Source: a virus
Taxonomy: Duplodnaviria; Heunggongvirae; Uroviricota; Caudoviricetes
Virus record (IMG/VR): IMGVR_UViG_2548876961_000004
DNA length: 14,398 nucleotides
Reading direction: 5' to 3' (one strand)
Shown here: piece after piece, positions 1 to 14,398 of the stretch
How the letters are laid out: the number at the start of each line of letters is the position of its first letter
How positions within the stretch are numbered: the first letter of the stretch is position 1
Program-made: the position numbers and the translations under genes
Notes under the pieces: generated by a model
What the model was told of the DNA's origin: nothing
Database searches by the model: none
What the model saw: only the letters and a program-made list of their open reading frames with translations

Positions 1-80
1 TGTTGGTACTGACTGATGGCGCTCTGGTCTGCGGCATTGTGGTATTGCTGTGGCCGATGATGAAAGAACAGAATGAATAA
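1..80 (+). CDS. 3' end of an upstream ORF (partial; hydrophobic C-terminus ...LVLTDGALVCGIVVLLWPMMKEQNE, stop TAA 78-80); product unknown
   Basis: Open frame from position 3 running to TAA at 78-80; hydrophobic stretch suggests a membrane segment. Only 26 codons are visible, so the call is weak. Confidence 0.3.
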   Translation, partial: LVLTDGALVCGIVVLLWPMMKEQNE

Positions 81-83
81 TTC

Positions 84-113
84 TTGACTTTTTTGTTTAC
101 TGTTTATTAAAAA
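84..113 (+). promoter_or_regulatory. Candidate late promoter (pR'-like): TTGACT at 84-89, A/T-rich -10-like hexamer 17-18 bp downstream (TTAAAA/TAAAAA at 107-113)
   Basis: Perfect -35 hexamer TTGACT (same as recalled lambda pR' -35), moderate -10 match, and a strong intrinsic terminator about 180 nt downstream, matching the lambda pR'-6S RNA-tR' layout upstream of the lysis genes. Confidence 0.35.
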
Positions 114-266
114 ATCAACCGCATGGTGAATCCTCCTTGGAGGGGCTAAATGATCGAGTTTTAAGGGCACGTAGCGAGTTCTGTTTGATCATTGCAGAAC
201 TTAGCGGGAGGCGCCATGCGTACATCACTAATGTTATTTCCTTCTATCATTTTCCTTGTGAGTTCT

Positions 267-293
267 GGCTGCGCATGGCGCGGCCTTTTTTTT
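267..293 (+). terminator. Rho-independent terminator (tR'-like): stem GGCTGCGC / GCGCGGCC, loop ATG, followed by T8
   Basis: 8-bp GC-rich stem (one G-U pair) at 267-274 and 278-285 followed directly by eight T residues at 286-293. Confidence 0.6.
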
Positions 294-482
294 ATGACCT
301 GCCACTGGCAGATGGTCATCCTGTGATTTGATTCCGGTTCCGGCTTTTTAACTCTGTTCCTGTACACGGGAGAAATTCTATGTCGATTAATCGTTATGAT
401 ATTGGTTACAAGAAGTACCACGTATTGTGTTGAGATAGAAAGCATGGTGCCAGAGGTAAATGCAGCAGCATAATAAAAAAGA

Positions 483-522
483 GCCAGCGCAGAAGAGAAC
501 GGGTAAAAGAGTCTGCGCTGGC
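483..522 (-). terminator. 11-bp perfect inverted repeat (GCCAGCGCAGA ... TCTGCGCTGGC) with 18-nt loop; on the minus strand it is followed by CTCTTTTTTATT, i.e. a minus-strand-oriented intrinsic-terminator-like hairpin
   Basis: Stem arms at 483-493 and 512-522; A-rich run 471-480 on the + strand becomes a U-tract 3' of the hairpin on the - strand. Confidence 0.3.
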
Positions 523-639
523 GTGGGGATATTCCCCGTGGAGAAATGATATGTAACACACATCGGGAACCTTTCTATATAAACATTATCATTATTGTCA
601 ATCATAACAGTCAGGTATTATGACGTTTATGCATCAGGG

Positions 640-666
640 CCATCAGGAATTAACTGGTGGCTTTTT
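640..666 (+). terminator. Terminator-like or attenuator hairpin (CCATCAG / CTGGTGG stem with one G-U pair, 7-nt loop) followed by CTTTTTATT, 35 nt upstream of the holin start
   Basis: Stem arms at 640-646 and 654-660, T5 run at 662-666. Confidence 0.3.
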
Positions 667-701
667 ATTGTTGTCAGCTTCCGGATAACGGGAGACGGGG
701 T

Positions 702-917
702 ATGTACCAGATGGAAAAAATAACAACAGGTGTGTCATACACCACGTCAGCGGTGGGGACGGGATACTGGCTACTGCAGTTGCTGGACAAAGTCTCCCCA
801 TCCCAGTGGGTGGCAATAGGCGTATTGGGTAGCTTGGTGTTTGGCTTGCTGACGTATCTGACAAACCTTTATTTCAAGATTAAAGAAGATAAGCGTAAGG
901 CTGCGAGAGGTGAATAA
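702..917 (+). CDS. S: Class II holin (pinholin), phage 21 S-like, with dual-start motif (Met1 at 702, Met4 at 711)
   Basis: 71-aa product [71 protein letters not shown] with two TM segments and a charged C-terminus, closely resembling the recalled S21 pinholin. GGAGACGGGG RBS upstream; stop TAA overlaps the next start (TAATG). Confidence 0.9.
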
Positions 918-1414
918 TGTCGCCATCATTACGCAAGGCTGTTGCTGCTGCTATTGGTGGTGGGGCTGCTGCCATAGCGTCTGTGCTCATCACTGGTCCG
1001 AGTGGTGACGATGGCCTGGAAGGTGTCAGCTACATACCATACGAAGATATCGTTGGCGTATGGACTGTATGTCACGGACACACCGGAAAAGACATCATTC
1101 CCGGTAAAACGTATACCGAAGCAGAATGCAAAGCCCTCCTGAATAAAGACCTTGCCACGGTCGCCAGACAAATTAACCCGTACATCAAAGTCGATATACC
1201 GGAAACAACGCGCGGCGCTCTTTACTCGTTCGTTTACAACGTGGGCGCTGGTAATTTCAGAACATCGACGCTTCTTCGCAAAATAAACCAGGGTGATATC
1301 AAAGGCGCATGTGATCAGCTACGGCGCTGGACATACGCTGGCGGTAAGCAATGGAAAGGGCTGATGACTCGCCGCGAGATTGAGCGTGAAGTCTGTTTGT
1401 GGGGGCAACAATGA
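917..1414 (+). CDS. R: SAR endolysin (phage 21 R-like lysozyme/muramidase with N-terminal signal-anchor-release domain)
   Basis: 165-aa product with Gly/Ala-rich weakly hydrophobic N-terminus ([23 protein letters not shown]) followed by a lysozyme-like catalytic region ([17 protein letters not shown]); start overlaps holin stop; stop overlaps Rz start (ATGA). Confidence 0.92.
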
Positions 1415-1878
1415 GCAGAGTAACCGCGATTATCTCCGCTCTGGTTATCTGCATCATCGTCTGCCAGTCATGGGCGGTTAATCATTACCGTGATAACGCC
1501 ATCGCCTATAAAGAACAGCGTGATAAAAAAGTCAGTGAGCTGAAGCAGGCGACCGCCACCATTACTGACATGCAGCAGCGCCAGCGTGCTGCTGATGCAC
1601 TCGATGCTAAATACACGAAGGAGTTAGCTGATGCGAAAGCTAAAAATGATGCTCTTCGGCGCAAGCTTGATAATGGTGGTCGGGTGTTCGTCAAAGGAAA
1701 ATGCCCTGTGCCATCCTCAGACGAAACCTCCAGCGCCTCCGGCATGGGCAATGATGCCACCGTCGAACTCTCTCCAGTTGCTGGACGAAACGTTCTCGGT
1801 ATCCGGGACGGAATTATCCGCGACCAAACAGCACTGAGAACGCTTCAGGAATACATCAGGACGCAATGCCTTCGATGA
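1411..1878 (+). CDS. Rz: Rz inner-membrane spanin (i-spanin)
   Basis: 155-aa product [40 protein letters not shown]... with N-terminal TM and coiled-coil periplasmic domain, very similar to recalled lambda Rz; ATG at 1411 overlaps endolysin stop. Confidence 0.9.
1631..1837 (+). CDS. Rz1: Rz1 outer-membrane lipoprotein spanin (o-spanin), embedded in the +1 frame of Rz
   Basis: 68-aa product [44 protein letters not shown]...: signal peptide with lipobox VVGC and proline-rich mature region as in lambda Rz1; AAGGAG RBS 7 nt upstream of the ATG. Confidence 0.85.
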
Positions 1879-2052
1879 TAGCGATAATTTTACTCATCAT
1901 CCTTCACATCTGGCTCTGTAGACAGGGTGGTGCTCACTTCTGGAGTGAATCATGGTTAAACATCTCATTGCTGATGCTTGATATTGAGCATCTGGCGCGC
2001 GGTAAGGGGCTGCGTTGAGATAAGAGCCAGTCATTAAAAATACCTGGATTTA

Positions 2053-2076
2053 GCCTCGCATTCGCGGGGCTTTTTT
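2053..2076 (+). terminator. Rho-independent terminator downstream of the lysis cassette: stem GCCTCGC / GCGGGGC (one G-U pair), loop ATTC, then T6
   Basis: Stem arms at 2053-2059 and 2064-2070, T run at 2071-2076. Confidence 0.45.
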
Positions 2077-2079
2077 ATT

Positions 2080-2123
2080 GCCATTACAAAAGCCACTCCC
2101 TACAGAGTGGCTTTGATAATGGC
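2080..2123. repeat. 44-bp imperfect palindrome / extended hairpin: outer arms GCCATTA/TAATGGC, 2x2 internal loop, inner 10-bp perfect arms AAAGCCACTC/GAGTGGCTTT, 6-nt loop
   Basis: Directly read from sequence (outer arms 2080-2086 and 2117-2123; inner arms 2089-2098 and 2105-2114). No flanking U-tract on either strand, so not a classical intrinsic terminator. Confidence 0.5.
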
Positions 2124-2506
2124 TTATACCCTACACGGGATAACTTAACTGATATCCCTTTTAACGGATAAAGGTATTCAAGCCTGACACATCATGCGCT
2201 GTATCGTCGCTGTATTCCCGCATTAACCATGACCGTAGCCCGACGGGGAACTCCTTCTGCGCGAGTGTGCGGGAATAATCAAAAACGATGCACACCGGGT
2301 TTTTACCGCGCTAATGATTCGCGGGTTTGTCCCTCATGCTCGCCAGTCCTGTGCGGGGGTGGAAGAAACAGGACACTCACACAGATTCTTGTGGGTCGAT
2401 GCTATTCCTTTCTGGATTATCCCGATGCCATTCATGCAAGGGCTGTATCAGACGTTCGTCATGGCTTTCAGGCTGACGGCTCCTCCCGGTGGGGTGGCCT
2501 GCCACG

Positions 2507-2518
2507 GGGCGGGAGCGT
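2507..2518. other. Candidate cosN (cohesive-end site) with variant core GGGCGGGAGCGT, flanked by ACG and CGCGG as in lambda (ACG-GGGCGGCGACCT-CGCGGG)
   Basis: About 17 of 24 positions match the recalled lambda cosN region, with divergence concentrated in the middle of the 12-nt overhang. Location about 175 bp upstream of the small terminase start matches lambda (Nu1 starts about 190 bp from the left end). Confidence 0.4.
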
Positions 2519-2690
2519 CGCGGAAAAAGGCTAGTTTTTGCATTTTTATCGGCCACCATCATCTTTGCATCTTATTGATTATTAATGGTTATTTGTTTTT
2601 TGTATGTCGAATTGAGTGTTTTTTGTTCGACGTCGAACGCGTTTTCTTAAAGTTGTTCGCACGATGCATGTTTAAAGCTCTCCGGAGGAA
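2519..2690 (+). promoter_or_regulatory. Candidate cosB-like terminase-binding region: A/T-rich, direct repeats TGTTTTTTGT (2594-2603, 2617-2626), repeated TTGTTCG motifs, and a perfect 14-bp palindrome GTTCGACGTCGAAC (2625-2638)
   Basis: Repeats read directly from sequence; position between the putative cosN and the small terminase gene is analogous to lambda cosB (R sites plus IHF site). Confidence 0.35.
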
Positions 2691-2692
2691 AT

Positions 2693-3184
2693 ATGGATCA
2701 TGAGTTGAAAAACCTGGTGCTGAATATTAATCAACTGGCGGCTTTATCTGGTCTGCACCGCCAGACTGTCGTGGCAAGACTGAAAAACATTCGTCCCGCT
2801 GGTGGACATGACAAACTCAAGCTATACCGGTTGACCGATATTCTGACTGAATTTATGGGGTTACCACCGCCGGTTGCTGAGGGCGAAATGGATCCACATG
2901 AACGCAAAGCCTGGTATCAGTCTGAACGTGAGCGTCTTAAGTTCGAACAGGAAACGGCACAACTCATTCCGGCCAGTGATGTCAGACGGGAGTTTGCCAT
3001 CTGGGCAAAAGCGGTCGTGCAGGTGCTGGAGACATTACCGGATATTCTGGAACGTGACTGTGGTCTGCAGCCTGCCGCTGTGAGCCGTGTTCAGTCCATT
3101 ATTGATGATCTGCGCGATCAGATAGCCCTGCGGGTGACCGAAGCAGGTGCGGATGATGAGGAGGAATTACAGCAGGAGGAGTAA
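2693..3184 (+). CDS. Terminase small subunit (Nu1-like function; N-terminal HTH DNA-binding domain, acidic C-terminus)
   Basis: 163-aa ORF immediately upstream of and overlapping (TAATG) the large terminase; N-terminal helix-turn-helix-like segment NINQLAALSGLHRQTVVARLKNI; GGAGG RBS 4 nt upstream; synteny cos-terS-terL. Confidence 0.8.
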   Translation: MDHELKNLVLNINQLAALSGLHRQTVVARLKNIRPAGGHDKLKLYRLTDILTEFMGLPPPVAEGEMDPHERKAWYQSERERLKFEQETAQLIPASDVRREFAIWAKAVVQVLETLPDILERDCGLQPAAVSRVQSIIDDLRDQIALRVTEAGADDEEELQQEE

Positions 3185-5286
3185 TGCTGAATCAGGAAAC
3201 CGCAAAGGCAGCACGAACCGATTCAGGTTATATCCTTCGCGCACCGAGACGAATGCGGGTTGCTGATGCCGTTGCTCAGTATATGCGGGTGCCCATGGGG
3301 GCCGGGAACTCAGTCCCGTGGGATCCGCTGGTGGCACCGTATGTTATTGAGCCGATGAACTGCCTGGCCTCGCGTGAATACGACGCAGTGATATTTGTTG
3401 GCCCGGCACGAACCGGCAAGACTATCGGCCTGATTGACGGCTGGGTGATTTACAACGTGATTTGCGATCCTGCGGATATGCTGATCATTCAGATGACGGA
3501 GGAAAAAGCCCGCGAACACTCCAAAAAACGACTCGCCAGAACGTTTCGCGTCAGCCCGGAAGTGGTCAGTCGCCTGAGTCCGAACAAAAATGACAACAAC
3601 GTTTATGACAGAACATTCCTTGCTGGCAACTACCTGAAAATCGGCTGGCCGTCAGTCAATATCATGTCCTCATCAGATTATAAATGCGTGGCGCTGACGG
3701 ATTATGACCGTTTTCCGGAAGATATTGATGGCGAGGGGGATGCCTTCTCTCTTGCCTCAAAACGTACCACCACATTTATGTCCAGTGGTATGACGCTGGT
3801 GGAGAGTTCCCCCGGCAGGGATGTGAAGGATGTGAAATGGCGACGGACTTCACCGCATGAGGCTCCACCAACCACGGGGATACTGTCGCTCTATAACCGT
3901 GGCGATCGCCGTCGCTGGTACTGGCCCTGTCCACACTGTGGTGAGTATTTTCAGCCCTGCGGCGATGTGGTTGCTGGTTTCCGTGATATTGCCGATCCCG
4001 TGCTGGCAAGTGAGGCGGCTTATATTCAGTGTCCTTCCTGTTCAGGACGGATTATGCCTGAACAAAAACGTGAGCTGAACGGACGTGGGGTCTGGTTGCG
4101 GGATGGTGAATCCATCAATGCGGATGGTAGTCGTTATGGTGATCCCCGACGCTCACGTATTGCGTCATTCTGGATGGAGGGTCCGGCAGCTGCTTACCAG
4201 ACACTCTCGCAACTCGTTTACAAACTGCTTACTGCAGAACAGGAATACGAGACAACCGGAAGTGAAGAAACACTCAAGACGGTTATCAATACCGACTGGG
4301 GATTACCTTATCTTCCCCGCGCCAGCATGGAGCAACGAAAAAGTGAACTGCTTGAGCAGCGGGCAGAGCCAGTTCCTTCCAGCAGTGTGCCGGATGGCGT
4401 TAATTTCCTTGTGGCGACAGTGGATGTGCAGGCGGGACGTCATCGCCGTTTTGTGGTTCAGGTAACGGGCTATGGCAGCCGTGGCGAACGCTGGATTATT
4501 GATCGTTACAACATCACGCAGTCATTGCGCGGTGACAGCGACGGTGAGAGCCAGCGAATTGATCCGGCCAGCTATCCGGAAGACTGGGATGTCCTGCTGA
4601 CGGATGTTTTTCATAAAAGCTGGCCGCTGGCCTCCGATCCTTCTCAACAAATGCGACTGATGGCAATGGCGGTGGACTCCGGCGGTGAAGACGGGGTCAC
4701 TGATAATGCCTATAAATTCTGGCGTCGTTGCCGTCGTGATGGCCTTGGTAAACGTATTTACCTGTTTAAGGGCGACAGCATCCGGCGCGCAAAACTGATC
4801 ACCCGTACATTCCCTGATAACACCGGACGAACGGGCCGACGGGCGCAGGCCGCAGGTGATGTGCCGCTCTGGCTTCTTCAGACGGATGCACTGAAAGACC
4901 GGGTGAATAACGCGTTATGGCGTGACTCTCCAGGTCCCGGCTATGTGCATTTCCCTGACTGGCTGGGGAGCTGGTTTTACGACGAACTGACGTATGAAGA
5001 GCGGAGTAGTGACGGGAAATGGAGTAAGCCGGGTCGCGGTGCCAACGAAGCTTTTGACCTGATGGTGTATGCCGAGGCTCTGGTCATTCTGCATGGATAC
5101 GAAAAGATCCGCTGGCCGGATGCACCGGGGTGGGCGAGCCGGGAAACCTGGCTGGAGAGTGTCCCGGACAGTACCGAACCGTCACCCTCACCGGAACCGG
5201 TATCCACGCCTGTTAAAAAACAAAAACGGAAGAAAACAGTAACTGACGATGTTAACCCCTGGCTGACTTCCGGAGGATGGTTATGA
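3184..5286 (+). CDS. Terminase large subunit, lambda gpA family (ATPase plus nuclease)
   Basis: 700-aa product with P-loop/Walker A (VGPARTGKT) and a Cys cluster (CPHCGEYF...CPSCSG) reminiscent of gpA-type terminases; CAGGAGGAG RBS; C-terminal Pro/Ser/Lys-rich tail. Confidence 0.92.
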   Translation: MLNQETAKAARTDSGYILRAPRRMRVADAVAQYMRVPMGAGNSVPWDPLVAPYVIEPMNCLASREYDAVIFVGPARTGKTIGLIDGWVIYNVICDPADMLIIQMTEEKAREHSKKRLARTFRVSPEVVSRLSPNKNDNNVYDRTFLAGNYLKIGWPSVNIMSSSDYKCVALTDYDRFPEDIDGEGDAFSLASKRTTTFMSSGMTLVESSPGRDVKDVKWRRTSPHEAPPTTGILSLYNRGDRRRWYWPCPHCGEYFQPCGDVVAGFRDIADPVLASEAAYIQCPSCSGRIMPEQKRELNGRGVWLRDGESINADGSRYGDPRRSRIASFWMEGPAAAYQTLSQLVYKLLTAEQEYETTGSEETLKTVINTDWGLPYLPRASMEQRKSELLEQRAEPVPSSSVPDGVNFLVATVDVQAGRHRRFVVQVTGYGSRGERWIIDRYNITQSLRGDSDGESQRIDPASYPEDWDVLLTDVFHKSWPLASDPSQQMRLMAMAVDSGGEDGVTDNAYKFWRRCRRDGLGKRIYLFKGDSIRRAKLITRTFPDNTGRTGRRAQAAGDVPLWLLQTDALKDRVNNALWRDSPGPGYVHFPDWLGSWFYDELTYEERSSDGKWSKPGRGANEAFDLMVYAEALVILHGYEKIRWPDAPGWASRETWLESVPDSTEPSPSPEPVSTPVKKQKRKKTVTDDVNPWLTSGGWL

Positions 5287-5495
5287 ACCAGAATGATATC
5301 GAAGCCATGATTCAGCGTTATACGGAAGCTGAAATGGCGGTGCTGGACGGAAAATCCGTCACCTTTAATGGTCAGCAGATGACCATGGAAAACTTATCTG
5401 AGATCCGGCAGGGACGGCAGGAGTGGGAGCGCCGCCTTGCGGCTCTGATTACACGACGACGGGGGCATCCCGGGTACCGGCTGGCGAGGTTCTGA
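5283..5495 (+). CDS. Head-tail joining protein, lambda gpW-like
   Basis: 70-aa product MNQNDIEAMIQRYTEAEMAVLDGKSVTFNGQQMTMENLSEIRQGRQEWERRLAALITRRRG..., same size and character as recalled lambda W (68 aa); ATG at 5283 overlaps terminase stop (ATGA) with GGAGG 6 nt upstream. An in-frame ATG at 5277 has no spacing to the RBS, so 5283 is preferred. Confidence 0.8.
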   Translation: MNQNDIEAMIQRYTEAEMAVLDGKSVTFNGQQMTMENLSEIRQGRQEWERRLAALITRRRGHPGYRLARF

Positions 5496-7004
5496 TGGCA
5501 ATTCTTGATGATGTGATTGGCGTTTTTTCACCAGGATGGAAAGCGGCAAGGCTGCGTTCCCGTGCGGTGATCCAGGCTTATGAGGCCGTAAAAACGACGC
5601 GGACACACAAAGCCCGGCGGGAAAACCGAACTGCCGACCAGTTAAGCCAGTACGGGGCCGTGTCGTTACGTGAGCAGGCCCGTTACCTTGATAACAACCA
5701 CGATCTGGTTATTGGTGTATTTGACAAGCTGGAAGAACGGGTGGTGGGGAAAAACGGGATTATTGTCGAGCCACATCCGGTATTACGCAATGGGGCCATT
5801 GCCCGTGATCTGGCAGCGGAGATACGCACCCGATGGAGTGAATGGTCTGTCAGTCCGGAAGTCACCGGGCAGTTTACCCGTCCGATGCTGGAACGTCTGA
5901 TGCTGCGTACCTGGCTGCGCGATGGTGAGGTGTTTGCCCAGATGGTTTCCGGGCGCATAAACAGCCTGACGCCTTCTGCCGGTGTTCATTTCTGGCTGGA
6001 GGCGCTCGAGCCAGACTTTATTCCCATGACCAGTGATGAGAGCAACAGGCTGAATCAGGGCGTGTTTGTTGATGACTGGGGGCGTCCCGAAAAATATCTG
6101 GTGTATAAAAGCCGTCCCGTATCCGGACGGCAGATGGAAACCAAAGAAGTGGATGCAGAGCGAATGCTGCATCTTAAATTTGTTCGCCGTCTGCACCAGA
6201 TGCGCGGGACGTCTTTGTTGTCCGGTGTGCTGATCCGCCTCAGTGCCCTGAAAGAGTATGAGGATTCTGAGCTGACTGCAGCAAGGATCGCCGCTGCTCT
6301 GGGGATGTACATCCGGAAAGGCGATGGGCAGAGCTATGAACCGGATGGTAATGGCAGCAAGGATAAGGAACGCGAGCTTACCATTCAGCCAGGCATTATT
6401 TACGACGATCTGAAACCCGGCGAAGAAATCGGAATGGTGAAGTCGGATCGCCCCAATCCTAACCTTGAAACTTTTCGTAATGGTCAGTTGCGTGCCGTGG
6501 CGGCGGGCAGTCGTCTGAATTTTTTCCAGTACAGCGCGCAACTATAACGGCACTTACAGCGCCCAGCGTCAGGAGCTGGTTGAATCCACTGATGGCTACC
6601 TGATCCTGCAGGACTGGTTTATTGGTGCCGTCACCCGCCCGATGTATCGTGCCTGGCTGAAACAGGCTGTGGCATCCGGTGTTATCAGGCTACCCCGCGA
6701 TCTTGACCGTTCTTCACTGTATACCGCGGTGTATTCCGGACCGGTGATGCCGTGGATTGACCCTGTTAAGGAGGCTGAGGCCTGGAAAATTCAGATTCGT
6801 GGTGGAGCAGCGACAGAATCAGACTGGGTACGTGCAGGTGGTCGTAATCCGGATGATGTCAAACGTCGGCGCAAGGCCGAAATTGATGAAAACCGCAAGC
6901 TGGATCTGGTATTTGATACCGATCCGGCCAGTGATAAAGGAGGCAGCAGTGCCGCAACGAAACGACAGGAGCCGCAGCACACCGACGACCAGTCCGAAGA
7001 ATAA
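5495..7004 (+). pseudogene. Portal protein (lambda gpB-like), interrupted by a frameshift at a T6 homopolymer (6520-6525): N-terminal part in frame 5495..6547, C-terminal part in the +1 frame 6519..7004
   Basis: ATG at 5495 overlaps gpW stop (TGATG). The frame stops at 6545-6547, while the adjoining +1 frame is open from 6519 and encodes a plausible continuation (...SSTARNYNGTYSAQRQELVESTDGYLILQDWFIGAVTRPMYRAWL...). Removing one T from the T6 run restores a single ORF of about 500 aa, the expected portal size. Confidence 0.85.
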
Positions 7005-7017
7005 TTCCTGGTTCAGG

Positions 7018-8976
7018 ATGCAGGCTGGTCACCAGAGTGACGCGGATATTTATATTTATGACGAGATTGGTTTCTGGGGTGTTACAGCGAAGCAGTTTAT
7101 CAGTGATCTGAATGCACTGGGCGATATCACCCACATTAATCTCAATATCAATTCACCGGGTGGCGATGTCTTTGAAGGCATCGCCATTTTTAATGCACTG
7201 AAAACACATGGTGCGTCCATTACCGTTTATGTCGACGGTGTGGCGGCGTCAATGGCGTCGGTCATTGCGATGGTGGGAAAACCGGTCATTATGCCGGAAA
7301 ACTCCTTCATGATGATTCATAAACCATTTGGCTTTACGGGCGGTGATGCGGAGGACATGCGCACCTATGCCGACCTGCTCGATAAAGTTGAGGCGGTTCT
7401 GTTACCCGCTTATGCACAGAAAACCGGGAAAACCACCGATGAAATTGCTGCCATGCTGGCGGATGAGACCTGGATGTCCGGTGCCGAATGTCTGGCACAT
7501 GGATTTGCTGATCAGGTGACGCCAGCCGTTAAGGCAATGGCATGTATTCAGTCAAAACGTACAGAGGAATTTAAAAAGATGCCGGAATCCATTCGAAACA
7601 TGATTACTCCGCCACGCAACAGTGCTCCACGCGTACAGGATGATGGACCTGCAGCCTCCCGGACGCCAGTGCAGGCAGCAGCACCTGTGGTGGATGAAAA
7701 CAGTATCCGTGCGCAGGTACTGGCAGAGCAAAAAGCGCGTGTAAACGGTATTAATGATCTGTTTGCCATGTTTGGCGGGCGTTATCAGACGCTGCAGGCT
7801 CAGTGTCTTGCCGATCCTGAATGTTCGCTGGAGCAGGCCCGCGAAAAGCTGTTGAACGAGATGGGGCGCGAGTCCACGCCATCTAATAAAAATACCCCGG
7901 CTCATATTTATGCCGGAAACGGTAATTTTGTGGGGGATGGGATCCGCCAGGCGCTGATGGCGCGTGCCGGATTTGAAAAAAACGAACGTGATAATGTCTA
8001 CAACGGGATGACCCTGCGTGAATATGCCCGTATGTCACTGACTGAACGGGGTATTGGGGTTTCCAGTTATAACCCGATGCAGATGGTCGGTGCGGCGTTC
8101 ACACACAGTACGTCTGACTTCGGTAATATTCTGCTGGATGTTGCGAACAAAGCCATTCTGCAGGGCTGGGAAGATGCCCCTGAAACCTATGAACAGTGGA
8201 CGCGGAAAGGTCAGTTGTCTGATTTTAAAATTGCCCATCGTGTGGGTATGGGGGGCTTCAGTGCTCTGCGTCAGGTGCGTGAAGGGGCGGAATATAAATA
8301 CGTCACCACCGGAGATAAACAGGCCACTATTGCACTGGCGACCTATGGCGAGCTGTTCAGTATCACCCGTCAGGCCATTATCAATGATGATCTGAATATG
8401 CTGACCGATGTCCCGATGAAACTGGGCCGTGCGGCGAAATCCACTATTGCCGATCTGGTTTATGCCATTCTGACGTCTAACCCGAAAATCTCCACAGATA
8501 ATGTAAGTCTGTTCGATAAAGCGAAACATGCAAACGTACTGGAGAGCGCTGCAATGGACGTGGCATCGCTGGATAAAGCCCGCCAGTTGATGCGCGTTCA
8601 GAAAGAGGGGGAGCGTCATCTGAATATTCGTCCTGCGTTCGTACTGGTACCGACGGCGATGGAGTCTGTTGCTAACCAGGTCATTCGCTCCTCAAGTGTC
8701 AAGGGGGCTGACATTAACGCCGGTATTATTAACCCGGTGAAAGATTTTGCGACCGTTATTGCAGAGCCTCGTCTTGATGATAACAGCCAGACCACCTTCT
8801 ACCTGGCTGCGTCAAAAGGCTCCGATACGATTGAAGTGGCTTATCTCAACGGTGTGGATACGCCATATATTGATCAGATGGAGGGCTTCAGTGTGGATGG
8901 CGTGACAACGAAAGTGCGTATTGACGCCGGTGTCGCGCCAGTTGATCACCGCGGTCTGGTGAAATGTACGGCGTAA
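7018..8976 (+). CDS. Prohead protease (ClpP/S49-like) - scaffold - major capsid protein fusion polyprotein
   Basis: 652-aa product: N-terminal ClpP-like serine protease domain (DADIYIYDEIGFWGV...NINSPGGDVFEGIAIFNAL...VDGVAASMASVIAMVG), central Ala/Pro/Gln-rich linker, C-terminal ~300-aa HK97-fold-type capsid domain. Starts 13 nt after the portal stop; start codon choice uncertain (weak RBS). Confidence 0.85.
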   Translation: MQAGHQSDADIYIYDEIGFWGVTAKQFISDLNALGDITHINLNINSPGGDVFEGIAIFNALKTHGASITVYVDGVAASMASVIAMVGKPVIMPENSFMMIHKPFGFTGGDAEDMRTYADLLDKVEAVLLPAYAQKTGKTTDEIAAMLADETWMSGAECLAHGFADQVTPAVKAMACIQSKRTEEFKKMPESIRNMITPPRNSAPRVQDDGPAASRTPVQAAAPVVDENSIRAQVLAEQKARVNGINDLFAMFGGRYQTLQAQCLADPECSLEQAREKLLNEMGRESTPSNKNTPAHIYAGNGNFVGDGIRQALMARAGFEKNERDNVYNGMTLREYARMSLTERGIGVSSYNPMQMVGAAFTHSTSDFGNILLDVANKAILQGWEDAPETYEQWTRKGQLSDFKIAHRVGMGGFSALRQVREGAEYKYVTTGDKQATIALATYGELFSITRQAIINDDLNMLTDVPMKLGRAAKSTIADLVYAILTSNPKISTDNVSLFDKAKHANVLESAAMDVASLDKARQLMRVQKEGERHLNIRPAFVLVPTAMESVANQVIRSSSVKGADINAGIINPVKDFATVIAEPRLDDNSQTTFYLAASKGSDTIEVAYLNGVDTPYIDQMEGFSVDGVTTKVRIDAGVAPVDHRGLVKCTA

Positions 8977-8996
8977 ACGTCGCAGACAACAACTCT

Positions 8997-9019
8997 GATG
9001 GCCCGTAAGGGCTTTTTTT
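8997..9019 (+). terminator. Weak rho-independent terminator after the capsid gene (GCCC-GTAA-GGGC followed by T7)
   Basis: Short GC stem at 9001-9012 followed by TTTTTTT at 9013-9019, 25 nt after the capsid stop; likely partial terminator. Confidence 0.45.
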
Positions 9020-9062
9020 GTACCTGAAATCAGCCCCTGAACGGGGCTGTGCGGAGACAGTT

Positions 9063-9386
9063 ATGGCAAAGAATTTTGTAGAAGAAGGAAAAACGGTGGC
9101 GATTGTTGCCAGTGCAGCCATCAGCAGCGGAGATCTGGTGCAGGTGGGCGATGTTTTTGCGGTGGCGCTGACCGATATTCCACAGGGTGAAACAGGCGAC
9201 GGCATGACCGAAGGTGTGTTTATGCTGCCTAAGCTGAAAACGGATGACATGAAAACGGGTAAGAAGGTTTATCTGAAGTCAGGAAAAGTTCAGCTGACTA
9301 ACAGCGGCTCTGATCCGCTGGTCGGGGTTGTCTGGGCAGATGCCGGAACCAGTGCAGAAGAAGTGCCGGTAAAACTCAATGTCTGA
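9063..9386 (+). CDS. Small head-associated protein (DUF2190-like; putative head decoration or stabilisation protein)
   Basis: 107-aa ORF with GGAGA RBS 6 nt upstream of ATG 9063, located directly after the capsid gene; Gly/Val/Ala-rich beta-type sequence. Function inferred from position and general resemblance only. Confidence 0.65.
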   Translation: MAKNFVEEGKTVAIVASAAISSGDLVQVGDVFAVALTDIPQGETGDGMTEGVFMLPKLKTDDMKTGKKVYLKSGKVQLTNSGSDPLVGVVWADAGTSAEEVPVKLNV

Positions 9387-9654
9387 TCCCTTTTCCCGGC
9401 TGGCAGCGCGTATGGATGCTATCACGGTCAGAAAGATGGGAAAGACAGCCTCGATTAATGATGTCGATATGACTGTGATCCCGGGAGAAACACTGGCAGA
9501 GCTGAATGCTCTGTCCGGACCTGCGGTCTCTCTGGTGGTGTTTTCTTCGGGATACCGCCCACGGCGCGGGGATCGCGTTGTTTATGACGGACAACAATGG
9601 ACGGTCACACGGCATGAACGCTTTAACGGTAAGCCAATGATCTTTATTGAGTAA
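9379..9654 (+). CDS. Head-tail connector / head completion protein, lambda FII-like
   Basis: 91-aa ORF overlapping the previous stop (ATGTCTGA); C-terminal motif RRGDRVVYDGQQWTVTRHE resembles recalled lambda FII (RRGDTLTIGEENFWVDRV); position before gpZ as in lambda. Confidence 0.7.
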   Translation: MSDPFSRLAARMDAITVRKMGKTASINDVDMTVIPGETLAELNALSGPAVSLVVFSSGYRPRRGDRVVYDGQQWTVTRHERFNGKPMIFIE

Positions 9655-9665
9655 AGAGGTGTGGG

Positions 9666-10244
9666 ATGAAGGGGCTTGAGAATGCCATCCGCAATCTGAA
9701 CAGCCTTGATACCCGTATGGTGCCACAGGCCAGCGCATGGGCGATAAACCGTGTGGCACAGAAAGCGGGCTCGGTTGCCACCCGGCAGGTTGCCGGGAAT
9801 ACCGTTGCGGGAGATAACCAGGTGAAAGGGATCCCCCTGAAACTGGTTCGTCAGCGTGTCCGGGTGTTTAAAGCCAGTCCGTCAGGAAAAATGACGGCCA
9901 GGATCCGCGTTAACCGGGGCAATCTGCCCGCCATTAAGCTGGGGACAGCCCGGGTCAGACTGGCCCAGCGTGGTGGAAAACTGCAGTACCGTGGCAGTGT
10001 GCTGAAGGTGGGTAAATATCTTTTCCGGGATGCGTTTATTCAGCAACTGGCGAATGGTCGCTGGCATGTGATGCGGCGTATTGATGGCAAAAATCGTTAC
10101 CCCATTGATGTGGTGAAAATCCCGCTGTCCGGACCGCTGACACAGGCATTTGAAGATGCCCGCGACCGCATCATTGCTGCGGAAATGCCGAAACAGCTGG
10201 GGTATGCACTGAAACAACAACTGAGGTTATGGCTGACCCGATGA
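9666..10244 (+). CDS. Z: Tail completion protein, lambda gpZ-like
   Basis: 192-aa product (same length as lambda Z) with strong recalled similarity (MKGLENA..., ...NGRWHVMRRIDGKNRYPIDVVKIPLSGPLTQAF..., ...LGYALKQQLR...); AGAGG RBS 6 nt upstream. Confidence 0.88.
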   Translation: MKGLENAIRNLNSLDTRMVPQASAWAINRVAQKAGSVATRQVAGNTVAGDNQVKGIPLKLVRQRVRVFKASPSGKMTARIRVNRGNLPAIKLGTARVRLAQRGGKLQYRGSVLKVGKYLFRDAFIQQLANGRWHVMRRIDGKNRYPIDVVKIPLSGPLTQAFEDARDRIIAAEMPKQLGYALKQQLRLWLTR

Positions 10245-10642
10245 ACCGACATACACAAATCCGCCAGGTCGTACTGGCACGCCTTCGGGAACAGTGTGGA
10301 GACAGCGCCACGTTTTTTGACGGGCTTCCGGCATTTGTTGATGCGCAGGAACTGCCTGCCGTGGCGGTGTGGCTGAGTGATGCTCAGTACACCGGAAAAA
10401 TGACGGATGAAGATGACTGGCAGGCTGTTCTGCATATTGCTGTCTTCATCCGGGCACAGGCACCGGATTCAGAGCTGGATATGTGGATGGAGAGCACCAT
10501 TTTCCCGGCCCTGAATGATGTATCGGCACTTTCCGGACTCATCGACACCCTGATCCCACTCGGTTTTAACTATCAACGTGATAATGAGATGGCCACCTGG
10601 GCGATGGCGGAAATCACGTACCAGATCACGTACACGAATTAA
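10241..10642 (+). CDS. U: Tail terminator protein, lambda gpU-like (alternative upstream in-frame ATG at 10229)
   Basis: Product MNRHTQIRQVVLARL...ATFFDGLPAFVDAQELPAVAVWLSDAQYTG...PDSELDMWMESTIFPALND...ITYQITY matches recalled lambda U along its length; ATG at 10241 overlaps Z stop (ATGA). Confidence 0.88.
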   Translation: MNRHTQIRQVVLARLREQCGDSATFFDGLPAFVDAQELPAVAVWLSDAQYTGKMTDEDDWQAVLHIAVFIRAQAPDSELDMWMESTIFPALNDVSALSGLIDTLIPLGFNYQRDNEMATWAMAEITYQITYTN

Positions 10643-10652
10643 GGAGGTGGTA

Positions 10653-11396
10653 ATGACCACGCCAAATCCACTGGCAAAGACGAAAGGTGCGGGGACGACG
10701 TTCTGGATGTATACCGGCAACGGCGATGCGTTTGCGAACCCTTTGTCGGACACTGACTGGCTGCGTCTTGCGATGGTGAAGGATCTGCAACCTGGCGAAA
10801 TGACCGCTGATGCAGAAGATGACACTTATCTCGATGATGAAGATGCAGACTGGAAAACGACAACCCAGGGGCAGAAATCCGTTGGTGATACTTCGGCGAC
10901 GCTGGCCTGGCGTCCGGGTGACAGCGGGCAGAAAAAACTGGTTCAGTTGTTCGACTCCGGTGAAGTCTGCGCGTTTCGTATCAAATATCCCAACGGCACT
11001 GTTGATGTTTTCCGCGGCTGGCTGAGCTCACTGGGTAAAACCATTGCCTCAAAAGACGTGATGACCCGCACAGTGAAAATCAGCGGTGTGGGGCGTCCAT
11101 ATCTGGCAGAGGAGGGCACTGAAACTGTGGGCGTTACCGGGCTGACGGTGGCACCGGCATCCGCCAGTGTCAATGTGGGAGCAACCACCACGCTGACCTT
11201 TACAGTAAAACCTGACGGAGCCAGTGACAAAGCGATCAGTGTGCATTCGACAGATCCACAGACAGCCACTGTGACCCTGAACGGACTTGTGGCCACGGTG
11301 AAAGGCGTGAAGCAGGGCAGCGTCAGCATTGTGGGCATGACCGCTGACGGGAATTTTGTGGCTGTGGCTGCGGTGACTGTCAGCGCTGCAGGTTAA
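10653..11396 (+). CDS. V: Major tail tube protein, lambda gpV-like, with C-terminal Ig-like (Big_2-type) domain
   Basis: 247-aa product MTTPNPLAKTKGAGTTFWMYTGNGDAFANPLSDTDW...YLDDEDADWKTTTQGQKSVGDTS...NGTVDVFRGWLSSLGK... closely parallels recalled lambda V (246 aa); strong AAGGAGG RBS 5 nt upstream. Confidence 0.93.
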   Translation: MTTPNPLAKTKGAGTTFWMYTGNGDAFANPLSDTDWLRLAMVKDLQPGEMTADAEDDTYLDDEDADWKTTTQGQKSVGDTSATLAWRPGDSGQKKLVQLFDSGEVCAFRIKYPNGTVDVFRGWLSSLGKTIASKDVMTRTVKISGVGRPYLAEEGTETVGVTGLTVAPASASVNVGATTTLTFTVKPDGASDKAISVHSTDPQTATVTLNGLVATVKGVKQGSVSIVGMTADGNFVAVAAVTVSAAG

Positions 11397-11416
11397 CAGG
11401 ACGATACTCATCATTT

Positions 11417-11440
11417 GCCCCGGTTATCCGGGGCTTTTTT
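11417..11440 (+). terminator. Rho-independent terminator between V and G (GCCCCGG-TTAT-CCGGGGC followed by T6)
   Basis: Perfect 7-bp GC-rich stem at 11417-11423 and 11428-11434, then TTTTTT at 11435-11440. Confidence 0.55.
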
Positions 11441-11456
11441 GCAGGTGGAGAACATG

Positions 11457-11843
11457 ATGTTTCTGAAACAGGGCACGTTTAATTATGAAAAGCAGTCCGT
11501 GGTGCTCAGTGAGCTGTCCGGGCTGCAGAGAATTGAATATCTGGCGTTTGTTCAGCAGCGAACGGCAAAGTTTGATGCCGAAGAGGGAGAACTGCCGGAG
11601 GCTGAACGACAGATTGCTTTTCTGCGGATGGGGATGGATATCAATGCCTGGCTGGTTTCCCGCTCACTGTGGAATGCGGAACAGTCTCAGGATGTTGAGA
11701 CGCTTTGCGCATCCGTTATTACAACATGGTCGTATGATGCCCTGGGAGCGGGGGCGGAGATGGTTCTGTCGCTGAGCGGTATGGGAGCCATTGAGAATGC
11801 CGGGGATTTGGAGCATGAGGTGCTGACGCCGGAAAAGTCCTGA
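11457..11843 (+). CDS. G: Tail assembly chaperone, lambda gpG-like (alternative start ATG 11454)
   Basis: Product MFLKQGTFNYEKQSVVLSELSGLQRIEYLAF... parallels recalled lambda G (MFLKTESFEHNGVTVTLSELSALQRIEHLAL...); GGTGGAG RBS 6 nt upstream. Confidence 0.85.
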   Translation: MFLKQGTFNYEKQSVVLSELSGLQRIEYLAFVQQRTAKFDAEEGELPEAERQIAFLRMGMDINAWLVSRSLWNAEQSQDVETLCASVITTWSYDALGAGAEMVLSLSGMGAIENAGDLEHEVLTPEKS

Positions 11844-12181
11844 CGCGGGAAATGCAGTTTGTCATGCGGCTTGCCCGGGAGTTCCGGCGGGCAGACTGGC
11901 GGCGGATGCTGTCGGAAATGTCGGCCACTGAGCTTGGTGAGTGGGGCGATTATTTCCGGATGCAGAGCTTCAGTGATGTGTGGATGGATGCGCAGTTTGC
12001 CTCGCTGAAGGCATTGATCGTGAGAATGGTGTCCGGTAGCAGTGATGCTGCGGTGGCTGATTTCAGCCTTTTACCGGAAGAGAACGGGATACCGGAGCGA
12101 ACGGACGAAGAACTGATGCATCTTGGGGAAGGTATTTCCGGAGGTGTGCGTTATGGACCAGATAGCCAACCTGGTCATTGA
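11457..12181 (+). CDS. T: Tail assembly chaperone G-T fusion produced by -1 programmed ribosomal frameshift near the end of G (shift window 11819-11843; likely at GGAAAAG 11831-11837); T-specific part 11838..12181
   Basis: The -1 frame relative to G is open from 11819 and runs to TGA 12179-12181, encoding ...VLTREMQFVMRLAREFRRADWRRMLSEMSATELGEWGDYFRMQSF...; the arrangement is the conserved G/G-T frameshift of lambdoid tail operons. Confidence 0.7.
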
Positions 12182-14393
12182 TTTGGGGATTGATGCGGCA
12201 GAGTTTAAAAATGAAATTCCCCGTATCAAAAACCTTCTGAATGGTGCAGCCAGCGATGCAGAACGGTCTTCTGCCCGTATGCAGCGTTTTATGGAGCGTC
12301 AGACTCAGGCCGCCCGGCAGACAATGCAGGCGGCTTCTTCGGCTGCAACAGCCGCATCCGTCCATGCGCAGACGGTGGAGAAGAGCGCACAGGCTCATGA
12401 ACGCATGGCCCGCGAGGTGGAGCAAACCCGCCAGCGTATGGAGGCACTGAGCCAGAAAATGCGCGAGGAACAGGCGCAGGCCATGGCTCTGGCGGAGGCT
12501 CAGGATAAAGCGGCTGCTGCGTTTTATCGTCAGATTGACAGTGTGAAACAGGCCGGTGCGGGGCTGCAGGAATTACAGCGTATTCAGCAACAGATCCGAC
12601 AGGCCAGAAACAGTGGCGGGATTGGTCAGCAGGATTATCTGGCGCTGATTTCTGAGGTTACGGCGAAAACCCGTGTTCTTACACAGGCTGAGGAAGAGGC
12701 TACCCGACAGAAAGTGGCGTTTATCCGTCAGCTTAAAGAGCAGGCAACCCGCCAGAATCTTTCTTCTTCTGAGTTGCTTCGTGCTAAGGCTGCCCAGCTG
12801 GGGGTAAGCAGTGCTGCAGAAGTGTATATCCGCAAAATGGAGCAGGCAGGAAAAGCCACGCATTCGCTGGGTCTGAAAAGTGCAGCAGCCCGTCAGGAGA
12901 TAGGCGTTCTGATAGGTGAACTGGCCCGCGGCAATTTAGGTGCGCTGAGGGGATCCGGAATAACGCTGGCTAACCGTGCCGGGTGGATAGACACACTGAT
13001 GTCACCGAAAGGCATGATGCCAGGAGCGGTTATTGGCGGTATTGCCGCGGCTGTCTATGGTCTGGGTAAAGCCTGGTATGACGGTCAGAAGGAGGGGGAA
13101 GAATTTAACCGCCAGCTGTCGCTGACGGGGCATTATGCCGGAGTCACTGCCGGGCAGCTGTGGACGCTCAGTCGTGCTATTTCCGGGAATGGTATCACGC
13201 AACATGCTGCAGCCGGTGCGCTGGCTCAGGTGGTGGGGAGTGGTGCATTTCGTGGAAACGATATCGGTATGGTGGCGAGAGCTGCCGCACAGATGGAGCG
13301 ATCGGTTGGCCAGTCGGTCAGCGATACCATAAATCAGTTTAAGCGGCTGAAGGATGATCCTGTAAATGCCGCGAAGGCTCTGGACAATGAGCTGCATTTT
13401 CTTACTGCCACTCAGCTTGAGCAGATACGCGTCCTTGGGGAGCAGGGGCGGTCCAGTGATGCTGCACGGATAGCCATGTCTGCACTGGCAGAGGAAACCG
13501 GTCGGCGTACTGCGGATATTGATAATAACCTCAATGCGCTTGGCAGTACGCTGAAGTATCTGTCTGATTTGTGGAGTCGTTTCTGGGATGCGGCCATGAA
13601 TATTGGTCGTGAAGACTCGCTGGATGAACAGATTGCCGCTTTACAGGAGAAAGTGTCGCGGGCGAAAAGACTCCCCTGGACGGCATCATCTTCTCAGGTT
13701 GAATACGATCAGCAGCGTCTTAACGATCTTCAGGAGAAAAAACGCCAGAAGGATTTGCAGGATGCAAAAGAGCAGGCAGAGCGGAATTATCAGGAGCAAC
13801 AGAAACGCCGTAATGCTGAAAATGCTGCACTGAACCGGATGAATGAAACGGAAGCAGCACGACATCAGCGTGAAATAGCGCGTATTAATGCCATGCAGTA
13901 CGCCGATCAGGCTGTCAGGGATGCGGCGATACAACGTGAAAATGAACGTTACGAGAAAGCCCTGGCATCCGGTAAGAAAAAAACACGCGAAACCCGTAAT
14001 GATGAGGCCACCCGGTTATTGCTGCAGTACAGTCAGCAACAGGCACAGGTGGAAGGACAGATTGCTGCTGCCAGACAGTCAGCAGGCATTGCCACGGAAA
14101 GGATGACAGAAGCGCGTAAACAGCTTCTGGCTCTGCAGCAGCGCATCAGCGACCTGGACGGGAAAAAACTGACGGCAGATGAAAAGAGTGTGCTGGCCCG
14201 TAAAGATGAACTGATTCAGGCACTGACGCTGCTGGATGTAAAACAGCAGGAGCTTCAGAAACAGACGGCACTCAACGAGCTGAAGAAAAAAACAATTCAG
14301 CTGACCAGTCAACTGGCTGAAGAAGAGCGCGCTCAGCGTCAGCATGAACCGCCCCGGGAATCCTGGAGACTAAACTCCCTGAGAAAGAGGTAA
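12153..14393 (+). CDS. H: Tail tape measure protein, lambda gpH-like (N-terminal ~745 aa; ORF stops at TAA 14391-14393, 5 nt before the window end)
   Basis: ATG 12153 with GGAGG RBS 8 nt upstream, overlapping the end of T; N-terminus MDQIANLVIDLGIDAAEFKNE... parallels recalled lambda H (MAEPVGDLVVDLSLDAARFDEQ...); long Ala/Gln/Arg-rich coiled-coil region typical of tape measure proteins. Confidence 0.88.
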   Translation: MDQIANLVIDLGIDAAEFKNEIPRIKNLLNGAASDAERSSARMQRFMERQTQAARQTMQAASSAATAASVHAQTVEKSAQAHERMAREVEQTRQRMEALSQKMREEQAQAMALAEAQDKAAAAFYRQIDSVKQAGAGLQELQRIQQQIRQARNSGGIGQQDYLALISEVTAKTRVLTQAEEEATRQKVAFIRQLKEQATRQNLSSSELLRAKAAQLGVSSAAEVYIRKMEQAGKATHSLGLKSAAARQEIGVLIGELARGNLGALRGSGITLANRAGWIDTLMSPKGMMPGAVIGGIAAAVYGLGKAWYDGQKEGEEFNRQLSLTGHYAGVTAGQLWTLSRAISGNGITQHAAAGALAQVVGSGAFRGNDIGMVARAAAQMERSVGQSVSDTINQFKRLKDDPVNAAKALDNELHFLTATQLEQIRVLGEQGRSSDAARIAMSALAEETGRRTADIDNNLNALGSTLKYLSDLWSRFWDAAMNIGREDSLDEQIAALQEKVSRAKRLPWTASSSQVEYDQQRLNDLQEKKRQKDLQDAKEQAERNYQEQQKRRNAENAALNRMNETEAARHQREIARINAMQYADQAVRDAAIQRENERYEKALASGKKKTRETRNDEATRLLLQYSQQQAQVEGQIAAARQSAGIATERMTEARKQLLALQQRISDLDGKKLTADEKSVLARKDELIQALTLLDVKQQELQKQTALNELKKKTIQLTSQLAEEERAQRQHEPPRESWRLNSLRKR

Positions 14394-14398
14394 ACAGG

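Follow-up and report, generated by a model that had tools for sequence, protein, structure and literature searches.

The perfect inverted repeat at positions 483-522 of the window (the whole 14,398-nt stretch of Caudoviricetes DNA that was analysed) belongs, on the minus strand, to EcOnc32, a small RNA (sRNA) of prophage Sp3 catalogued by Tree et al. (2014; Mol Cell 55:199; PMC4104026). It is the same object as that catalogue entry, and the feature was already known. The published data show a minus-strand RNA of about 100 nt that is present in uninduced cultures, crosslinks to Hfq and forms hybrids with mRNAs in vivo. The explanation that accounts best for the hairpin and its adjoining U-tract, and one that we regard as very probable, is that they form the Rho-independent terminator and the 3' Hfq-binding, stabilizing module of EcOnc32 acting in trans. 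As a discovery this adds little: by 2014 the transcript and the strand it comes from, together with Hfq binding and the terminator, were in print. What the present analysis adds is an explicit link to the Esr41 family, an anatomy in window coordinates, an allele series and predictions of pairing with ECs0632/entC, ECs1655 and chuA. A reading made from the letters alone had thus correctly found the terminator of a real prophage sRNA, and the catalogue entry is now tied to Esr41, a studied regulator of virulence and iron.

Positions 300-720 of the window were 100% identical to positions 901405-901825 of the E. coli O157:H7 Sakai genome (NC_002695.2) within lambdoid prophage Sp3, and window positions were converted by subtracting 901105 from the Sakai position. 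To the left of the hairpin lies a plus-strand, STnc100-like leader (91-296; Rfam STnc100, 37.7 bits, E 2.3e-6), which, according to the terminator scan, ends at a strong terminator (267-285) followed by T8. To the right is a lysis cassette comprising a class II holin gene (703-917), an endolysin gene (917-1414) and then annotated endopeptidase and lipoprotein genes. The sequence-only reading had placed the hairpin between the leader terminator and the holin gene, and this placement stands, with terminator 267-285 and its T-run on the left and holin ORF 703-917 on the right.

The two arms of the hairpin (483-493, GCCAGCGCAGA; 512-522, TCTGCGCTGGC) were recovered by an inverted-repeat search as 11-nt segments with 100% complementarity separated by a loop of 18 nt; eight of the 11 base pairs are G-C, and the loop is rich in C and U (CUCUUUUACCCGUUCUCU). 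The plus-strand sequence aaaaaaga abuts the 5' side of the stem, so that the minus strand reads TC-TTTTTT-A-TT past the stem (TCTTTTTTATT in full). The 11-bp perfect stem, the preceding plus-strand A-run and the minus-strand T-run described in the sequence-only reading were all borne out by the search and the sequence. The isolated hairpin had a folding energy of -21.2 kcal/mol on the minus strand and -21.3 kcal/mol on the plus strand. Only the minus-strand version is terminator-like because the plus strand has no T-run after the stem; GTGGGGAT is found there instead.

Compared with what is expected of intrinsic terminators, the structure has a stable, G+C-rich stem-loop and a U-tract 3' of the stem on the transcribed strand (UC-UUUUUU-A-UU on the minus strand), but the loop of 18 nt is not short (typically 3-8 nt). 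The U-tract begins 2 nt past the stem, with a UC spacer followed by six Us. The hairpin resembles the canonical Rho-independent terminators of Hfq-dependent sRNAs in its G+C-rich stem, its U-tract and its position at the 3' end of an Hfq-bound RNA, and differs from them in an unusually long loop and, in the EcOnc32 allele, in the 2-nt UC spacer. A generic terminator scan did not report the 483-522 hairpin because the loop limit of the scan was 8 nt, which has no bearing on whether the structure is real. When the whole 14.4-kb window was shuffled 200 times with dinucleotides preserved, 13 of the shuffles (6.5%) contained a perfect inverted repeat whose stem was 11 bp or longer and whose loop was 3-25 nt. 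As a bare inverted repeat the hairpin is moderately unusual at most, and it is the context that gives it significance. The minus-strand RNA from 580 to 470 folded into three hairpins with an energy of -38.7 kcal/mol (z = -6.1), and none of 200 shuffles folded as well.

Table S2 of Tree et al. (2014, PMC4104026) places EcOnc32 at Sakai positions 901574-901662, minus strand, in prophage Sp3. The published interval corresponds to window positions 469-557 on the minus strand and includes the hairpin, the U-tail and the sequence upstream of the hairpin. The identification was checked by sequence because coordinates differ between genome versions: relative to the numbering of the 2014 study, Esr41 is shifted by about 169 nt towards higher positions in NC_002695.2. 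RNase E-CLASH reads assigned to EcOnc32 (Waters et al., 2016, PMC5286369, Table EV7) contain ACATATCATTTCTCCACGGGGAAT, which is exactly the minus strand of the window from 556 to 533. In the catalogue, the Hfq-CRAC peak of EcOnc32 passes in 5/5 datasets; its AUC of 64.7 million is exceeded, among the rows listed, only by that of EcOnc01a (77.8 million); and the entry is flagged with a predicted Rho-independent terminator and a Northern band of about 112 nt (Tree et al., 2014, Table S2, PMC4104026). In the same study, the table of intergenic Hfq reads has ECs0816..ECs0818 as its first row (PMC4104026). The Hfq-CRAC peak ends at window position 469, consistent with an RNA 3' end in the U-tract. 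The proposal of the sequence-only reading that the hairpin is an intrinsic terminator for a leftward transcript is thus backed by published Hfq-CRAC, Northern and CLASH data, and the short minus-strand transcript for which it advised a Northern blot is matched by the published band and the peak end. In Table S2, the Hfq-dependence column is blank for EcOnc32 and the entry lists neither a homologue nor a function (Tree et al., 2014, PMC4104026); a literature search found no papers that name EcOnc32 in the main text.

The hairpin-bearing RNA and EcOnc32 of the 2014 study are identical, and EcOnc32 forms one half of a convergent sRNA pair at the moron site. Such pairs were reported for the moron sites, past PR', of Sp3, Sp4, Sp9, Sp10, Sp11, Sp15 and Sp17 (Tree et al., 2014, PMC4104026). 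The partner is EcOnc13, which Table S2 of that study places at 901332-901382 on the plus strand with a size of about 187 nt by Northern (PMC4104026) and which is the 3' part of the plus-strand leader. The leader was estimated at about 185 nt, from a promoter-like sequence (TTGACT-17-TTAAAA, 74-102) to the T-run at 286-293, in agreement with the Northern size of EcOnc13. HnrS (Poudyal et al., 2026) was considered as an identity for the hairpin-bearing RNA and rejected; HnrS corresponds to EcOnc10-12 in Sp9, Sp10 and Sp12 and is a different RNA.

The features of EcOnc32 and of its convergent partner, from the EcOnc32 3' end rightward to its candidate promoters, are as follows.

472-482, minus strand: 3' tail UC-UUUUUU-A-UU, the termination U-tract and likely Hfq-binding 3' end (sequence; CRAC peak end at 469).
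483-522, minus strand: terminator stem-loop of EcOnc32 (repeat search; fold of -21.2 kcal/mol; terminator flag in Tree et al., 2014; conserved basal 7 bp).
525-537, minus strand: small middle hairpin GGGGA-AUA-UCCCC (folds; aligns with the second helix of the Rfam Esr41 model).
538-553, minus strand: putative seed CAUAUCAUUUCUCCAC, anti-Shine-Dalgarno-like (CLASH hybrids; predicted duplexes; UUUCUCCAYGGGG common with Esr41).
548-564, minus strand: 5' hairpin GAUGUGU-GUU-ACAUAUC (folds; Rfam alignment; a G-U pair becomes A-U in variants).
574-601, minus strand: candidate promoter P2, with -35 TTGACA (601-596), a 16-nt spacer and -10 TATAGA (579-574) (homologous, by alignment, to the promoter-like sequence upstream of Esr41).
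585-614, minus strand: candidate promoter P1, with -35 CTGACT (614-609), an 18-nt spacer and -10 GATAAT (590-585) (promoter scan).
91-296, plus strand: EcOnc13/STnc100-like leader RNA, the convergent partner of EcOnc32 (Rfam; terminator scan; Tree et al., 2014, Table S2).

Part of the seed is taken up by the first hairpin as its 3' arm, and the rest is single-stranded. The search for a minus-strand promoter that the sequence-only reading had recommended returned the two candidates P2 (601-574) and P1 (614-585). The -10 hexamer of P1 was GATAAT, TATCAT or TATAAT across alleles. G564 of EcOnc32 is homologous to the first position of the Rfam Esr41 model. The transcript expected from P2 would be about 91-94 nt long and that from P1 about 104-107 nt, nearer to the Northern band of about 112 nt; the size expected from Esr41 homology (about 91 nt, G564 to about 474) and that seen by Northern (about 112 nt) do not match. 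The sequence-only reading had seen no minus-strand gene to the right of the hairpin, which holds for protein-coding genes, none of which is convincing, but a non-coding sRNA gene with its own candidate promoter (about 570-615) is present.

EcOnc32 is related to Esr41. The Rfam Esr41 model (RF02676) matched the minus strand from 562 to 473 over its full length with 32.3 bits and an E-value of 6e-4, below the gathering threshold of 102 bits, and the only large departure from the model was about 18 extra nt in the terminator loop. At gathering thresholds, Rfam gave no matches in the whole window, and the Esr41 link emerged at E-value thresholds only. The true Esr41, in SpLE1 (locus L002, 648-721), scored 108.6 bits. 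In the reverse direction, a covariance model (R1) built from six EcOnc32-type variants with Esr41 excluded matched Esr41 in Sakai SpLE1 (L002) with 32.6 bits and an E-value of 7.5e-6, and it matched Esr41-type copies in Shigella flexneri (L011) and another E. coli locus (L066) with 30.2 bits. When the Esr41 and EcOnc32 loci were aligned, similarity began at a common -35 TTGACA and continued through the GAUG start, a CAUUU(U)CUCCAYGGGG-AU-CCC core and a CGCCRGC...GCUGGC terminator.

Folds and model alignment gave EcOnc32 the three helices of Esr41 and placed a single-stranded, C/U-rich seed between the first and the second. The conserved UUUCUCCAYGGGG-AU-CCC seed and middle hairpin were also present, and a pattern scan recovered both EcOnc32-type and Esr41-type loci. 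When genome contigs were scanned with the pattern, 60 matches were obtained, mostly chance matches in unrelated taxa; the only real members were S. flexneri and E. coli loci of the Esr41 type. Esr41 is located in SpLE1 (O-island 43/48), whereas the EcOnc32 copy is in lambdoid prophage Sp3. By sequence and structural alignment, EcOnc32 is a diverged paralogue or family variant of Esr41 and not Esr41 itself; it is called a paralogue because its score falls below the Rfam gathering threshold and it lies outside SpLE1.

The likeness extends over the whole unit. In Esr41 (EcOnc14, RF02676) and EcOnc32 alike, the -35 TTGACA is equally far from the GAUG start, and the order of elements is a 5' hairpin, a C/U-rich seed, a small GGGG..CCC hairpin, a CGCCRGC..GCUGGC terminator and a U-tract. 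Both RNAs are Hfq-associated and both were captured with iron-related mRNAs (chuA, cirA and bfr for Esr41; ECs0632/entC for EcOnc32). They differ in the sequence of the 5' hairpin, in the length of the terminator loop (18 nt in EcOnc32 versus about 8 in Esr41), in the seed context (AUAUCAUUUCUCCAC in EcOnc32 versus CACAUUUUCUCCAU in Esr41) and in location, EcOnc32 being in a lambdoid late region and Esr41 in SpLE1. For Esr41, a review describes a GC-rich palindrome and poly(U) of this kind as essential for functional Hfq binding.

AgvB and AsxR (RF02702 and RF02703) occupy the same slot in the same orientation as EcOnc32 and, like it, are short Hfq-bound sRNAs whose genes, in Sakai lambdoid prophages, are set between moron and lysis genes and converge on the late transcript. 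However, AgvB and AsxR are 51-60 nt long and sponge other sRNAs, whereas the EcOnc32 hybrids retrieved were with mRNA ribosome-binding sites. Neither family gave an Rfam match at E <= 1 in window positions 1-1200. Identity with AgvB or AsxR was rejected: sequence and structure similarity were lacking, the 3' region of about 42 nt of EcOnc01-03 was not matched, and only the genomic slot is common.

In the CLASH data (Waters et al., 2016, PMC5286369), EcOnc32 occurs in hybrids with the ribosome-binding regions of two mRNAs, ECs0632 and ECs1655, to which it had been ligated. Each target is represented by one to a few reads. The ECs0632 read includes a Fur-box-like sequence, GATAATCATTATT, and the start ATGGAT. 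We take ECs0632 to be entC, a gene of enterobactin synthesis; ECs1655, a small protein, is annotated by RefSeq as a general stress protein. The seed CAUAUCAUUUCUCCAC (553-538) was predicted to form an 18-bp duplex with the ECs0632/entC fragment, with one bulged sRNA nucleotide and an energy of -22.7 kcal/mol, and this predicted duplex spans the Shine-Dalgarno sequence and the AUG. With ECs1655, the same seed was predicted to form 14 contiguous base pairs (-27.2 kcal/mol). Predicted pairing with entC was stronger for EcOnc32 (-22.7) than for Esr41 (-16.2), that with chuA was similar (-22.3 versus -21.5), and that with bfr was much weaker (-12.1 versus -22.8).

These observations suggest a working model. 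EcOnc32 (about 90-110 nt) would be transcribed leftward from its own sigma-70 promoter in the moron slot of Sp3; the hairpin and U-tract would halt RNA polymerase and leave a 3' stem with an oligo-U end for Hfq; and the seed, together with Hfq, would occlude mRNA ribosome-binding sites in trans, most likely repressing translation. The terminator would also keep leftward transcription out of the convergent leader and its terminator. In this model, we infer the promoter and 5' end of EcOnc32, termination at precisely this hairpin and the regulatory outcome on the targets. More tentatively, in view of the ECs0632/entC hybrid captured in vivo and of chuA pairing predicted to equal that of Esr41, EcOnc32 may be a functional second Esr41-type copy with a shifted, overlapping regulon centred on iron acquisition, and it may also act in cis on the lysis transcript, a combined proposal to which we give rather less than even weight. 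If it is true, deletions of esr41 alone under-report the effect of the family, and the state of the prophage is linked to the iron physiology of the host.

The position of the gene invites another explanation, in which EcOnc32 is chiefly cis-acting and pairs with or hinders the Q-antiterminated late (lysis) transcript, tuning holin and endolysin or the timing of lysis; the hairpin would still be a terminator. The sRNA gene lies inside the plus-strand late transcription unit, upstream of the holin ORF that starts at 703, and the RNA is fully complementary to the leader. In seven prophages of Sakai, the moron slot has conserved convergent sRNA pairs (Tree et al., 2014, PMC4104026), and the plus-strand complement of the seed reads GGAGAAAUGAUAUG, which resembles a ribosome-binding site. 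However, much EcOnc32 was bound to Hfq in cultures that had not been induced, a state in which late transcription presumably stops at the terminator, the hybrids recovered were with chromosomal mRNAs rather than with the late leader, and the homologue Esr41 acts in trans from SpLE1, outside any lysis operon. A mainly cis-acting RNA is therefore improbable. A cis-antisense role as such is possible and compatible with a role in trans, but is not favoured because EcOnc32 is abundant without induction and Esr41 works outside lysis operons. The antisense RNA opposite the lysis leader that the sequence-only reading had suggested is thus correct in its geometry, whereas Hfq binding, mRNA hybrids and Esr41 homology favour a trans-acting sRNA.

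The same inverted repeat could instead serve as a stabilizing or processing hairpin in the leader of the plus-strand late mRNA, with the minus-strand T-run incidental, an alternative that the first description of the hairpin had raised as a stabilizing structure. Although the hairpin is equally stable on that strand (-21.3 kcal/mol), minus-strand transcription is documented at the site (Tree et al., 2014, PMC4104026), the promoter-to-terminator unit homologous to Esr41 is in the minus orientation, and variants maintain or better the minus-strand U-tract. We found no support for the plus-strand alternative, which is superfluous and highly unlikely.

Equally hard to sustain is the proposal that RefSeq ECs_0817 (132 aa, window 559 to 161), a minus-strand CDS annotated in Sakai and, as a hypothetical protein, in many PGAP genomes, is a genuine protein gene that contains the hairpin. 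Its product had no Pfam match above threshold and no PHROG match, and its ORF would cross the EcOnc32 terminator, the plus-strand tR' and the leader. In variant V2, a 1-nt insertion in a stem arm would shift the ECs_0817 frame, and PGAP treats the counterparts as frameshifted or incomplete in locus L003 and as incomplete in locus L004. ECs_0817 is probably an annotation artefact. Both minus-strand ORFs that overlap the hairpin, of 132 aa and of 72 aa, were rejected as its explanation for lack of credible Pfam or PHROG support.

The published Hfq-CRAC, Northern and CLASH data in effect refute a functionless chance repeat, for which the frequency of such repeats in shuffled windows (6.5%) could be cited. 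The repeat also adjoins a U-tract, belongs to the three-hairpin fold (z = -6.1), shows conservation and lies where an RNA has been detected by experiment.

The 141-nt EcOnc32 unit was detected in 603 of 5,426 complete E. coli genomes (about 11%), always on the chromosome, and was at least 99% identical in 564 of the 603. The carriers were mostly O157:H7, O55:H7 and other STEC/EPEC-type strains. With carriage at about 11%, redundancy with Esr41 becomes a practical concern for the reading of esr41 mutants. The phage GenBank collection contained the element in one record, Escherichia phage Evi, and added little extra diversity; about 70 IMG/VR contigs also contained it.

Among seven distinct sequences, all seven base pairs at the foot of the terminator stem stay intact and 91% of the terminator-helix cells are paired. 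In two inner stem pairs both partners are replaced (C-G to U-A; A-U to U-A), and one allele has a G-C to G-U change plus a bulge in the terminator stem. The eighth stem pair is A-U in Esr41 and G-C in EcOnc32 (read by eye, as the column was left unaligned by MAFFT). The count of compensatory pairs (two pairs in seven closely related sequences) was matched by 268 of 500 shuffles. Covariation is consistent with the terminator structure but, with so few sequences, all of them close relatives, statistically thin; of the stem conservation with compensatory changes that the sequence-only reading had proposed as a check, the two-sided changes were found, but more than half of the shuffles equal their number. 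Loop length varies in the family (about 8 nt in Esr41, about 14 in V3, or 18-19 nt), and the long loop is therefore a feature of the lineage and not a requirement. Variants carry G-U7 straight after the stem, so that the minus-strand U-tract is kept or improved.

Some EcOnc32-type alleles lie 3' of, and antisense to, stx2B in Stx2 prophages (L004, 742-835; L005, 696-775), in what is the AsxR slot in Sp5. The L004 allele has an altered seed, CAUUUAUCCAC. The L005 copy, which is beside stx2i, no longer has the promoter or the 5' hairpin and resembles a remnant in decay.

Several other elements were noted around the sRNA pair. Right after gene Q in Sakai there is a further promoter-like site and a terminator-like hairpin (L001, 94-122 and 156-177; Sakai 899998-900081). 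Q is separated from the STnc100-like leader by ECs_0816, which is annotated as a membrane-protein gene, and an ORF unannotated in Sakai ends at window position 79. Given these features, either promoter-like site (that after Q or that at 74-102) could be the Q-dependent PR', and the leader at 91-296 may be the PR' leader or a separate sRNA gene (EcOnc13).

In the lysis cassette, the holin (703-917) has the N-terminus MYQMEK with two in-frame Met codons, and the endolysin is 165 aa long with a hydrophobic N-terminus. The lysis genes (703-1414) look to be of the phage 21 type. A plus-strand, terminator-like hairpin (636-664, with a tail to 673), which has 11 pairs and a 7-nt loop and is followed by TTTTTATTG, precedes the start of the holin gene (703) by about 35 nt. 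Many further E. coli genomes have the region from 633 to 720, conserved at about 94-95%, ahead of class II holin genes; with positions 300-720 as the query, 2,376 genomes matched some part and only 564 matched most of it. The 636-664 hairpin might be the 3' end of a PasA/PasC-type sRNA or a terminator for read-through by Q-modified polymerase. A 2026 preprint places a PasA/PasC-type sRNA directly beside the holin gene.

Past the lysis cassette, the plus strand has an intrinsic-terminator-like sequence at 2053-2076 (GCCTCGC-attc-GCGGGGC followed by T6), and a second perfect inverted repeat, of 10 bp with a 6-nt loop, is found at 2089-2114 (AAAGCCACTC/GAGTGGCTTT). Between the two convergent terminators, a plus-strand mini-ORF of 17 codons (380-433; MSINRYDIGYKKYHVLC) is preceded by a good Shine-Dalgarno sequence, GGGAGA, at 368-373. 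The Shine-Dalgarno region of this mini-ORF, GGAGAAAU, shows complementarity over 8 nt to the seed of EcOnc32.

Follow-up and report, generated by a model that had tools for sequence, protein, structure and literature searches.

To our knowledge, the late operons of lambdoid phages are usually described as a single Q-antiterminated transcript without internal regulatory RNA signals. Differences in expression between lysis and structural genes are usually attributed to translation. Several described systems come close to the locus reported here. Phage RNase III sites (T7 sites of the R1.1 type and those of the lambda N leader and sib) are intercistronic, imperfect helices of ~19-20 bp with an internal loop about one turn from the apical loop, no U-tract and a position just upstream of a ribosome binding site. 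The 3' stabilisers of the REP/BIME type are stable, strand-specific hairpins without a U-tract that directly follow a stop codon or terminator and are repeated within a region. In bidirectional Rho-independent moron terminators, a GC-rich stem lies between an A-run and a T-run, and the lambdoid 'boundary sequences' (bsq, Sf6) are short conserved sequences at the junction between exchangeable modules of otherwise unrelated phages. The put RNAs of HK022 are cis-acting, RNA-polymerase-modifying antiterminator stem-loops. In the Salmonella Hfq-binding RNA of Rfam family STnc560, a terminator hairpin, a U-run, a spacer and a second hairpin follow one another. As for packaging signals, lambda cosQ and cosN are no more than a few tens of bp apart.

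Here we describe a palindrome at positions 2080-2123 of a 14,398-nt stretch of prophage DNA (the window, in which position 1 is the first letter). Beyond what the original prediction had proposed from the sequence, the palindrome was found to be the 5' part of a conserved element that reaches 2172 and to sit at a mosaic junction common to very different phages. The locus resembles each of the above systems in part. It shares with the RNase III sites all the features listed, a likeness of geometry only: there is no sequence similarity, and its internal loop is symmetric (2x2; C.A, A.G) whereas that of T7 is asymmetric. It resembles the REP/BIME elements in its stability, its strand specificity, its place directly after a stop codon or terminator and its repetition (two copies in 44 of 99 loci), but it lacks the REP consensus, occupies a single position in the lambdoid late operon and is linked to a 3' tail. 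With the moron terminators it has in common the GC-rich stem between A- and T-runs, the placement and a T8-bearing relative (locus L161). In contrast to them, its U-tract is absent or degenerate in all three stem types, it is not called by a terminator scan, and a conserved lower stem and internal loop add to the length of the hairpin. Its junction position recalls the boundary sequences, although neither Sf6 nor HK620 has it annotated under that name and it shows RNA-type covariation that a pure linker would not need. Like the put RNAs, it is a cis-encoded multi-hairpin structure of ~70-95 nt in a lambdoid operon, and HK022 itself carries it; the put sites, however, are just downstream of early promoters, and no sequence relation is known. 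The match to STnc560 at 1962-2142 (+ strand) follows the same order of features but is weak, with 22.7 bits against a gathering score of 55, mostly contributed by the terminator, and does not amount to membership.

Results

The window matches NZ_CP066753 and many further O157 genomes at 100% identity, and represents a lambdoid prophage of E. coli O157:H7 at the position of the Sakai prophage Sp3. Its order runs from the pR' region through a class II holin, the lysozyme RrrD and Rz (1399-1878) to a conserved 50-aa ORF (1866-2018, + strand; phrog_11822, a homologue of Sf6 gene 65), which is the last gene before an intrinsic terminator. The palindrome follows, then ~570 nt without credible genes and finally the terminases; the packaging module starts with the small terminase subunit gene terS (2693-3184, + strand; DUF1441/phrog_141), and the large terminase comes after it. 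The palindrome is therefore located, as originally predicted, between the lysis cassette and the packaging genes. The + strand intrinsic terminator that had been placed directly upstream of it was also found (~2052-2078). It consists of a stem (2052-2071) and the T-tract TTTTTTATT and ends the lysis/50-aa-ORF segment. This terminator is a neighbour of the conserved element, outside its limits, and its position is taken in other phages by other terminator stems or merely by a stop codon. A tRNA/tmRNA scan of the window found none.

Three further regions of the window were noted. Sub-threshold Rfam matches to STnc100 (91-296, + strand; 37.7 bits against a gathering score of 47) and Esr41 (473-562, - strand; 32.3 bits) form a convergent pair just downstream of pR', and probably correspond to the Hfq-bound EcOnc13 and EcOnc32 of Sakai Sp3 (PMC4104026 supplement). 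The ~330 nt between the element and a probable cosN (2173-2506) contain no supported gene and carry no RefSeq annotation. The ORFs 2229-2534 and 2314-2703 gave no Pfam and only weak PHROG matches, and in phage Ayreon an ORF in this region is labelled 'putative late gene regulator'. Finally, comparison of Sf6 (locus L126, 820-845) with window 2026-2090 revealed that in Sf6 the hairpin follows the 50-aa ORF with no terminator in between. The junction in this phage falls at the short repeat (T/C)CATTA(A/C)AAA, found on both sides in the window, which is consistent with deletion or insertion between the short repeats.

A repeat search and RNAfold reproduced both the coordinates of the palindrome and the nested anatomy first ascribed to it (7-bp outer arms, 10-bp inner arms, 6-nt loop). 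The hairpin (H1, 2080-2123, + strand) has 19-nt arms (2080-2098 and 2105-2123) that are complementary at 17 of 19 positions (89%). A 7-bp lower stem pairs GCCATTA (2080-2086) with TAATGGC (2117-2123), a 2x2 internal loop sets CA (2087-2088) opposite GA (2115-2116), and a perfect 10-bp upper stem formed by AAAGCCACTC (2089-2098) and GAGTGGCTTT (2105-2114) is capped by the apical loop CCTACA (2099-2104). This architecture was the minimum-free-energy structure on both strands, with a local z of -6.6 to -7.4, which none of 200 shuffles equalled. Among all 48-nt windows, H1 came second in folding energy on the + strand (-26.8 kcal/mol). Dinucleotide shuffles of the whole window (n = 12) gave minima of -24.1 to -26.4 kcal/mol; corrected in this manner for the look-elsewhere effect, the folding energy is only marginally beyond chance for a 14-kb window. 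The assertion that the structure is too extended to be chance thus finds marginal support in the sequence alone, and it is because of conservation and covariation in other phages that the hairpin is convincingly not a chance structure. A covariance model of H1 (R1) found the hairpin at this place alone in the window, with a + strand score of 67.1 bits and a - strand score of 35.3 bits. A coding explanation was rejected: no + strand ORF of >=20 aa runs across the hairpin, and an ORF remnant of 27-28 aa that ends in the hairpin is limited to one of the stem types described below (type C), types A and B being without it.

Conservation extends from the base of the hairpin, which is the 5' edge, through a near-invariant 3' tail (2124-2172, + strand; TTATACCCTACACGGGATAACTTAACTGATATCCCTTTTAACGGATAAA, also given as GGCTTATACCCTACACGGGATAACTTAACTGATATCCCTTTTAACGGATAAA). 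The resulting element of H1 and tail (2080-2172) is ~95 nt in length and non-coding. In most other phages its 3' edge is directly 5' of the Shine-Dalgarno sequence of the first packaging-module gene. Tail identity among homologues is ~95-100%. RNAfold and RNAalifold predict pairing of TTAT.CCC (2124-2131) with GGGATAA (2137-2143), or alternatively of GGGATA (2137-2142) with TATCCC (2153-2158), closed by TTATACC/GGATAA. In the alignment of homologues (A1, below), 6 of the 7 pairs of helix 2, in the tail, never vary, and the variation is too scant for a test of pairing. The tail also contains a direct repeat, ACGGGATAAC and ACGGATAAA (2135-2144 and 2164-2172), and its hairpin motif TATACCC-N5-GGGATAA recurs with another loop (ACCAG) in locus L141, where the tail has a deletion.

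A further reading is a small-RNA gene in its own right, transcribed from the prophage, of which the element would be the whole or the 5' part. The element is compact and structured, GGGAUA...UAUCCC is followed by UUUU (2159-2162), and the lambdoid prophages of EHEC are rich in sRNAs (PMC4104026). We nonetheless consider such a gene extremely unlikely: a search of the + strand gave no sigma-70-like promoter, and since carriers have unrelated sequences upstream of the element, there is no conserved one. A candidate sigma-70 -10 hexamer in the right arm, GATAAT, has no acceptable -35 at 16-18 nt and reads GACAAT in type C. Furthermore, no Rfam family covers the site and the UUUU is lost in some variants (CCCAACAAGCGG). 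In Hfq CRAC data of O157 Sakai, only two Sp3 sRNAs were found, neither at this site; both lie at ~901.3-901.7 kb, the pR' region (PMC4104026). The known EHEC prophage sRNAs AgvB, AsxR, EcOnc and Pas map upstream of the holin (pR'-holin) or inside structural genes. With no promoter, a variable upstream region and no EcOnc sRNA at the site, an Hfq-dependent prophage sRNA of the AgvB/AsxR/Pas type was rejected.

The element is widespread. An 18-mer from just 3' of the hairpin located it in at least 120 IMG/VR stretches, and BLAST with a 98-nt query matched 106 phage records, including HK97, HK022, Sf6, CUS-3, mEp460, epsilon34 and the Stx2 phages 1717 and 2851. HK620 and P22 also carry it. The carriers comprise siphoviruses and podoviruses, with both cos and pac packaging. 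Among complete E. coli genomes the 98-nt query found 3417 places in 2544 of 5426 (~47%), and 11 of 12 places among the matches listed had no annotation. Species-representative genomes with the element are essentially those of E. coli, E. albertii and Shimwellia, plus a few contaminated MAGs. It is absent from lambda and from the K-12 prophages DLP12 and Qin, and so is dispensable for lambdoid growth in general. In the case of the Salmonella phage epsilon34, the match to the window runs through the terminator (to 2077) and resumes at 2105, with ~800 bp between; a different hairpin, equally paired, is found at the corresponding place.

No RNA or regulatory annotation of the element was found in RefSeq or in the HK97, Sf6, HK620 and P22 records inspected. 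The features overlying it in a few records are hypothetical-protein CDSs and, in phage Ayreon, a 'terminator' label that spans the hairpin. Even at permissive Rfam thresholds the hits at the site stayed at chance level, and no family reached its gathering score, the best over the site being mir-458 (24.5 against 59) and STnc560. The searchable literature on the site sequence, boundary sequences and RNase III in late transcripts gave no description of the site.

A conservation and covariation analysis had been proposed as a check of the palindrome, and its outcome favours pairing. Homologues were aligned with MAFFT (alignment A1, 57 distinct sequences). Across the 17 pairs of helix 1, 97.6% of cells were paired, compared with 33-50% when the 3' partner was slid by 1-3 columns, and RNAalifold recovered the helix. 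Both sides had changed at 6 of the 17 pairs. The covariation score was 0.269 against 0.163 for shuffles, none of 500 being as high, where the shuffle statistics are inflated by relatedness since the homologues are kin and represent few independent events. The sample consists of closely related homologues, and the species-representative genomes provided no deeper divergence. Three or four versions of the stem, differing at 3-4 pairs, share a single architecture: type A (AAAGCCACTC/GAGTGGCTTT, loop of 6 nt), type B (AAGCCCATC/GGTGGGCTT, loop of 4 nt) and type C (GAGACCATTC/GAGTGGTCTC, loop of 3 nt). Within type C, pair 4 of the upper stem occurs as A-U, G.U and G-C, the last in P22. As pairing is conserved with compensatory changes, the RNA-level options of the original prediction, a stabilising hairpin or a processing site, are favoured.

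Individual substitutions, counted as distinct one-sided changes within stem types, distinguish the two strands. In the upper stem 15 of 16 such changes preserve the pair, all as G.U or Watson-Crick pairs on the + strand, and the sole pair-breaking change is at a loop-closing position of type B; with a neutral expectation of ~0.30, derived from the flanking sequences, P is ~2e-7. The flanks themselves show ~50% transversions, and transitions divided 62:38 toward the G.U-forming kind (C>T, A>G). Of 68 distinct variants, 57 fold more stably as + strand RNA than as - strand RNA, and for the upper stem alone the figure is 62 of 67; the window copy has a - strand fold of -30.1 kcal/mol versus -26.8 kcal/mol for the + strand. 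Protection of the lower stem falls short of significance (P = 0.22), with pairing preserved by 7 of its 17 one-sided changes. This stem contains one compensated pair (A-U to G-C) and has a common variant, GCCATCA, with a C.A mismatch. Here it is the sequence that is nearly fixed, both in the CA/GA internal loop and in CAUUA/UAAUG of the lower stem, while the upper stem is free in sequence and fixed in pairing. All variants keep the same geometry of 7 bp, 2x2 loop, 9-10 bp and an apical loop of 3-6 nt. The element thus displays the compensatory and G.U-compatible sense-strand changes of a generic structured cis-RNA. The pair-preserving and + strand-specific nature of the changes therefore points to a sense-strand RNA structure, and we consider it probable that the hairpin is selected as such.

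Two loci depart from this pattern. In L183, the change of the left arm from TTACAAAAG to TTATCAAAG closes the internal loop and creates a perfect 19-bp palindrome, which suggests correction by template switching. In L161, a related hairpin without the internal loop is followed by T8 and forms a genuine terminator between two genes. These rare variants show DNA-level palindrome dynamics and terminator ancestry.

Strand asymmetry also bears on a protein-binding palindrome, as offered in the original prediction, for example an operator-like site for a dimeric phage or host protein such as KilA-N or Rha. Proteins of these two kinds are often encoded just upstream of the element in carriers, the arms CATTACA...TGATAATG hardly vary, three copies of GATAA fall within the element (2116, 2140 and 2168), and symmetric half-site co-variation can mimic that of an RNA. 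However, the upper-stem sequence and the centre vary with pairing kept (loops of 3-6 nt, stems of 9-10 bp), which would shift the spacing of half-sites, and the one-sided changes yield G.T rather than A.C, two mismatches that would be equivalent for a duplex site. Neither a KilA-N nor a Rha gene is encoded near the palindrome in the window. A palindromic DNA operator is therefore disfavoured, and we regard it as very unlikely.

The same variants speak to transcription termination, either leftward (- strand, from the cos side) or as a second tandem terminator on the + strand. The hairpin was originally described as lacking a U-tract on either strand. This was borne out for the + strand, where the tail reads CUUUGAUAAU, but not for the - strand, on which the GC core is followed by a weak tract, UUUUGUAAU. 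This tract, together with the - strand fold energy and the site directly after a genuine + strand terminator, would be in line with a terminator. A consensus scan, on the other hand, calls neither strand of the hairpin, in agreement with the view that it is not a classical terminator, and reports 2052-2071 only. In an intrinsic terminator, at least ~5 of the 8 nt directly after the stem would be U. A U-tract is missing from both strands of types B and C, the - strand stem contains A.C mismatches in most variants, and the window holds no credible - strand gene to the right of the palindrome. Terminator function of either kind has, in our view, a very slight likelihood.

A comparison of flanking sequences reveals that the element occupies a constant position, between the lysis/moron genes and the packaging module and in late-operon orientation, with the large ORFs on either side mostly co-oriented with it. 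Around this constant core the flanks fall into 21 upstream and 9 downstream sequence classes, found in 33 combinations. Breakpoints are located at the base of the hairpin and just after GGATAAA, and the hairpin interior is avoided in 21 of 21 upstream classes. Upstream, one type of junction presents at least 5 different terminator stems, each followed by TTTTTATTG and the hairpin; in the other type, the stop codons of at least 3 unrelated genes (Sf6 gp66, HK97p61/hkbL and others) are 0-2 nt before the hairpin. Downstream, at least 5 of the 9 classes place a Shine-Dalgarno sequence and ATG within ~15-20 nt, the first gene being DUF2560 hkbM/orf80 in P22-like phages and HK97, or the small terminase in others. 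In the class of the window, the tail is followed by the cos region and no gene starts there.

Of 99 IMG/VR loci, 44 have a second copy of the hairpin on the same strand, 194-851 nt upstream; Sf6, HK620, HK97 and HK022 likewise have one. The upstream copy is always of type B, varies only by G.U-type changes and is followed by GATAATGAAACC instead of the tail. Between the two copies lies either a cargo gene (Sf6 gene 66) or a conserved segment of ~190-250 nt that is non-coding. In this bracketing of a segment or cargo by paired copies, the hairpin behaves as punctuation at cassette ends in the post-lysis region. The non-coding segment itself, which is found in HK620 (L205, 2380-2675), HK97 (L124, 1283-1520), Sf6 (L126, 833-1090) and P22 (L206, 2160-2351), lies between a type-B and a type-C copy, folds strongly (z -5.4) and has no Rfam hits. 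It holds the 27-28-aa ORF remnant, which the epsilon34 annotation describes as similar to the N-terminus of ST64T orf118. The segment may represent either the relic of a gene or a structured RNA of larger size.

This modular arrangement is the basis of the main rival explanation, in which the element is a DNA-level mosaic linker, a decayed (bidirectional) terminator that phage recombination has kept and that has no present RNA function. Under the corollary, the apparent conservation reflects hitch-hiking and recent common ancestry. The joining of 21 upstream to 9 downstream classes and the hairpin copies around inserted segments are what a linker would produce. The core resembles an A-tract, GC stem and T-tract, the related L161 hairpin is a real terminator, L183 is a perfect palindrome, the 95-100% tail identity suggests recent spread, and the Sf6 record annotates 'boundary sequences' elsewhere. 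Neutral decay would not, however, yield 15 of 16 pair-preserving + strand changes and 6 compensated pairs given the substitution background of the flanks, nor does it agree with breakpoints that avoid the stem interior in every upstream class. In addition, boundary sequences or terminators are marked in the records of Sf6 and HK620, yet none at the element. We judge the linker account, and its corollary to the same degree, to be rather unlikely.

The original prediction had also offered a cosQ-like sequence needed for packaging termination. A probable cosN was located at 2507-2518 (+ strand; GGGCGGGAGCGT) from a 16/20 match of window 2504-2523 to the lambda end junction (ACG, then GGGCGGCGACCTCGCGG), an identity that we infer, as the BLAST E-value of this match is not significant alone. 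The distance from the probable cosN to the start of terS is 186 nt, compared with 190 nt in lambda, and the mEp460_4F5 record ends at ~window 2501. The probable cosN is also inside the most stable 48-nt + strand fold (window 2473-2523, -27.3 kcal/mol). The element and cos do share an intergenic region in the window, in keeping with a cosQ-like or cosB-like packaging signal, but the hairpin is 384 nt upstream of the probable cosN. Moreover, the element occurs in the headful (pac) phages Sf6, HK620, P22 and epsilon34 and in HK97-type cos phages with unrelated terminases, and lambda is without it. A role in packaging retains next to no probability, and a lambda-type cosQ/cos signal is effectively refuted.

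Discussion

The palindrome is most likely a hairpin that acts in cis on the late mRNA, in its processing, in its stability or as a leader. More specifically, we tentatively propose, at a little short of even likelihood, that it is stem-loop 1 of a ~95-nt cis-acting RNA element on the sense strand of the Q-antiterminated late transcript. That its mechanism is nuclease processing or stabilisation in particular is possible, if on the doubtful side; we infer the mechanism from position and geometry.

Such an element would punctuate, in cis, the polycistronic late mRNA, and three versions can be envisaged. In the first, the ~19-bp helix with its internal loop ~10 bp from the apical loop would present the geometry of an RNase III site. 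The geometry expected of these sites, about two turns of double-stranded RNA with an internal loop ~10-12 bp from the apical loop, is found here, as a matter of geometry only. In the second, the hairpin would block exonucleases. In the third, cleavage would occur in the flanking AU-rich single strand, after which the hairpin would cap the 5' end of the packaging mRNA; the AU-rich single strand between terminator and hairpin would suit RNase E. The outcome may be that the fate of the lysis/moron mRNA is uncoupled from that of the packaging and structural mRNA, and that the first packaging gene acquires a structured leader.

A different function for the same RNA is decidedly unlikely, namely that the hairpin with its CA/GA loop and the two tail hairpins form a riboregulatory leader, either as the site of a phage or host RNA-binding factor or as a put-like RNA that acts on the transcribing polymerase. 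If true, this leader would gate the packaging and structural block separately from the lysis genes, and could be passed between phages whose packaging machineries are unrelated.

On the reading we prefer, that of a late-mRNA hairpin acting in cis, the element appears to be an instance, so far undescribed, of a conventional type of cis-acting mRNA structure. It would provide a testable handle on the processing and stability of late mRNA, including in the Stx-phage relatives of O157:H7. It also marks the exact hot spot of moron cassette exchange, and may thus be of use in prophage annotation and in understanding how cargo genes enter the late operon without disturbing it.

Follow-up and report, generated by a model that had tools for sequence, protein, structure and literature searches.

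The motif at positions 2505–2520 of the window (the whole stretch of DNA analysed, 14,398 nucleotides of the Caudoviricetes record IMGVR_UViG_2548876961_000004) is, with a probability that we put at about 0.9, a genuine lambda-type cos site: the cosN of the mEp460/cdtI-type family of lambdoid phages, very common among E. coli prophages. The finding is correct, ordinary and already known. The cohesive-end variant has been recorded before, since at least two GenBank phages have it as their deposited end and it lies one base from the end of Gifsy-1.

The cosN site and its neighborhood

A preliminary description had proposed a candidate cos site within 2495–2530, about 175 bp upstream of the gene for the small terminase subunit (TerS), and both points are borne out. 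The site reads CCACG-GGGCGGGAGCGT-CGCGG over positions 2502–2523 (CCACG at 2502–2506, CGCGG at 2519–2523) and has the lambda position relative to a large terminase subunit (TerL) of the gpA family; 174 nt separate the end of the 12-mer from the ATG of the TerS gene at 2693–3184. Counted from cosN bp 1, this ATG is cos bp 187, versus bp 191 for lambda Nu1. The predicted nicks lie at 2506/2507 on the top strand and 2518/2519 on the bottom strand, which would leave 5′ overhangs of 12 nt; the surrounding sequence is ...GGTGGGGTGGCCTGCCACG-GGGCGGGAGCGT-CGCGGAAAAAGGCTAG..., where the hyphens mark the nicks. The feature itself is as follows:

2505–2520, unstranded: cosN, cos bp -2 to 14; GGGCGGGAGCGT at 2507–2518 plus the CG dinucleotide on each side

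The lambda record itself (TTACG-GGGCGGCGACCT-CGCGG) confirms the likeness that had been described. Bases 1–6, 10 and 12 of the 12-mer are the same, the right flank CGCGG matches at 5/5 positions and the left flank shares ACG; the central bases do differ, as had been stated, at bp 7, 8, 9 and 11 (8/12 identical). Both predicted nicks are flanked by 5′-CG-3′ (CG-GGGCGGGAGCGT-CG), and there is partial twofold symmetry, amounting to 8/16 bp (pairs -2/14, -1/13, 3/10 and 4/9) compared with 10/16 in lambda; the lambda figure agrees with the published one (PMC9026076). Closer to the 12-mer is the cosN of the Salmonella phage Gifsy-1, GGGCGGCAGCGT, which is the same at 11/12 positions, with C at base 7 where the window has G. 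The Feiss laboratory counts Gifsy-1 among the lambda-like cos phages and gives 8, 9 and 11 as the positions at which its ends depart from those of lambda (PMC4669245), and the sequence in the Gifsy-1 record fits that description. Its CG flanks and cosQ are also the same, but its TerS belongs to the Nu1 family and its head module is of the lambda/21 type. An Rfam search gave no match that reached the gathering score, and a literature text search for the 12-mer and its complement returned unrelated eukaryotic papers only.

The gene order around the site is that of lambda: lysis genes, about 630 nt of intervening DNA, cos, TerS (from bp 187) and then a TerL of the gpA family. The expectation of lysis genes on one side and packaging genes on the other thus holds, with holin, lysozyme and Rz upstream and the two terminase genes downstream. 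The relevant genes are:

657–917, + strand: class II holin, lysis cassette (657–1878)
917–1414, + strand: lysozyme, lysis cassette
1399–1878, + strand: Rz spanin, lysis cassette
2693–3184, + strand: TerS, 163 aa, DUF1441 / PHROG 141 (PF07278, E=4.6e-44; phrog_141 "terminase small subunit", E=2.7e-77)
3184–5286, + strand: TerL, 700 aa, lambda gpA family with ATPase and endonuclease domains (PF05876, E=9e-72; PF20454, E=1.9e-85)
5495–7004, + strand: portal gene with a +1 frameshift (one T too many in the T-run, at about 6515–6520), as aligned to the intact mEp460_4F5 portal

The lysis cassette (Pfam PF04971, PF00959 and PF03245) forms the right-arm end of the phage map, and the RefSeq annotation of the identical O157:H7 locus agrees. 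Beyond TerL come a gpW-like adaptor, a portal of the lambda family, a ClpP-capsid fusion and tail genes. TerL matches PF05876 and PF20454 over their full length, and phrog_15 too, and would be the enzyme that nicks cosN. With the TerL of cdtI it shares 88% identity, the endonuclease (C-terminal) half being almost identical, and with lambda-type TerL about 24%. TerS, on the other hand, is a member of PF07278 (DUF1441) and stands outside the Nu1 family (PF07471). It has a predicted N-terminal helix-turn-helix, NINQLAALSGLHRQTVVARLKN; the alignment with lambda Nu1 was not significant (hhalign probability 2%), though the N-terminal helix-turn-helix segments line up. A profile search of PDB sequences with TerS found nothing meaningful, and a single-sequence AlphaFold2 model of TerS was discarded (mean pLDDT 53, and below 50 over the N-terminal domain).

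The records of named phages bring the comparison closer. In cdtI, Tritos, mEp460 and PhiR40_1, all complete genomes from phages that were isolated or induced, cosN and the spacer that follows it are identical to those of the window, and the structural module has 96–98% nucleotide identity; unlike the window, these phages have an intact portal gene and the cosQ sequence GGGTCCT. In cdtI and Tritos, TerS is a divergent DUF1441 protein (about 43% identity) and cosB is different from that of the window. Both ends of the cdtI record (AB285204) and of the Tritos record (OV696610, deposited as linear) coincide exactly with the predicted nicks: the first letters are GGGCGGGAGCGTCGCGG/GGGCGGGAGCGTCGCGGAAAAAGG and the last ...GCCACG. 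The comparison with known cos sites that had been proposed as a check thus places the 12-mer at recorded phage ends as well as one base from Gifsy-1. Lambda may itself have served as the model when these deposited ends were chosen. The record of mEp460_4F5, which derives from virions, has its break within 5 nt of the site, with 3 nt missing inside the 12-mer, a loss that looks like an end artefact.

Conservation in relatives

If the motif is a cos site, it should be conserved at the equivalent position in related phages, a check that the preliminary description had proposed. It was run on 80 viral loci from IMG/VR that were picked by homology of the TerS protein alone. A 12-mer of the GGGCGG type was found in 79 of the 80, with the ATG of TerS at cos bp 186–188 (bp 197 in one). 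Exactly GGGCGGGAGCGT is present in 70 of the 80 loci and GGGCGGGAGCGG in 7, while the right halves GAGCAT and CAGCGG occur once each; the last locus departs from the type by a single change in its left half. Among the 69 unique sequences, column entropy has its minimum over 2503–2542, at 0.01–0.10 bits (cosN about 0.01–0.07), compared with 0.7–1.6 bits in the 200 nt upstream and 0.2–0.9 bits in cosB. These are the most conserved 40 nt between the lysis and terminase genes in the relatives; even the start of the TerS gene varies more, and the upstream 200 nt vary far more.

The site is also abundant. Of 5426 complete E. coli genomes, 2057 contain a 66-nt core of the cos region. In a collection with one genome per species, the exact 20-mer occurs essentially in Escherichia alone.

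The rest of the cos region

We are confident that the stretch 2478–2692 as a whole is the cos region, made up of cosQ, cosN, an I2-like spacer and cosB. Apart from cosN, its elements are:

2478–2484, + strand: cosQ-like heptamer GGCTCCT, its first base 29 nt from the nick in the top strand, against 30 nt in lambda
2519–2542, + strand: conserved spacer CGCGGAAAAAGGCTAGTTTTTGCA, cos bp 13–36, at the position of lambda I2, with A- and T-tracts
2553–2563, + strand: candidate TerS-binding CAT-repeat element CCACCATCATC, cos bp 47–57, from cosB comparison in the DUF1441-TerS lineage
2568–2580, - strand: IHF-like site AATCAATAAGATG, cos bp 62–74, one mismatch to WATCAANNNNTTR
2593–2611 and 2619–2637, + strand: distal cosB repeats TTGTTTTTTGTATGTCGAA and TTTTTTGTTCGACGTCGAA, T-rich and direct, cos bp 87–105 and 113–131
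2625–2638: palindrome GTTCGACGTCGAAC, cos bp 119–132

The frame of this module corresponds to that of lambda, which has its cosQ heptamer some 30 nt upstream (the cosQ-like heptamer of the window sits 1 nt nearer to the nick) and likewise has CG at both nicks, the left half GGGCGG, 12-bp ends, an IHF-like site oriented as in I1, and a TerS start about 190 nt downstream that is followed by a gpA-family TerL. The window heptamer has a G-to-C change at 2480 and so matches 6/7 positions of GGGTCCT, the form found in lambda, Gifsy-1, PhiR40_1 and cdtI. Among the TerS-selected relatives, 75 of 79 have GGGTCCT, at 28–29 nt, and 4 have GGCTCCT. The change occurs in 311 E. coli records, and those among the matches listed are all O157:H7-type strains; judging from these records, it appears to be found only in the O157:H7 Sp3 lineage. 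The spacer is nearly invariant in the lineage (column entropy 0.03–0.10 bits among the 69 unique relatives) and is common to phages with differing cosB and TerS. Published work assigns cosQ a role in packaging termination, and I2 a role in termination as well (PMC4669245).

In cosB, relatives carry (G)TCATCATCATCAT at the position of CCACCATCATC. The R3 repeat lies at bp 50–65 in lambda and 48–60 in N15 (PMC9026076), and by position the element at 2553–2563 appears to occupy the place of R3, which makes it a candidate for TerS binding. The distal repeats and the palindrome (2593–2638) are candidate accessory sites for TerS; in PhiR40_1 and L092, ATGTCGAA is paired with TTCGACAT as an inverted repeat. 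When repeats were sought by a method that picks up R3, R2 and R1 in lambda, no comparable triple emerged here, but weak T-rich direct repeats and one palindrome did. The weak R-like candidates are those at cos bp 47–57, 98–106 and 119–132, with the IHF-like site at bp 62–74, and the assignment of the cosB elements of the window to R3, R2 and R1 is accordingly a low-confidence one. Matches to the IHF consensus with a single mismatch are no commoner in the window than expected by chance, and the match in cosB is not significant alone. An IHF match of equal orientation and quality lies at bp 79 in the I1 region of lambda, and among 37 unique DUF1441-type cos regions (33 window-type and 4 cdtI-type), 27 have an IHF match with at most one mismatch at bp 61–64.

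How would such a site work? In a functional member of the family, the DUF1441 TerS would bind cosB, probably with the help of IHF, and would position the gpA-type TerL on cosN. TerL would then nick the top strand at 2506/2507 and the bottom strand at 2518/2519, giving 12-nt 5′ overhangs and a left end that starts 5′-GGGCGGGAGCGT. Packaging would proceed rightwards from the terminase genes and stop at the next cos, a step for which cosQ would be needed along with cosN and the spacer. In this scheme we take the nick positions, the 5′ polarity and what cosQ, I2 and IHF do from the homology with lambda, and the mechanism of cosB recognition is assumed.

Could the motif be something else?

The least probable explanation, to the point of being negligible, is that the likeness to lambda cosN came about by chance in non-coding DNA rich in G+C, or that the motif is conserved on account of an open reading frame (ORF), either that at 2229–2534 or that at 2314–2703. 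It is true that matches to the bare 12-mer with up to two mismatches are as frequent in the window as in shuffled sequences, and so have no significance alone, that ORFs span the site, that phrog_17397 matches their translation and that GenBank has a "hypothetical protein" across it. The lambda cosN frame ACGGGGCGG-N6-CGCGG, however, with its 14 fixed bases, occurs once in the window even when one mismatch is allowed, against 0 occurrences in 200 shuffles. Conservation is limited to the stretch from cosQ through the spacer, and upstream of cosQ, where the body of the would-be ORF would lie, the sequences of different lineages (the cdtI type and others) are unrelated; for this reason the conservation at the site does not come from the spanning ORFs. 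No Pfam family matches these ORFs, and the substitutions across lineages have a pattern opposite to the ORF-preserving, synonymous bias of a coding sequence. With the lambda frame unique, the upstream ORF body unrelated and deposited genomes ending exactly at the site, we reject this explanation.

Only slightly less remote is the idea that these phages package by the headful (pac) mechanism or have some other end geometry, the GGGCGG motif being a vestige. A TerS that lies outside the Nu1 family would be compatible with this. On the other hand, TerL belongs to the lambda gpA family and has both ATPase and nuclease domains, and in the Casjens classification, as cited in PMC12315714, the class with gpA-family TerL is linked to cos ends with 5′ overhangs. 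The whole lambda-type module (cosQ, CG flanks, left half and spacer) is moreover in register, and the predicted nicks are where linear records start and stop. A gpA-type TerL together with a fixed, conserved site at a constant distance from TerS does not fit the headful class. The reading as a lambda-type cosN stands, and the question that follows is whether it is in use in this particular copy.

A cos site in the defective prophage Sp3

Over positions 1–14344, the window has 100% identity to an E. coli O157:H7 chromosome and 99.98% to strain Sakai, in which the locus is annotated as "prophage Sp3, lambda-like phage" (891,124–929,709, between ybhC and ybhB/bioA). The preliminary description had concluded that the window spans the ends of virion DNA, which holds for the phage type but not for this copy, a defective prophage that is reported not to be packaged and that has the point change in cosQ. 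It is very unlikely, in our view, that this cos is in active use by an inducible phage and that the window contains the ends of virions made by the strain. Such activity would be in keeping with the intact TerS and TerL, which are 99–100% identical to those of isolated phages, and with a cosN and spacer identical to those of functional relatives. Against it, Sp3 has an integrase pseudogene and a truncated bet and lacks the immunity (repressor) and replication genes, and the frameshift has split the portal in two, so that RefSeq gives it as two portal fragments or as a pseudogene. The cosQ change is one that Sp3 appears to share with its own lineage alone. In experiments, Sp3 was negative for circularisation, replication and packaging (Asadulghani et al., PMC2669165). 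The cos site of Sp3 is most likely a relic with no productive role in its host, because the prophage neither excises nor replicates and because of the G-to-C change in cosQ, at a position that all the relatives examined conserve.

Sp3 also carries the effector genes nleB, nleC, nleH and nleD; its terminase genes are intact, and its cos is nearly so. A helper phage with the matching specificity could conceivably mobilise Sp3, but the cosQ change, the lack of replication functions and the negative result published for packaging speak against it.

Variation in the right half of cosN

The natural variation of the cohesive ends was examined by scanning IMG/VR for the lambda frame with bp 7–12 left free. 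The commonest right halves were the following, with counts that represent a sample:

CGACCT: at least 51 (lambda)
GAGCGT: at least 12 (window type)
CGCGCT: at least 8 (mEp213 / LLS)
CAGCGG: at least 6
GAGCGG: at least 4

Besides these, there were many right halves that occur once among the IMG/VR matches listed. The matches fall into two lineages, one with a Nu1-type TerS and lambda-type flanks, and one with a DUF1441 TerS and the flanks ...GGGTCCTCCCGG...CCACG-...-CGCGGRAAANGGCTAGTTTTT (the hyphens again standing for the nicks). In the latter, TerL is 70–100% identical to that of the window, and there are at least 14 variants of the right half. The cos of mEp213 and LLS, GGGCGGCGCGCT (an inferred site; PMC12315714), belongs with it, sharing the DUF1441-TerS/gpA-TerL lineage, the flanks and the spacer of the window. 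[quoted passage not shown]

The structure next to the site is mosaic. A single module of cosQ, cosN and spacer is found with three cosB/TerS modules: the window type, the mEp460 type and the cdtI type. TerS of the mEp460 type is 86–87% identical to that of the window, and TerS of the cdtI type, which is also a DUF1441 protein, about 43%. The endonuclease half of TerL is nearly identical across the differing cosB/TerS modules. This mosaic pattern is one known from lambda and phage 21.

What does this mean for the claim that the ends are related to those of lambda but not interchangeable with them? It stands for the annealing of ends, where 4 of 12 positions would be mismatched, three of them adjacent; a mismatch of two bases in the ends costs about fourfold in phage yield (PMC4669245). 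It does not stand for cutting, which is reported to be insensitive to the right half: lambda and N15 terminases cut right-half variants of cosN equally well (PMC4669245; PMC9303873). According to published work, packaging specificity sits in cosB and TerS, and here the window differs from lambda in having a TerS of another family, DUF1441.

Why, then, are the right halves so diverse? The diversity may perhaps be actively selected, the variants forming "compatibility types" of cohesive ends. If so, such types could limit annealing and hybrid packaging among lambdoid prophages that reside in the same cell, or with satellites that carry a cos site. A related reading takes the Sp3 copy as a cos site in decay, with its changes in cosQ and in one of the cosB repeats. 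Taken jointly, these two readings are in our judgement improbable. The alternative to selection is that the positions of the right half are ignored by the nuclease and drift neutrally.

Implications for phages of this family

Identification of the site as a lambda-type cosN has little significance beyond annotation, but there it is of use. The "hypothetical proteins" that are annotated across the cos site are spurious. The cos type that the DUF1441 small terminases serve is found in about 38% of complete E. coli genomes. For the phages of the mEp460/cdtI type, the position of cos fixes the natural left and right ends of their maps.

Variation in cosQ and cosB

How invariant is cosQ? The window carries GGCTCCT at 2478-2484, versus GGGTCCT, a G-to-C change at 2480. 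Sakai Sp3 shares this change, as do 311 E. coli records with 100% identity across the 66-nt core, but it is rare among the viral loci selected by TerS homology (4 of 79). It may be a lesion that inactivates the packaging-termination signal. In a subset of the DUF1441-TerS lineage (IMG/VR loci L065, L066, L041, L019, L029 and others), GGTACTC is found about 29 nt upstream of cosN, in place of the GGGTCCT of lambda and the relatives of the window. cosQ is therefore less invariant in that lineage than has been stated for lambda-like phages.

In the cosB region, a perfect 14-bp palindrome, GTTCGACGTCGAAC, is present at window positions 2625-2638. Functional relatives (PhiR40_1 and the IMG/VR locus L092) have GTTCGACATCGAAC in its place, the differing base being 2632. 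In these two relatives, TTCGACAT repeats, in inverted orientation, the ATGTCGAA found at window positions 2604-2611.

ORFs and a hairpin around cos

Two ORFs, 2229-2534 and 2314-2703, cross cos in the window. A match to phrog_17397 covers residues 65-101 of the former; this protein family therefore looks like a set of spurious ORFs, retained solely through conservation of the cos DNA. A "hypothetical protein" is also annotated over cos in GenBank phage records, PhiR40_1 among them. Between the lysis genes and cos, at 2052-2071, there is a terminator-like hairpin, AGCCTCGC-ATTC-GCGGGGCT, followed by TTTTT. Read-through of this hairpin by late transcription would need Q-mediated antitermination.

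Head genes and the mEp460_4F5 record

Compared with mEp460_4F5, the portal gene of the window (5495-7004) has one additional T in a T-run at about 6515-6520, which splits the gene; RefSeq annotates it as a pseudogene or as two fragments. A single fusion gene (6757-8976, with the true start near 6950-7000) supplies both the ClpP-like prohead protease and the major capsid protein; RefSeq annotates it as a fusion, and such protease-capsid fusions have been reported for Gifsy-2 and mEp213-type heads.

The mEp460_4F5 record itself (L005, LR595868.1) opens with CCACGGGGCGGGAGCG-CGGAAAAAGG at positions 1-30. Its first base lies 5 nt upstream of the predicted nick, and 3 nt are missing from the cohesive-end region; this probably reflects an assembly artefact where the virion DNA physically ends.

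Contigs with several cos sites

A 12-kb viral contig, L039 (IMGVR_UViG_2574179916_000005), has three cos sites of the window's lineage, all on one strand:

93-112, cos site
8228-8247, cos site
10764-10783, cos site

Its TerL (776-1771) is truncated beyond the ATPase domain and is followed by integrase, Bro-N, DUF4222, an AAA_25 protein, SSB, cos, a ClpP-capsid fusion, cos and a DUF1441 TerS. In each of the IMG/VR contigs L023, L034 and L063 there are two oppositely oriented cos sites of the lambda type (GGGCGGCGACCT), separated by 0.5-0.9 kb, and no gpA-type TerL was detected downstream of either site. These three may be cos-bearing satellites (PICIs), and L039 may be either a satellite or PICI-like element using the cos type of the window or a rearranged prophage.

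Follow-up and report, generated by a model that had tools for sequence, protein, structure and literature searches.

In the model of the phage lambda packaging signal, cosB is composed of R3, I1, R2 and R1, in this order (PMC4669245, PMC9026076). In lambda-type cos sites, the distance between R3 and the nick site is fixed at ~47 bp (PMC9026076, ref. 26). The variable half of the lambda-type cohesive end is free to change, while the CG flanks are conserved (PMC4669245). Two described systems are of particular use for comparison. Phage 21 and lambda have identical or nearly identical cosQ and cosN and differ in the R sites of cosB and in the DNA-binding domain (DBD) of the small terminase, TerS (PMC4669245), and N15 has a simple cosB with a single critical R3. 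The terminases of Gifsy-2, Fels-1, mEp213, mEp460, LLS and the Stx phages belong to the same TerS family as the terminase studied here, with 44-87% identity. For these phages just the cosN end has been discussed, and we found no published cosB dissection of any of them. In the literature searched, neither a cosB dissection nor binding, bending or cleavage data were found for any DUF1441 terminase.

The window, by which we mean the whole 14,398-nt stretch of DNA analysed here, represents the late region of a lambdoid prophage from E. coli O157:H7. Lysozyme (917-1414, upstream of Rz) and Rz (1399-1878, between lysozyme and terS) are followed by the DUF1441 terS, a gpA-type terL, a lambda-family portal gene and a ClpP-capsid fusion gene (Pfam scan). 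The terL gene (3184-5286, plus strand) encodes a large terminase with ATPase and endonuclease domains (Pfam GpA_ATPase, 9.1e-72; GpA_nuclease, 1.9e-85). A Shine-Dalgarno sequence of terS, GGAGG, was read directly from the sequence at 2684-2688 on the plus strand. In RefSeq, no feature is annotated from the lysis genes to the "DUF1441 family protein". Two open reading frames in this region, 2229-2534 and 2314-2703, were rejected as spurious because they overlap cos, span cosN and have no Pfam match. The sequence of 2480-2720 is 100% identical in 5 complete E. coli O157:H7 genomes, and 2158 of the 5426 complete E. coli genomes contain related sequence, in up to 7 places each.

The initial annotation had drawn attention to the A/T-rich interval 2594-2660 (G+C 35-42%) and had suggested that its repeated motifs are TerS recognition sites like R1-R3 of lambda. 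We assign this interval to cosB because it lies +88 to +154 from cosN, upstream of the DUF1441 terS and the gpA-type terL; the terS ATG stands at +187 (+191 for lambda Nu1). By analogy with lambda, the interval is likely to be the distal (R2-R1) part of a lambda-type cosB in an O157:H7 lambdoid prophage with a DUF1441 terminase. The flagged element is thus an ordinary cosB of a known, lambda-like type, and the earlier functional guess was broadly correct but erred in the details. The general idea agrees with the position between cosN and terS, with the presence of an IHF-consensus site and with elements that covary with the terminase, while the specific parsing of the motifs does not hold.

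The cos site itself resembles that of lambda closely. The equivalent of cosQ is GGCTCCT (2478-2484, plus strand), and its spacing to the nick is as in the lambda right end (...ACGGGTCCTTTCCGG...). Lambda and most relatives have GGGTCCT, the 7-bp cosQ; position 2480, C in the window, is G in 33 of the 36 haplotypes of the window clade. A 12-nt 5' cohesive end, GGGCGGGAGCGT, is predicted at 2507-2518 on the plus strand, with nicks at 2506/2507 (top) and 2518/2519 (bottom). With the nicks marked by slashes, its context is CACG/GGGCGGGAGCGT/CGCGG in the window and TTACG/GGGCGGCGACCT/CGCGG in lambda. The left half, GGGCGG, is conserved and CG flanks both predicted nicks, and the two 12-nt ends mismatch only at positions 7, 8, 9 and 11, all within the half that is reported to tolerate variation (PMC4669245). 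The site lies directly upstream of terS and the gpA-type terL, as expected of a cos of this type. In the linear records of phages cdtI and Tritos, the first base is exactly the one that aligns with 2507. The end of LLS and mEp213 was inferred as 5'-GGGCGGCGCGCT (PMC12315714), and the same end is found in loci of the group called class A below (L111 and L114). On the basis of the lambda-like junction, the starts of the cdtI and Tritos records and the match to the LLS/mEp213 end, we therefore place cosN at 2507-2518. The segment that flanks it, CGCGGAAAAAGGCTAGTTTTTGCATTT (2519-2546, plus strand), is near-invariant in the relatives from Enterobacterales and Pasteurellaceae.

The small terminase is encoded by 2693-3184 on the plus strand. 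The 163-aa protein belongs to Pfam DUF1441 (PF07278, E=4.6e-44), with a predicted winged helix-turn-helix (wHTH) at residues ~9-55, and to phrog_141, 'terminase small subunit' (E=2.7e-77). PHROG cross-matches between this family and lambda Nu1 (phrog_57) are reciprocal (8.3e-9 and 5.6e-8). When a 20-sequence profile was used in hhalign, TerS residues 9-54 aligned with Nu1 residues 2-50 at E=1.3e-4 and a probability of just 54%. The AF2 model places a beta-alpha-alpha-beta-beta-alpha arrangement at residues 9-55 (pLDDT 79.8); it rests on a 42-sequence alignment, since the single-sequence prediction was unusable (pLDDT 53). The best PDB matches of this model in Foldseek, all with E>0.03, were MerR-type wHTH proteins and 6HN7, the RppC-lambda TerS N-terminal complex (PMC6739421). 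The Phage_Nu1 Pfam model did not match TerS and DUF1441 alone was returned; no NCBIfam model matched TerS or lambda Nu1, and a PDB sequence search with TerS gave nothing below E=0.78. Hhalign, PHROG and AF2 agree in pointing to an N-terminal wHTH of the Nu1 type (residues 1-68 of Nu1). As judged from these profiles and from the predicted structure, TerS is a remote sister family of Nu1 with the same DNA-binding fold.

Relatives of the locus with TerS identities of 38-100% came from 80 loci on viral contigs and from 66 loci in genomes, with each species represented by one genome, and their upstream regions were anchored on cosN for comparison. They follow a common plan, in which the cosN flank is succeeded by box1 (22-28 nt after a GGCTAG anchor), a variable spacer with a TTGAT core, box2 with TGTCGA, an A/T-rich spacer and box3, GTTC..CA. 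In an alignment of 12 loci with TerS identities of 60-100% (alignment A1), the conserved islands are box1, TTGAT, TGTCGA and TTC..CA, and the spacers diverge. The invariant or near-invariant columns of A1 are 2554, 2557, 2558, 2560 and 2561 in box1, 2569 and 2576-2578 in the TTGAT region, 2605-2610 and 2614 in box2, and 2624, 2626-2628, 2631 and 2632 in box3. Both TGTCGA (2605-2610) and GTTC..CA (2625-2632) are conserved among TerS relatives down to ~60% identity. An alignment across relatives had been proposed by the initial annotation as a check; the boxes proved to be conserved, but the exact 10-mers and the palindrome on which that annotation was built did not.

Box1, GGCCACCATCAT (2551-2562, plus strand), is the putative R3 analogue and is proposed as the primary TerS site from its conservation, its fixed offset and its covariation with the TerS DBD. 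Columns 2554, 2557, 2558 and 2560 are strictly invariant in A1, and the offset from the anchor is constant within 22-28 nt across 54 distinct loci. The centre of box1 (2556.5) is 44 bp from that of cosN (2512.5), in the position of R3; a first R-type site ~44-50 bp from cosN is a feature shared with lambda. With a position weight matrix (PWM) built from 75 class-A R sites, box1 ranked third in the whole window. Among the 36 window-clade haplotypes, no recurrent polymorphism was seen in box1 or in the core of the IHF-consensus site. Box1 is the best-conserved element and the one with the most constant offset, and in this it resembles the single critical R3 of N15. Unlike N15, the window and its enterobacterial relatives have the complex form of cosB, in which the IHF site and two more boxes are retained.

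A scan for the IHF consensus, also suggested earlier, was productive. On the minus strand at 2568-2580, AATCAATAAGATG has 1 mismatch to WATCAANNNNTTR and is the candidate analogue of I1. It is the sole match with at most 1 mismatch in 2519-2692, and there are 5 such matches in the whole window (both strands). The same site was found in 31 of the 54 distinct related loci (12 perfect, 19 with one mismatch), in every case 39-41 nt from the anchor and between box1 and box2. Its columns 2569, 2576 and 2577 are invariant in A1, and 2578 is near-invariant. The Pasteurellaceae relatives among these 54 cos intervals have no IHF-consensus match. In the window, as in lambda, a sequence match to the IHF consensus stands between the first and the second R-type site.

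Box2, the proposed R2 analogue, reads ATTCGACATACA on the minus strand (2601-2612) and contains, at 2605-2611, the first of the TCGAA elements that the initial annotation had listed. Its TGTCGA core is invariant or near-invariant in the 12 diverse relatives, and box2 is homologous by position to ATTCGACATCAT, the class A box on the minus strand. Box3, the proposed R1 analogue, is GTTCGACGTCGA on the plus strand (2625-2636; GTTCGACATCGA in relatives) and makes up the left half and the centre of the palindrome at 2625-2638. The TTC at 2626-2628 and C2631 of box3 are invariant or near-invariant in A1. Box2 and box3 are 13 nt apart, the same spacing as in class A, and in their ancestral state they form an 8/8 inverted match with the core TTCGACAT. 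By our estimate, an 8-bp inverted match has a chance expectation of ~0.2 in 174 A/T-rich bases and is therefore not improbable. The TCGAA elements are real in the sense that TTCGAC/GTCGAA occurs three times in 2606-2637 (6 times in the window); they are better parsed as this inverted pair than as direct repeats.

Within the window itself, the similarity of the inverted pair to box1 is not significant. Box1 of the window clade (CCACCATCATC) has no significant self-match downstream (P=0.99), and the scores with the class-A PWM are low: 0.1 for box2, and 1.4 for box3 with the G of the window at 2632, compared with 8.9 with the ancestral A. Matches of similar score occur inside coding regions (e.g., at 918 and 9458), and the PWM gave no evidence of site clustering in the window. 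An all-against-all 10-mer comparison (diagonal mean 7.95 vs off-diagonal 7.61) was crude and uninformative. Box2 and box3 are therefore assigned as TerS sites by their homologous positions and by analogy with lambda, and not by repetition within the window.

The repetition is found in the relatives. In class A (25 distinct loci from non-E. coli Enterobacterales), the 12-mers NGTCATCATCAT (plus strand), ATTCGACATCAT (minus strand) and GTTCAYCATCAT (plus strand) stand in register. A search of relatives with their own box1 located copies at fixed offsets from the anchor, at +71-73 on the minus strand and at +89-98 on the plus strand, with shuffle P values of <0.0005 (L104), 0.003 (L090), 0.013 (L113), 0.001 (L121) and 0.043 (L037). 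This orientation of the box1 copies is the pattern of lambda R3, R2 and R1 (PMC4669245, PMC9026076), with the second site inverted and the third direct, and it is present in relatives of classes A, B and C. A further feature in common with lambda is that terS starts ~190 bp from the left end and precedes a gpA-type terL. The differences lie in the details. The R sites are unrelated in sequence (TTCRHCATCAT-type here, CGTTTCC-type in lambda), the distances are shorter (R3-R2 ~50 bp here vs 61 bp, R2-R1 ~24 bp here vs 41 bp, with lambda measured on L212), TerS is of the DUF1441 and not the Phage_Nu1 family, and an additional conserved element, box4, precedes terS.

If the locus works as lambda does, the DUF1441 TerS would bind box1/R3 and the inverted box2/R2 through its N-terminal wHTH, and a bend induced by IHF at 2568-2580 would bring box1 and box2 together, with box3/R1 as an accessory site. 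TerS would then anchor the gpA-type large terminase ~44-47 bp upstream, where nicking of cosN would produce the 12-nt ends GGGCGGGAGCGT. What the analysis itself documents is the positions of the elements, their conservation, their covariation and the exchange of cassettes; binding, bending and nicking are taken here from the lambda analogy.

The box sequences vary together with the terminase. In class A, box1 is of the CATCAT type, box2 is TTCGACATCAT (reverse complement) and box3 is TTCAYCATCAT. In class B (L037, L083 and L085-L089), box1 is CATCACCAC, box2 is TCGACACC (reverse complement) and box3 is TTCAYCAC. In class C (L117 and L121), box1 is GTGCAGCAGCA, box2 is TTGCAGCAAA or TTTCAGCAAA (reverse complement) and box3 is GTGCAGCGG or GTGCAGTG. 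All three boxes switch together among the CATCAT, CACCAC (class B) and CAGCAG (class C) types, and the bases that adjoin the box2 core covary with box1 in each class. The box type tracks residue 13 of TerS and the recognition helix (HRQT vs NRN): NINQ...HRQT pairs with CATCAT, N(I/V)SQ...HRQT, with a wing one residue longer than that of the window, pairs with CACCAC, and NV(T/S)Q...NRN(M/L) pairs with CAGCAG. The covariation counts as qualitative evidence, since just 3-5 lineages are involved and these share a common descent.

Comparison of the window with L037 offers cleaner evidence, from a swap that occurred in nature. The two are 96-100% identical over cosQ and cosN (2470-2529) and about 100% identical in terS past codon ~60, but just 60-73% identical over 2530-2860. 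In the protein, identity is 67% for TerS residues 1-60 and 98% for residues 61-163. CosB and the TerS DBD are thus exchanged as one block between prophages that are otherwise identical, as in the lambda/21 pair (PMC4669245), in which cosQ and cosN are likewise retained; here the divergence ends at about residue 60. The discrimination between phage 21 and lambda has been measured and is >1000-fold, whereas the difference in specificity between the window and L037 is deduced from sequence alone. It is conceivable, and we offer it as a tentative proposal, that the DUF1441 terminases use a family-wide, modular packaging code, in which triplet-like R cores (CATCAT, CACCAC, CAGCAG and others) are each paired with a variant of the TerS wHTH and in which cosB together with the first ~60 codons of terS is swapped as a specificity cassette. 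The variants concerned may be N vs S at residue 13, HRQT vs NRN or GRNT in the helix, and the length of the wing. If such a code exists, its diversification could control cross-packaging and parasitism among co-resident O157:H7 prophages, which have up to 7 cos regions per genome, and would add several natural specificities to the three documented ones (lambda, 21 and N15).

The evidence for several exchangeable cosB/DBD specificity cassettes in a widespread group of prophages is a more interesting by-product of the analysis than the flagged motif, for which the outcome is deflationary. The natural cosB/DBD swaps point to several packaging specificities, which matter for cross-packaging, transduction and interference among prophages that share a host. 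In addition, the comparison provides a concrete map of the predicted packaging signal (cosQ, cosN, R3, I1, R2 and R1) for lambdoid phages with a DUF1441 terminase. This group includes many prophages of E. coli O157:H7, Stx-converting phages, Salmonella Gifsy-2 and Fels-1 and other enterobacterial prophages, and its small terminase is still labelled "DUF1441 family protein" by NCBI.

Other readings of the interval have to be weighed against a lambda-type cosB. One is that of the initial annotation, in which the 10-mer TGTTTTTTGT, with the TCGAA that follows each copy, is the unit recognized by TerS. The 10-mer does occur exactly twice in the 14,398 nt, at 2594-2603 and 2617-2626 (both exact matches on the plus strand), when 0.03 occurrences are expected and 0 of 200 shuffles gave two or more. 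A repeat search also found a 19-nt direct repeat at 74% identity, and some T-richness is kept 5' of both boxes in several clades. However, phages whose TerS is 100% identical differ in the 10-mers. In the 36 window-clade haplotypes, position 2617 (T/C) and position 2619 (T/G) vary in ~30%, position 2603 (T/C) varies in ~20%, and an indel is found in the first tract; the second copy is CGGTTTTTGT in ~30% of them. Near-identical relatives differ at 2595 and 2603 of the first copy, of which the T-richness alone is conserved across clades. Many loci of class A carry AAAAAG or AATATT where the window has the second tract. The columns that are conserved across clades (TGTCGA and TTC..CA) form an inverted pair and not direct repeats, and the upstream partner of that pair, box1 (2551-2562), lies outside the interval that had been noted. 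A recognition unit made of the 10-mers is accordingly quite improbable. From the pattern of variation, the copies are polymorphic A/T-rich compositional spacers between sites, the first 5' of box2 and overlapping its distal edge, the second between box2 and box3. A role of the T-rich tracts in DNA bending is possible.

A different objection concerns box2 and box3, which might be targets of some other factor (TerL, Fis/H-NS or a translation-related element) and leave box1 as the sole TerS site, as in the simple cosB of N15, which is the precedent for a single-R cosB (PMC4669245). The poor match of the window box2 and box3 to box1 would fit this reading, as would the GTCGA core, which is constant across TerS classes A and B and the window type, and several Pasteurellaceae relatives that apparently have box1 alone. 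We nevertheless hold it to be unlikely: in each of classes A, B and C, the bases beside the constant core follow those of box1 (GATG/CATC, GGTG/CACC and GCTG/CAGC), and the orientation and spacing of the two boxes mirror those of R2 and R1 in lambda. The perfect 14-bp palindrome GTTCGACGTCGAAC at 2625-2638 had been reported correctly. It is unique in the window and ends 55 bp before the terS ATG at 2693. It had been suggested that the palindrome could be an operator for a dimeric regulator; such a regulator, of the phage or the host, would be unrelated to the terminase. The dyad is perfect in the window, and the window clade keeps an imperfect 6+2+6 dyad, GTTCGA-CA-TCGAAC, in 64 contigs. Against this, the perfect dyad is found in 1 of 65 contigs (1 vs 64), conservation is limited to the left half, and the right arm, TCGAAC, is confined to the window clade: class B shows GTTCATCACTAACAC at this point, and class A goes straight on to the terS ATG. 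There is also no promoter-like site nearby for a regulator to control, as a sigma-70 promoter scan of 2200-2800 returned no sites. An operator at this position is, in our judgement, very improbable. Hardly any weight attaches to a functional restriction-type target at GACGTC, which is the AatII recognition sequence, or to an intrinsic terminator made of the palindrome and a T-run. A scan did detect one terminator-like site, 2624-2639 followed by CGTTTTCTTA, but 0.7 are expected by chance, the hairpin (-5.4 kcal/mol) has z ~0 relative to shuffles and the class B sequence is unfolded. GACGTC is absent from 64 of the 65 contigs. As for structured RNA, the sole Rfam match was to a human lncRNA model (24.8 bits vs a gathering score of 50) and was dismissed as spurious.

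The history of position 2632 suggests a simpler origin for the palindrome within a lambda-type cosB. This position is A in 64 of 65 IMG/VR contigs with this sequence (compared by a 25-mer; the G form occurs in 1) and in 11 of the 12 diverse relatives in A1, the window being the exception. In the sequences compared, just a few O157:H7 strains have the perfect palindrome with its GACGTC, which arise from an A>G change at this near-invariant position of box3. The palindrome is thus a private point mutation rather than a designed site, and the change probably weakens R1 slightly.

The interval also contains a third copy of TTGTTCG, which the initial annotation had counted with the repeats. The copy is present at 2653-2659, one base downstream of the coordinates given (2652-2658), and does not belong to the repeat set. 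It is part of box4, TAAAGTTGTTCGCACGATGCATGTTTAAAG (2648-2677, plus strand), a conserved 30-nt island that does not change with terminase specificity. Box4 shows no covariation with TerS and lies outside what the cosB model explains; a fourth R site, a promoter and a relic of R1 with a start codon were considered for it. It is common to three E. coli cosB types and absent from non-E. coli relatives, and in the comparison of the window with L037 it is ~90% conserved within a cassette that is otherwise 60-73% identical.

The mosaic boundary between the window and L037, a related locus with CACCAC-type (class B) boxes, is sharp (window 2530-2860 against L037 1338-1670). The divergent block comprises cosB and TerS codons 1-60, with 60-73% identity in DNA and 67% in protein, whereas the two sequences are 96-100% identical at cosQ/cosN and in the remainder of terS. 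Judged from this pattern of identity, cosB together with TerS codons 1-60 looks like an exchangeable cassette for packaging specificity. The divergent cassette surrounds a conserved island, box4 (TAAAGTTGTTCGCACGATGCATGTTTAAAG, window 2648-2677), where identity is about 90%. Box4 is common to three E. coli cosB types and is not present in the non-E. coli relatives.

In class A loci, which carry CATCAT-type boxes in non-E. coli Enterobacterales (L100-L115 and L126), box3 (GTTCAYCATCATGG, about 1488-1503), the proposed R1 analogue, overlaps the start codon of terS, which lacks an obvious Shine-Dalgarno sequence. Therefore, TerS binding could autoregulate the translation or transcription of terS in class A. 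Box3 plus the ATG in this class (AAAAAGTGTTCACCATCATGG) is similar to box4.

Other cosB architectures were also found. The class B cos sites (L037 and others) contain a perfect IHF consensus bracketed by the inverted repeat CTGTAAT-N8-ATTACAG, in the region of the IHF-like core some 45-75 nt past the GGCTAG anchor near cosN; this repeat is absent in the window. In the Pasteurellaceae loci L116, L122 and L127 (about 1420-1450), box1 (GGCATCATCATC), the proposed R3 analogue, is followed almost directly by its inverted copy (e.g. GTGATGATGTTGCC), and these three loci lack an IHF-like site. In further loci from this family (L124 and L128-L132) box1 appears to stand alone, resembling the simple cosB of N15.

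At the cosQ-equivalent heptamer (window 2478-2484), lambda and 33 of the 36 haplotypes of near-identical relatives have GGGTCCT, and the GGCTCCT of the window is a minor allele. Since natural variation in cosQ is reportedly not apparent (PMC4669245), this allele and the near-private A>G change in box3 might jointly lower the packaging competence of the window prophage.

Between the Rz gene and cosQ, a stretch of about 600 bp (window 1878-2500) contains no Pfam-matching ORF, and its sole RefSeq annotation is a 50-aa hypothetical protein (1866-2018). Two ORFs, 2229-2534 and 2314-2703, both extend across cos and are probably spurious. Further downstream, a single 739-aa ORF (6757-8976) joins ClpP-type protease and capsid domains, resembling the fused prohead-protease/coat-protein gene of Gifsy-2 (cited in PMC12315714).

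What the first reader, a model, noticed from the sequence alone, without database searches (positions are those of the whole stretch)
6511..6547. Portal gene split by a single-base frameshift in a T6 homopolymer
The portal reading frame (start 5495) ends at 6547, but the +1 frame is open from 6519 to 7004 and encodes what looks like the contiguous C-terminal part of the same protein. A single extra T in the run at 6520-6525 (T6 where T5 would give ...RLNFSSTARNYNGTYSAQRQELVE...) explains it. This is either a homopolymer sequencing error or a genuine inactivating mutation, which would mark a defective prophage unable to assemble heads even though the rest of the module looks intact.
Basis: seen in the sequence. 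Interest (0 to 1): 0.55.

Follow-up and report, generated by a model that had tools for sequence, protein, structure and literature searches.

The report
Known frameshifted portal pseudogene, O157 prophage Sp3
The phage portal gene in this window really is broken by a one-base frameshift, but it is the already catalogued, clonally inherited portal pseudogene of the defective prophage Sp3 (CP-933M) of E. coli O157:H7, so it is ordinary.

Summary
There is a T6 run at 6520-6525. The portal frame runs from ATG 5495 to TAA 6545-6547. The +1 frame is open from 6519 to 7004 and encodes the rest of the same protein.

The window is the late operon of prophage Sp3 of E. coli O157:H7. The same allele occurs in 287 complete E. 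coli records, including Sakai, EDL933, TW14359, EC4115 and Xuzhou21. It is therefore a real, inherited mutation and not a sequencing error.

Every intact relative examined carries one 1509-nt ORF of 502 aa. This holds for 48 of 48 sampled full-length genome hits and for all 16 full-length phage hits, among them mEp460, cdtI and Ayreon.

One refinement: the intact alleles read CTG-AGT-TTT-TCC. The lesion is therefore G to AT, a substitution plus one inserted base. No AA+T5 or AG+T6 intermediate was found.

The 350-aa product stops at the position aligned to lambda gpB residue 369-370. It lacks the tunnel loop, the second wing segment and the crown.

RefSeq Sakai already flags ECs_0827 as a portal pseudogene. 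Asadulghani et al. 2009 score the Sp3 portal as defective and found that Sp3 is neither excised nor packaged.

Verdict: already known, low interest.

The parts
5495..6547 (+). 5' part of the lambda-family portal gene in its original frame. It gives 343 native residues, then 7 out-of-frame residues (FQYSAQL), then a premature TAA at 6545-6547.
   Evidence: Translation. Pfam PF05136 Phage_portal_2 scores 249 bits and covers profile positions 3-324 of 354. The intact orthologue starts at the equivalent ATG.
6519..6525 (+). The lesion: A + T6 where all intact alleles have G + T5. This is a net +1 insertion in codons 342-343.
   Evidence: The AA+T6 56-mer is exact in 287 records. AA+T5 is exact in none. 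AG+T6 is exact in none.
6522..7004 (+). 3' part of the portal gene, stranded in the +1 frame. That frame is open from 6519, after TGA 6516-6518. The segment encodes residues 343-502 of the intact protein plus the native stop.
   Evidence: It is 100% identical over 160 aa to the mEp460 portal C-terminus. It is annotated as pseudogene ECs_0827 in Sakai. No Shine-Dalgarno-like sequence lies before the internal ATG 6642 or GTG 6669.
5283..5495 (+). Upstream gpW-like head-tail adaptor gene, intact. It is given as context. Its stop overlaps the portal ATG.
   Evidence: It is 100% identical over 70 aa to mEp460 gp03.
6949..8976 (+). Downstream ClpP-like prohead protease / major capsid protein fusion gene, intact here. 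It is given as context. It overlaps the 3' end of the portal gene by 56 nt.
   Evidence: Pfam CLP_protease and Phage_capsid_4. It is 99.2% identical to mEp460 gp05.

Best explanation
This is a genuine, vertically inherited frameshift mutation that has turned the portal gene of prophage Sp3 (CP-933M) of E. coli O157:H7 into a pseudogene.

The ancestral sequence CTG AGT TTT TCC is still present in the O55:H7 sister lineage, in more than a thousand other E. coli prophages and in isolated phages. In this lineage it became CTG AAT TTT TTC C, a G to A change plus one extra T (equivalently, G to AT).

Ribosomes run out of frame after Phe343. They add seven wrong residues and stop at TAA 6545-6547.

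The 350-aa product keeps the N-terminal wing, both stem helices and the clip. It lacks the tunnel loop, the second wing segment and the crown, 159 residues in all. It should therefore not form a working dodecameric portal, so the Sp3 head module cannot build packaging-competent proheads on its own.

Shown here: the sequence change, its fixation in O157:H7 assemblies, the intact single-ORF state in all relatives, and the position of the break relative to lambda gpB. Inferred: loss of portal function.
For: - Sequence and frames are established.
- The window is identical in the portal region to Sp3 of Sakai and to EDL933, TW14359, EC4115, Xuzhou21 and many others.
- 287 records hold the exact AA+T6 56-mer.
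- All 47 sampled non-identical rows are one base shorter than the query.
- All 48 sampled full-length non-O157 rows span 1509 nt and carry one portal CDS.
- 7 of 7 fetched intact alleles plus mEp460 read GAGTTTTTCC.
- All 16 full-length phage hits, including mEp460, cdtI, Tritos, Ayreon and phi458, span 1509 nt, one base fewer than the query; all but one of them annotate a portal CDS there.
- The O55:H7 strain 2013C-4465 has the orthologous prophage with only 15 differences in 14 kb and an intact 502-aa portal. Its serotype comes from PMC9413875 and PMC4929515.
- Pfam PF05136 scores 275 bits on the intact protein, and the N fragment loses the last 30 profile positions.
- The alignment to lambda gpB (PDB 8k38) puts residue 342 opposite gpB 369. 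The gpB domains are stem 343-367, wing 368-452, crown 453-511 and DNA-contacting Gln379 (PMC10721106).
- Asadulghani et al. 2009, Table 1, score the Sp3 portal 'D'. Their Table 2 shows no circularisation, replication or packaging for Sp3.
Against: - No direct evidence against this explanation was found.
- No expression or protein data were examined, so low-level recoding on the U6 tract cannot be excluded by sequence alone.
- NCBI's PGAP pipeline annotates the two pieces as ordinary CDSs in most O157 RefSeq genomes. This is an annotation choice and not evidence of function.
- The 100% conservation among O157:H7 genomes reflects recent clonal descent. It says nothing about selection in either direction.
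- Only sampled rows of the large hit lists were inspected, not every record.
Confidence: 0.95

Rival explanations
1. Homopolymer sequencing or assembly error: the real gene has one base fewer and is intact.
For: Errors in homopolymer length are a common artefact of some sequencing platforms (general knowledge). The lesion sits in a T run.
Against: The identical 1510-nt sequence is found in dozens of listed complete genomes, and the AA+T6 56-mer is exact in 287 records. These include Sakai, EDL933, TW14359, EC4115 and Xuzhou21, which were assembled separately by different groups. From my own knowledge, they were also made over two decades on different platforms. The allele also differs from intact alleles by a substitution (6519 A versus G), which a run-length error would not produce.
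Confidence: 0.01
2. Recoding: the U6 tract supports +1 ribosomal slippage (tRNA-Phe moving from UUU 6521-6523 to UUU 6522-6524) or transcriptional slippage. Some full-length portal, an N342 variant, would then still be made, and the gene would be leaky rather than dead.
For: A +1 re-pairing of tRNA-Phe on UUU_U is perfect. It would give exactly ...RLNFSSTAR..., the native sequence apart from N342. Only 12 portal copies are needed per head (PMC10721106).
Against: No relative has the T6 or two-frame architecture, so nothing suggests an evolved signal. The 0-frame A-site codon after the slip codon is UUC. It is not a stop codon and, from my own knowledge, not a rare codon either. No Shine-Dalgarno-like stimulator lies just upstream (GGGCAGTCGTCTGAAT). 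From general knowledge, runs of 6 are short for efficient RNA polymerase slippage in E. coli. Sp3 was not packaged after mitomycin C induction.
Confidence: 0.03
3. Two genuine genes: a split portal whose N- and C-terminal pieces are made separately and co-assemble, or a truncated portal kept for a new role such as a dominant-negative decoy against mEp460-like phages.
For: PGAP calls two CDSs. The N fragment retains most of the Pfam domain.
Against: The break lies inside the best-conserved stretch shared with lambda gpB and the 8vhx portal (LRxxAAxxxxSxxxxxRxY). The first in-frame starts of the C piece (ATG 6642, GTG 6669) lie 41-50 codons downstream of the break. They have no Shine-Dalgarno-like sequence and would omit the tunnel-loop region. 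The split form is confined to one recent clone. All other members, more than 1500 records and all 16 full-length phage hits, are unsplit.
Confidence: 0.02

Closest known systems
ECs_0826/ECs_0827 of prophage Sp3, E. coli O157:H7 Sakai (NC_002695.2); equivalent to the CP-933M region of EDL933
   Same: The sequence is identical across the portal region. The window has 3 mismatches in 14 kb to Sakai. Over the 7.5-kb EDL933 stretch that was fetched it has 2 mismatches. The locus is already annotated as a portal pseudogene and is scored defective in PMC2669165.
   Different: Nothing differs in the finding itself. The window comes from another O157:H7 strain, with private SNPs at 2632 and 7982.
Intact portal of the mEp460 / cdtI / Ayreon group of lambdoid phages, and WP_000985949.1 of O55:H7 strain 2013C-4465
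   Same: DNA identity is 98.3-99.8%. The gene order is the same: terS, terL, gpW-like, portal, protease-MCP fusion.
   Different: These have one ORF of 1509 nt and 502 aa reading ...RLSFSS.... The window has G to AT at codon 342 and so two frames.
Bacteriophage lambda portal protein gpB (PF05136; PDB 8k38)
   Same: They share the same Pfam family (275 bits) and the same position in the head operon. A conserved stem/wing motif aligns.
   Different: The relationship is distant in sequence (phmmer E = 1.3e-4, aligned only over residues 305-440). The protein here is truncated at the equivalent of gpB residue 369-370.
Programmed frameshift sites in phage late operons (for example lambda G/GT, a -1 shift)
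   Same: Two overlapping frames encode one protein, and a homopolymeric or slippery tract lies at the junction.
   Different: The G/GT arrangement is conserved across phages and is present elsewhere in this window (11831-11843). The portal split is absent from every relative, needs a +1 shift and has no recognisable stimulator.

Membership tests
Lambda-family phage portal protein (Pfam PF05136, Phage_portal_2) | Significant match to the family profile above the gathering threshold | tested here: met
   The intact orthologue scores 275.5 bits (cut-off 32.9) over profile positions 3-354. The window N fragment scores 249.3 bits over positions 3-324.
Lambda-family phage portal protein (Pfam PF05136, Phage_portal_2) | Position in the head operon between large terminase / gpW-like adaptor and the prohead protease | tested here: met
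   terL 3184-5286, gpW-like 5283-5495, portal 5495-7004, protease-MCP 6949-8976.
Lambda-family phage portal protein (Pfam PF05136, Phage_portal_2) | Complete polypeptide with wing, stem, clip, tunnel loop and crown, as required for a functional member | tested here: not met
   The reading frame ends at residue 350. The region aligned to gpB 370-511 (tunnel loop, second wing segment, crown) is out of frame. It is a pseudogene of the family, not a functional member.
Programmed ribosomal frameshift / recoding site | Two-frame architecture and slippery tract conserved among homologues | tested here: not met
   All sampled homologues have a single ORF with T5. No AG+T6 allele exists in 5,426 genomes.
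Programmed ribosomal frameshift / recoding site | Recognisable +1 stimulators: an upstream Shine-Dalgarno-like element, or a stop or rare codon in the A site | tested here: not met
   Direct reading of 6500-6530 shows the upstream sequence GGGCAGTCGTCTGAAT. The A-site codon is UUC. It is not a stop; that it is not a rare codon is my own knowledge.
Programmed ribosomal frameshift / recoding site | Measurable production of the trans-frame product | not testable with these tools
   This needs a reporter assay or proteomics.
Phase-variable (contingency) homopolymer locus | Run-length polymorphism among closely related strains | tested here: not met
   287 records have the exact AA+T6 56-mer. The sampled rows jump from 100% straight to 96.4%, with no 98.2% row (which a T7, or a T6 allele with one SNP, would give). 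AA+T5 is exact in 0 records.
Sequencing artefact | Not reproducible between independent assemblies | tested here: not met
   The sequence is identical in Sakai, EDL933, TW14359, EC4115, Xuzhou21 and many others.

The most novel reading that the evidence does not exclude
The U6 tract allows a small fraction of ribosomes or transcripts to shift +1, which restores a full-length N342 portal. The otherwise intact Sp3 head module would then remain a leaky donor of portal and capsid proteins to the pool of interacting defective prophages in O157:H7. Alternatively, the stable 350-aa fragment could poison portal rings of incoming mEp460-type phages.
Probability: 0.03. Interest if true: 0.4.

Novelty: already known. 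Interest (0 to 1): 0.08.

Why it matters
This finding matters little on its own. It is one of many catalogued lesions that make the O157:H7 prophage Sp3 defective.

Its modest value is threefold:
- It is a clean lineage marker. The portal is intact in the O55:H7 progenitor-type strain and broken in all sampled O157:H7.
- It is a caution for annotation. In every PGAP-annotated O157 record listed, the two pieces appear as ordinary 'phage portal protein' CDSs. Only Sakai flags a pseudogene.
- It illustrates independent decay of the same prophage. The O55:H7 copy instead carries a nonsense mutation in the protease-capsid fusion gene.

Tried and rejected
- **Sequencing error.** Rejected because identical sequence occurs in 287 complete records, including separately assembled reference strains.
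- **Simple T5 to T6 slippage as the whole lesion.** Rejected as incomplete. Every intact allele fetched has G at the position of 6519. The presumed intermediates AA+T5 and AG+T6 are absent as exact 55- and 56-mers from 5,426 genomes.
- **Programmed frameshift or split gene.** Rejected on lack of conservation and lack of stimulators or restart signals.
- **Literature search by locus tag** (ECs0826, ECs0827, Z1360, Z1361). It returned only unrelated papers.
- **Near-identical intact paralogue in the same genome.** A megablast search finds only one place in O157 genomes. A distant search finds 1-5 places per O157 genome. Sakai has 2, so one further, diverged place, which I did not examine.
- **Structure prediction and large protein-database searches.** Not run, because sequence alignment to lambda gpB with published domain limits already locates the truncation.

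Full report
**Observation**

The sequence at 6510-6529 reads gtcgtctgaa ttttttccag, so the T6 run is at 6520-6525 as stated. From ATG 5495 the frame is open for 350 codons. It ends ...AGSRLNFFQYSAQL followed by TAA at 6545-6547.

The +1 frame has TGA at 6516-6518 and is then open from 6519 to the stop ending at 7004. It encodes IFSSTARNYNGTYSAQRQELVE.... Removing one T joins the two into a 502-aa protein.

T6 runs are frequent in this window, 28 against about 9 expected. The run itself is therefore not the signal. The frame break is.

**Identity of the locus**

A megablast of 5495-7004 against 5,426 complete E. coli genomes gives 100% matches in E. coli O157:H7 strains. These include Sakai, EDL933, TW14359, EC4115 and Xuzhou21.

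In Sakai the match lies in 'prophage Sp3, lambda-like phage'. The window differs from Sakai at three positions in 14 kb. It differs from EDL933 at two positions in the 7.5-kb stretch fetched.

The gene order is holin, endolysin, Rz/Rz1, small and large terminase, gpW-like adaptor, portal, ClpP-protease/major-capsid fusion, then tail genes up to the tape measure.

**Real mutation or error**

A 56-mer centred on the run is found exactly in 287 records. All 47 sampled rows that are not identical span one base fewer in the record.

In a spread sample of the full-length search, the nine 100% rows are O157-type and carry two portal CDSs. The next 48 full-length rows all span 1509 nt and carry one portal CDS.

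All 16 full-length hits in the phage collection also span 1509 nt. They include mEp460, cdtI, Tritos, Ayreon and phi458, whose records name hosts such as K-12 and MC1061.

The allele is therefore reproducible across separately assembled genomes and confined to one clone. All relatives are unsplit. This refutes the sequencing-error alternative and the 'two genuine genes' alternative.

**Exact nature of the lesion**

Seven intact alleles were fetched: O55:H7 2013C-4465, O145:NM, O127:H6 E2348/69 and four others. All seven, and mEp460, read CTGAGTTTTTCC. The window reads CTGAATTTTTTCC.

The difference is therefore G to AT, which is a transition plus one added T, or equivalently a transversion plus one added A. 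The two conceivable intermediates are absent as exact matches from the whole collection: AA+T5 and AG+T6.

It gives Asn342 where natural proteins have Ser342.

**Origin**

The closest intact relative is the orthologous prophage of strain 2013C-4465. It has 15 differences in 14 kb and the same gene order. That strain is an O55:H7 (PMC4929515, PMC9413875). PMC9413875 describes O55:H7 as the progenitor lineage of O157:H7.

The frameshift therefore most likely arose after the split from that O55:H7 group and was inherited clonally. This is an inference from one O55:H7 genome, and I did not survey the others.

The O55:H7 copy has its own nonsense change (Q334*, at window position 7948) in the protease-capsid fusion gene.

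**Consequence**

The intact protein is a lambda-family portal: PF05136 at 275 bits over profile positions 3-354. The window's N fragment reaches only profile position 324. The C piece alone matches nothing.

phmmer against PDB sequences aligns residues 305-440 to lambda gpB residues 332-474. The alignment is ungapped across the break, so residue 342 lies opposite gpB 369.

The published gpB domain limits are wing 24-249 and 368-452, stem 250-279 and 343-367, clip 280-342, and crown 453-511. Gln379 contacts DNA (PMC10721106).

The truncated product therefore ends at the stem/wing boundary. It lacks the tunnel loop, the second wing segment and the crown, 159 residues in all.

From established lambda genetics (my own knowledge, not tested here), loss of gpB prevents formation of packaging-competent proheads. 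Loss of function in Sp3 is inferred, not shown.

The candidate internal restarts in the C piece, ATG 6642 and GTG 6669, lack Shine-Dalgarno-like sequences. They lie 41-50 codons past the break.

**Rest of the module**

tblastn of mEp460 late proteins against the window gives full-length matches at 95-100% identity for terL, the adaptor, protease-MCP, the DUF2190 protein, gp07, the tail proteins, G and T. The tape measure matches to the end of the window. Only terS is more diverged (86%). Only the portal is split across two frames.

**What is already known**

Asadulghani et al. 2009 (PMC2669165) list Sp3 as follows:
- repressor and antirepressor absent;
- integrase defective;
- replication genes absent;
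- recombination defective;
- portal 'D' (defective);
- terminase, lysis and tail functions conserved.

Experimentally, Sp3 showed no circularisation, replication or packaging. The lesion is thus already catalogued, and it is one of several defects.

**Recoding considered**

A +1 slip of tRNA-Phe from UUU 6521-6523 to UUU 6522-6524 would re-pair perfectly and would give the N342 full-length protein. Three things argue against an evolved signal:
- the following 0-frame codon is UUC, which is not a stop codon and, from my own knowledge, not a rare one;
- there is no Shine-Dalgarno-like element just upstream;
- no homologue shares the arrangement.

I give this about 3%. It can only be settled by a reporter assay or by proteomics.

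**Verdict**

The 'genuine inactivating mutation in a defective prophage' reading is supported, with the refinement that the lesion is G to AT. The feature is already known and annotated, and its interest is low.

Noticed in passing
window 7948 (C); L003:9453 region (T): The orthologous prophage in O55:H7 strain 2013C-4465 has an intact portal. It carries a C to T nonsense change (Q334*) in the ClpP-protease/major-capsid fusion gene, which PGAP flags as 'internal stop'. The same prophage has lost a different head gene in each sister lineage.
   Followed up: partly
window 5423-6547 and 6669-7004: PGAP annotates the two portal pieces in the O157:H7 RefSeq genomes I inspected as ordinary 'phage portal protein' CDSs. 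They are WP_010904538.1 (374 aa, from a GTG 72 nt upstream of the true ATG, overlapping the gpW-like gene) and WP_127446149.1 (111 aa). Only the Sakai record flags a pseudogene.
   Followed up: partly
window 11831-11852: The tail chaperone genes G (11454-11843) and T (11852-12181) are arranged as in lambda, with T in the -1 frame relative to G. The -1 frame is open from about 11831. GGAAAAG at 11831-11837 sits just before G's stop and is the likely site of the conserved G/GT programmed -1 frameshift.
   Followed up: partly
window 11418-11440: A GC-rich hairpin (CCCCGG...CCGGGG) followed by T6 lies right after the major tail gene. mEp460 annotates a rho-independent terminator in the equivalent position, right after its major tail gene.
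   Followed up: partly
window 2632, 7982, 11648: The window is not Sakai or EDL933 but another O157:H7 strain. It differs from Sakai at these three positions and from EDL933 at the first two. The C to A change at 7982 creates an A7 run (7976-7982) inside the protease-capsid fusion gene. It stays in frame and gives T345N.
   Followed up: partly
window 6949-8976: A single 675-aa ORF fuses a ClpP-type prohead protease domain (residues 31-191) to a major capsid protein domain (residues 378-672). The fusion is known and named by NCBI. The 2009 Sakai study nevertheless scored the Sp3 'Head' function as absent.
   Followed up: partly
window 2693-3184: The small terminase subunit is only 86% identical to that of mEp460 and does not align at its N-terminus. 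The adjacent large terminase is 99% identical. This looks like a mosaic boundary near the presumed cos end.
   Followed up: no
window 1399-1878 and 1631-1837: An Rz-like endopeptidase gene has an Rz1-like lipoprotein gene embedded in another frame. Both are annotated in Sakai as ECs_0820 and ECs_0821.
   Followed up: no
window 2018-2693: A stretch of about 675 bp between the lysis genes and the small terminase gene has no annotated gene in Sakai. It contains ORFs of 101 and 129 aa (2229-2534, 2314-2703), and the cos region is expected near its 3' end.
   Followed up: no

Follow-up and report, generated by a model that had tools for sequence, protein, structure and literature searches.

A ClpP-like protease and major capsid protein fusion gene in an Escherichia coli O157:H7 prophage, with a candidate nested internal start

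The product of the "tripartite capsid gene" of phage Gifsy-2 (STM1033 / STM1034.3n) is said, from work by Effantin and colleagues dating to 2010, to begin with a ClpP-like protease and end with a capsid protein, the ~200 residues between them forming a domain that may act as a scaffold; models of the T=7 Gifsy-2 capsids reportedly used the capsid protein of HK97 and gpD of lambda. In phage lambda, an in-frame start annotated inside the protease gene (C) yields a scaffold (Nu3) that shares the protease's C-terminal assembly domain; the protease is of the S49 type, and the capsid protein has its own gene (E), which is separated from Nu3 by D. HK97 differs again. Its gp5 carries an N-terminal helical extension, the delta domain, that is scaffold-like, precedes the HK97-fold capsid protein and is removed by the prohead protease, gp4, which is the product of a separate gene, belongs to another protease family and enters the prohead by a C-terminal targeting tail. 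The HK97 shell has covalent cross-links rather than a decoration protein. Two further arrangements bear on the gene described here. A second fusion family, NF045541 (e.g., Ralstonia phage YO178_1), has a homologous linker, scaffold, and capsid protein joined to an N-terminal domain of ~200 residues that lacks a Pfam match and whose sequence is unrelated. In Vibrio phage K272, a stand-alone ClpP-related protease (NF045542), which is 45% identical over 205 aa to the protease described here and likewise follows the portal gene, ends at its own stop codon; the capsid protein (391 aa) is encoded by the next gene and is of the PF05065 (HK97-like) rather than the PF25209 type.

The DNA analyzed here is a window of 14,398 nt, by which we mean the whole stretch; all coordinates refer to it, and all features lie on its plus strand. 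The gene under study is the head-shell gene of a lambdoid prophage of the Gifsy-2/mEp460 type from E. coli O157:H7. Positions 2668-13976 are 98.2% identical to the left arm of phage mEp460, the stretch 7018-8976 is 99% identical to phages cdtI, Ayreon, Tritos, and other E. coli siphophages, and the region covering the portal and fusion genes is 100% identical to a prophage found in many finished E. coli O157:H7 genomes. Upstream, the lambdoid late operon consists of genes for holin, lysozyme, Rz, the small (DUF1441) and large terminase subunits, a small ORF, and the portal; downstream are genes for a decoration protein (Phage_cement_2), a Gifsy-2-type head-tail protein, Z, U, V, G, T, and the tape measure protein. 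The order in Gifsy-2 is the same (TerS, TerL, small ORF, overlapping portal, fusion, decoration, Z, U, V, G, T), and lambda C/Nu3 occupy the same position in a late operon that also has a decoration protein gene. A terminator-like hairpin (GGCCCGTAAGGGC) with a T-run is located directly 3′ of the fusion gene (9000-9019), where the mEp460 annotation also has a rho-independent terminator. It is followed by the gene for the head decoration (cement) protein that partners this type of capsid (9063-9386; 107 aa; Pfam Phage_cement_2, E = 1.4e-20), with an ATG start and a GGAGA motif, and Gifsy-2, mEp460, and distant relatives likewise have a decoration gene next after the fusion gene. Gifsy-2 is listed as one of the phages whose decoration protein forms trimers on the 3-fold axes (PMC8538268).

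An earlier note on this DNA had described positions 7018-8976 as a 652-aa ORF with a ClpP/S49-like protease, a low-complexity linker, and a capsid-type domain, and had proposed a domain search of its two halves. Translation of the window showed a stop-free frame of 652 aa plus TAA in this interval, and in that reading Pfam CLP_protease matched aa 23-168 (E = 5e-36) and Phage_capsid_4 matched aa 355-649 (E = 1.5e-54). A single uninterrupted ORF with a protease at its N-terminus and a major capsid protein at its C-terminus was thereby confirmed, as was the capsid fold, and PHROG 133 matched the protein from end to end; chance matches of this strength are not to be expected. As for the type of protease, ClpP was correct and S49 was not: when membership in peptidase S49 (lambda gpC / SppA type) was tested, the best match was not to the S49/SppA models. 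We regard the identity and architecture of the fusion gene as virtually certain.

In the 675-aa numbering explained below, which is used from here on, the ClpP-like (S14) prohead protease domain covers aa 32-190 (7042-7518) of a folded region of approximately aa 20-220. A predicted catalytic Ser101 (codon 7249-7251) occurs in the motif GVAASMAS, which aligns with the ClpP active-site Ser motif, and a predicted catalytic His124 (codon 7318-7320) in the motif MMIHKP, which aligns with ClpP MIHQP. Ser101 and His124 were conserved in 57/57 relatives, His124 also in 110/110 sequences of a broader alignment, and residue 173 was acidic in 56/57. The linker that follows (aa 221-249; 7609-7695) is rich in P, A, T, and Q and hypervariable in sequence and length, with indels of up to 15 residues between close relatives, and its residues 221-245 were predicted by AF2 to be disordered (pLDDT <50), all of which agrees with the low-complexity linker noted earlier. 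Beyond it lies a three-helix, scaffold-like (delta-domain-like) segment (aa 250-308; 7696-7872), whose helices (aa 250-273, 280-288, and 294-308) were modelled at a pLDDT of 90-97; its position and its likeness to Gifsy-2, HK97, and lambda suggest a scaffold function. A short uncertain stretch of the model (aa 312-325) precedes the HK97-fold major capsid protein region (aa 327-675; 7927-8973), which has its spine helix at aa 483-510. The C-terminal sequence profile matched the solved capsid protein 9jod (E = 1.6e-11) and the "Mu GpT domain" proteins 8rkc/8rkx (E = 2.3e-11). The AF2 model described here was built from 110 sequences (mean pLDDT 87.3); an alignment of 20 close homologues gave one of pLDDT 34.6, too low for use.

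The fusion is in itself nothing new; it belongs to a curated family that is already catalogued and has an experimentally studied orthologue. The protein scored 980.9 bits against NCBIfam NF045540 (cut-off 475), the match taking in positions 2-651 of the 652 in the model, and its RefSeq name is that of the family (ClpP-like prohead protease/major capsid protein fusion protein). It shares with the family an N-terminal ClpP-fold serine protease with catalytic Ser and His, an HK97-fold capsid domain on the same polypeptide, and a place in the head module between the portal and decoration genes. Against NF045541 it scored 399.3 bits, below the cut-off of 525, and aa 220-672 alone matched. The Gifsy-2 protein (L002:22471-24561), which scored 949.6 bits on NF045540, aligns over 669 aa with 70% identity and 84% similarity and has the same architecture of ClpP-like protease, central domain of ~100-200 residues, and capsid protein. 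It differs in the sequence and length of the linker and in its annotated length (696 vs. 675 aa), and the portal gene of the window, as described below, is frameshifted. The earlier statement that such fusions occur in some enterobacterial prophage head modules was upheld.

The spread of the gene is wide. A match was present in 2117 of 5426 complete E. coli genomes (about 40%), with up to six matching places in each O157:H7 genome. Of 84 related loci that were compared (45-99% identity), 78 had the undivided ORF, as did 80 phage records, and it was continuous in all 80 best loci of at least 570 matching stretches in a collection of species-representative genomes; loci with a continuous ORF spanned Enterobacterales, Pseudomonas, Pasteurellaceae, Shewanella, Aeromonas, and others. 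When the capsid part was used as the query, most of the best 150 of 10,641 matching cluster representatives were continuous ORFs of 620-790 aa in which the capsid match comprised the last ~340 residues. Phage records label the gene variously as protease, scaffold, Nu3, preconnector, or major capsid protein.

The frame read as 7018-8976 in the earlier note is indeed open, but its 5′ coordinate is probably too far downstream. An ORF scan showed that the frame remains open 5′ of position 7018, back to 6757, and the start of the fusion gene is most likely GTG 6949 rather than ATG 7018, because a Shine-Dalgarno (SD) sequence (AAGGAGG; 6937-6943) lies 5 nt before this GTG, RefSeq uses this form, relatives have an equivalent upstream start, and Met24, which is encoded by ATG 7018, is poorly kept. 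The full-length coding sequence (6949-8976) specifies a protein of 675 aa and 73.5 kDa containing the protease, linker, helical scaffold-like domain, and HK97-fold capsid protein. The RefSeq CDS at the same coordinates (WP_001136595.1) is also 675 aa long, and most protein clusters use that form as well. With this start, the fusion gene overlaps the portal gene by 56 nt, and its SD sequence falls within the 3′ end of the portal gene. In most relatives, an equivalent start with an SD sequence was found 19-36 codons before the conserved Trp21, the codon being GTG in Enterobacteriaceae and ATG in other relatives. ATG 7018 was rejected as the start: it has no SD sequence, Met24 is Met in only 31/57 relatives, and the conserved Trp21 and Phe22 lie upstream of it. 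The alignment with stand-alone ClpP-type prohead proteases begins at Ser20/Trp21 and so includes residues encoded upstream of ATG 7018. Several phage records use the ATG 7018 start and lose conserved residues in doing so.

The earlier note had also raised the possibility of internal starts producing scaffold-only or capsid-only products and had pointed to approximately 7550-7900 as the place to look for a ribosome-binding site with a start codon. Such a pair was found there. An SD-like GAGGA (7564-7568) is located 10 nt before ATG 7579, the codon for Met211, at the boundary between protease and linker, and a scan of all in-frame start codons identified it as the only internal one with an SD-like motif nearby. 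The nested in-frame ORF proposed to begin at this codon (7579-8976) would encode 465 aa (50.6 kDa) comprising the linker, the scaffold-like domain, and the capsid protein. The possibility of internal starts was thus upheld, on sequence evidence, for a protease-less scaffold-capsid product and not for capsid-only products; the candidates for the latter (Met354, Met362, Met377, Met379, GTG 7930, and ATG 7957) were rejected, as none has an SD sequence here and 0-2% of relatives have one.

Conservation of this site was examined in 78 full-length relatives, dereplicated to 57 at 90% identity; the sequences share ancestry, and the counts that follow are not independent events. Met211 was kept in 77/78 relatives and Pro212 in 78/78, and an SD-like motif occurred 4-11 nt before the Met211 ATG in 55/56 dereplicated relatives, compared with 0-6% of relatives for ten other conserved internal Met residues. 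The sole sequence without Met211, from Motilimonas, also had no SD-like motif. The amino acids encoded at the motif vary (EE, ED, QE, KE, KD, GD, and M-E-N) while the nucleotide core (RAGGA/GGAG) stays, and the codon supplying the first G of the core ended in G in 51/51 sequences, whereas the codon usage of the individual genes predicts 21.2. At other places in these genes, the proportions of G-ending Glu, Lys, and Gln codons before Asp or Glu were 28%, 20%, and 63%, respectively. The top three of 529 three-codon windows for synonymous conservation were at aa 203-207, and no second SD-like 4-mer was kept in ≥90% of sequences anywhere in the gene. In addition, 98% of sequences were predicted to have less mRNA structure around ATG 7579 than the average for the gene (mean z +1.2). 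Gifsy-2 likewise has the conserved Met-Pro with an upstream GAGGAG.

Equivalent pairs were also found outside this set of relatives. In NF045541, a Met occurred at the equivalent boundary in 23/26 loci, mostly with AAGGA or GAGGA ~7 nt upstream. In the broad alignment (110 representatives, 30-95% identity), Pro212 was present in 105/110 and a Met in the Met211 column in only 12/110; a different Met, 20-40 residues into the linker and typically after KE or EE, was present in 57/110. The DNA of three distant members had GAGGAG, AAGGA, and GAGGA, respectively, 4-7 nt before this shifted linker ATG, and most of the distant members were assessed from amino acid patterns alone. These patterns suggest that the internal-start feature is general across the fusions, its exact position moving in distant members. 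That it recurs in two families whose protease domains are unrelated, as well as in distant members, suggests, further, that it is essential to the working of the fusion. As in C/Nu3, the protease ORF would contain an internal start with its own ribosome-binding site, and we judge it likely that ATG 7579 is a functional start. The spacing of 10 nt in the window is at the long end of the usual range. At the Nu3 start of lambda, taken as a positive control, an SD-like GGGAGA lies 14-15 nt upstream, and this single sequence was uninformative. A natural unfused scaffold-capsid gene beginning at Met211 was sought among proteins of 440-470 aa starting with "MP" and was not found. Three loci that resembled one were rejected: in two (L169 and L170) the upstream frame was open to the end of the contig, and the third (L171) was a frameshifted copy in a degraded prophage. 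In the accessible literature, a scope that left the Gifsy-2 primary paper outside it, we found no usable proteomics or internal-start reports on the fusion family.

Taken as a whole, the observations are best explained, with fair though not high probability, by a head-shell gene of the Gifsy-2/mEp460 type that encodes a self-processing fusion and carries a nested internal start. Self-processing of the polyprotein is, by analogy, very likely. By comparison with the family, Gifsy-2, HK97, and lambda, the subunits would build up a T=7 procapsid from the portal, keeping their N-terminal parts inside, and the confined protease domains would then cut off protease, linker, and scaffold. The maturation cleavage is predicted to fall between aa 309 and ~330, although the sequence gave no location for the cleavage site. 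The shell would expand upon DNA packaging and be stabilized by trimers of the downstream decoration protein. Under the same proposal, GAGGA 7564-7568 and ATG 7579 would start the second in-frame product, a protease-less scaffold-capsid precursor resembling HK97 gp5 with its delta domain, whereas the full-length protein would be built into the shell as one of the capsid subunits and bring the protease with it. This would extend the logic of lambda C/Nu3, with the difference that the C-terminal part common to the two products takes in the entire capsid protein. It is somewhat probable, from sequence comparison, that "tripartite" genes are nested in this manner, with the protease-less scaffold-capsid protein as the main building block and the full-length protein as a minority protease carrier. 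The ratio of the products would be set by the two initiation sites, the portal-overlapping GTG and the internal ATG. If confirmed, the internal start would explain how protease and capsid protein can be fused without 415 proteases per prohead, and it would mean that the C/Nu3 strategy reaches the capsid protein itself. What is added here to the catalogued family is a corrected start codon and the comparative evidence for the nested start.

A single-product polyprotein, in which the 675-aa protein alone is made and every subunit carries a protease and scaffold that are removed after assembly, would account for part of these data. The Met-Pro and the purine-rich motif would then have some other role, for example marking a site of cleavage or docking, pausing translation, or forming an RNA element. 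The continuity of the ORF in 78/84 loci indicates that the covalent link is under selection, and the wider retention of Pro212 than of Met211 (105 vs. 12 of 110) indicates that the motif is partly a protein feature; the SD spacing of 10 nt also speaks for this reading, and 415 N-terminal parts of ~37 kDa would, by our own estimate, fit into a T=7 procapsid. A role at the protein level, however, leaves unexplained both the invariant synonymous G (51/51 vs. 21 expected) and the nucleotide core retained across differing amino acid pairs. Nor does it fit well with SD-like codon pairs that are under-used elsewhere in these genes, with the joint loss of Met and SD in one lineage, or with the equivalent SD and ATG pairs that distant members and the second family have at shifted positions. 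We therefore consider a single product unlikely and prefer the nested internal start.

The state of the portal gene bears on two other readings. This gene (lambda family; 5495-7004) is disrupted by a 1-nt insertion in the T-run at 6520-6525, with a premature stop at 6545-6547. The lesion was found by alignment to mEp460, and the Pfam and PHROG matches to the portal are split over two ORFs; the window has T6 after A where mEp460 and two near-identical relatives have T5 after G. Many O157:H7 genomes carry this lesion, and their RefSeq annotation shows the portal as two CDS. Frameshifts thus do occur nearby in public data, and portal-protease-capsid proteins of 1159 aa exist as singletons, both of which could be taken to mean that the fusion itself arose from a sequencing or assembly error joining adjacent protease and capsid genes. 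The earlier note had named such an error as a reason to give up the fusion. Yet the ORF is 100% identical in many independently finished O157:H7 genomes, relatives are undivided in the 80 phage records and the at least 570 species-representative stretches, the family is curated by NCBI, and the split copy (L171) is an exception that is visibly a frameshifted version of the fused gene. The fusion is not an artefact, in our assessment, and the probability that it is one is close to nil. The 1159-aa proteins were rejected as true triple fusions of portal, protease, and capsid protein, since they are singletons in which the frame switches at differing places of the overlap region. The other reading concerns the prophage rather than the gene. 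Because the portal gene is frameshifted, the prophage is probably defective and would not build heads on its own, although its fusion gene is intact. The gene may accordingly be a silent passenger in a dead prophage unless another lambdoid prophage supplies the portal, a possibility that we rate as somewhat better than even and that is compatible with the self-processing fusion and nested start preferred above. It is favoured by the truncation of the portal at 6547 and by the fixation of the insertion in many O157:H7 genomes; with up to six matching places per genome, complementation is conceivable. Against a dead passenger stands the fusion gene itself, which is undamaged and 99% identical to those of plaque-forming phages such as mEp460, cdtI, and Ayreon.

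The portal gene (window 5495-7004), which overlaps the start of the fusion gene (window 6949-8976, + strand), carries one extra base in a run of T residues at 6520-6525. The window reads CTGAATTTTTTCC at this site, whereas mEp460 and two near-identical relatives read CTGAGTTTTTCC. The resulting frameshift runs into a stop codon (6545-6547) and leaves the gene in two parts, 5423/5495-6547 and 6642-7004. The same allele was found in many complete genomes of E. coli O157:H7, so the frameshift is a true lesion and not a read error. The prophage carrying it is probably defective.

Two frames are open across window 6757-7004, where the fusion-gene frame, open beyond its start codon in the 5' direction, runs through the 3' end of the portal gene. 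Some singleton proteins in public databases, 1080-1159 aa long, join the portal, protease and capsid protein, and the point at which they leave the portal frame for that of the fusion gene varies between about 6766 and 6953. Because the switch points differ, the joined proteins look like the products of independent indels or of sequencing errors in the region of two open frames rather than of a programmed event.

Relatives with apparently unfused scaffold-capsid ORFs were of two kinds. In a distant relative (L170:1-103), the contig starts inside a perfect (GGCCCC)n repeat that encodes an Ala-Pro repeat and forms part of the linker, shortly before the internal Met (compare Met211, ATG 7579, in the window). 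Repetitive linkers of this type probably break assemblies, and they account for many of the roughly 450-aa proteins in databases that start with "MP...". The other was a split copy (L171:2357-4332; GCA_000755365.1 BBMQ01000056.1) whose 201-aa ClpP-like ORF lies in a different frame from its 443-aa scaffold-capsid ORF. Upstream of the start of the second ORF, the sequence SNRIKDFHNMP of the fused type can still be read, and the copy looks like part of a rearranged prophage remnant. The second fusion family (NF045541) has an N-terminal domain of about 200 residues that carries the NCBI name of a prohead protease but had no Pfam match (L005:3329-4000; IMG/VR loci L087-L115).

Two hairpins at window 9000-9049 separate the fusion gene from the decoration gene (window 9063-9386). 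The first, GGCCCGTAAGGGC followed by T7, corresponds to an annotated rho-independent terminator of mEp460, and the second, CAGCCCCTGAACGGGGCTG, lies directly 5' of the SD of the decoration gene. Midway through the late operon, a terminator might provide more message for the capsid gene than for the genes downstream, or might depend on Q antitermination.

Within the region homologous to mEp460, numerous mismatches and several indels were confined to the 5' end of the gene for the small terminase subunit (DUF1441 family; window 2668-2811), with 62 differences in the 2500-3000 bin and 1-16 in other bins. This concentration suggests that a mosaic junction lies near cos. Genes G and T, which encode the tail assembly chaperones (window 11415-12181), are arranged as expected for a programmed -1 frameshift of the lambda type, which would yield a G-T fusion.

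What the first reader, a model, noticed from the sequence alone, without database searches (positions are those of the whole stretch)
11819..11852. G-T programmed -1 frameshift with a non-canonical slippery site
The -1 frame opens at 11819 and G stops at 11843, so the shift must occur within 25 nt. The only slippery-like sequence is G GAA AAG (11831-11837), a one-base variant of the lambda heptamer G GGA AAG. It retains the AAG to AAA lysine slip but pairs the P-site tRNA imperfectly. This suggests a different, probably lower, frameshift efficiency and therefore a different G to G-T ratio than lambda.
Basis: partly seen in the sequence, partly recalled or inferred. Interest (0 to 1): 0.45.

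Follow-up and report, generated by a model that had tools for sequence, protein, structure and literature searches.

The report
Ordinary phage tail-chaperone G-T frameshift site
This is the standard -1 ribosomal frameshift site that lambda-like phages use to make a small amount of the fused tail-assembly protein GT, and its G GAA AAG slippery sequence is the commonest version in this gene family and was already annotated in phage N15.

Summary
G (11454-11843) ends at TGA 11841-11843. The -1 frame opens at 11819, after TGA 11816-11818. G GAA AAG (11831-11837) is the only correctly phased shift-prone heptamer in the 25-nt overlap.

G matches Pfam Phage_TAC_2 (1.8e-39) and the -1 frame matches Phage_tail_T (5e-15). 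The pair lies between the major tail gene and the tape-measure gene. T-domain homology starts right at the heptamer, upstream of the first ATG.

The claim that the site is unusual does not hold. Among 41 G lineages (85% identity clusters, more than 20 named genera, mostly Enterobacterales), 34 carry G GAA AAG. Only 4, including lambda, carry G GGA AAG. The N15 GenBank record marks GGAAAAG as the "slippery sequence for -1 translational frameshift".

Synonymous positions are fixed. The preceding codon ends in G in 41/41 lineages, against 33% elsewhere in G. Published in-vitro work found G GAA AAG less slippery than G GGA AAG, so a lower G-T efficiency is plausible but has not been tested in the natural context.

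I found no significant downstream RNA structure. A Shine-Dalgarno-like GAGGTG lies 8 nt upstream and is a possible stimulator, but it is not conserved across the family. This is an already known, ordinary feature, although no record I opened for this clade annotates the joined GT product.

The parts
11454..11843 (+). Gene G, the tail assembly chaperone (129 aa; ATG at 11454 or 11457; stop TGA at 11841-11843)
   Evidence: Pfam PF06894 Phage_TAC_2, E = 1.8e-39. Annotated as gpG-like in Ayreon, mEp460, cdtI and RefSeq E. coli genomes.
11831..11837 (+). Slippery heptamer G GAA AAG. Zero frame: CCG GAA AAG. -1 frame: GGA AAA.
   Evidence: Same phased heptamer at the homologous codon in 34 of 41 lineages. 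Annotated as the slippery sequence in N15 AF064539.
11819..12181 (+). -1 frame carrying the T domain. Predicted GT fusion is 11454..11837 joined to 11837..12181 (242 aa, junction ...LTPEK|VLTRE...).
   Evidence: Pfam PF06223 Phage_tail_T, E = 5e-15. In the alignment with lambda, N15, mEp213 and Gifsy-2 GT, K128, E133 and F136 are invariant across the junction, and E133 lies upstream of the first ATG at 11852.
11816..11818 (+). TGA stop in the -1 frame, the 5' limit of the shift window
11817..11822 (+). Shine-Dalgarno-like GAGGTG, 8 nt upstream of the heptamer (its GAGG core is 10 nt upstream). Candidate stimulator, inferred only.
   Evidence: Predicted duplex with the 16S 3' end is -9.2 kcal/mol, against a gene average of -2.9. 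GAGGTG occurs in 57 and GAGGCG in 34 of the 92 copies matching the string search in the clade. A core SD 4-mer is present 6-17 nt upstream in 14 of 41 lineages.
11417..11440 (+). Intrinsic terminator (7-bp GC stem plus T6) between the major tail gene V and G. Context only.
   Evidence: Annotated as a terminator at the same place in Ayreon, mEp460 and N15.
10653..11396 (+). Major tail protein gene (V-like), the upstream neighbour
   Evidence: Annotation of phi458, Ayreon and mEp460
12153..14398 (+). Tape measure gene (H-like), the downstream neighbour. It overlaps the end of T by 29 nt and runs off the window.

Best explanation
This is the lambda-type G/GT tail-assembly-chaperone recoding site. 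Most ribosomes translate G to its stop at 11841-11843 and make gpG (129 aa).

A minority slip back one base when tRNA-Glu (GAA) is in the P site and tRNA-Lys (AAG) is in the A site at G GAA AAG (11831-11837). tRNA-Lys re-pairs perfectly with AAA. tRNA-Glu re-pairs with GGA through G-C, G-U and A-U. Translation continues in the -1 frame to 12181 and gives a 242-aa GT fusion with the junction ...LTPEK|VLTRE....

By analogy with lambda, the G part of both proteins coats the tape measure protein and the T domain recruits the major tail protein. The low shift frequency sets a high G:GT ratio.

Shown here: the frames, the homology, the phase, and nucleotide-level conservation of the heptamer. Inferred: that the shift occurs, that it is a tandem slip, its efficiency, and any help from the upstream SD-like GAGGTG or the nearby stop codon.
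For: Locus identity:
- Pfam assigns G to Phage_TAC_2 and the -1 frame to Phage_tail_T.
- Gene order is V, terminator, G, T, H.

T depends on the shift:
- The GT alignment with lambda, N15, mEp213 and Gifsy-2 puts the junction Lys in an invariant column. T-domain homology starts immediately after it, upstream of ATG 11852.
- The first ATG in the T frame lies 5, 9, 15, 23 or 51 codons downstream in different lineages, so there is no conserved independent start.

Conservation in 41 lineages:
- The phased motif is GG[A/G/C]AAA[G/A] in every lineage: 34 G GAA AAG, 4 G GGA AAG, 2 G GCA AAA and 1 G GGA AAA.
- The preceding codon is GCG, CCG, CTG, TTG, GTG, ACG or ATG (six amino acids). It ends in G in 41/41, against 33% G3 elsewhere in G.
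- Lys is AAG in 38/41, against 33% elsewhere. Glu is GAA in 34/34, against 59% elsewhere. A fixed G at position 1 is what re-pairing of the first base of the P-site codon requires.

Prior knowledge and literature:
- N15 record AF064539 annotates GGAAAAG as the 'slippery sequence for -1 translational frameshift'.
- A_AA.G is by far the most shift-prone tetramer in E. coli, and the X_XX.A_AA.G heptamers are the most efficient ones (PMC4066793).
Against: - No protein data exist for this phage. Every record of this clade that I opened annotates T as a separate CDS, with starts that disagree (window 11852, 11906 or 11918).
- In a reconstituted E. coli system G GAA AAG gave mainly 0-frame product and was described as unfavourable for slippage (PMC6924986).
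- I found no significant downstream structure. The 83 nt after the site fold with z = -0.59, and the family mean z is about -0.2.
- This copy may sit in a defective prophage, because its portal gene is split. The site may therefore not be in use here.
Confidence: 0.85

Rival explanations
1. The shift happens at the same site, but only tRNA-Lys slips on the A AAG tetramer. tRNA-Glu does not re-pair and GAA is irrelevant. The slip occurs either in the A site or in the P site while the next codon or stop is decoded slowly.
For: - The second-position mismatch GAA to GGA was called unfavourable for slippage in PMC6924986.
- A_AA.G alone gives up to 5.6% frameshifting with a strong stimulator, and even C_AA.G gives 0.93%.
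- Two lineages use G GCA AAA, where P-site re-pairing would be poor.
- In 6 of 41 lineages the heptamer is followed directly by a stop codon, and in 16 of 41 by one codon and then a stop.
Against: - Positions 1 and 2 of the heptamer are G G in 41/41 lineages, although position 1 is the wobble base of seven different codons. A slip involving tRNA-Lys alone gives no reason for that.
- Tetramers are about 10-fold weaker than the best heptamers.
Confidence: 0.2
2. There is no frameshift. T is translated on its own from ATG 11852, or from 11906 or 11918, as the public records of this clade annotate it.
For: mEp460, cdtI, Tritos, PhiR47_1 and RefSeq/PGAP annotate a separate T CDS starting at the ATG that corresponds to 11852. 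phi458 and Ayreon use later starts.
Against: - The annotated starts disagree with each other.
- The Met at 11852 is Leu in lambda, N15, mEp213 and Gifsy-2.
- Homology, including the invariant E133, extends upstream to the heptamer.
- The position of the first ATG varies from 5 to 51 codons among lineages.
- The only SD-like sequence in front of 11852 that I can see by reading the sequence is GGGA, ending 2 nt before the ATG. This reading was not scored.
- In lambda, T is made only as the GT fusion (Levin, Hendrix and Casjens 1993, cited in PMC5009743).
Confidence: 0.03
3. The signal is intact but is a relic in this copy. The window belongs to a defective E. coli O157:H7-type prophage that no longer builds virions, so the site is not currently used or selected here.
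For: - The portal gene is split by a 1-nt insertion in a T run near 6518. All 17 matching phage records lack the insertion.
- The listed E. coli chromosomes with a 100% match to this stretch include O157:H7 strains. In the one I opened (strain TR01), PGAP annotates two portal fragments.
Against: - The G-T region is 99.6-99.8% identical to the phages Ayreon and phi458, and the heptamer is unchanged in all 90 loci of the clade.
- The insertion could be a homopolymer sequencing error shared through a reference, or it could be bypassed.
- This question concerns use in this copy, not what the element is.
Confidence: 0.3
4. RNA polymerase slips on the A run and produces a -1 frame mRNA, rather than the ribosome slipping.
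For: None found here. It was considered because the run AAAA lies at the site.
Against: - The run is only 4 A. From general knowledge, transcriptional slippage needs runs of roughly 8 or more A or T.
- The phase-specific conservation of G at position 1 and of AAG rather than AAA fits tRNA re-pairing, not polymerase slippage.
Confidence: 0.01

Closest known systems
Phage lambda G / GT programmed -1 frameshift (Levin, Hendrix and Casjens 1993; Xu, Hendrix and Duda 2004, 2013, 2014, as cited in PMC5009743)
   Same: - Same Pfam families, same gene order (V-G-T-H) and the same -1 direction.
- The shift occurs at the homologous Lys codon.
- The T domain has no conserved start of its own.
- GT is about 35% identical to lambda GT.
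   Different: - The heptamer is G GAA AAG instead of G GGA AAG, so the P-site tRNA is Glu rather than Gly, with a G-U at the middle position after the slip.
- The G stop lies 1 codon after the heptamer, against 5 in lambda, and the overlap is 25 nt against 64 nt.
- This T domain lacks lambda's C-terminal duplication, so GT is 242 aa against 279 aa.
Phage N15 gp14 / gp15 (GenBank AF064539), and likewise HK225, mEp213 (phi80-like) and Gifsy-2 STM1039/STM1041.1n
   Same: - Identical heptamer G GAA AAG at the homologous position.
- In N15 it is explicitly annotated as the 'slippery sequence for -1 translational frameshift'.
- Gifsy-2 annotates T as 'part of G+G' frameshift hybrid protein' and shares ACG CCG GAA AAG TCC TGA with the window.
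   Different: - Protein identity is only 36-54%.
- N15, HK225 and mEp213 have 5 codons between the heptamer and the stop, and no SD-like element 6-17 nt upstream.
E. coli dnaX -1 frameshift (A AAA AAG, with an SD-like element 10 nt upstream and a downstream hairpin)
   Same: - The A-site slip is tRNA-Lys moving from AAG to AAA.
- The window has an SD-like GAGG(TG) whose GAGG core lies 10 nt upstream of the heptamer. From general knowledge, the dnaX element has the same 10-nt spacing.
   Different: - No significant downstream hairpin.
- The P-site codon is not slippery in the strict sense.
- The product is a longer fusion, not a truncated protein.
- The SD-like element is not conserved across the family.

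Membership tests
Lambda-type tail assembly chaperone G/GT -1 frameshift | Two overlapping ORFs lie between the major tail protein gene and the tape measure gene | tested here: met
   V 10653-11396, G 11454-11843, T frame 11819-12181, H from 12153
Lambda-type tail assembly chaperone G/GT -1 frameshift | The upstream ORF is a gpG homologue and the downstream ORF a gpT homologue | tested here: met
   PF06894 at 1.8e-39 and PF06223 at 5.1e-15, both above the curated cut-offs
Lambda-type tail assembly chaperone G/GT -1 frameshift | The downstream ORF is in the -1 frame, and its homology continues upstream of any start codon to the shift site | tested here: met
   Frames. Invariant K128, E133 and F136 across the junction. 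Variable position of the first ATG.
Lambda-type tail assembly chaperone G/GT -1 frameshift | A correctly phased slippery sequence lies in the overlap and is conserved at synonymous positions among relatives | tested here: met
   GG[A/G/C]AAA[G/A] in 41/41 lineages. G at position 1 in 41/41, against a 33% background. AAG in 38/41, against 33%.
Lambda-type tail assembly chaperone G/GT -1 frameshift | A GT fusion protein is made at a low percentage of G and is required for tail assembly | not testable with these tools
   Needs protein expression or genetics. No data on this clade turned up in the papers searched.
Canonical X XXY YYZ simultaneous-slippage heptamer | Positions 1-3 are identical, so the P-site tRNA keeps its non-wobble pairs after the slip | tested here: not met
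   Positions 1-3 are G G A. After the slip tRNA-Glu faces GGA, a second-position G-U. The site works like a relaxed heptamer, not a strict one.
dnaX-type stimulated -1 frameshift | An SD-like element lies 6-17 nt upstream of the motif | tested here: inconclusive
   GAGGTG at 11817-11822, -9.2 kcal/mol to the anti-SD. Across the family it is present in 14 of 41 lineages, against 7-8 of 41 in the three neighbouring 12-nt windows upstream. The peak at spacer 10 falls on a conserved Glu codon (GAG 17, GAA 15), so selection on the nucleotides is not shown.
dnaX-type stimulated -1 frameshift | A stable downstream hairpin or pseudoknot lies 5-9 nt after the motif | tested here: not met
   The fold of 11838-11920 has z = -0.59. 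The family mean z is about -0.2 and only 3 of 41 lineages fall below -2. No Rfam match in the window.

The most novel reading that the evidence does not exclude
G GAA AAG is intrinsically a poor shifter in vitro, yet it is the majority heptamer of the family. It may therefore rely on local context to reach a workable GT level. In this clade that context would be the SD-like GAGGUG 8-10 nt upstream, acting as in dnaX, and the stop codon one codon downstream. Different lineages would then tune the G:GT ratio through context rather than through the heptamer.
Probability: 0.25. Interest if true: 0.3.

Novelty: already known. Interest (0 to 1): 0.12.

Why it matters
The finding matters little as a discovery. 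The G-T frameshift is a textbook recoding event, and this exact heptamer was already annotated in N15.

Two practical points remain:
- No record of this clade that I opened joins G and T across the shift. This covers seven phage records and one RefSeq E. coli chromosome. The same G-T stretch is present in 1848 of 5426 complete E. coli genomes. The records annotate T with three different arbitrary starts, so the true GT product is missing from their protein sets.
- The survey shows that lambda's G GGA AAG, the usual textbook example, is the minority form. The 'imperfect' G GAA AAG is the norm, and any rule-based frameshift finder restricted to X XXY YYZ will miss it.

Tried and rejected
- Rfam scan of the whole window: no match.
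- Downstream stimulatory structure: the fold of 11838-11920 is not better than shuffles (z = -0.59). A 5-bp hairpin that starts right at the heptamer is too close and too weak to argue for. The family-wide mean z is about -0.2.
- SD-like stimulator as a family feature: at first sight it is enriched (12 of 34 against 3.3 expected from the rest of G; Wilcoxon p = 0.0006). With local controls the excess shrinks to 14/41 against 7-8/41, and the spacer-10 peak lies on a conserved Glu codon with no clear GAG preference. I kept it only as a candidate for this clade.
- Heptamer frequency as evidence: GGAAAAG occurs 6 times in the window against 2.2 expected, which is not informative on its own.
- Literature: Xu, Hendrix and Duda 2004 is not held. 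Full-text searches for GGAAAAG with frameshift, slippery, tail or bacteriophage returned only PMC6924986 as relevant. Whether that paper's table lists this heptamer could not be checked.
- Transcriptional slippage and independent initiation of T were considered and rejected (see rival explanations).

Full report
**What is in the sequence**

The region reads ...GAG GTG CTG ACG CCG GAA AAG TCC TGA in the frame of a 129-codon ORF (ATG 11454 or 11457, stop 11841-11843). The -1 frame has a TGA at 11816-11818 and is then open to 12181.

G GAA AAG lies at 11831-11837 in the X XXY YYZ phase. I listed every in-phase heptamer of the overlap, and no other candidate allows A-site re-pairing. The heptamer string alone is not remarkable: it occurs 6 times in the window against 2.2 expected. 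By my reading of the gene frames, the other + strand copies are phased GGA AAA G.

**What the genes are**

The upstream ORF matches Pfam Phage_TAC_2, the lambda gpG family, at 1.8e-39. The -1 frame matches Phage_tail_T at 5e-15.

The window is 99.6-99.8% identical over this stretch to Escherichia phages Ayreon, vB_EcoS-569R4 and phi458, and about 98% identical to mEp460 and cdtI. Its map runs: Q, lysis genes, terminase, portal, ClpP-protease/capsid fusion, head-tail genes, tail Z- and U-like genes, V, an intrinsic terminator, G, T, tape measure. The same G-T stretch occurs in 1848 of 5426 complete E. coli genomes.

**Evidence that T is reached by a shift at this heptamer**

- I built the GT fusion on the assumption of a slip at the heptamer and aligned it with the equivalent products of lambda, N15, mEp213 and Gifsy-2.
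- The junction Lys is an invariant column. The conserved start of the T domain (x-x-x-x-E-L/R-x-F-x-x-x-L) follows immediately after it.
- The invariant Glu133 lies upstream of the ATG at 11852 that most records use as the T start.
- That Met is Leu in the other four phages. The first ATG of the T frame lies 5 to 51 codons downstream in different lineages.
- Public records of this clade place the T start at three different positions, corresponding to window 11852, 11906 and 11918. That is what one expects when the true product is a fusion.

**How common the heptamer is**

I collected homologous loci from one genome per species (80 loci) and from viral contigs (80 loci, all close to the window). 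For each locus I located the G stop, the -1 frame and the phased heptamer. I then clustered the G proteins at 85% identity, which gave 41 lineages from more than 20 named genera, mostly Enterobacterales.

| Heptamer | Lineages | Where |
|---|---|---|
| G GAA AAG | 34 | Most genera surveyed |
| G GGA AAG | 4 | Lambda; an E. albertii prophage; Serratia/Symbiopectobacterium; Edwardsiella |
| G GCA AAA | 2 | Kluyvera genomosp. 1; Ewingella |
| G GGA AAA | 1 | Providencia rustigianii |

The 'non-canonical' heptamer is therefore the rule and lambda's is the exception. The N15 GenBank record AF064539 carries a misc_feature 'slippery sequence for -1 translational frameshift' at 10027-10033, and those bases are GGAAAAG. 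Gifsy-2, the closest relative outside the clade (54% identity), shares ACG CCG GAA AAG TCC TGA and annotates T as part of a frameshift hybrid.

**Nucleotide-level selection**

- The codon before GAA is GCG, CCG, CTG, TTG, GTG, ACG or ATG, which code for six different amino acids. It ends in G in 41 of 41 lineages, while G is the third base of only 33% of the other G-gene codons.
- The Lys codon is AAG in 38 of 41 lineages, against 33% elsewhere.
- The Glu codon is GAA in 34 of 34 lineages, against 59% elsewhere.
- A fixed G at heptamer position 1 is what re-pairing of the first base of the P-site codon requires (G2 replaced by G1). This favours a tandem slip, with tRNA-Glu going from GAA to GGA through G-C, G-U and A-U, over a slip of tRNA-Lys alone. 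The lineages are not phylogenetically independent, so I do not quote a probability.

**Efficiency**

Peng et al. 2019 (PMC6924986) used AUG GAA AAG as their example of a sequence 'unfavorable for slippage' because of the second-position mismatch. They obtained mainly 0-frame product with wild-type EF-G and called G GAA AAG 'less slippery' than G GGA AAG.

Sharma et al. 2014 (PMC4066793) showed that A_AA.G is by far the best tetramer in E. coli. It gives 5.6% with a strong pseudoknot and about 0.15% without one. The best tetramer remains about 10-fold weaker than the best heptamer with the same stimulator.

Nobody has measured it in the natural context.

**Context elements**

- I found no significant downstream structure (z = -0.59; family mean about -0.2), and Rfam gave no match.
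- Upstream, GAGGTG at 11817-11822 can pair with the 16S 3' end (-9.2 kcal/mol). Its GAGG core lies 10 nt before the heptamer. From general knowledge, the dnaX stimulator has the same 10-nt spacing. Among the 92 copies matching the string search in the clade, 57 have GAGGTG and 34 have GAGGCG.
- Across the family an SD-like core lies 6-17 nt upstream in 14 of 41 lineages, against 7-8 of 41 in the three neighbouring 12-nt windows upstream. The spacer-10 peak coincides with a conserved Glu codon that shows no clear preference for GAG (17 GAG, 15 GAA). I keep the element as a candidate stimulator for this clade only.
- The G stop lies 0, 1 or 5 codons after the heptamer in 6, 16 and 19 lineages. 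In the window it is 1 codon after.

**A caveat about this copy**

The portal gene of the window is split by a one-base insertion in a T run near 6518. All 17 matching phage records lack the insertion. The listed E. coli chromosomes with a 100% match include O157:H7 strains, and in the one I opened (strain TR01) two portal fragments are annotated. The window is probably a defective prophage, so the frameshift signal is intact but may not be in use in this copy.

**Verdict**

The G-T frameshift reading is supported. The claim of an unusual site is not supported. This is an already known and very common form of a textbook recoding signal.

Two useful by-products remain. None of the records of this clade that I opened annotates the joined GT product. 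Frameshift finders limited to strict X XXY YYZ motifs would miss the majority heptamer of this family.

Noticed in passing
window 5495-7004 (insertion near 6518-6525): The portal gene is split into 5495..6547 and 6642..7004 by a 1-nt insertion in a T run. The window reads CTGAATTTTTTCC where phi458 reads CTGAGTTTTTCC. All 17 matching phage records lack the insertion. The listed E. coli chromosomes with a 100% match include O157:H7 strains, and in the one opened (strain TR01) PGAP annotates two 'phage portal protein' CDSs. The window is probably a defective prophage.
   Followed up: partly
window 11417-11440: An intrinsic terminator (7-bp all-GC stem, loop of 4, then T6) lies between the major tail gene V and G. 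It is annotated at the same place in Ayreon, mEp460 and N15. It may attenuate transcription so that V is made in excess over G, T and H.
   Followed up: no
window 11852, 11906, 11918: Public records give three different arbitrary start codons for T, and no record opened for this clade annotates the G-T join. This includes the RefSeq/PGAP chromosome I opened. The same stretch is present in 1848 of 5426 complete E. coli genomes.
   Followed up: yes
L017, L019, L057 (G/T overlap, about 1580-1620 in each locus): Rare variants of the site occur. CTG GCA AAA TAG is found in Kluyvera genomosp. 1 and Ewingella americana, where the P-site tRNA-Ala would re-pair badly. ATG GGA AAA TAG is found in Providencia rustigianii. 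In 6 of 41 lineages the G stop codon follows the heptamer directly, which suggests that slow termination may help the slip there.
   Followed up: no
window 11838, and the same position in 41 lineages: The base just after the heptamer is always a pyrimidine (41/41). The next zero-frame codon is CCC, TCC, TCT, CCT, TAG and so on, and the first -1 frame codon after Lys encodes Val, Ala or Ile. I did not resolve whether this reflects a context effect on slippage or the amino acid needed in T.
   Followed up: no
L059-L064, L067-L070, L083-L085: G-T loci 100% identical to phage lambda sit on short contigs, several of them labelled with coverage near 1, in assemblies named Kitasatospora, Neobacillus, Oceanobacillus, Shewanella, Pseudomonas, Leeuwenhoekiella, Chromatium, Pseudoxanthomonas and others. 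This is most likely lambda DNA contamination of those assemblies. Similarly, L009 (a 'Bacillota' MAG) is 99% identical to the window.
   Followed up: no
window 7018-8976: A 652-codon ORF is annotated as 'putative protease' in phi458 and as 'ClpP-like prohead protease/major capsid protein fusion protein' by PGAP. It appears to be a fused protease and capsid gene, unlike lambda's separate C, Nu3, D and E genes.
   Followed up: no

Follow-up and report, generated by a model that had tools for sequence, protein, structure and literature searches.

The 746-aa tape measure reading frame at the end of the DNA analysed here (the window, 14,398 nt) is almost certainly the combined product of an IS629-family insertion in the tape measure gene of the Escherichia coli O157:H7 prophage Sp3 and of a contig break inside that repeated element. 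The window is one entire draft contig, AIBY01000122.1 (14398 nt), of assembly GCA_000447025.2. In the proposed sequence of events, an IS629-family element would have transposed after nt 2192 of the tape measure gene, in codon 731 of 1021, duplicating the target GCA. The tape measure frame would then be read into the left end of the element, where it gains 16 foreign codons and a TAA, giving an apparent 746-aa ORF. Since the element is present in many copies in the genome, the assembler could not get through it, and the contig includes no more than its first 54 nt. What is left of the gene lies, ahead of gpM- and gpL-like genes, on a separate contig of 1608 nt that starts 55 nt before the right end of the element.

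The truncated reading frame and the intact gene

The ORF extends from an ATG at 12153 to a TAA at 14391-14393 and encodes 746 aa, in agreement with the approximately 745 aa given in a preliminary description of the window; with the TTG at 12123 as start codon the product would have 756 aa. Genes with Phage_TAC_2 and Phage_tail_T domains lie upstream. The features of the ORF and of the window end are:

12153-14344, + strand: 5' part of the tape measure gene, 2192 nt (codons 1-730 and two bases of codon 731)
14342-14344, + strand: target site GCA of a 3-bp duplication, the second copy of which is at AIBY01000236.1 56-58
14343-14393, + strand: IS-derived tail of the ORF, from translation, 16 codons (HEPPRESWRLNSLRKR) and the stop codon TAA at 14391-14393
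14345-14398, + strand: left end of an IS629/IS1203-family (IS3 family) element, 54 nt, consisting of the left inverted repeat TGAACCGCCCCGG... and leader

Pfam finds two tape measure domains in the 746-aa ORF, TMP_2 at aa 228-426 (2.6e-49) and TMP_4 at aa 616-693 (2.1e-16), and does not find Tape_meas_lam_C (PF09718), which bears out the earlier remark that a lambda-type C-terminal region is missing. The intact orthologues, Sakai ECs_0837 and WP_000371994.1, are 3066 nt and 1021 aa long and carry TMP_2, TMP_4 and, at aa 811-885, Tape_meas_lam_C. The gene order in the matching genomes is G, T, tape measure and then gpM-, L-, K-, I- and J-like genes. By homology, by Pfam domains and by its position after G/T and before M, L, K, I and J the window ORF belongs with the gpH family, and it lacks PF09718; it is a truncated, not a complete, member of the lambda-type gpH family.

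Lambda gpH itself is 853 aa in PDB 8iyk chain H, the length that had been cited for it. The alignment of the intact orthologue with it (E 7.9e-50) begins at the N-terminus (aa 3-57) and reaches the final residues (1019 versus 851); Tape_meas_lam_C is common to both proteins, and both genes sit in the order G, T, H, M, L, K, I, J. The native Sp3 protein is 168 aa longer than lambda gpH, and the break after aa 730, at about lambda gpH residue 574, removes roughly the last third. Lambda gpH was therefore the wrong yardstick for the loss: as the native protein has 1021 aa and is longer than gpH, the loss is about 291 aa, the last third of the protein, and not the approximately 100 aa first thought.

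The position of the break is exact. The segment 12153-14344 is identical to nt 1-2192 of the EDL933 gene, with zero mismatches; the tape measure sequence proper comprises codons 1-730 (12153-14342), and codon 731 (14343-14345) straddles the junction. The native EDL933 sequence goes on as QHDLDIATVGMG... past the break, and the end of the window reads ...CAGCGTCAGCA/TGAACCGCCCCGGGAATCCTGGAGACTAAACTCCCTGAGAAAGAGGTAAACAGG. Homology to the intact gene stops exactly at 14344; the IS left inverted repeat starts with the next base, 14345, from which the sequence is TGAACCGCCCCGGG.... The 16-codon tail and its TAA are a by-product of the insertion and do not constitute a native C-terminus.

These data leave next to no probability for a genuinely shorter tape measure of 746 aa in a phage with a shorter tail, with a native TAA and a gpM-like gene directly after it, as the preliminary description had considered. 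The uninterrupted 746-aa ORF with its tape measure domains would suit such a protein, but the final 54 nt are IS and not phage sequence, and the same DNA in other strains, matched up to 14344 with no mismatch reported, runs on for another ~874-875 nt of tape measure coding in a 1021-aa gene. The 90%-identity cluster of the 746-aa protein has 10,008 members, most of which, among those listed, are 1021 aa, and the 746-aa sequence is confined to a single contig in a collection of ~15 billion proteins. Furthermore, what follows 14344 is the element rather than a gpM-like gene, and the same assembly contains the missing part of the tape measure gene. Tail length is not to be inferred from the 746-aa ORF.

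A frameshift or nonsense mutation, with the C-terminal part directly downstream in another frame, was the other possibility raised, and its probability is also vanishingly small. Alleles of this type do exist: in other E. coli assemblies a change from A7 to A6 at gene nt 2134-2140 gives products of 716 and 283 aa. The A7 tract of the window (14286-14292) is intact, however; as far as 14344 the window and the intact gene agree at every base, and past that position the sequence is IS in every frame. Of the earlier alternatives, truncation with the remainder outside the window holds, the remainder being on AIBY01000236.1, and frameshifting does not, the interruption being an inserted 1.3-kb IS629-family element. 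A 283-aa C-terminal fragment with a GTG start was also encountered in the protein collection and was set aside as the A7-to-A6 frameshift allele of other assemblies, not of this strain. This fragment is on 136 contigs, and A6 alleles occur in Illumina/SPAdes contigs as well as in a 5.5-Mb contig; the change is probably a real frameshift allele, more than sequencing error alone.

The insertion sequence end and the partner contig

When 59 nt, the 54 IS bases with 5 bases of flank, were used as a query against 5,426 complete E. coli genomes, 3,484 of them gave a total of 22,234 matching places, on chromosomes as well as plasmids, and the end of the window is therefore a dispersed repeat. The number of IS-end copies per genome found with this query has a median of 3 and a maximum of 50. 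In annotated genomes the matches directly precede genes labelled "IS3 family transposase" or "IS3-like element IS1203 family transposase", with programmed frameshift. Complete copies that begin with exactly these 54 nt have a length of 1310 bp, start with TGAACC and end with GGTTCA. They continue beyond the shared 54 nt as ATGACTAAAAAT, the start of orfA, such that the base after 14398 would be the A of the orfA ATG. Two full copies with identical ends, L018 and L019, encode an orfA product of 108 aa (HTH_Tnp_1) and an orfB product of 295 aa (rve integrase core); their NCBI annotation includes a programmed frameshift.

The element has three features of the IS3 family: i) a left end with 5'-TG, TGAACCGCCCCGG, at 14345 and a right end with CA-3', ...CCGGGGCGGTTCA, at AIBY01000236.1 1-55; ii) a multi-copy, dispersed distribution; and iii) a direct duplication of the target, GCA, within the 3-4 bp of the family. 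IS629 duplicates 3-4 bp at its target, and 62% of its copies in O157:H7 are in prophages or prophage-like elements (Rump et al. 2011, PMC3271280). A second match to the IS inverted repeat, at 13443-13455 with 2 mismatches, is weak and within chance expectation.

The contig on the other side of the element was predicted from the 1310-bp insertions with 3-bp duplications that other strains carry in the tape measure gene. It should open with ~54 nt from the right end of the element, go on with a second GCA and the tape measure gene from nt 2193, and encode the corresponding partial protein. Guesses built with the IS1203-type right end of strain 319 (...RKPGAV...) had no match in the protein collection. 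The IS end of the window fits the L018/L019 group, copies that have 62 differences from the strain 319 IS1203 copy. A rebuilt guess of 309 aa (WQPEFTDKTLSRKTGAVQ followed by QHDLDIATVG... to the native C-terminus), equivalent to 18 codons of the IS right end, GCA and then tape measure aa 731-1021, gave exactly one match among the ~15 billion proteins. This protein is WP_024245068.1, "phage tail tape measure protein, partial", and it is encoded on AIBY01000236.1 (1608 nt) of the same assembly.

In AIBY01000236.1 the first 55 nt are identical to the IS right end; tape measure nt 2190-3066, of which the GCA is the first three bases, come next, and are followed by a gpM-like gene of 109 aa (Phage_min_tail) and the start of a gpL-like gene (Phage_tail_L). 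Its phage part has 0 mismatches to EDL933, and its tape measure product carries Tape_meas_lam_C (PF09718). The expectation that an H C-terminal domain and gpM- and gpL-like genes would be found downstream was sound, as all of these are on AIBY01000236.1; the suggestion that the domain would continue in another frame was not, as IS sequence follows 14344.

When the C-terminal 291 aa were used in a homology search, the matches were all cluster representatives, and the partner fragment was not among them. Several proteins from that search (P0002-P0005) have the tape measure C-terminal region fused to unrelated N-termini: in P0003 a DUF1441 (terminase-small-like) N-terminus and in others, by Pfam listing, GpA_ATPase or gpJ FNIII-A segments. 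Such fusions point to recombination or rearrangement of prophages in other E. coli genomes, or to misassembly.

The two junctions read ...CAGCA/TGAACC in the window and ...GGTTCA/GCA/ACATGACC in AIBY01000236.1. The uninterrupted gene has a single GCA, at nt 2190-2192. With the IS sequence and one GCA removed, the window part and the AIBY01000236.1 part join into a gene of 3066 nt that is exactly the intact one. Given the matching ends and the duplicated target, we infer that a single complete IS copy, ~1310 bp in the full copies elsewhere, joins AIBY01000122.1 and AIBY01000236.1.

The reciprocal junctions bear on two further explanations. The first is that the tape measure/IS junction is an assembly chimera at a contig end and that the gene is intact in the real genome. 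The junction does lie no more than 54 nt from the end of a draft contig, and a search of 5,426 complete E. coli genomes gave no closed genome with an insertion at tape measure nt 2192/2193. Nevertheless, a chimera is highly improbable, as it would have to produce reciprocal junctions on two independent contigs, each at the exact IS terminus and with the same GCA duplicated; the data are also explained without any contig having an uninterrupted junction. The second is an IS-mediated deletion, inversion or rearrangement, by which the 3' part of the tape measure gene was lost or is not beside the other IS end. Such deletions are reported to diversify O157 strains (PMC3271280), and the window taken alone is compatible with one. 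On AIBY01000236.1, however, the IS right end is joined precisely to where the gene should resume, and the 3-bp duplication is perfect, an arrangement expected only of a simple insertion, and the chance of a rearrangement is accordingly very slim. A simple insertion of an IS629-family element, with the contig broken inside it, remains the explanation that we adopt.

The prophage that carries the insertion

Apart from the IS end, the window is shown with 100.0% identity over the full length of positions 1-14344 to several complete O157:H7 chromosomes, with no mismatches reported. In Sakai (NC_002695.2) the corresponding region, 901106-915449, has 3 mismatches to window 1-14344 and lies inside the annotated "prophage Sp3, lambda-like phage"; this near-identity places the window in Sp3/CP-933K. 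Judged by sequence identity, window 1-14344 is the lysis-to-tail late region of this defective lambdoid prophage of E. coli O157:H7.

The left end of the window is repeated as well. The first 120 nt are found in 690 genomes, in which they occur at a median of 5 places and are thus multi-copy. Contig AIBY01000122.1 is a unique island with a repeat at each end, neither of which was crossed by the assembler. That the frame stops right at the edge of the window, as had been pointed out, is real as a position but is an effect of the assembly: the contig breaks in a repeat. When an ORF ends a few dozen bases from a contig edge, a repeat or an IS terminus should be looked for before its length is read. 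Window 1-120 belongs to a lambdoid late-region gene of the DUF3927 family.

Sp3 has a disrupted portal and a disrupted integrase, repressor and replication genes are absent, and so are excision, replication and packaging (Asadulghani et al. 2009, PMC2669165). The decaying prophage suspected in the preliminary description is thus a documented one. Its portal gene is in two pieces:

5423-6547: portal piece 1, 374 aa, lambda-type, covering positions 3-324 of 354 of the Phage_portal_2 profile
6642-7004: portal piece 2, a 120-aa ORF in a frame that differs from that of piece 1; ECs_0827, a pseudogene in the Sakai annotation

The split is also present in the complete O157:H7 genomes that match the window at full length. 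It is a lineage-wide defect of Sp3 that predates the IS insertion.

Window 6949-8976 is one gene of 675 aa with a ClpP-like prohead protease domain and a major capsid protein domain. NCBI labels it [quoted passage not shown], and the arrangement is known in these prophages. The fusion may explain why the "Head" function of Sp3 was scored absent in the Sakai prophage paper.

The truncated tape measure product, which is without its C-terminal third including Tape_meas_lam_C, a part that in lambda gpH reaches the conserved C-terminus, is expected to be non-functional. Its loss is unlikely to matter, because Sp3 was already without a working portal and integrase.

Other insertions in the gene and known systems

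Independent IS insertions are present in the Sp3 tape measure gene of 11 complete genomes, at two sites:

after nt 2246: IS at positions 5000-6309 of L003, duplication ATA (nt 2244-2246), 10 genomes, for example strain 319 (NZ_CP018241)
after nt 2506: IS at positions 5260-6569 of L004, duplication CAG (nt 2504-2506), strain NZRM4165 (NZ_CP032791)

The insertions of strain 319 and NZRM4165 are like that of the window in the gene hit and in orientation, and consist of 1310-bp elements with 3-bp duplications; NCBI marks the two halves of each interrupted gene as partial pseudogenes. The sites are 54 and 314 nt downstream of the site in the window, and between these elements and the L018/L019 copies, the ends of which match the window, 62-68 of 1310 nt are different. 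As both the sites and the element sequences differ, the insertion events are independent.

Three or more independent insertions fall between nt 2190 and 2510 of the Sp3 tape measure gene, a segment that could be a regional hot spot for IS629-family transposition. We consider this proposal doubtful; the query used joins only same-strand, nearby pieces, and the resulting detection bias accounts at least in part for both the apparent clustering and the common orientation. A true hot spot would point either to a structural or sequence preference of the transposase or to selection for the knockout of a tail gene in a resident defective prophage.

The insertion site is strain-specific and the phenomenon routine. 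Strain discrimination based on IS629 exists, and the site at nt 2192/2193 with its GCA duplication is a potential typing marker. No literature on IS629 in the O157 tape measure gene was found; IS629-family elements in O157:H7 prophages and a dead Sp3 are both already known, and there is little new biology in their combination. In contrast to known IS629/IS1203 insertions, the assembly here shows just the two ends of the element (54 and 55 nt). In its termini, its 3-bp duplication, its target in a prophage gene and its multi-copy state, the insertion is like the IS629/IS1203 insertions of other O157:H7 prophages.
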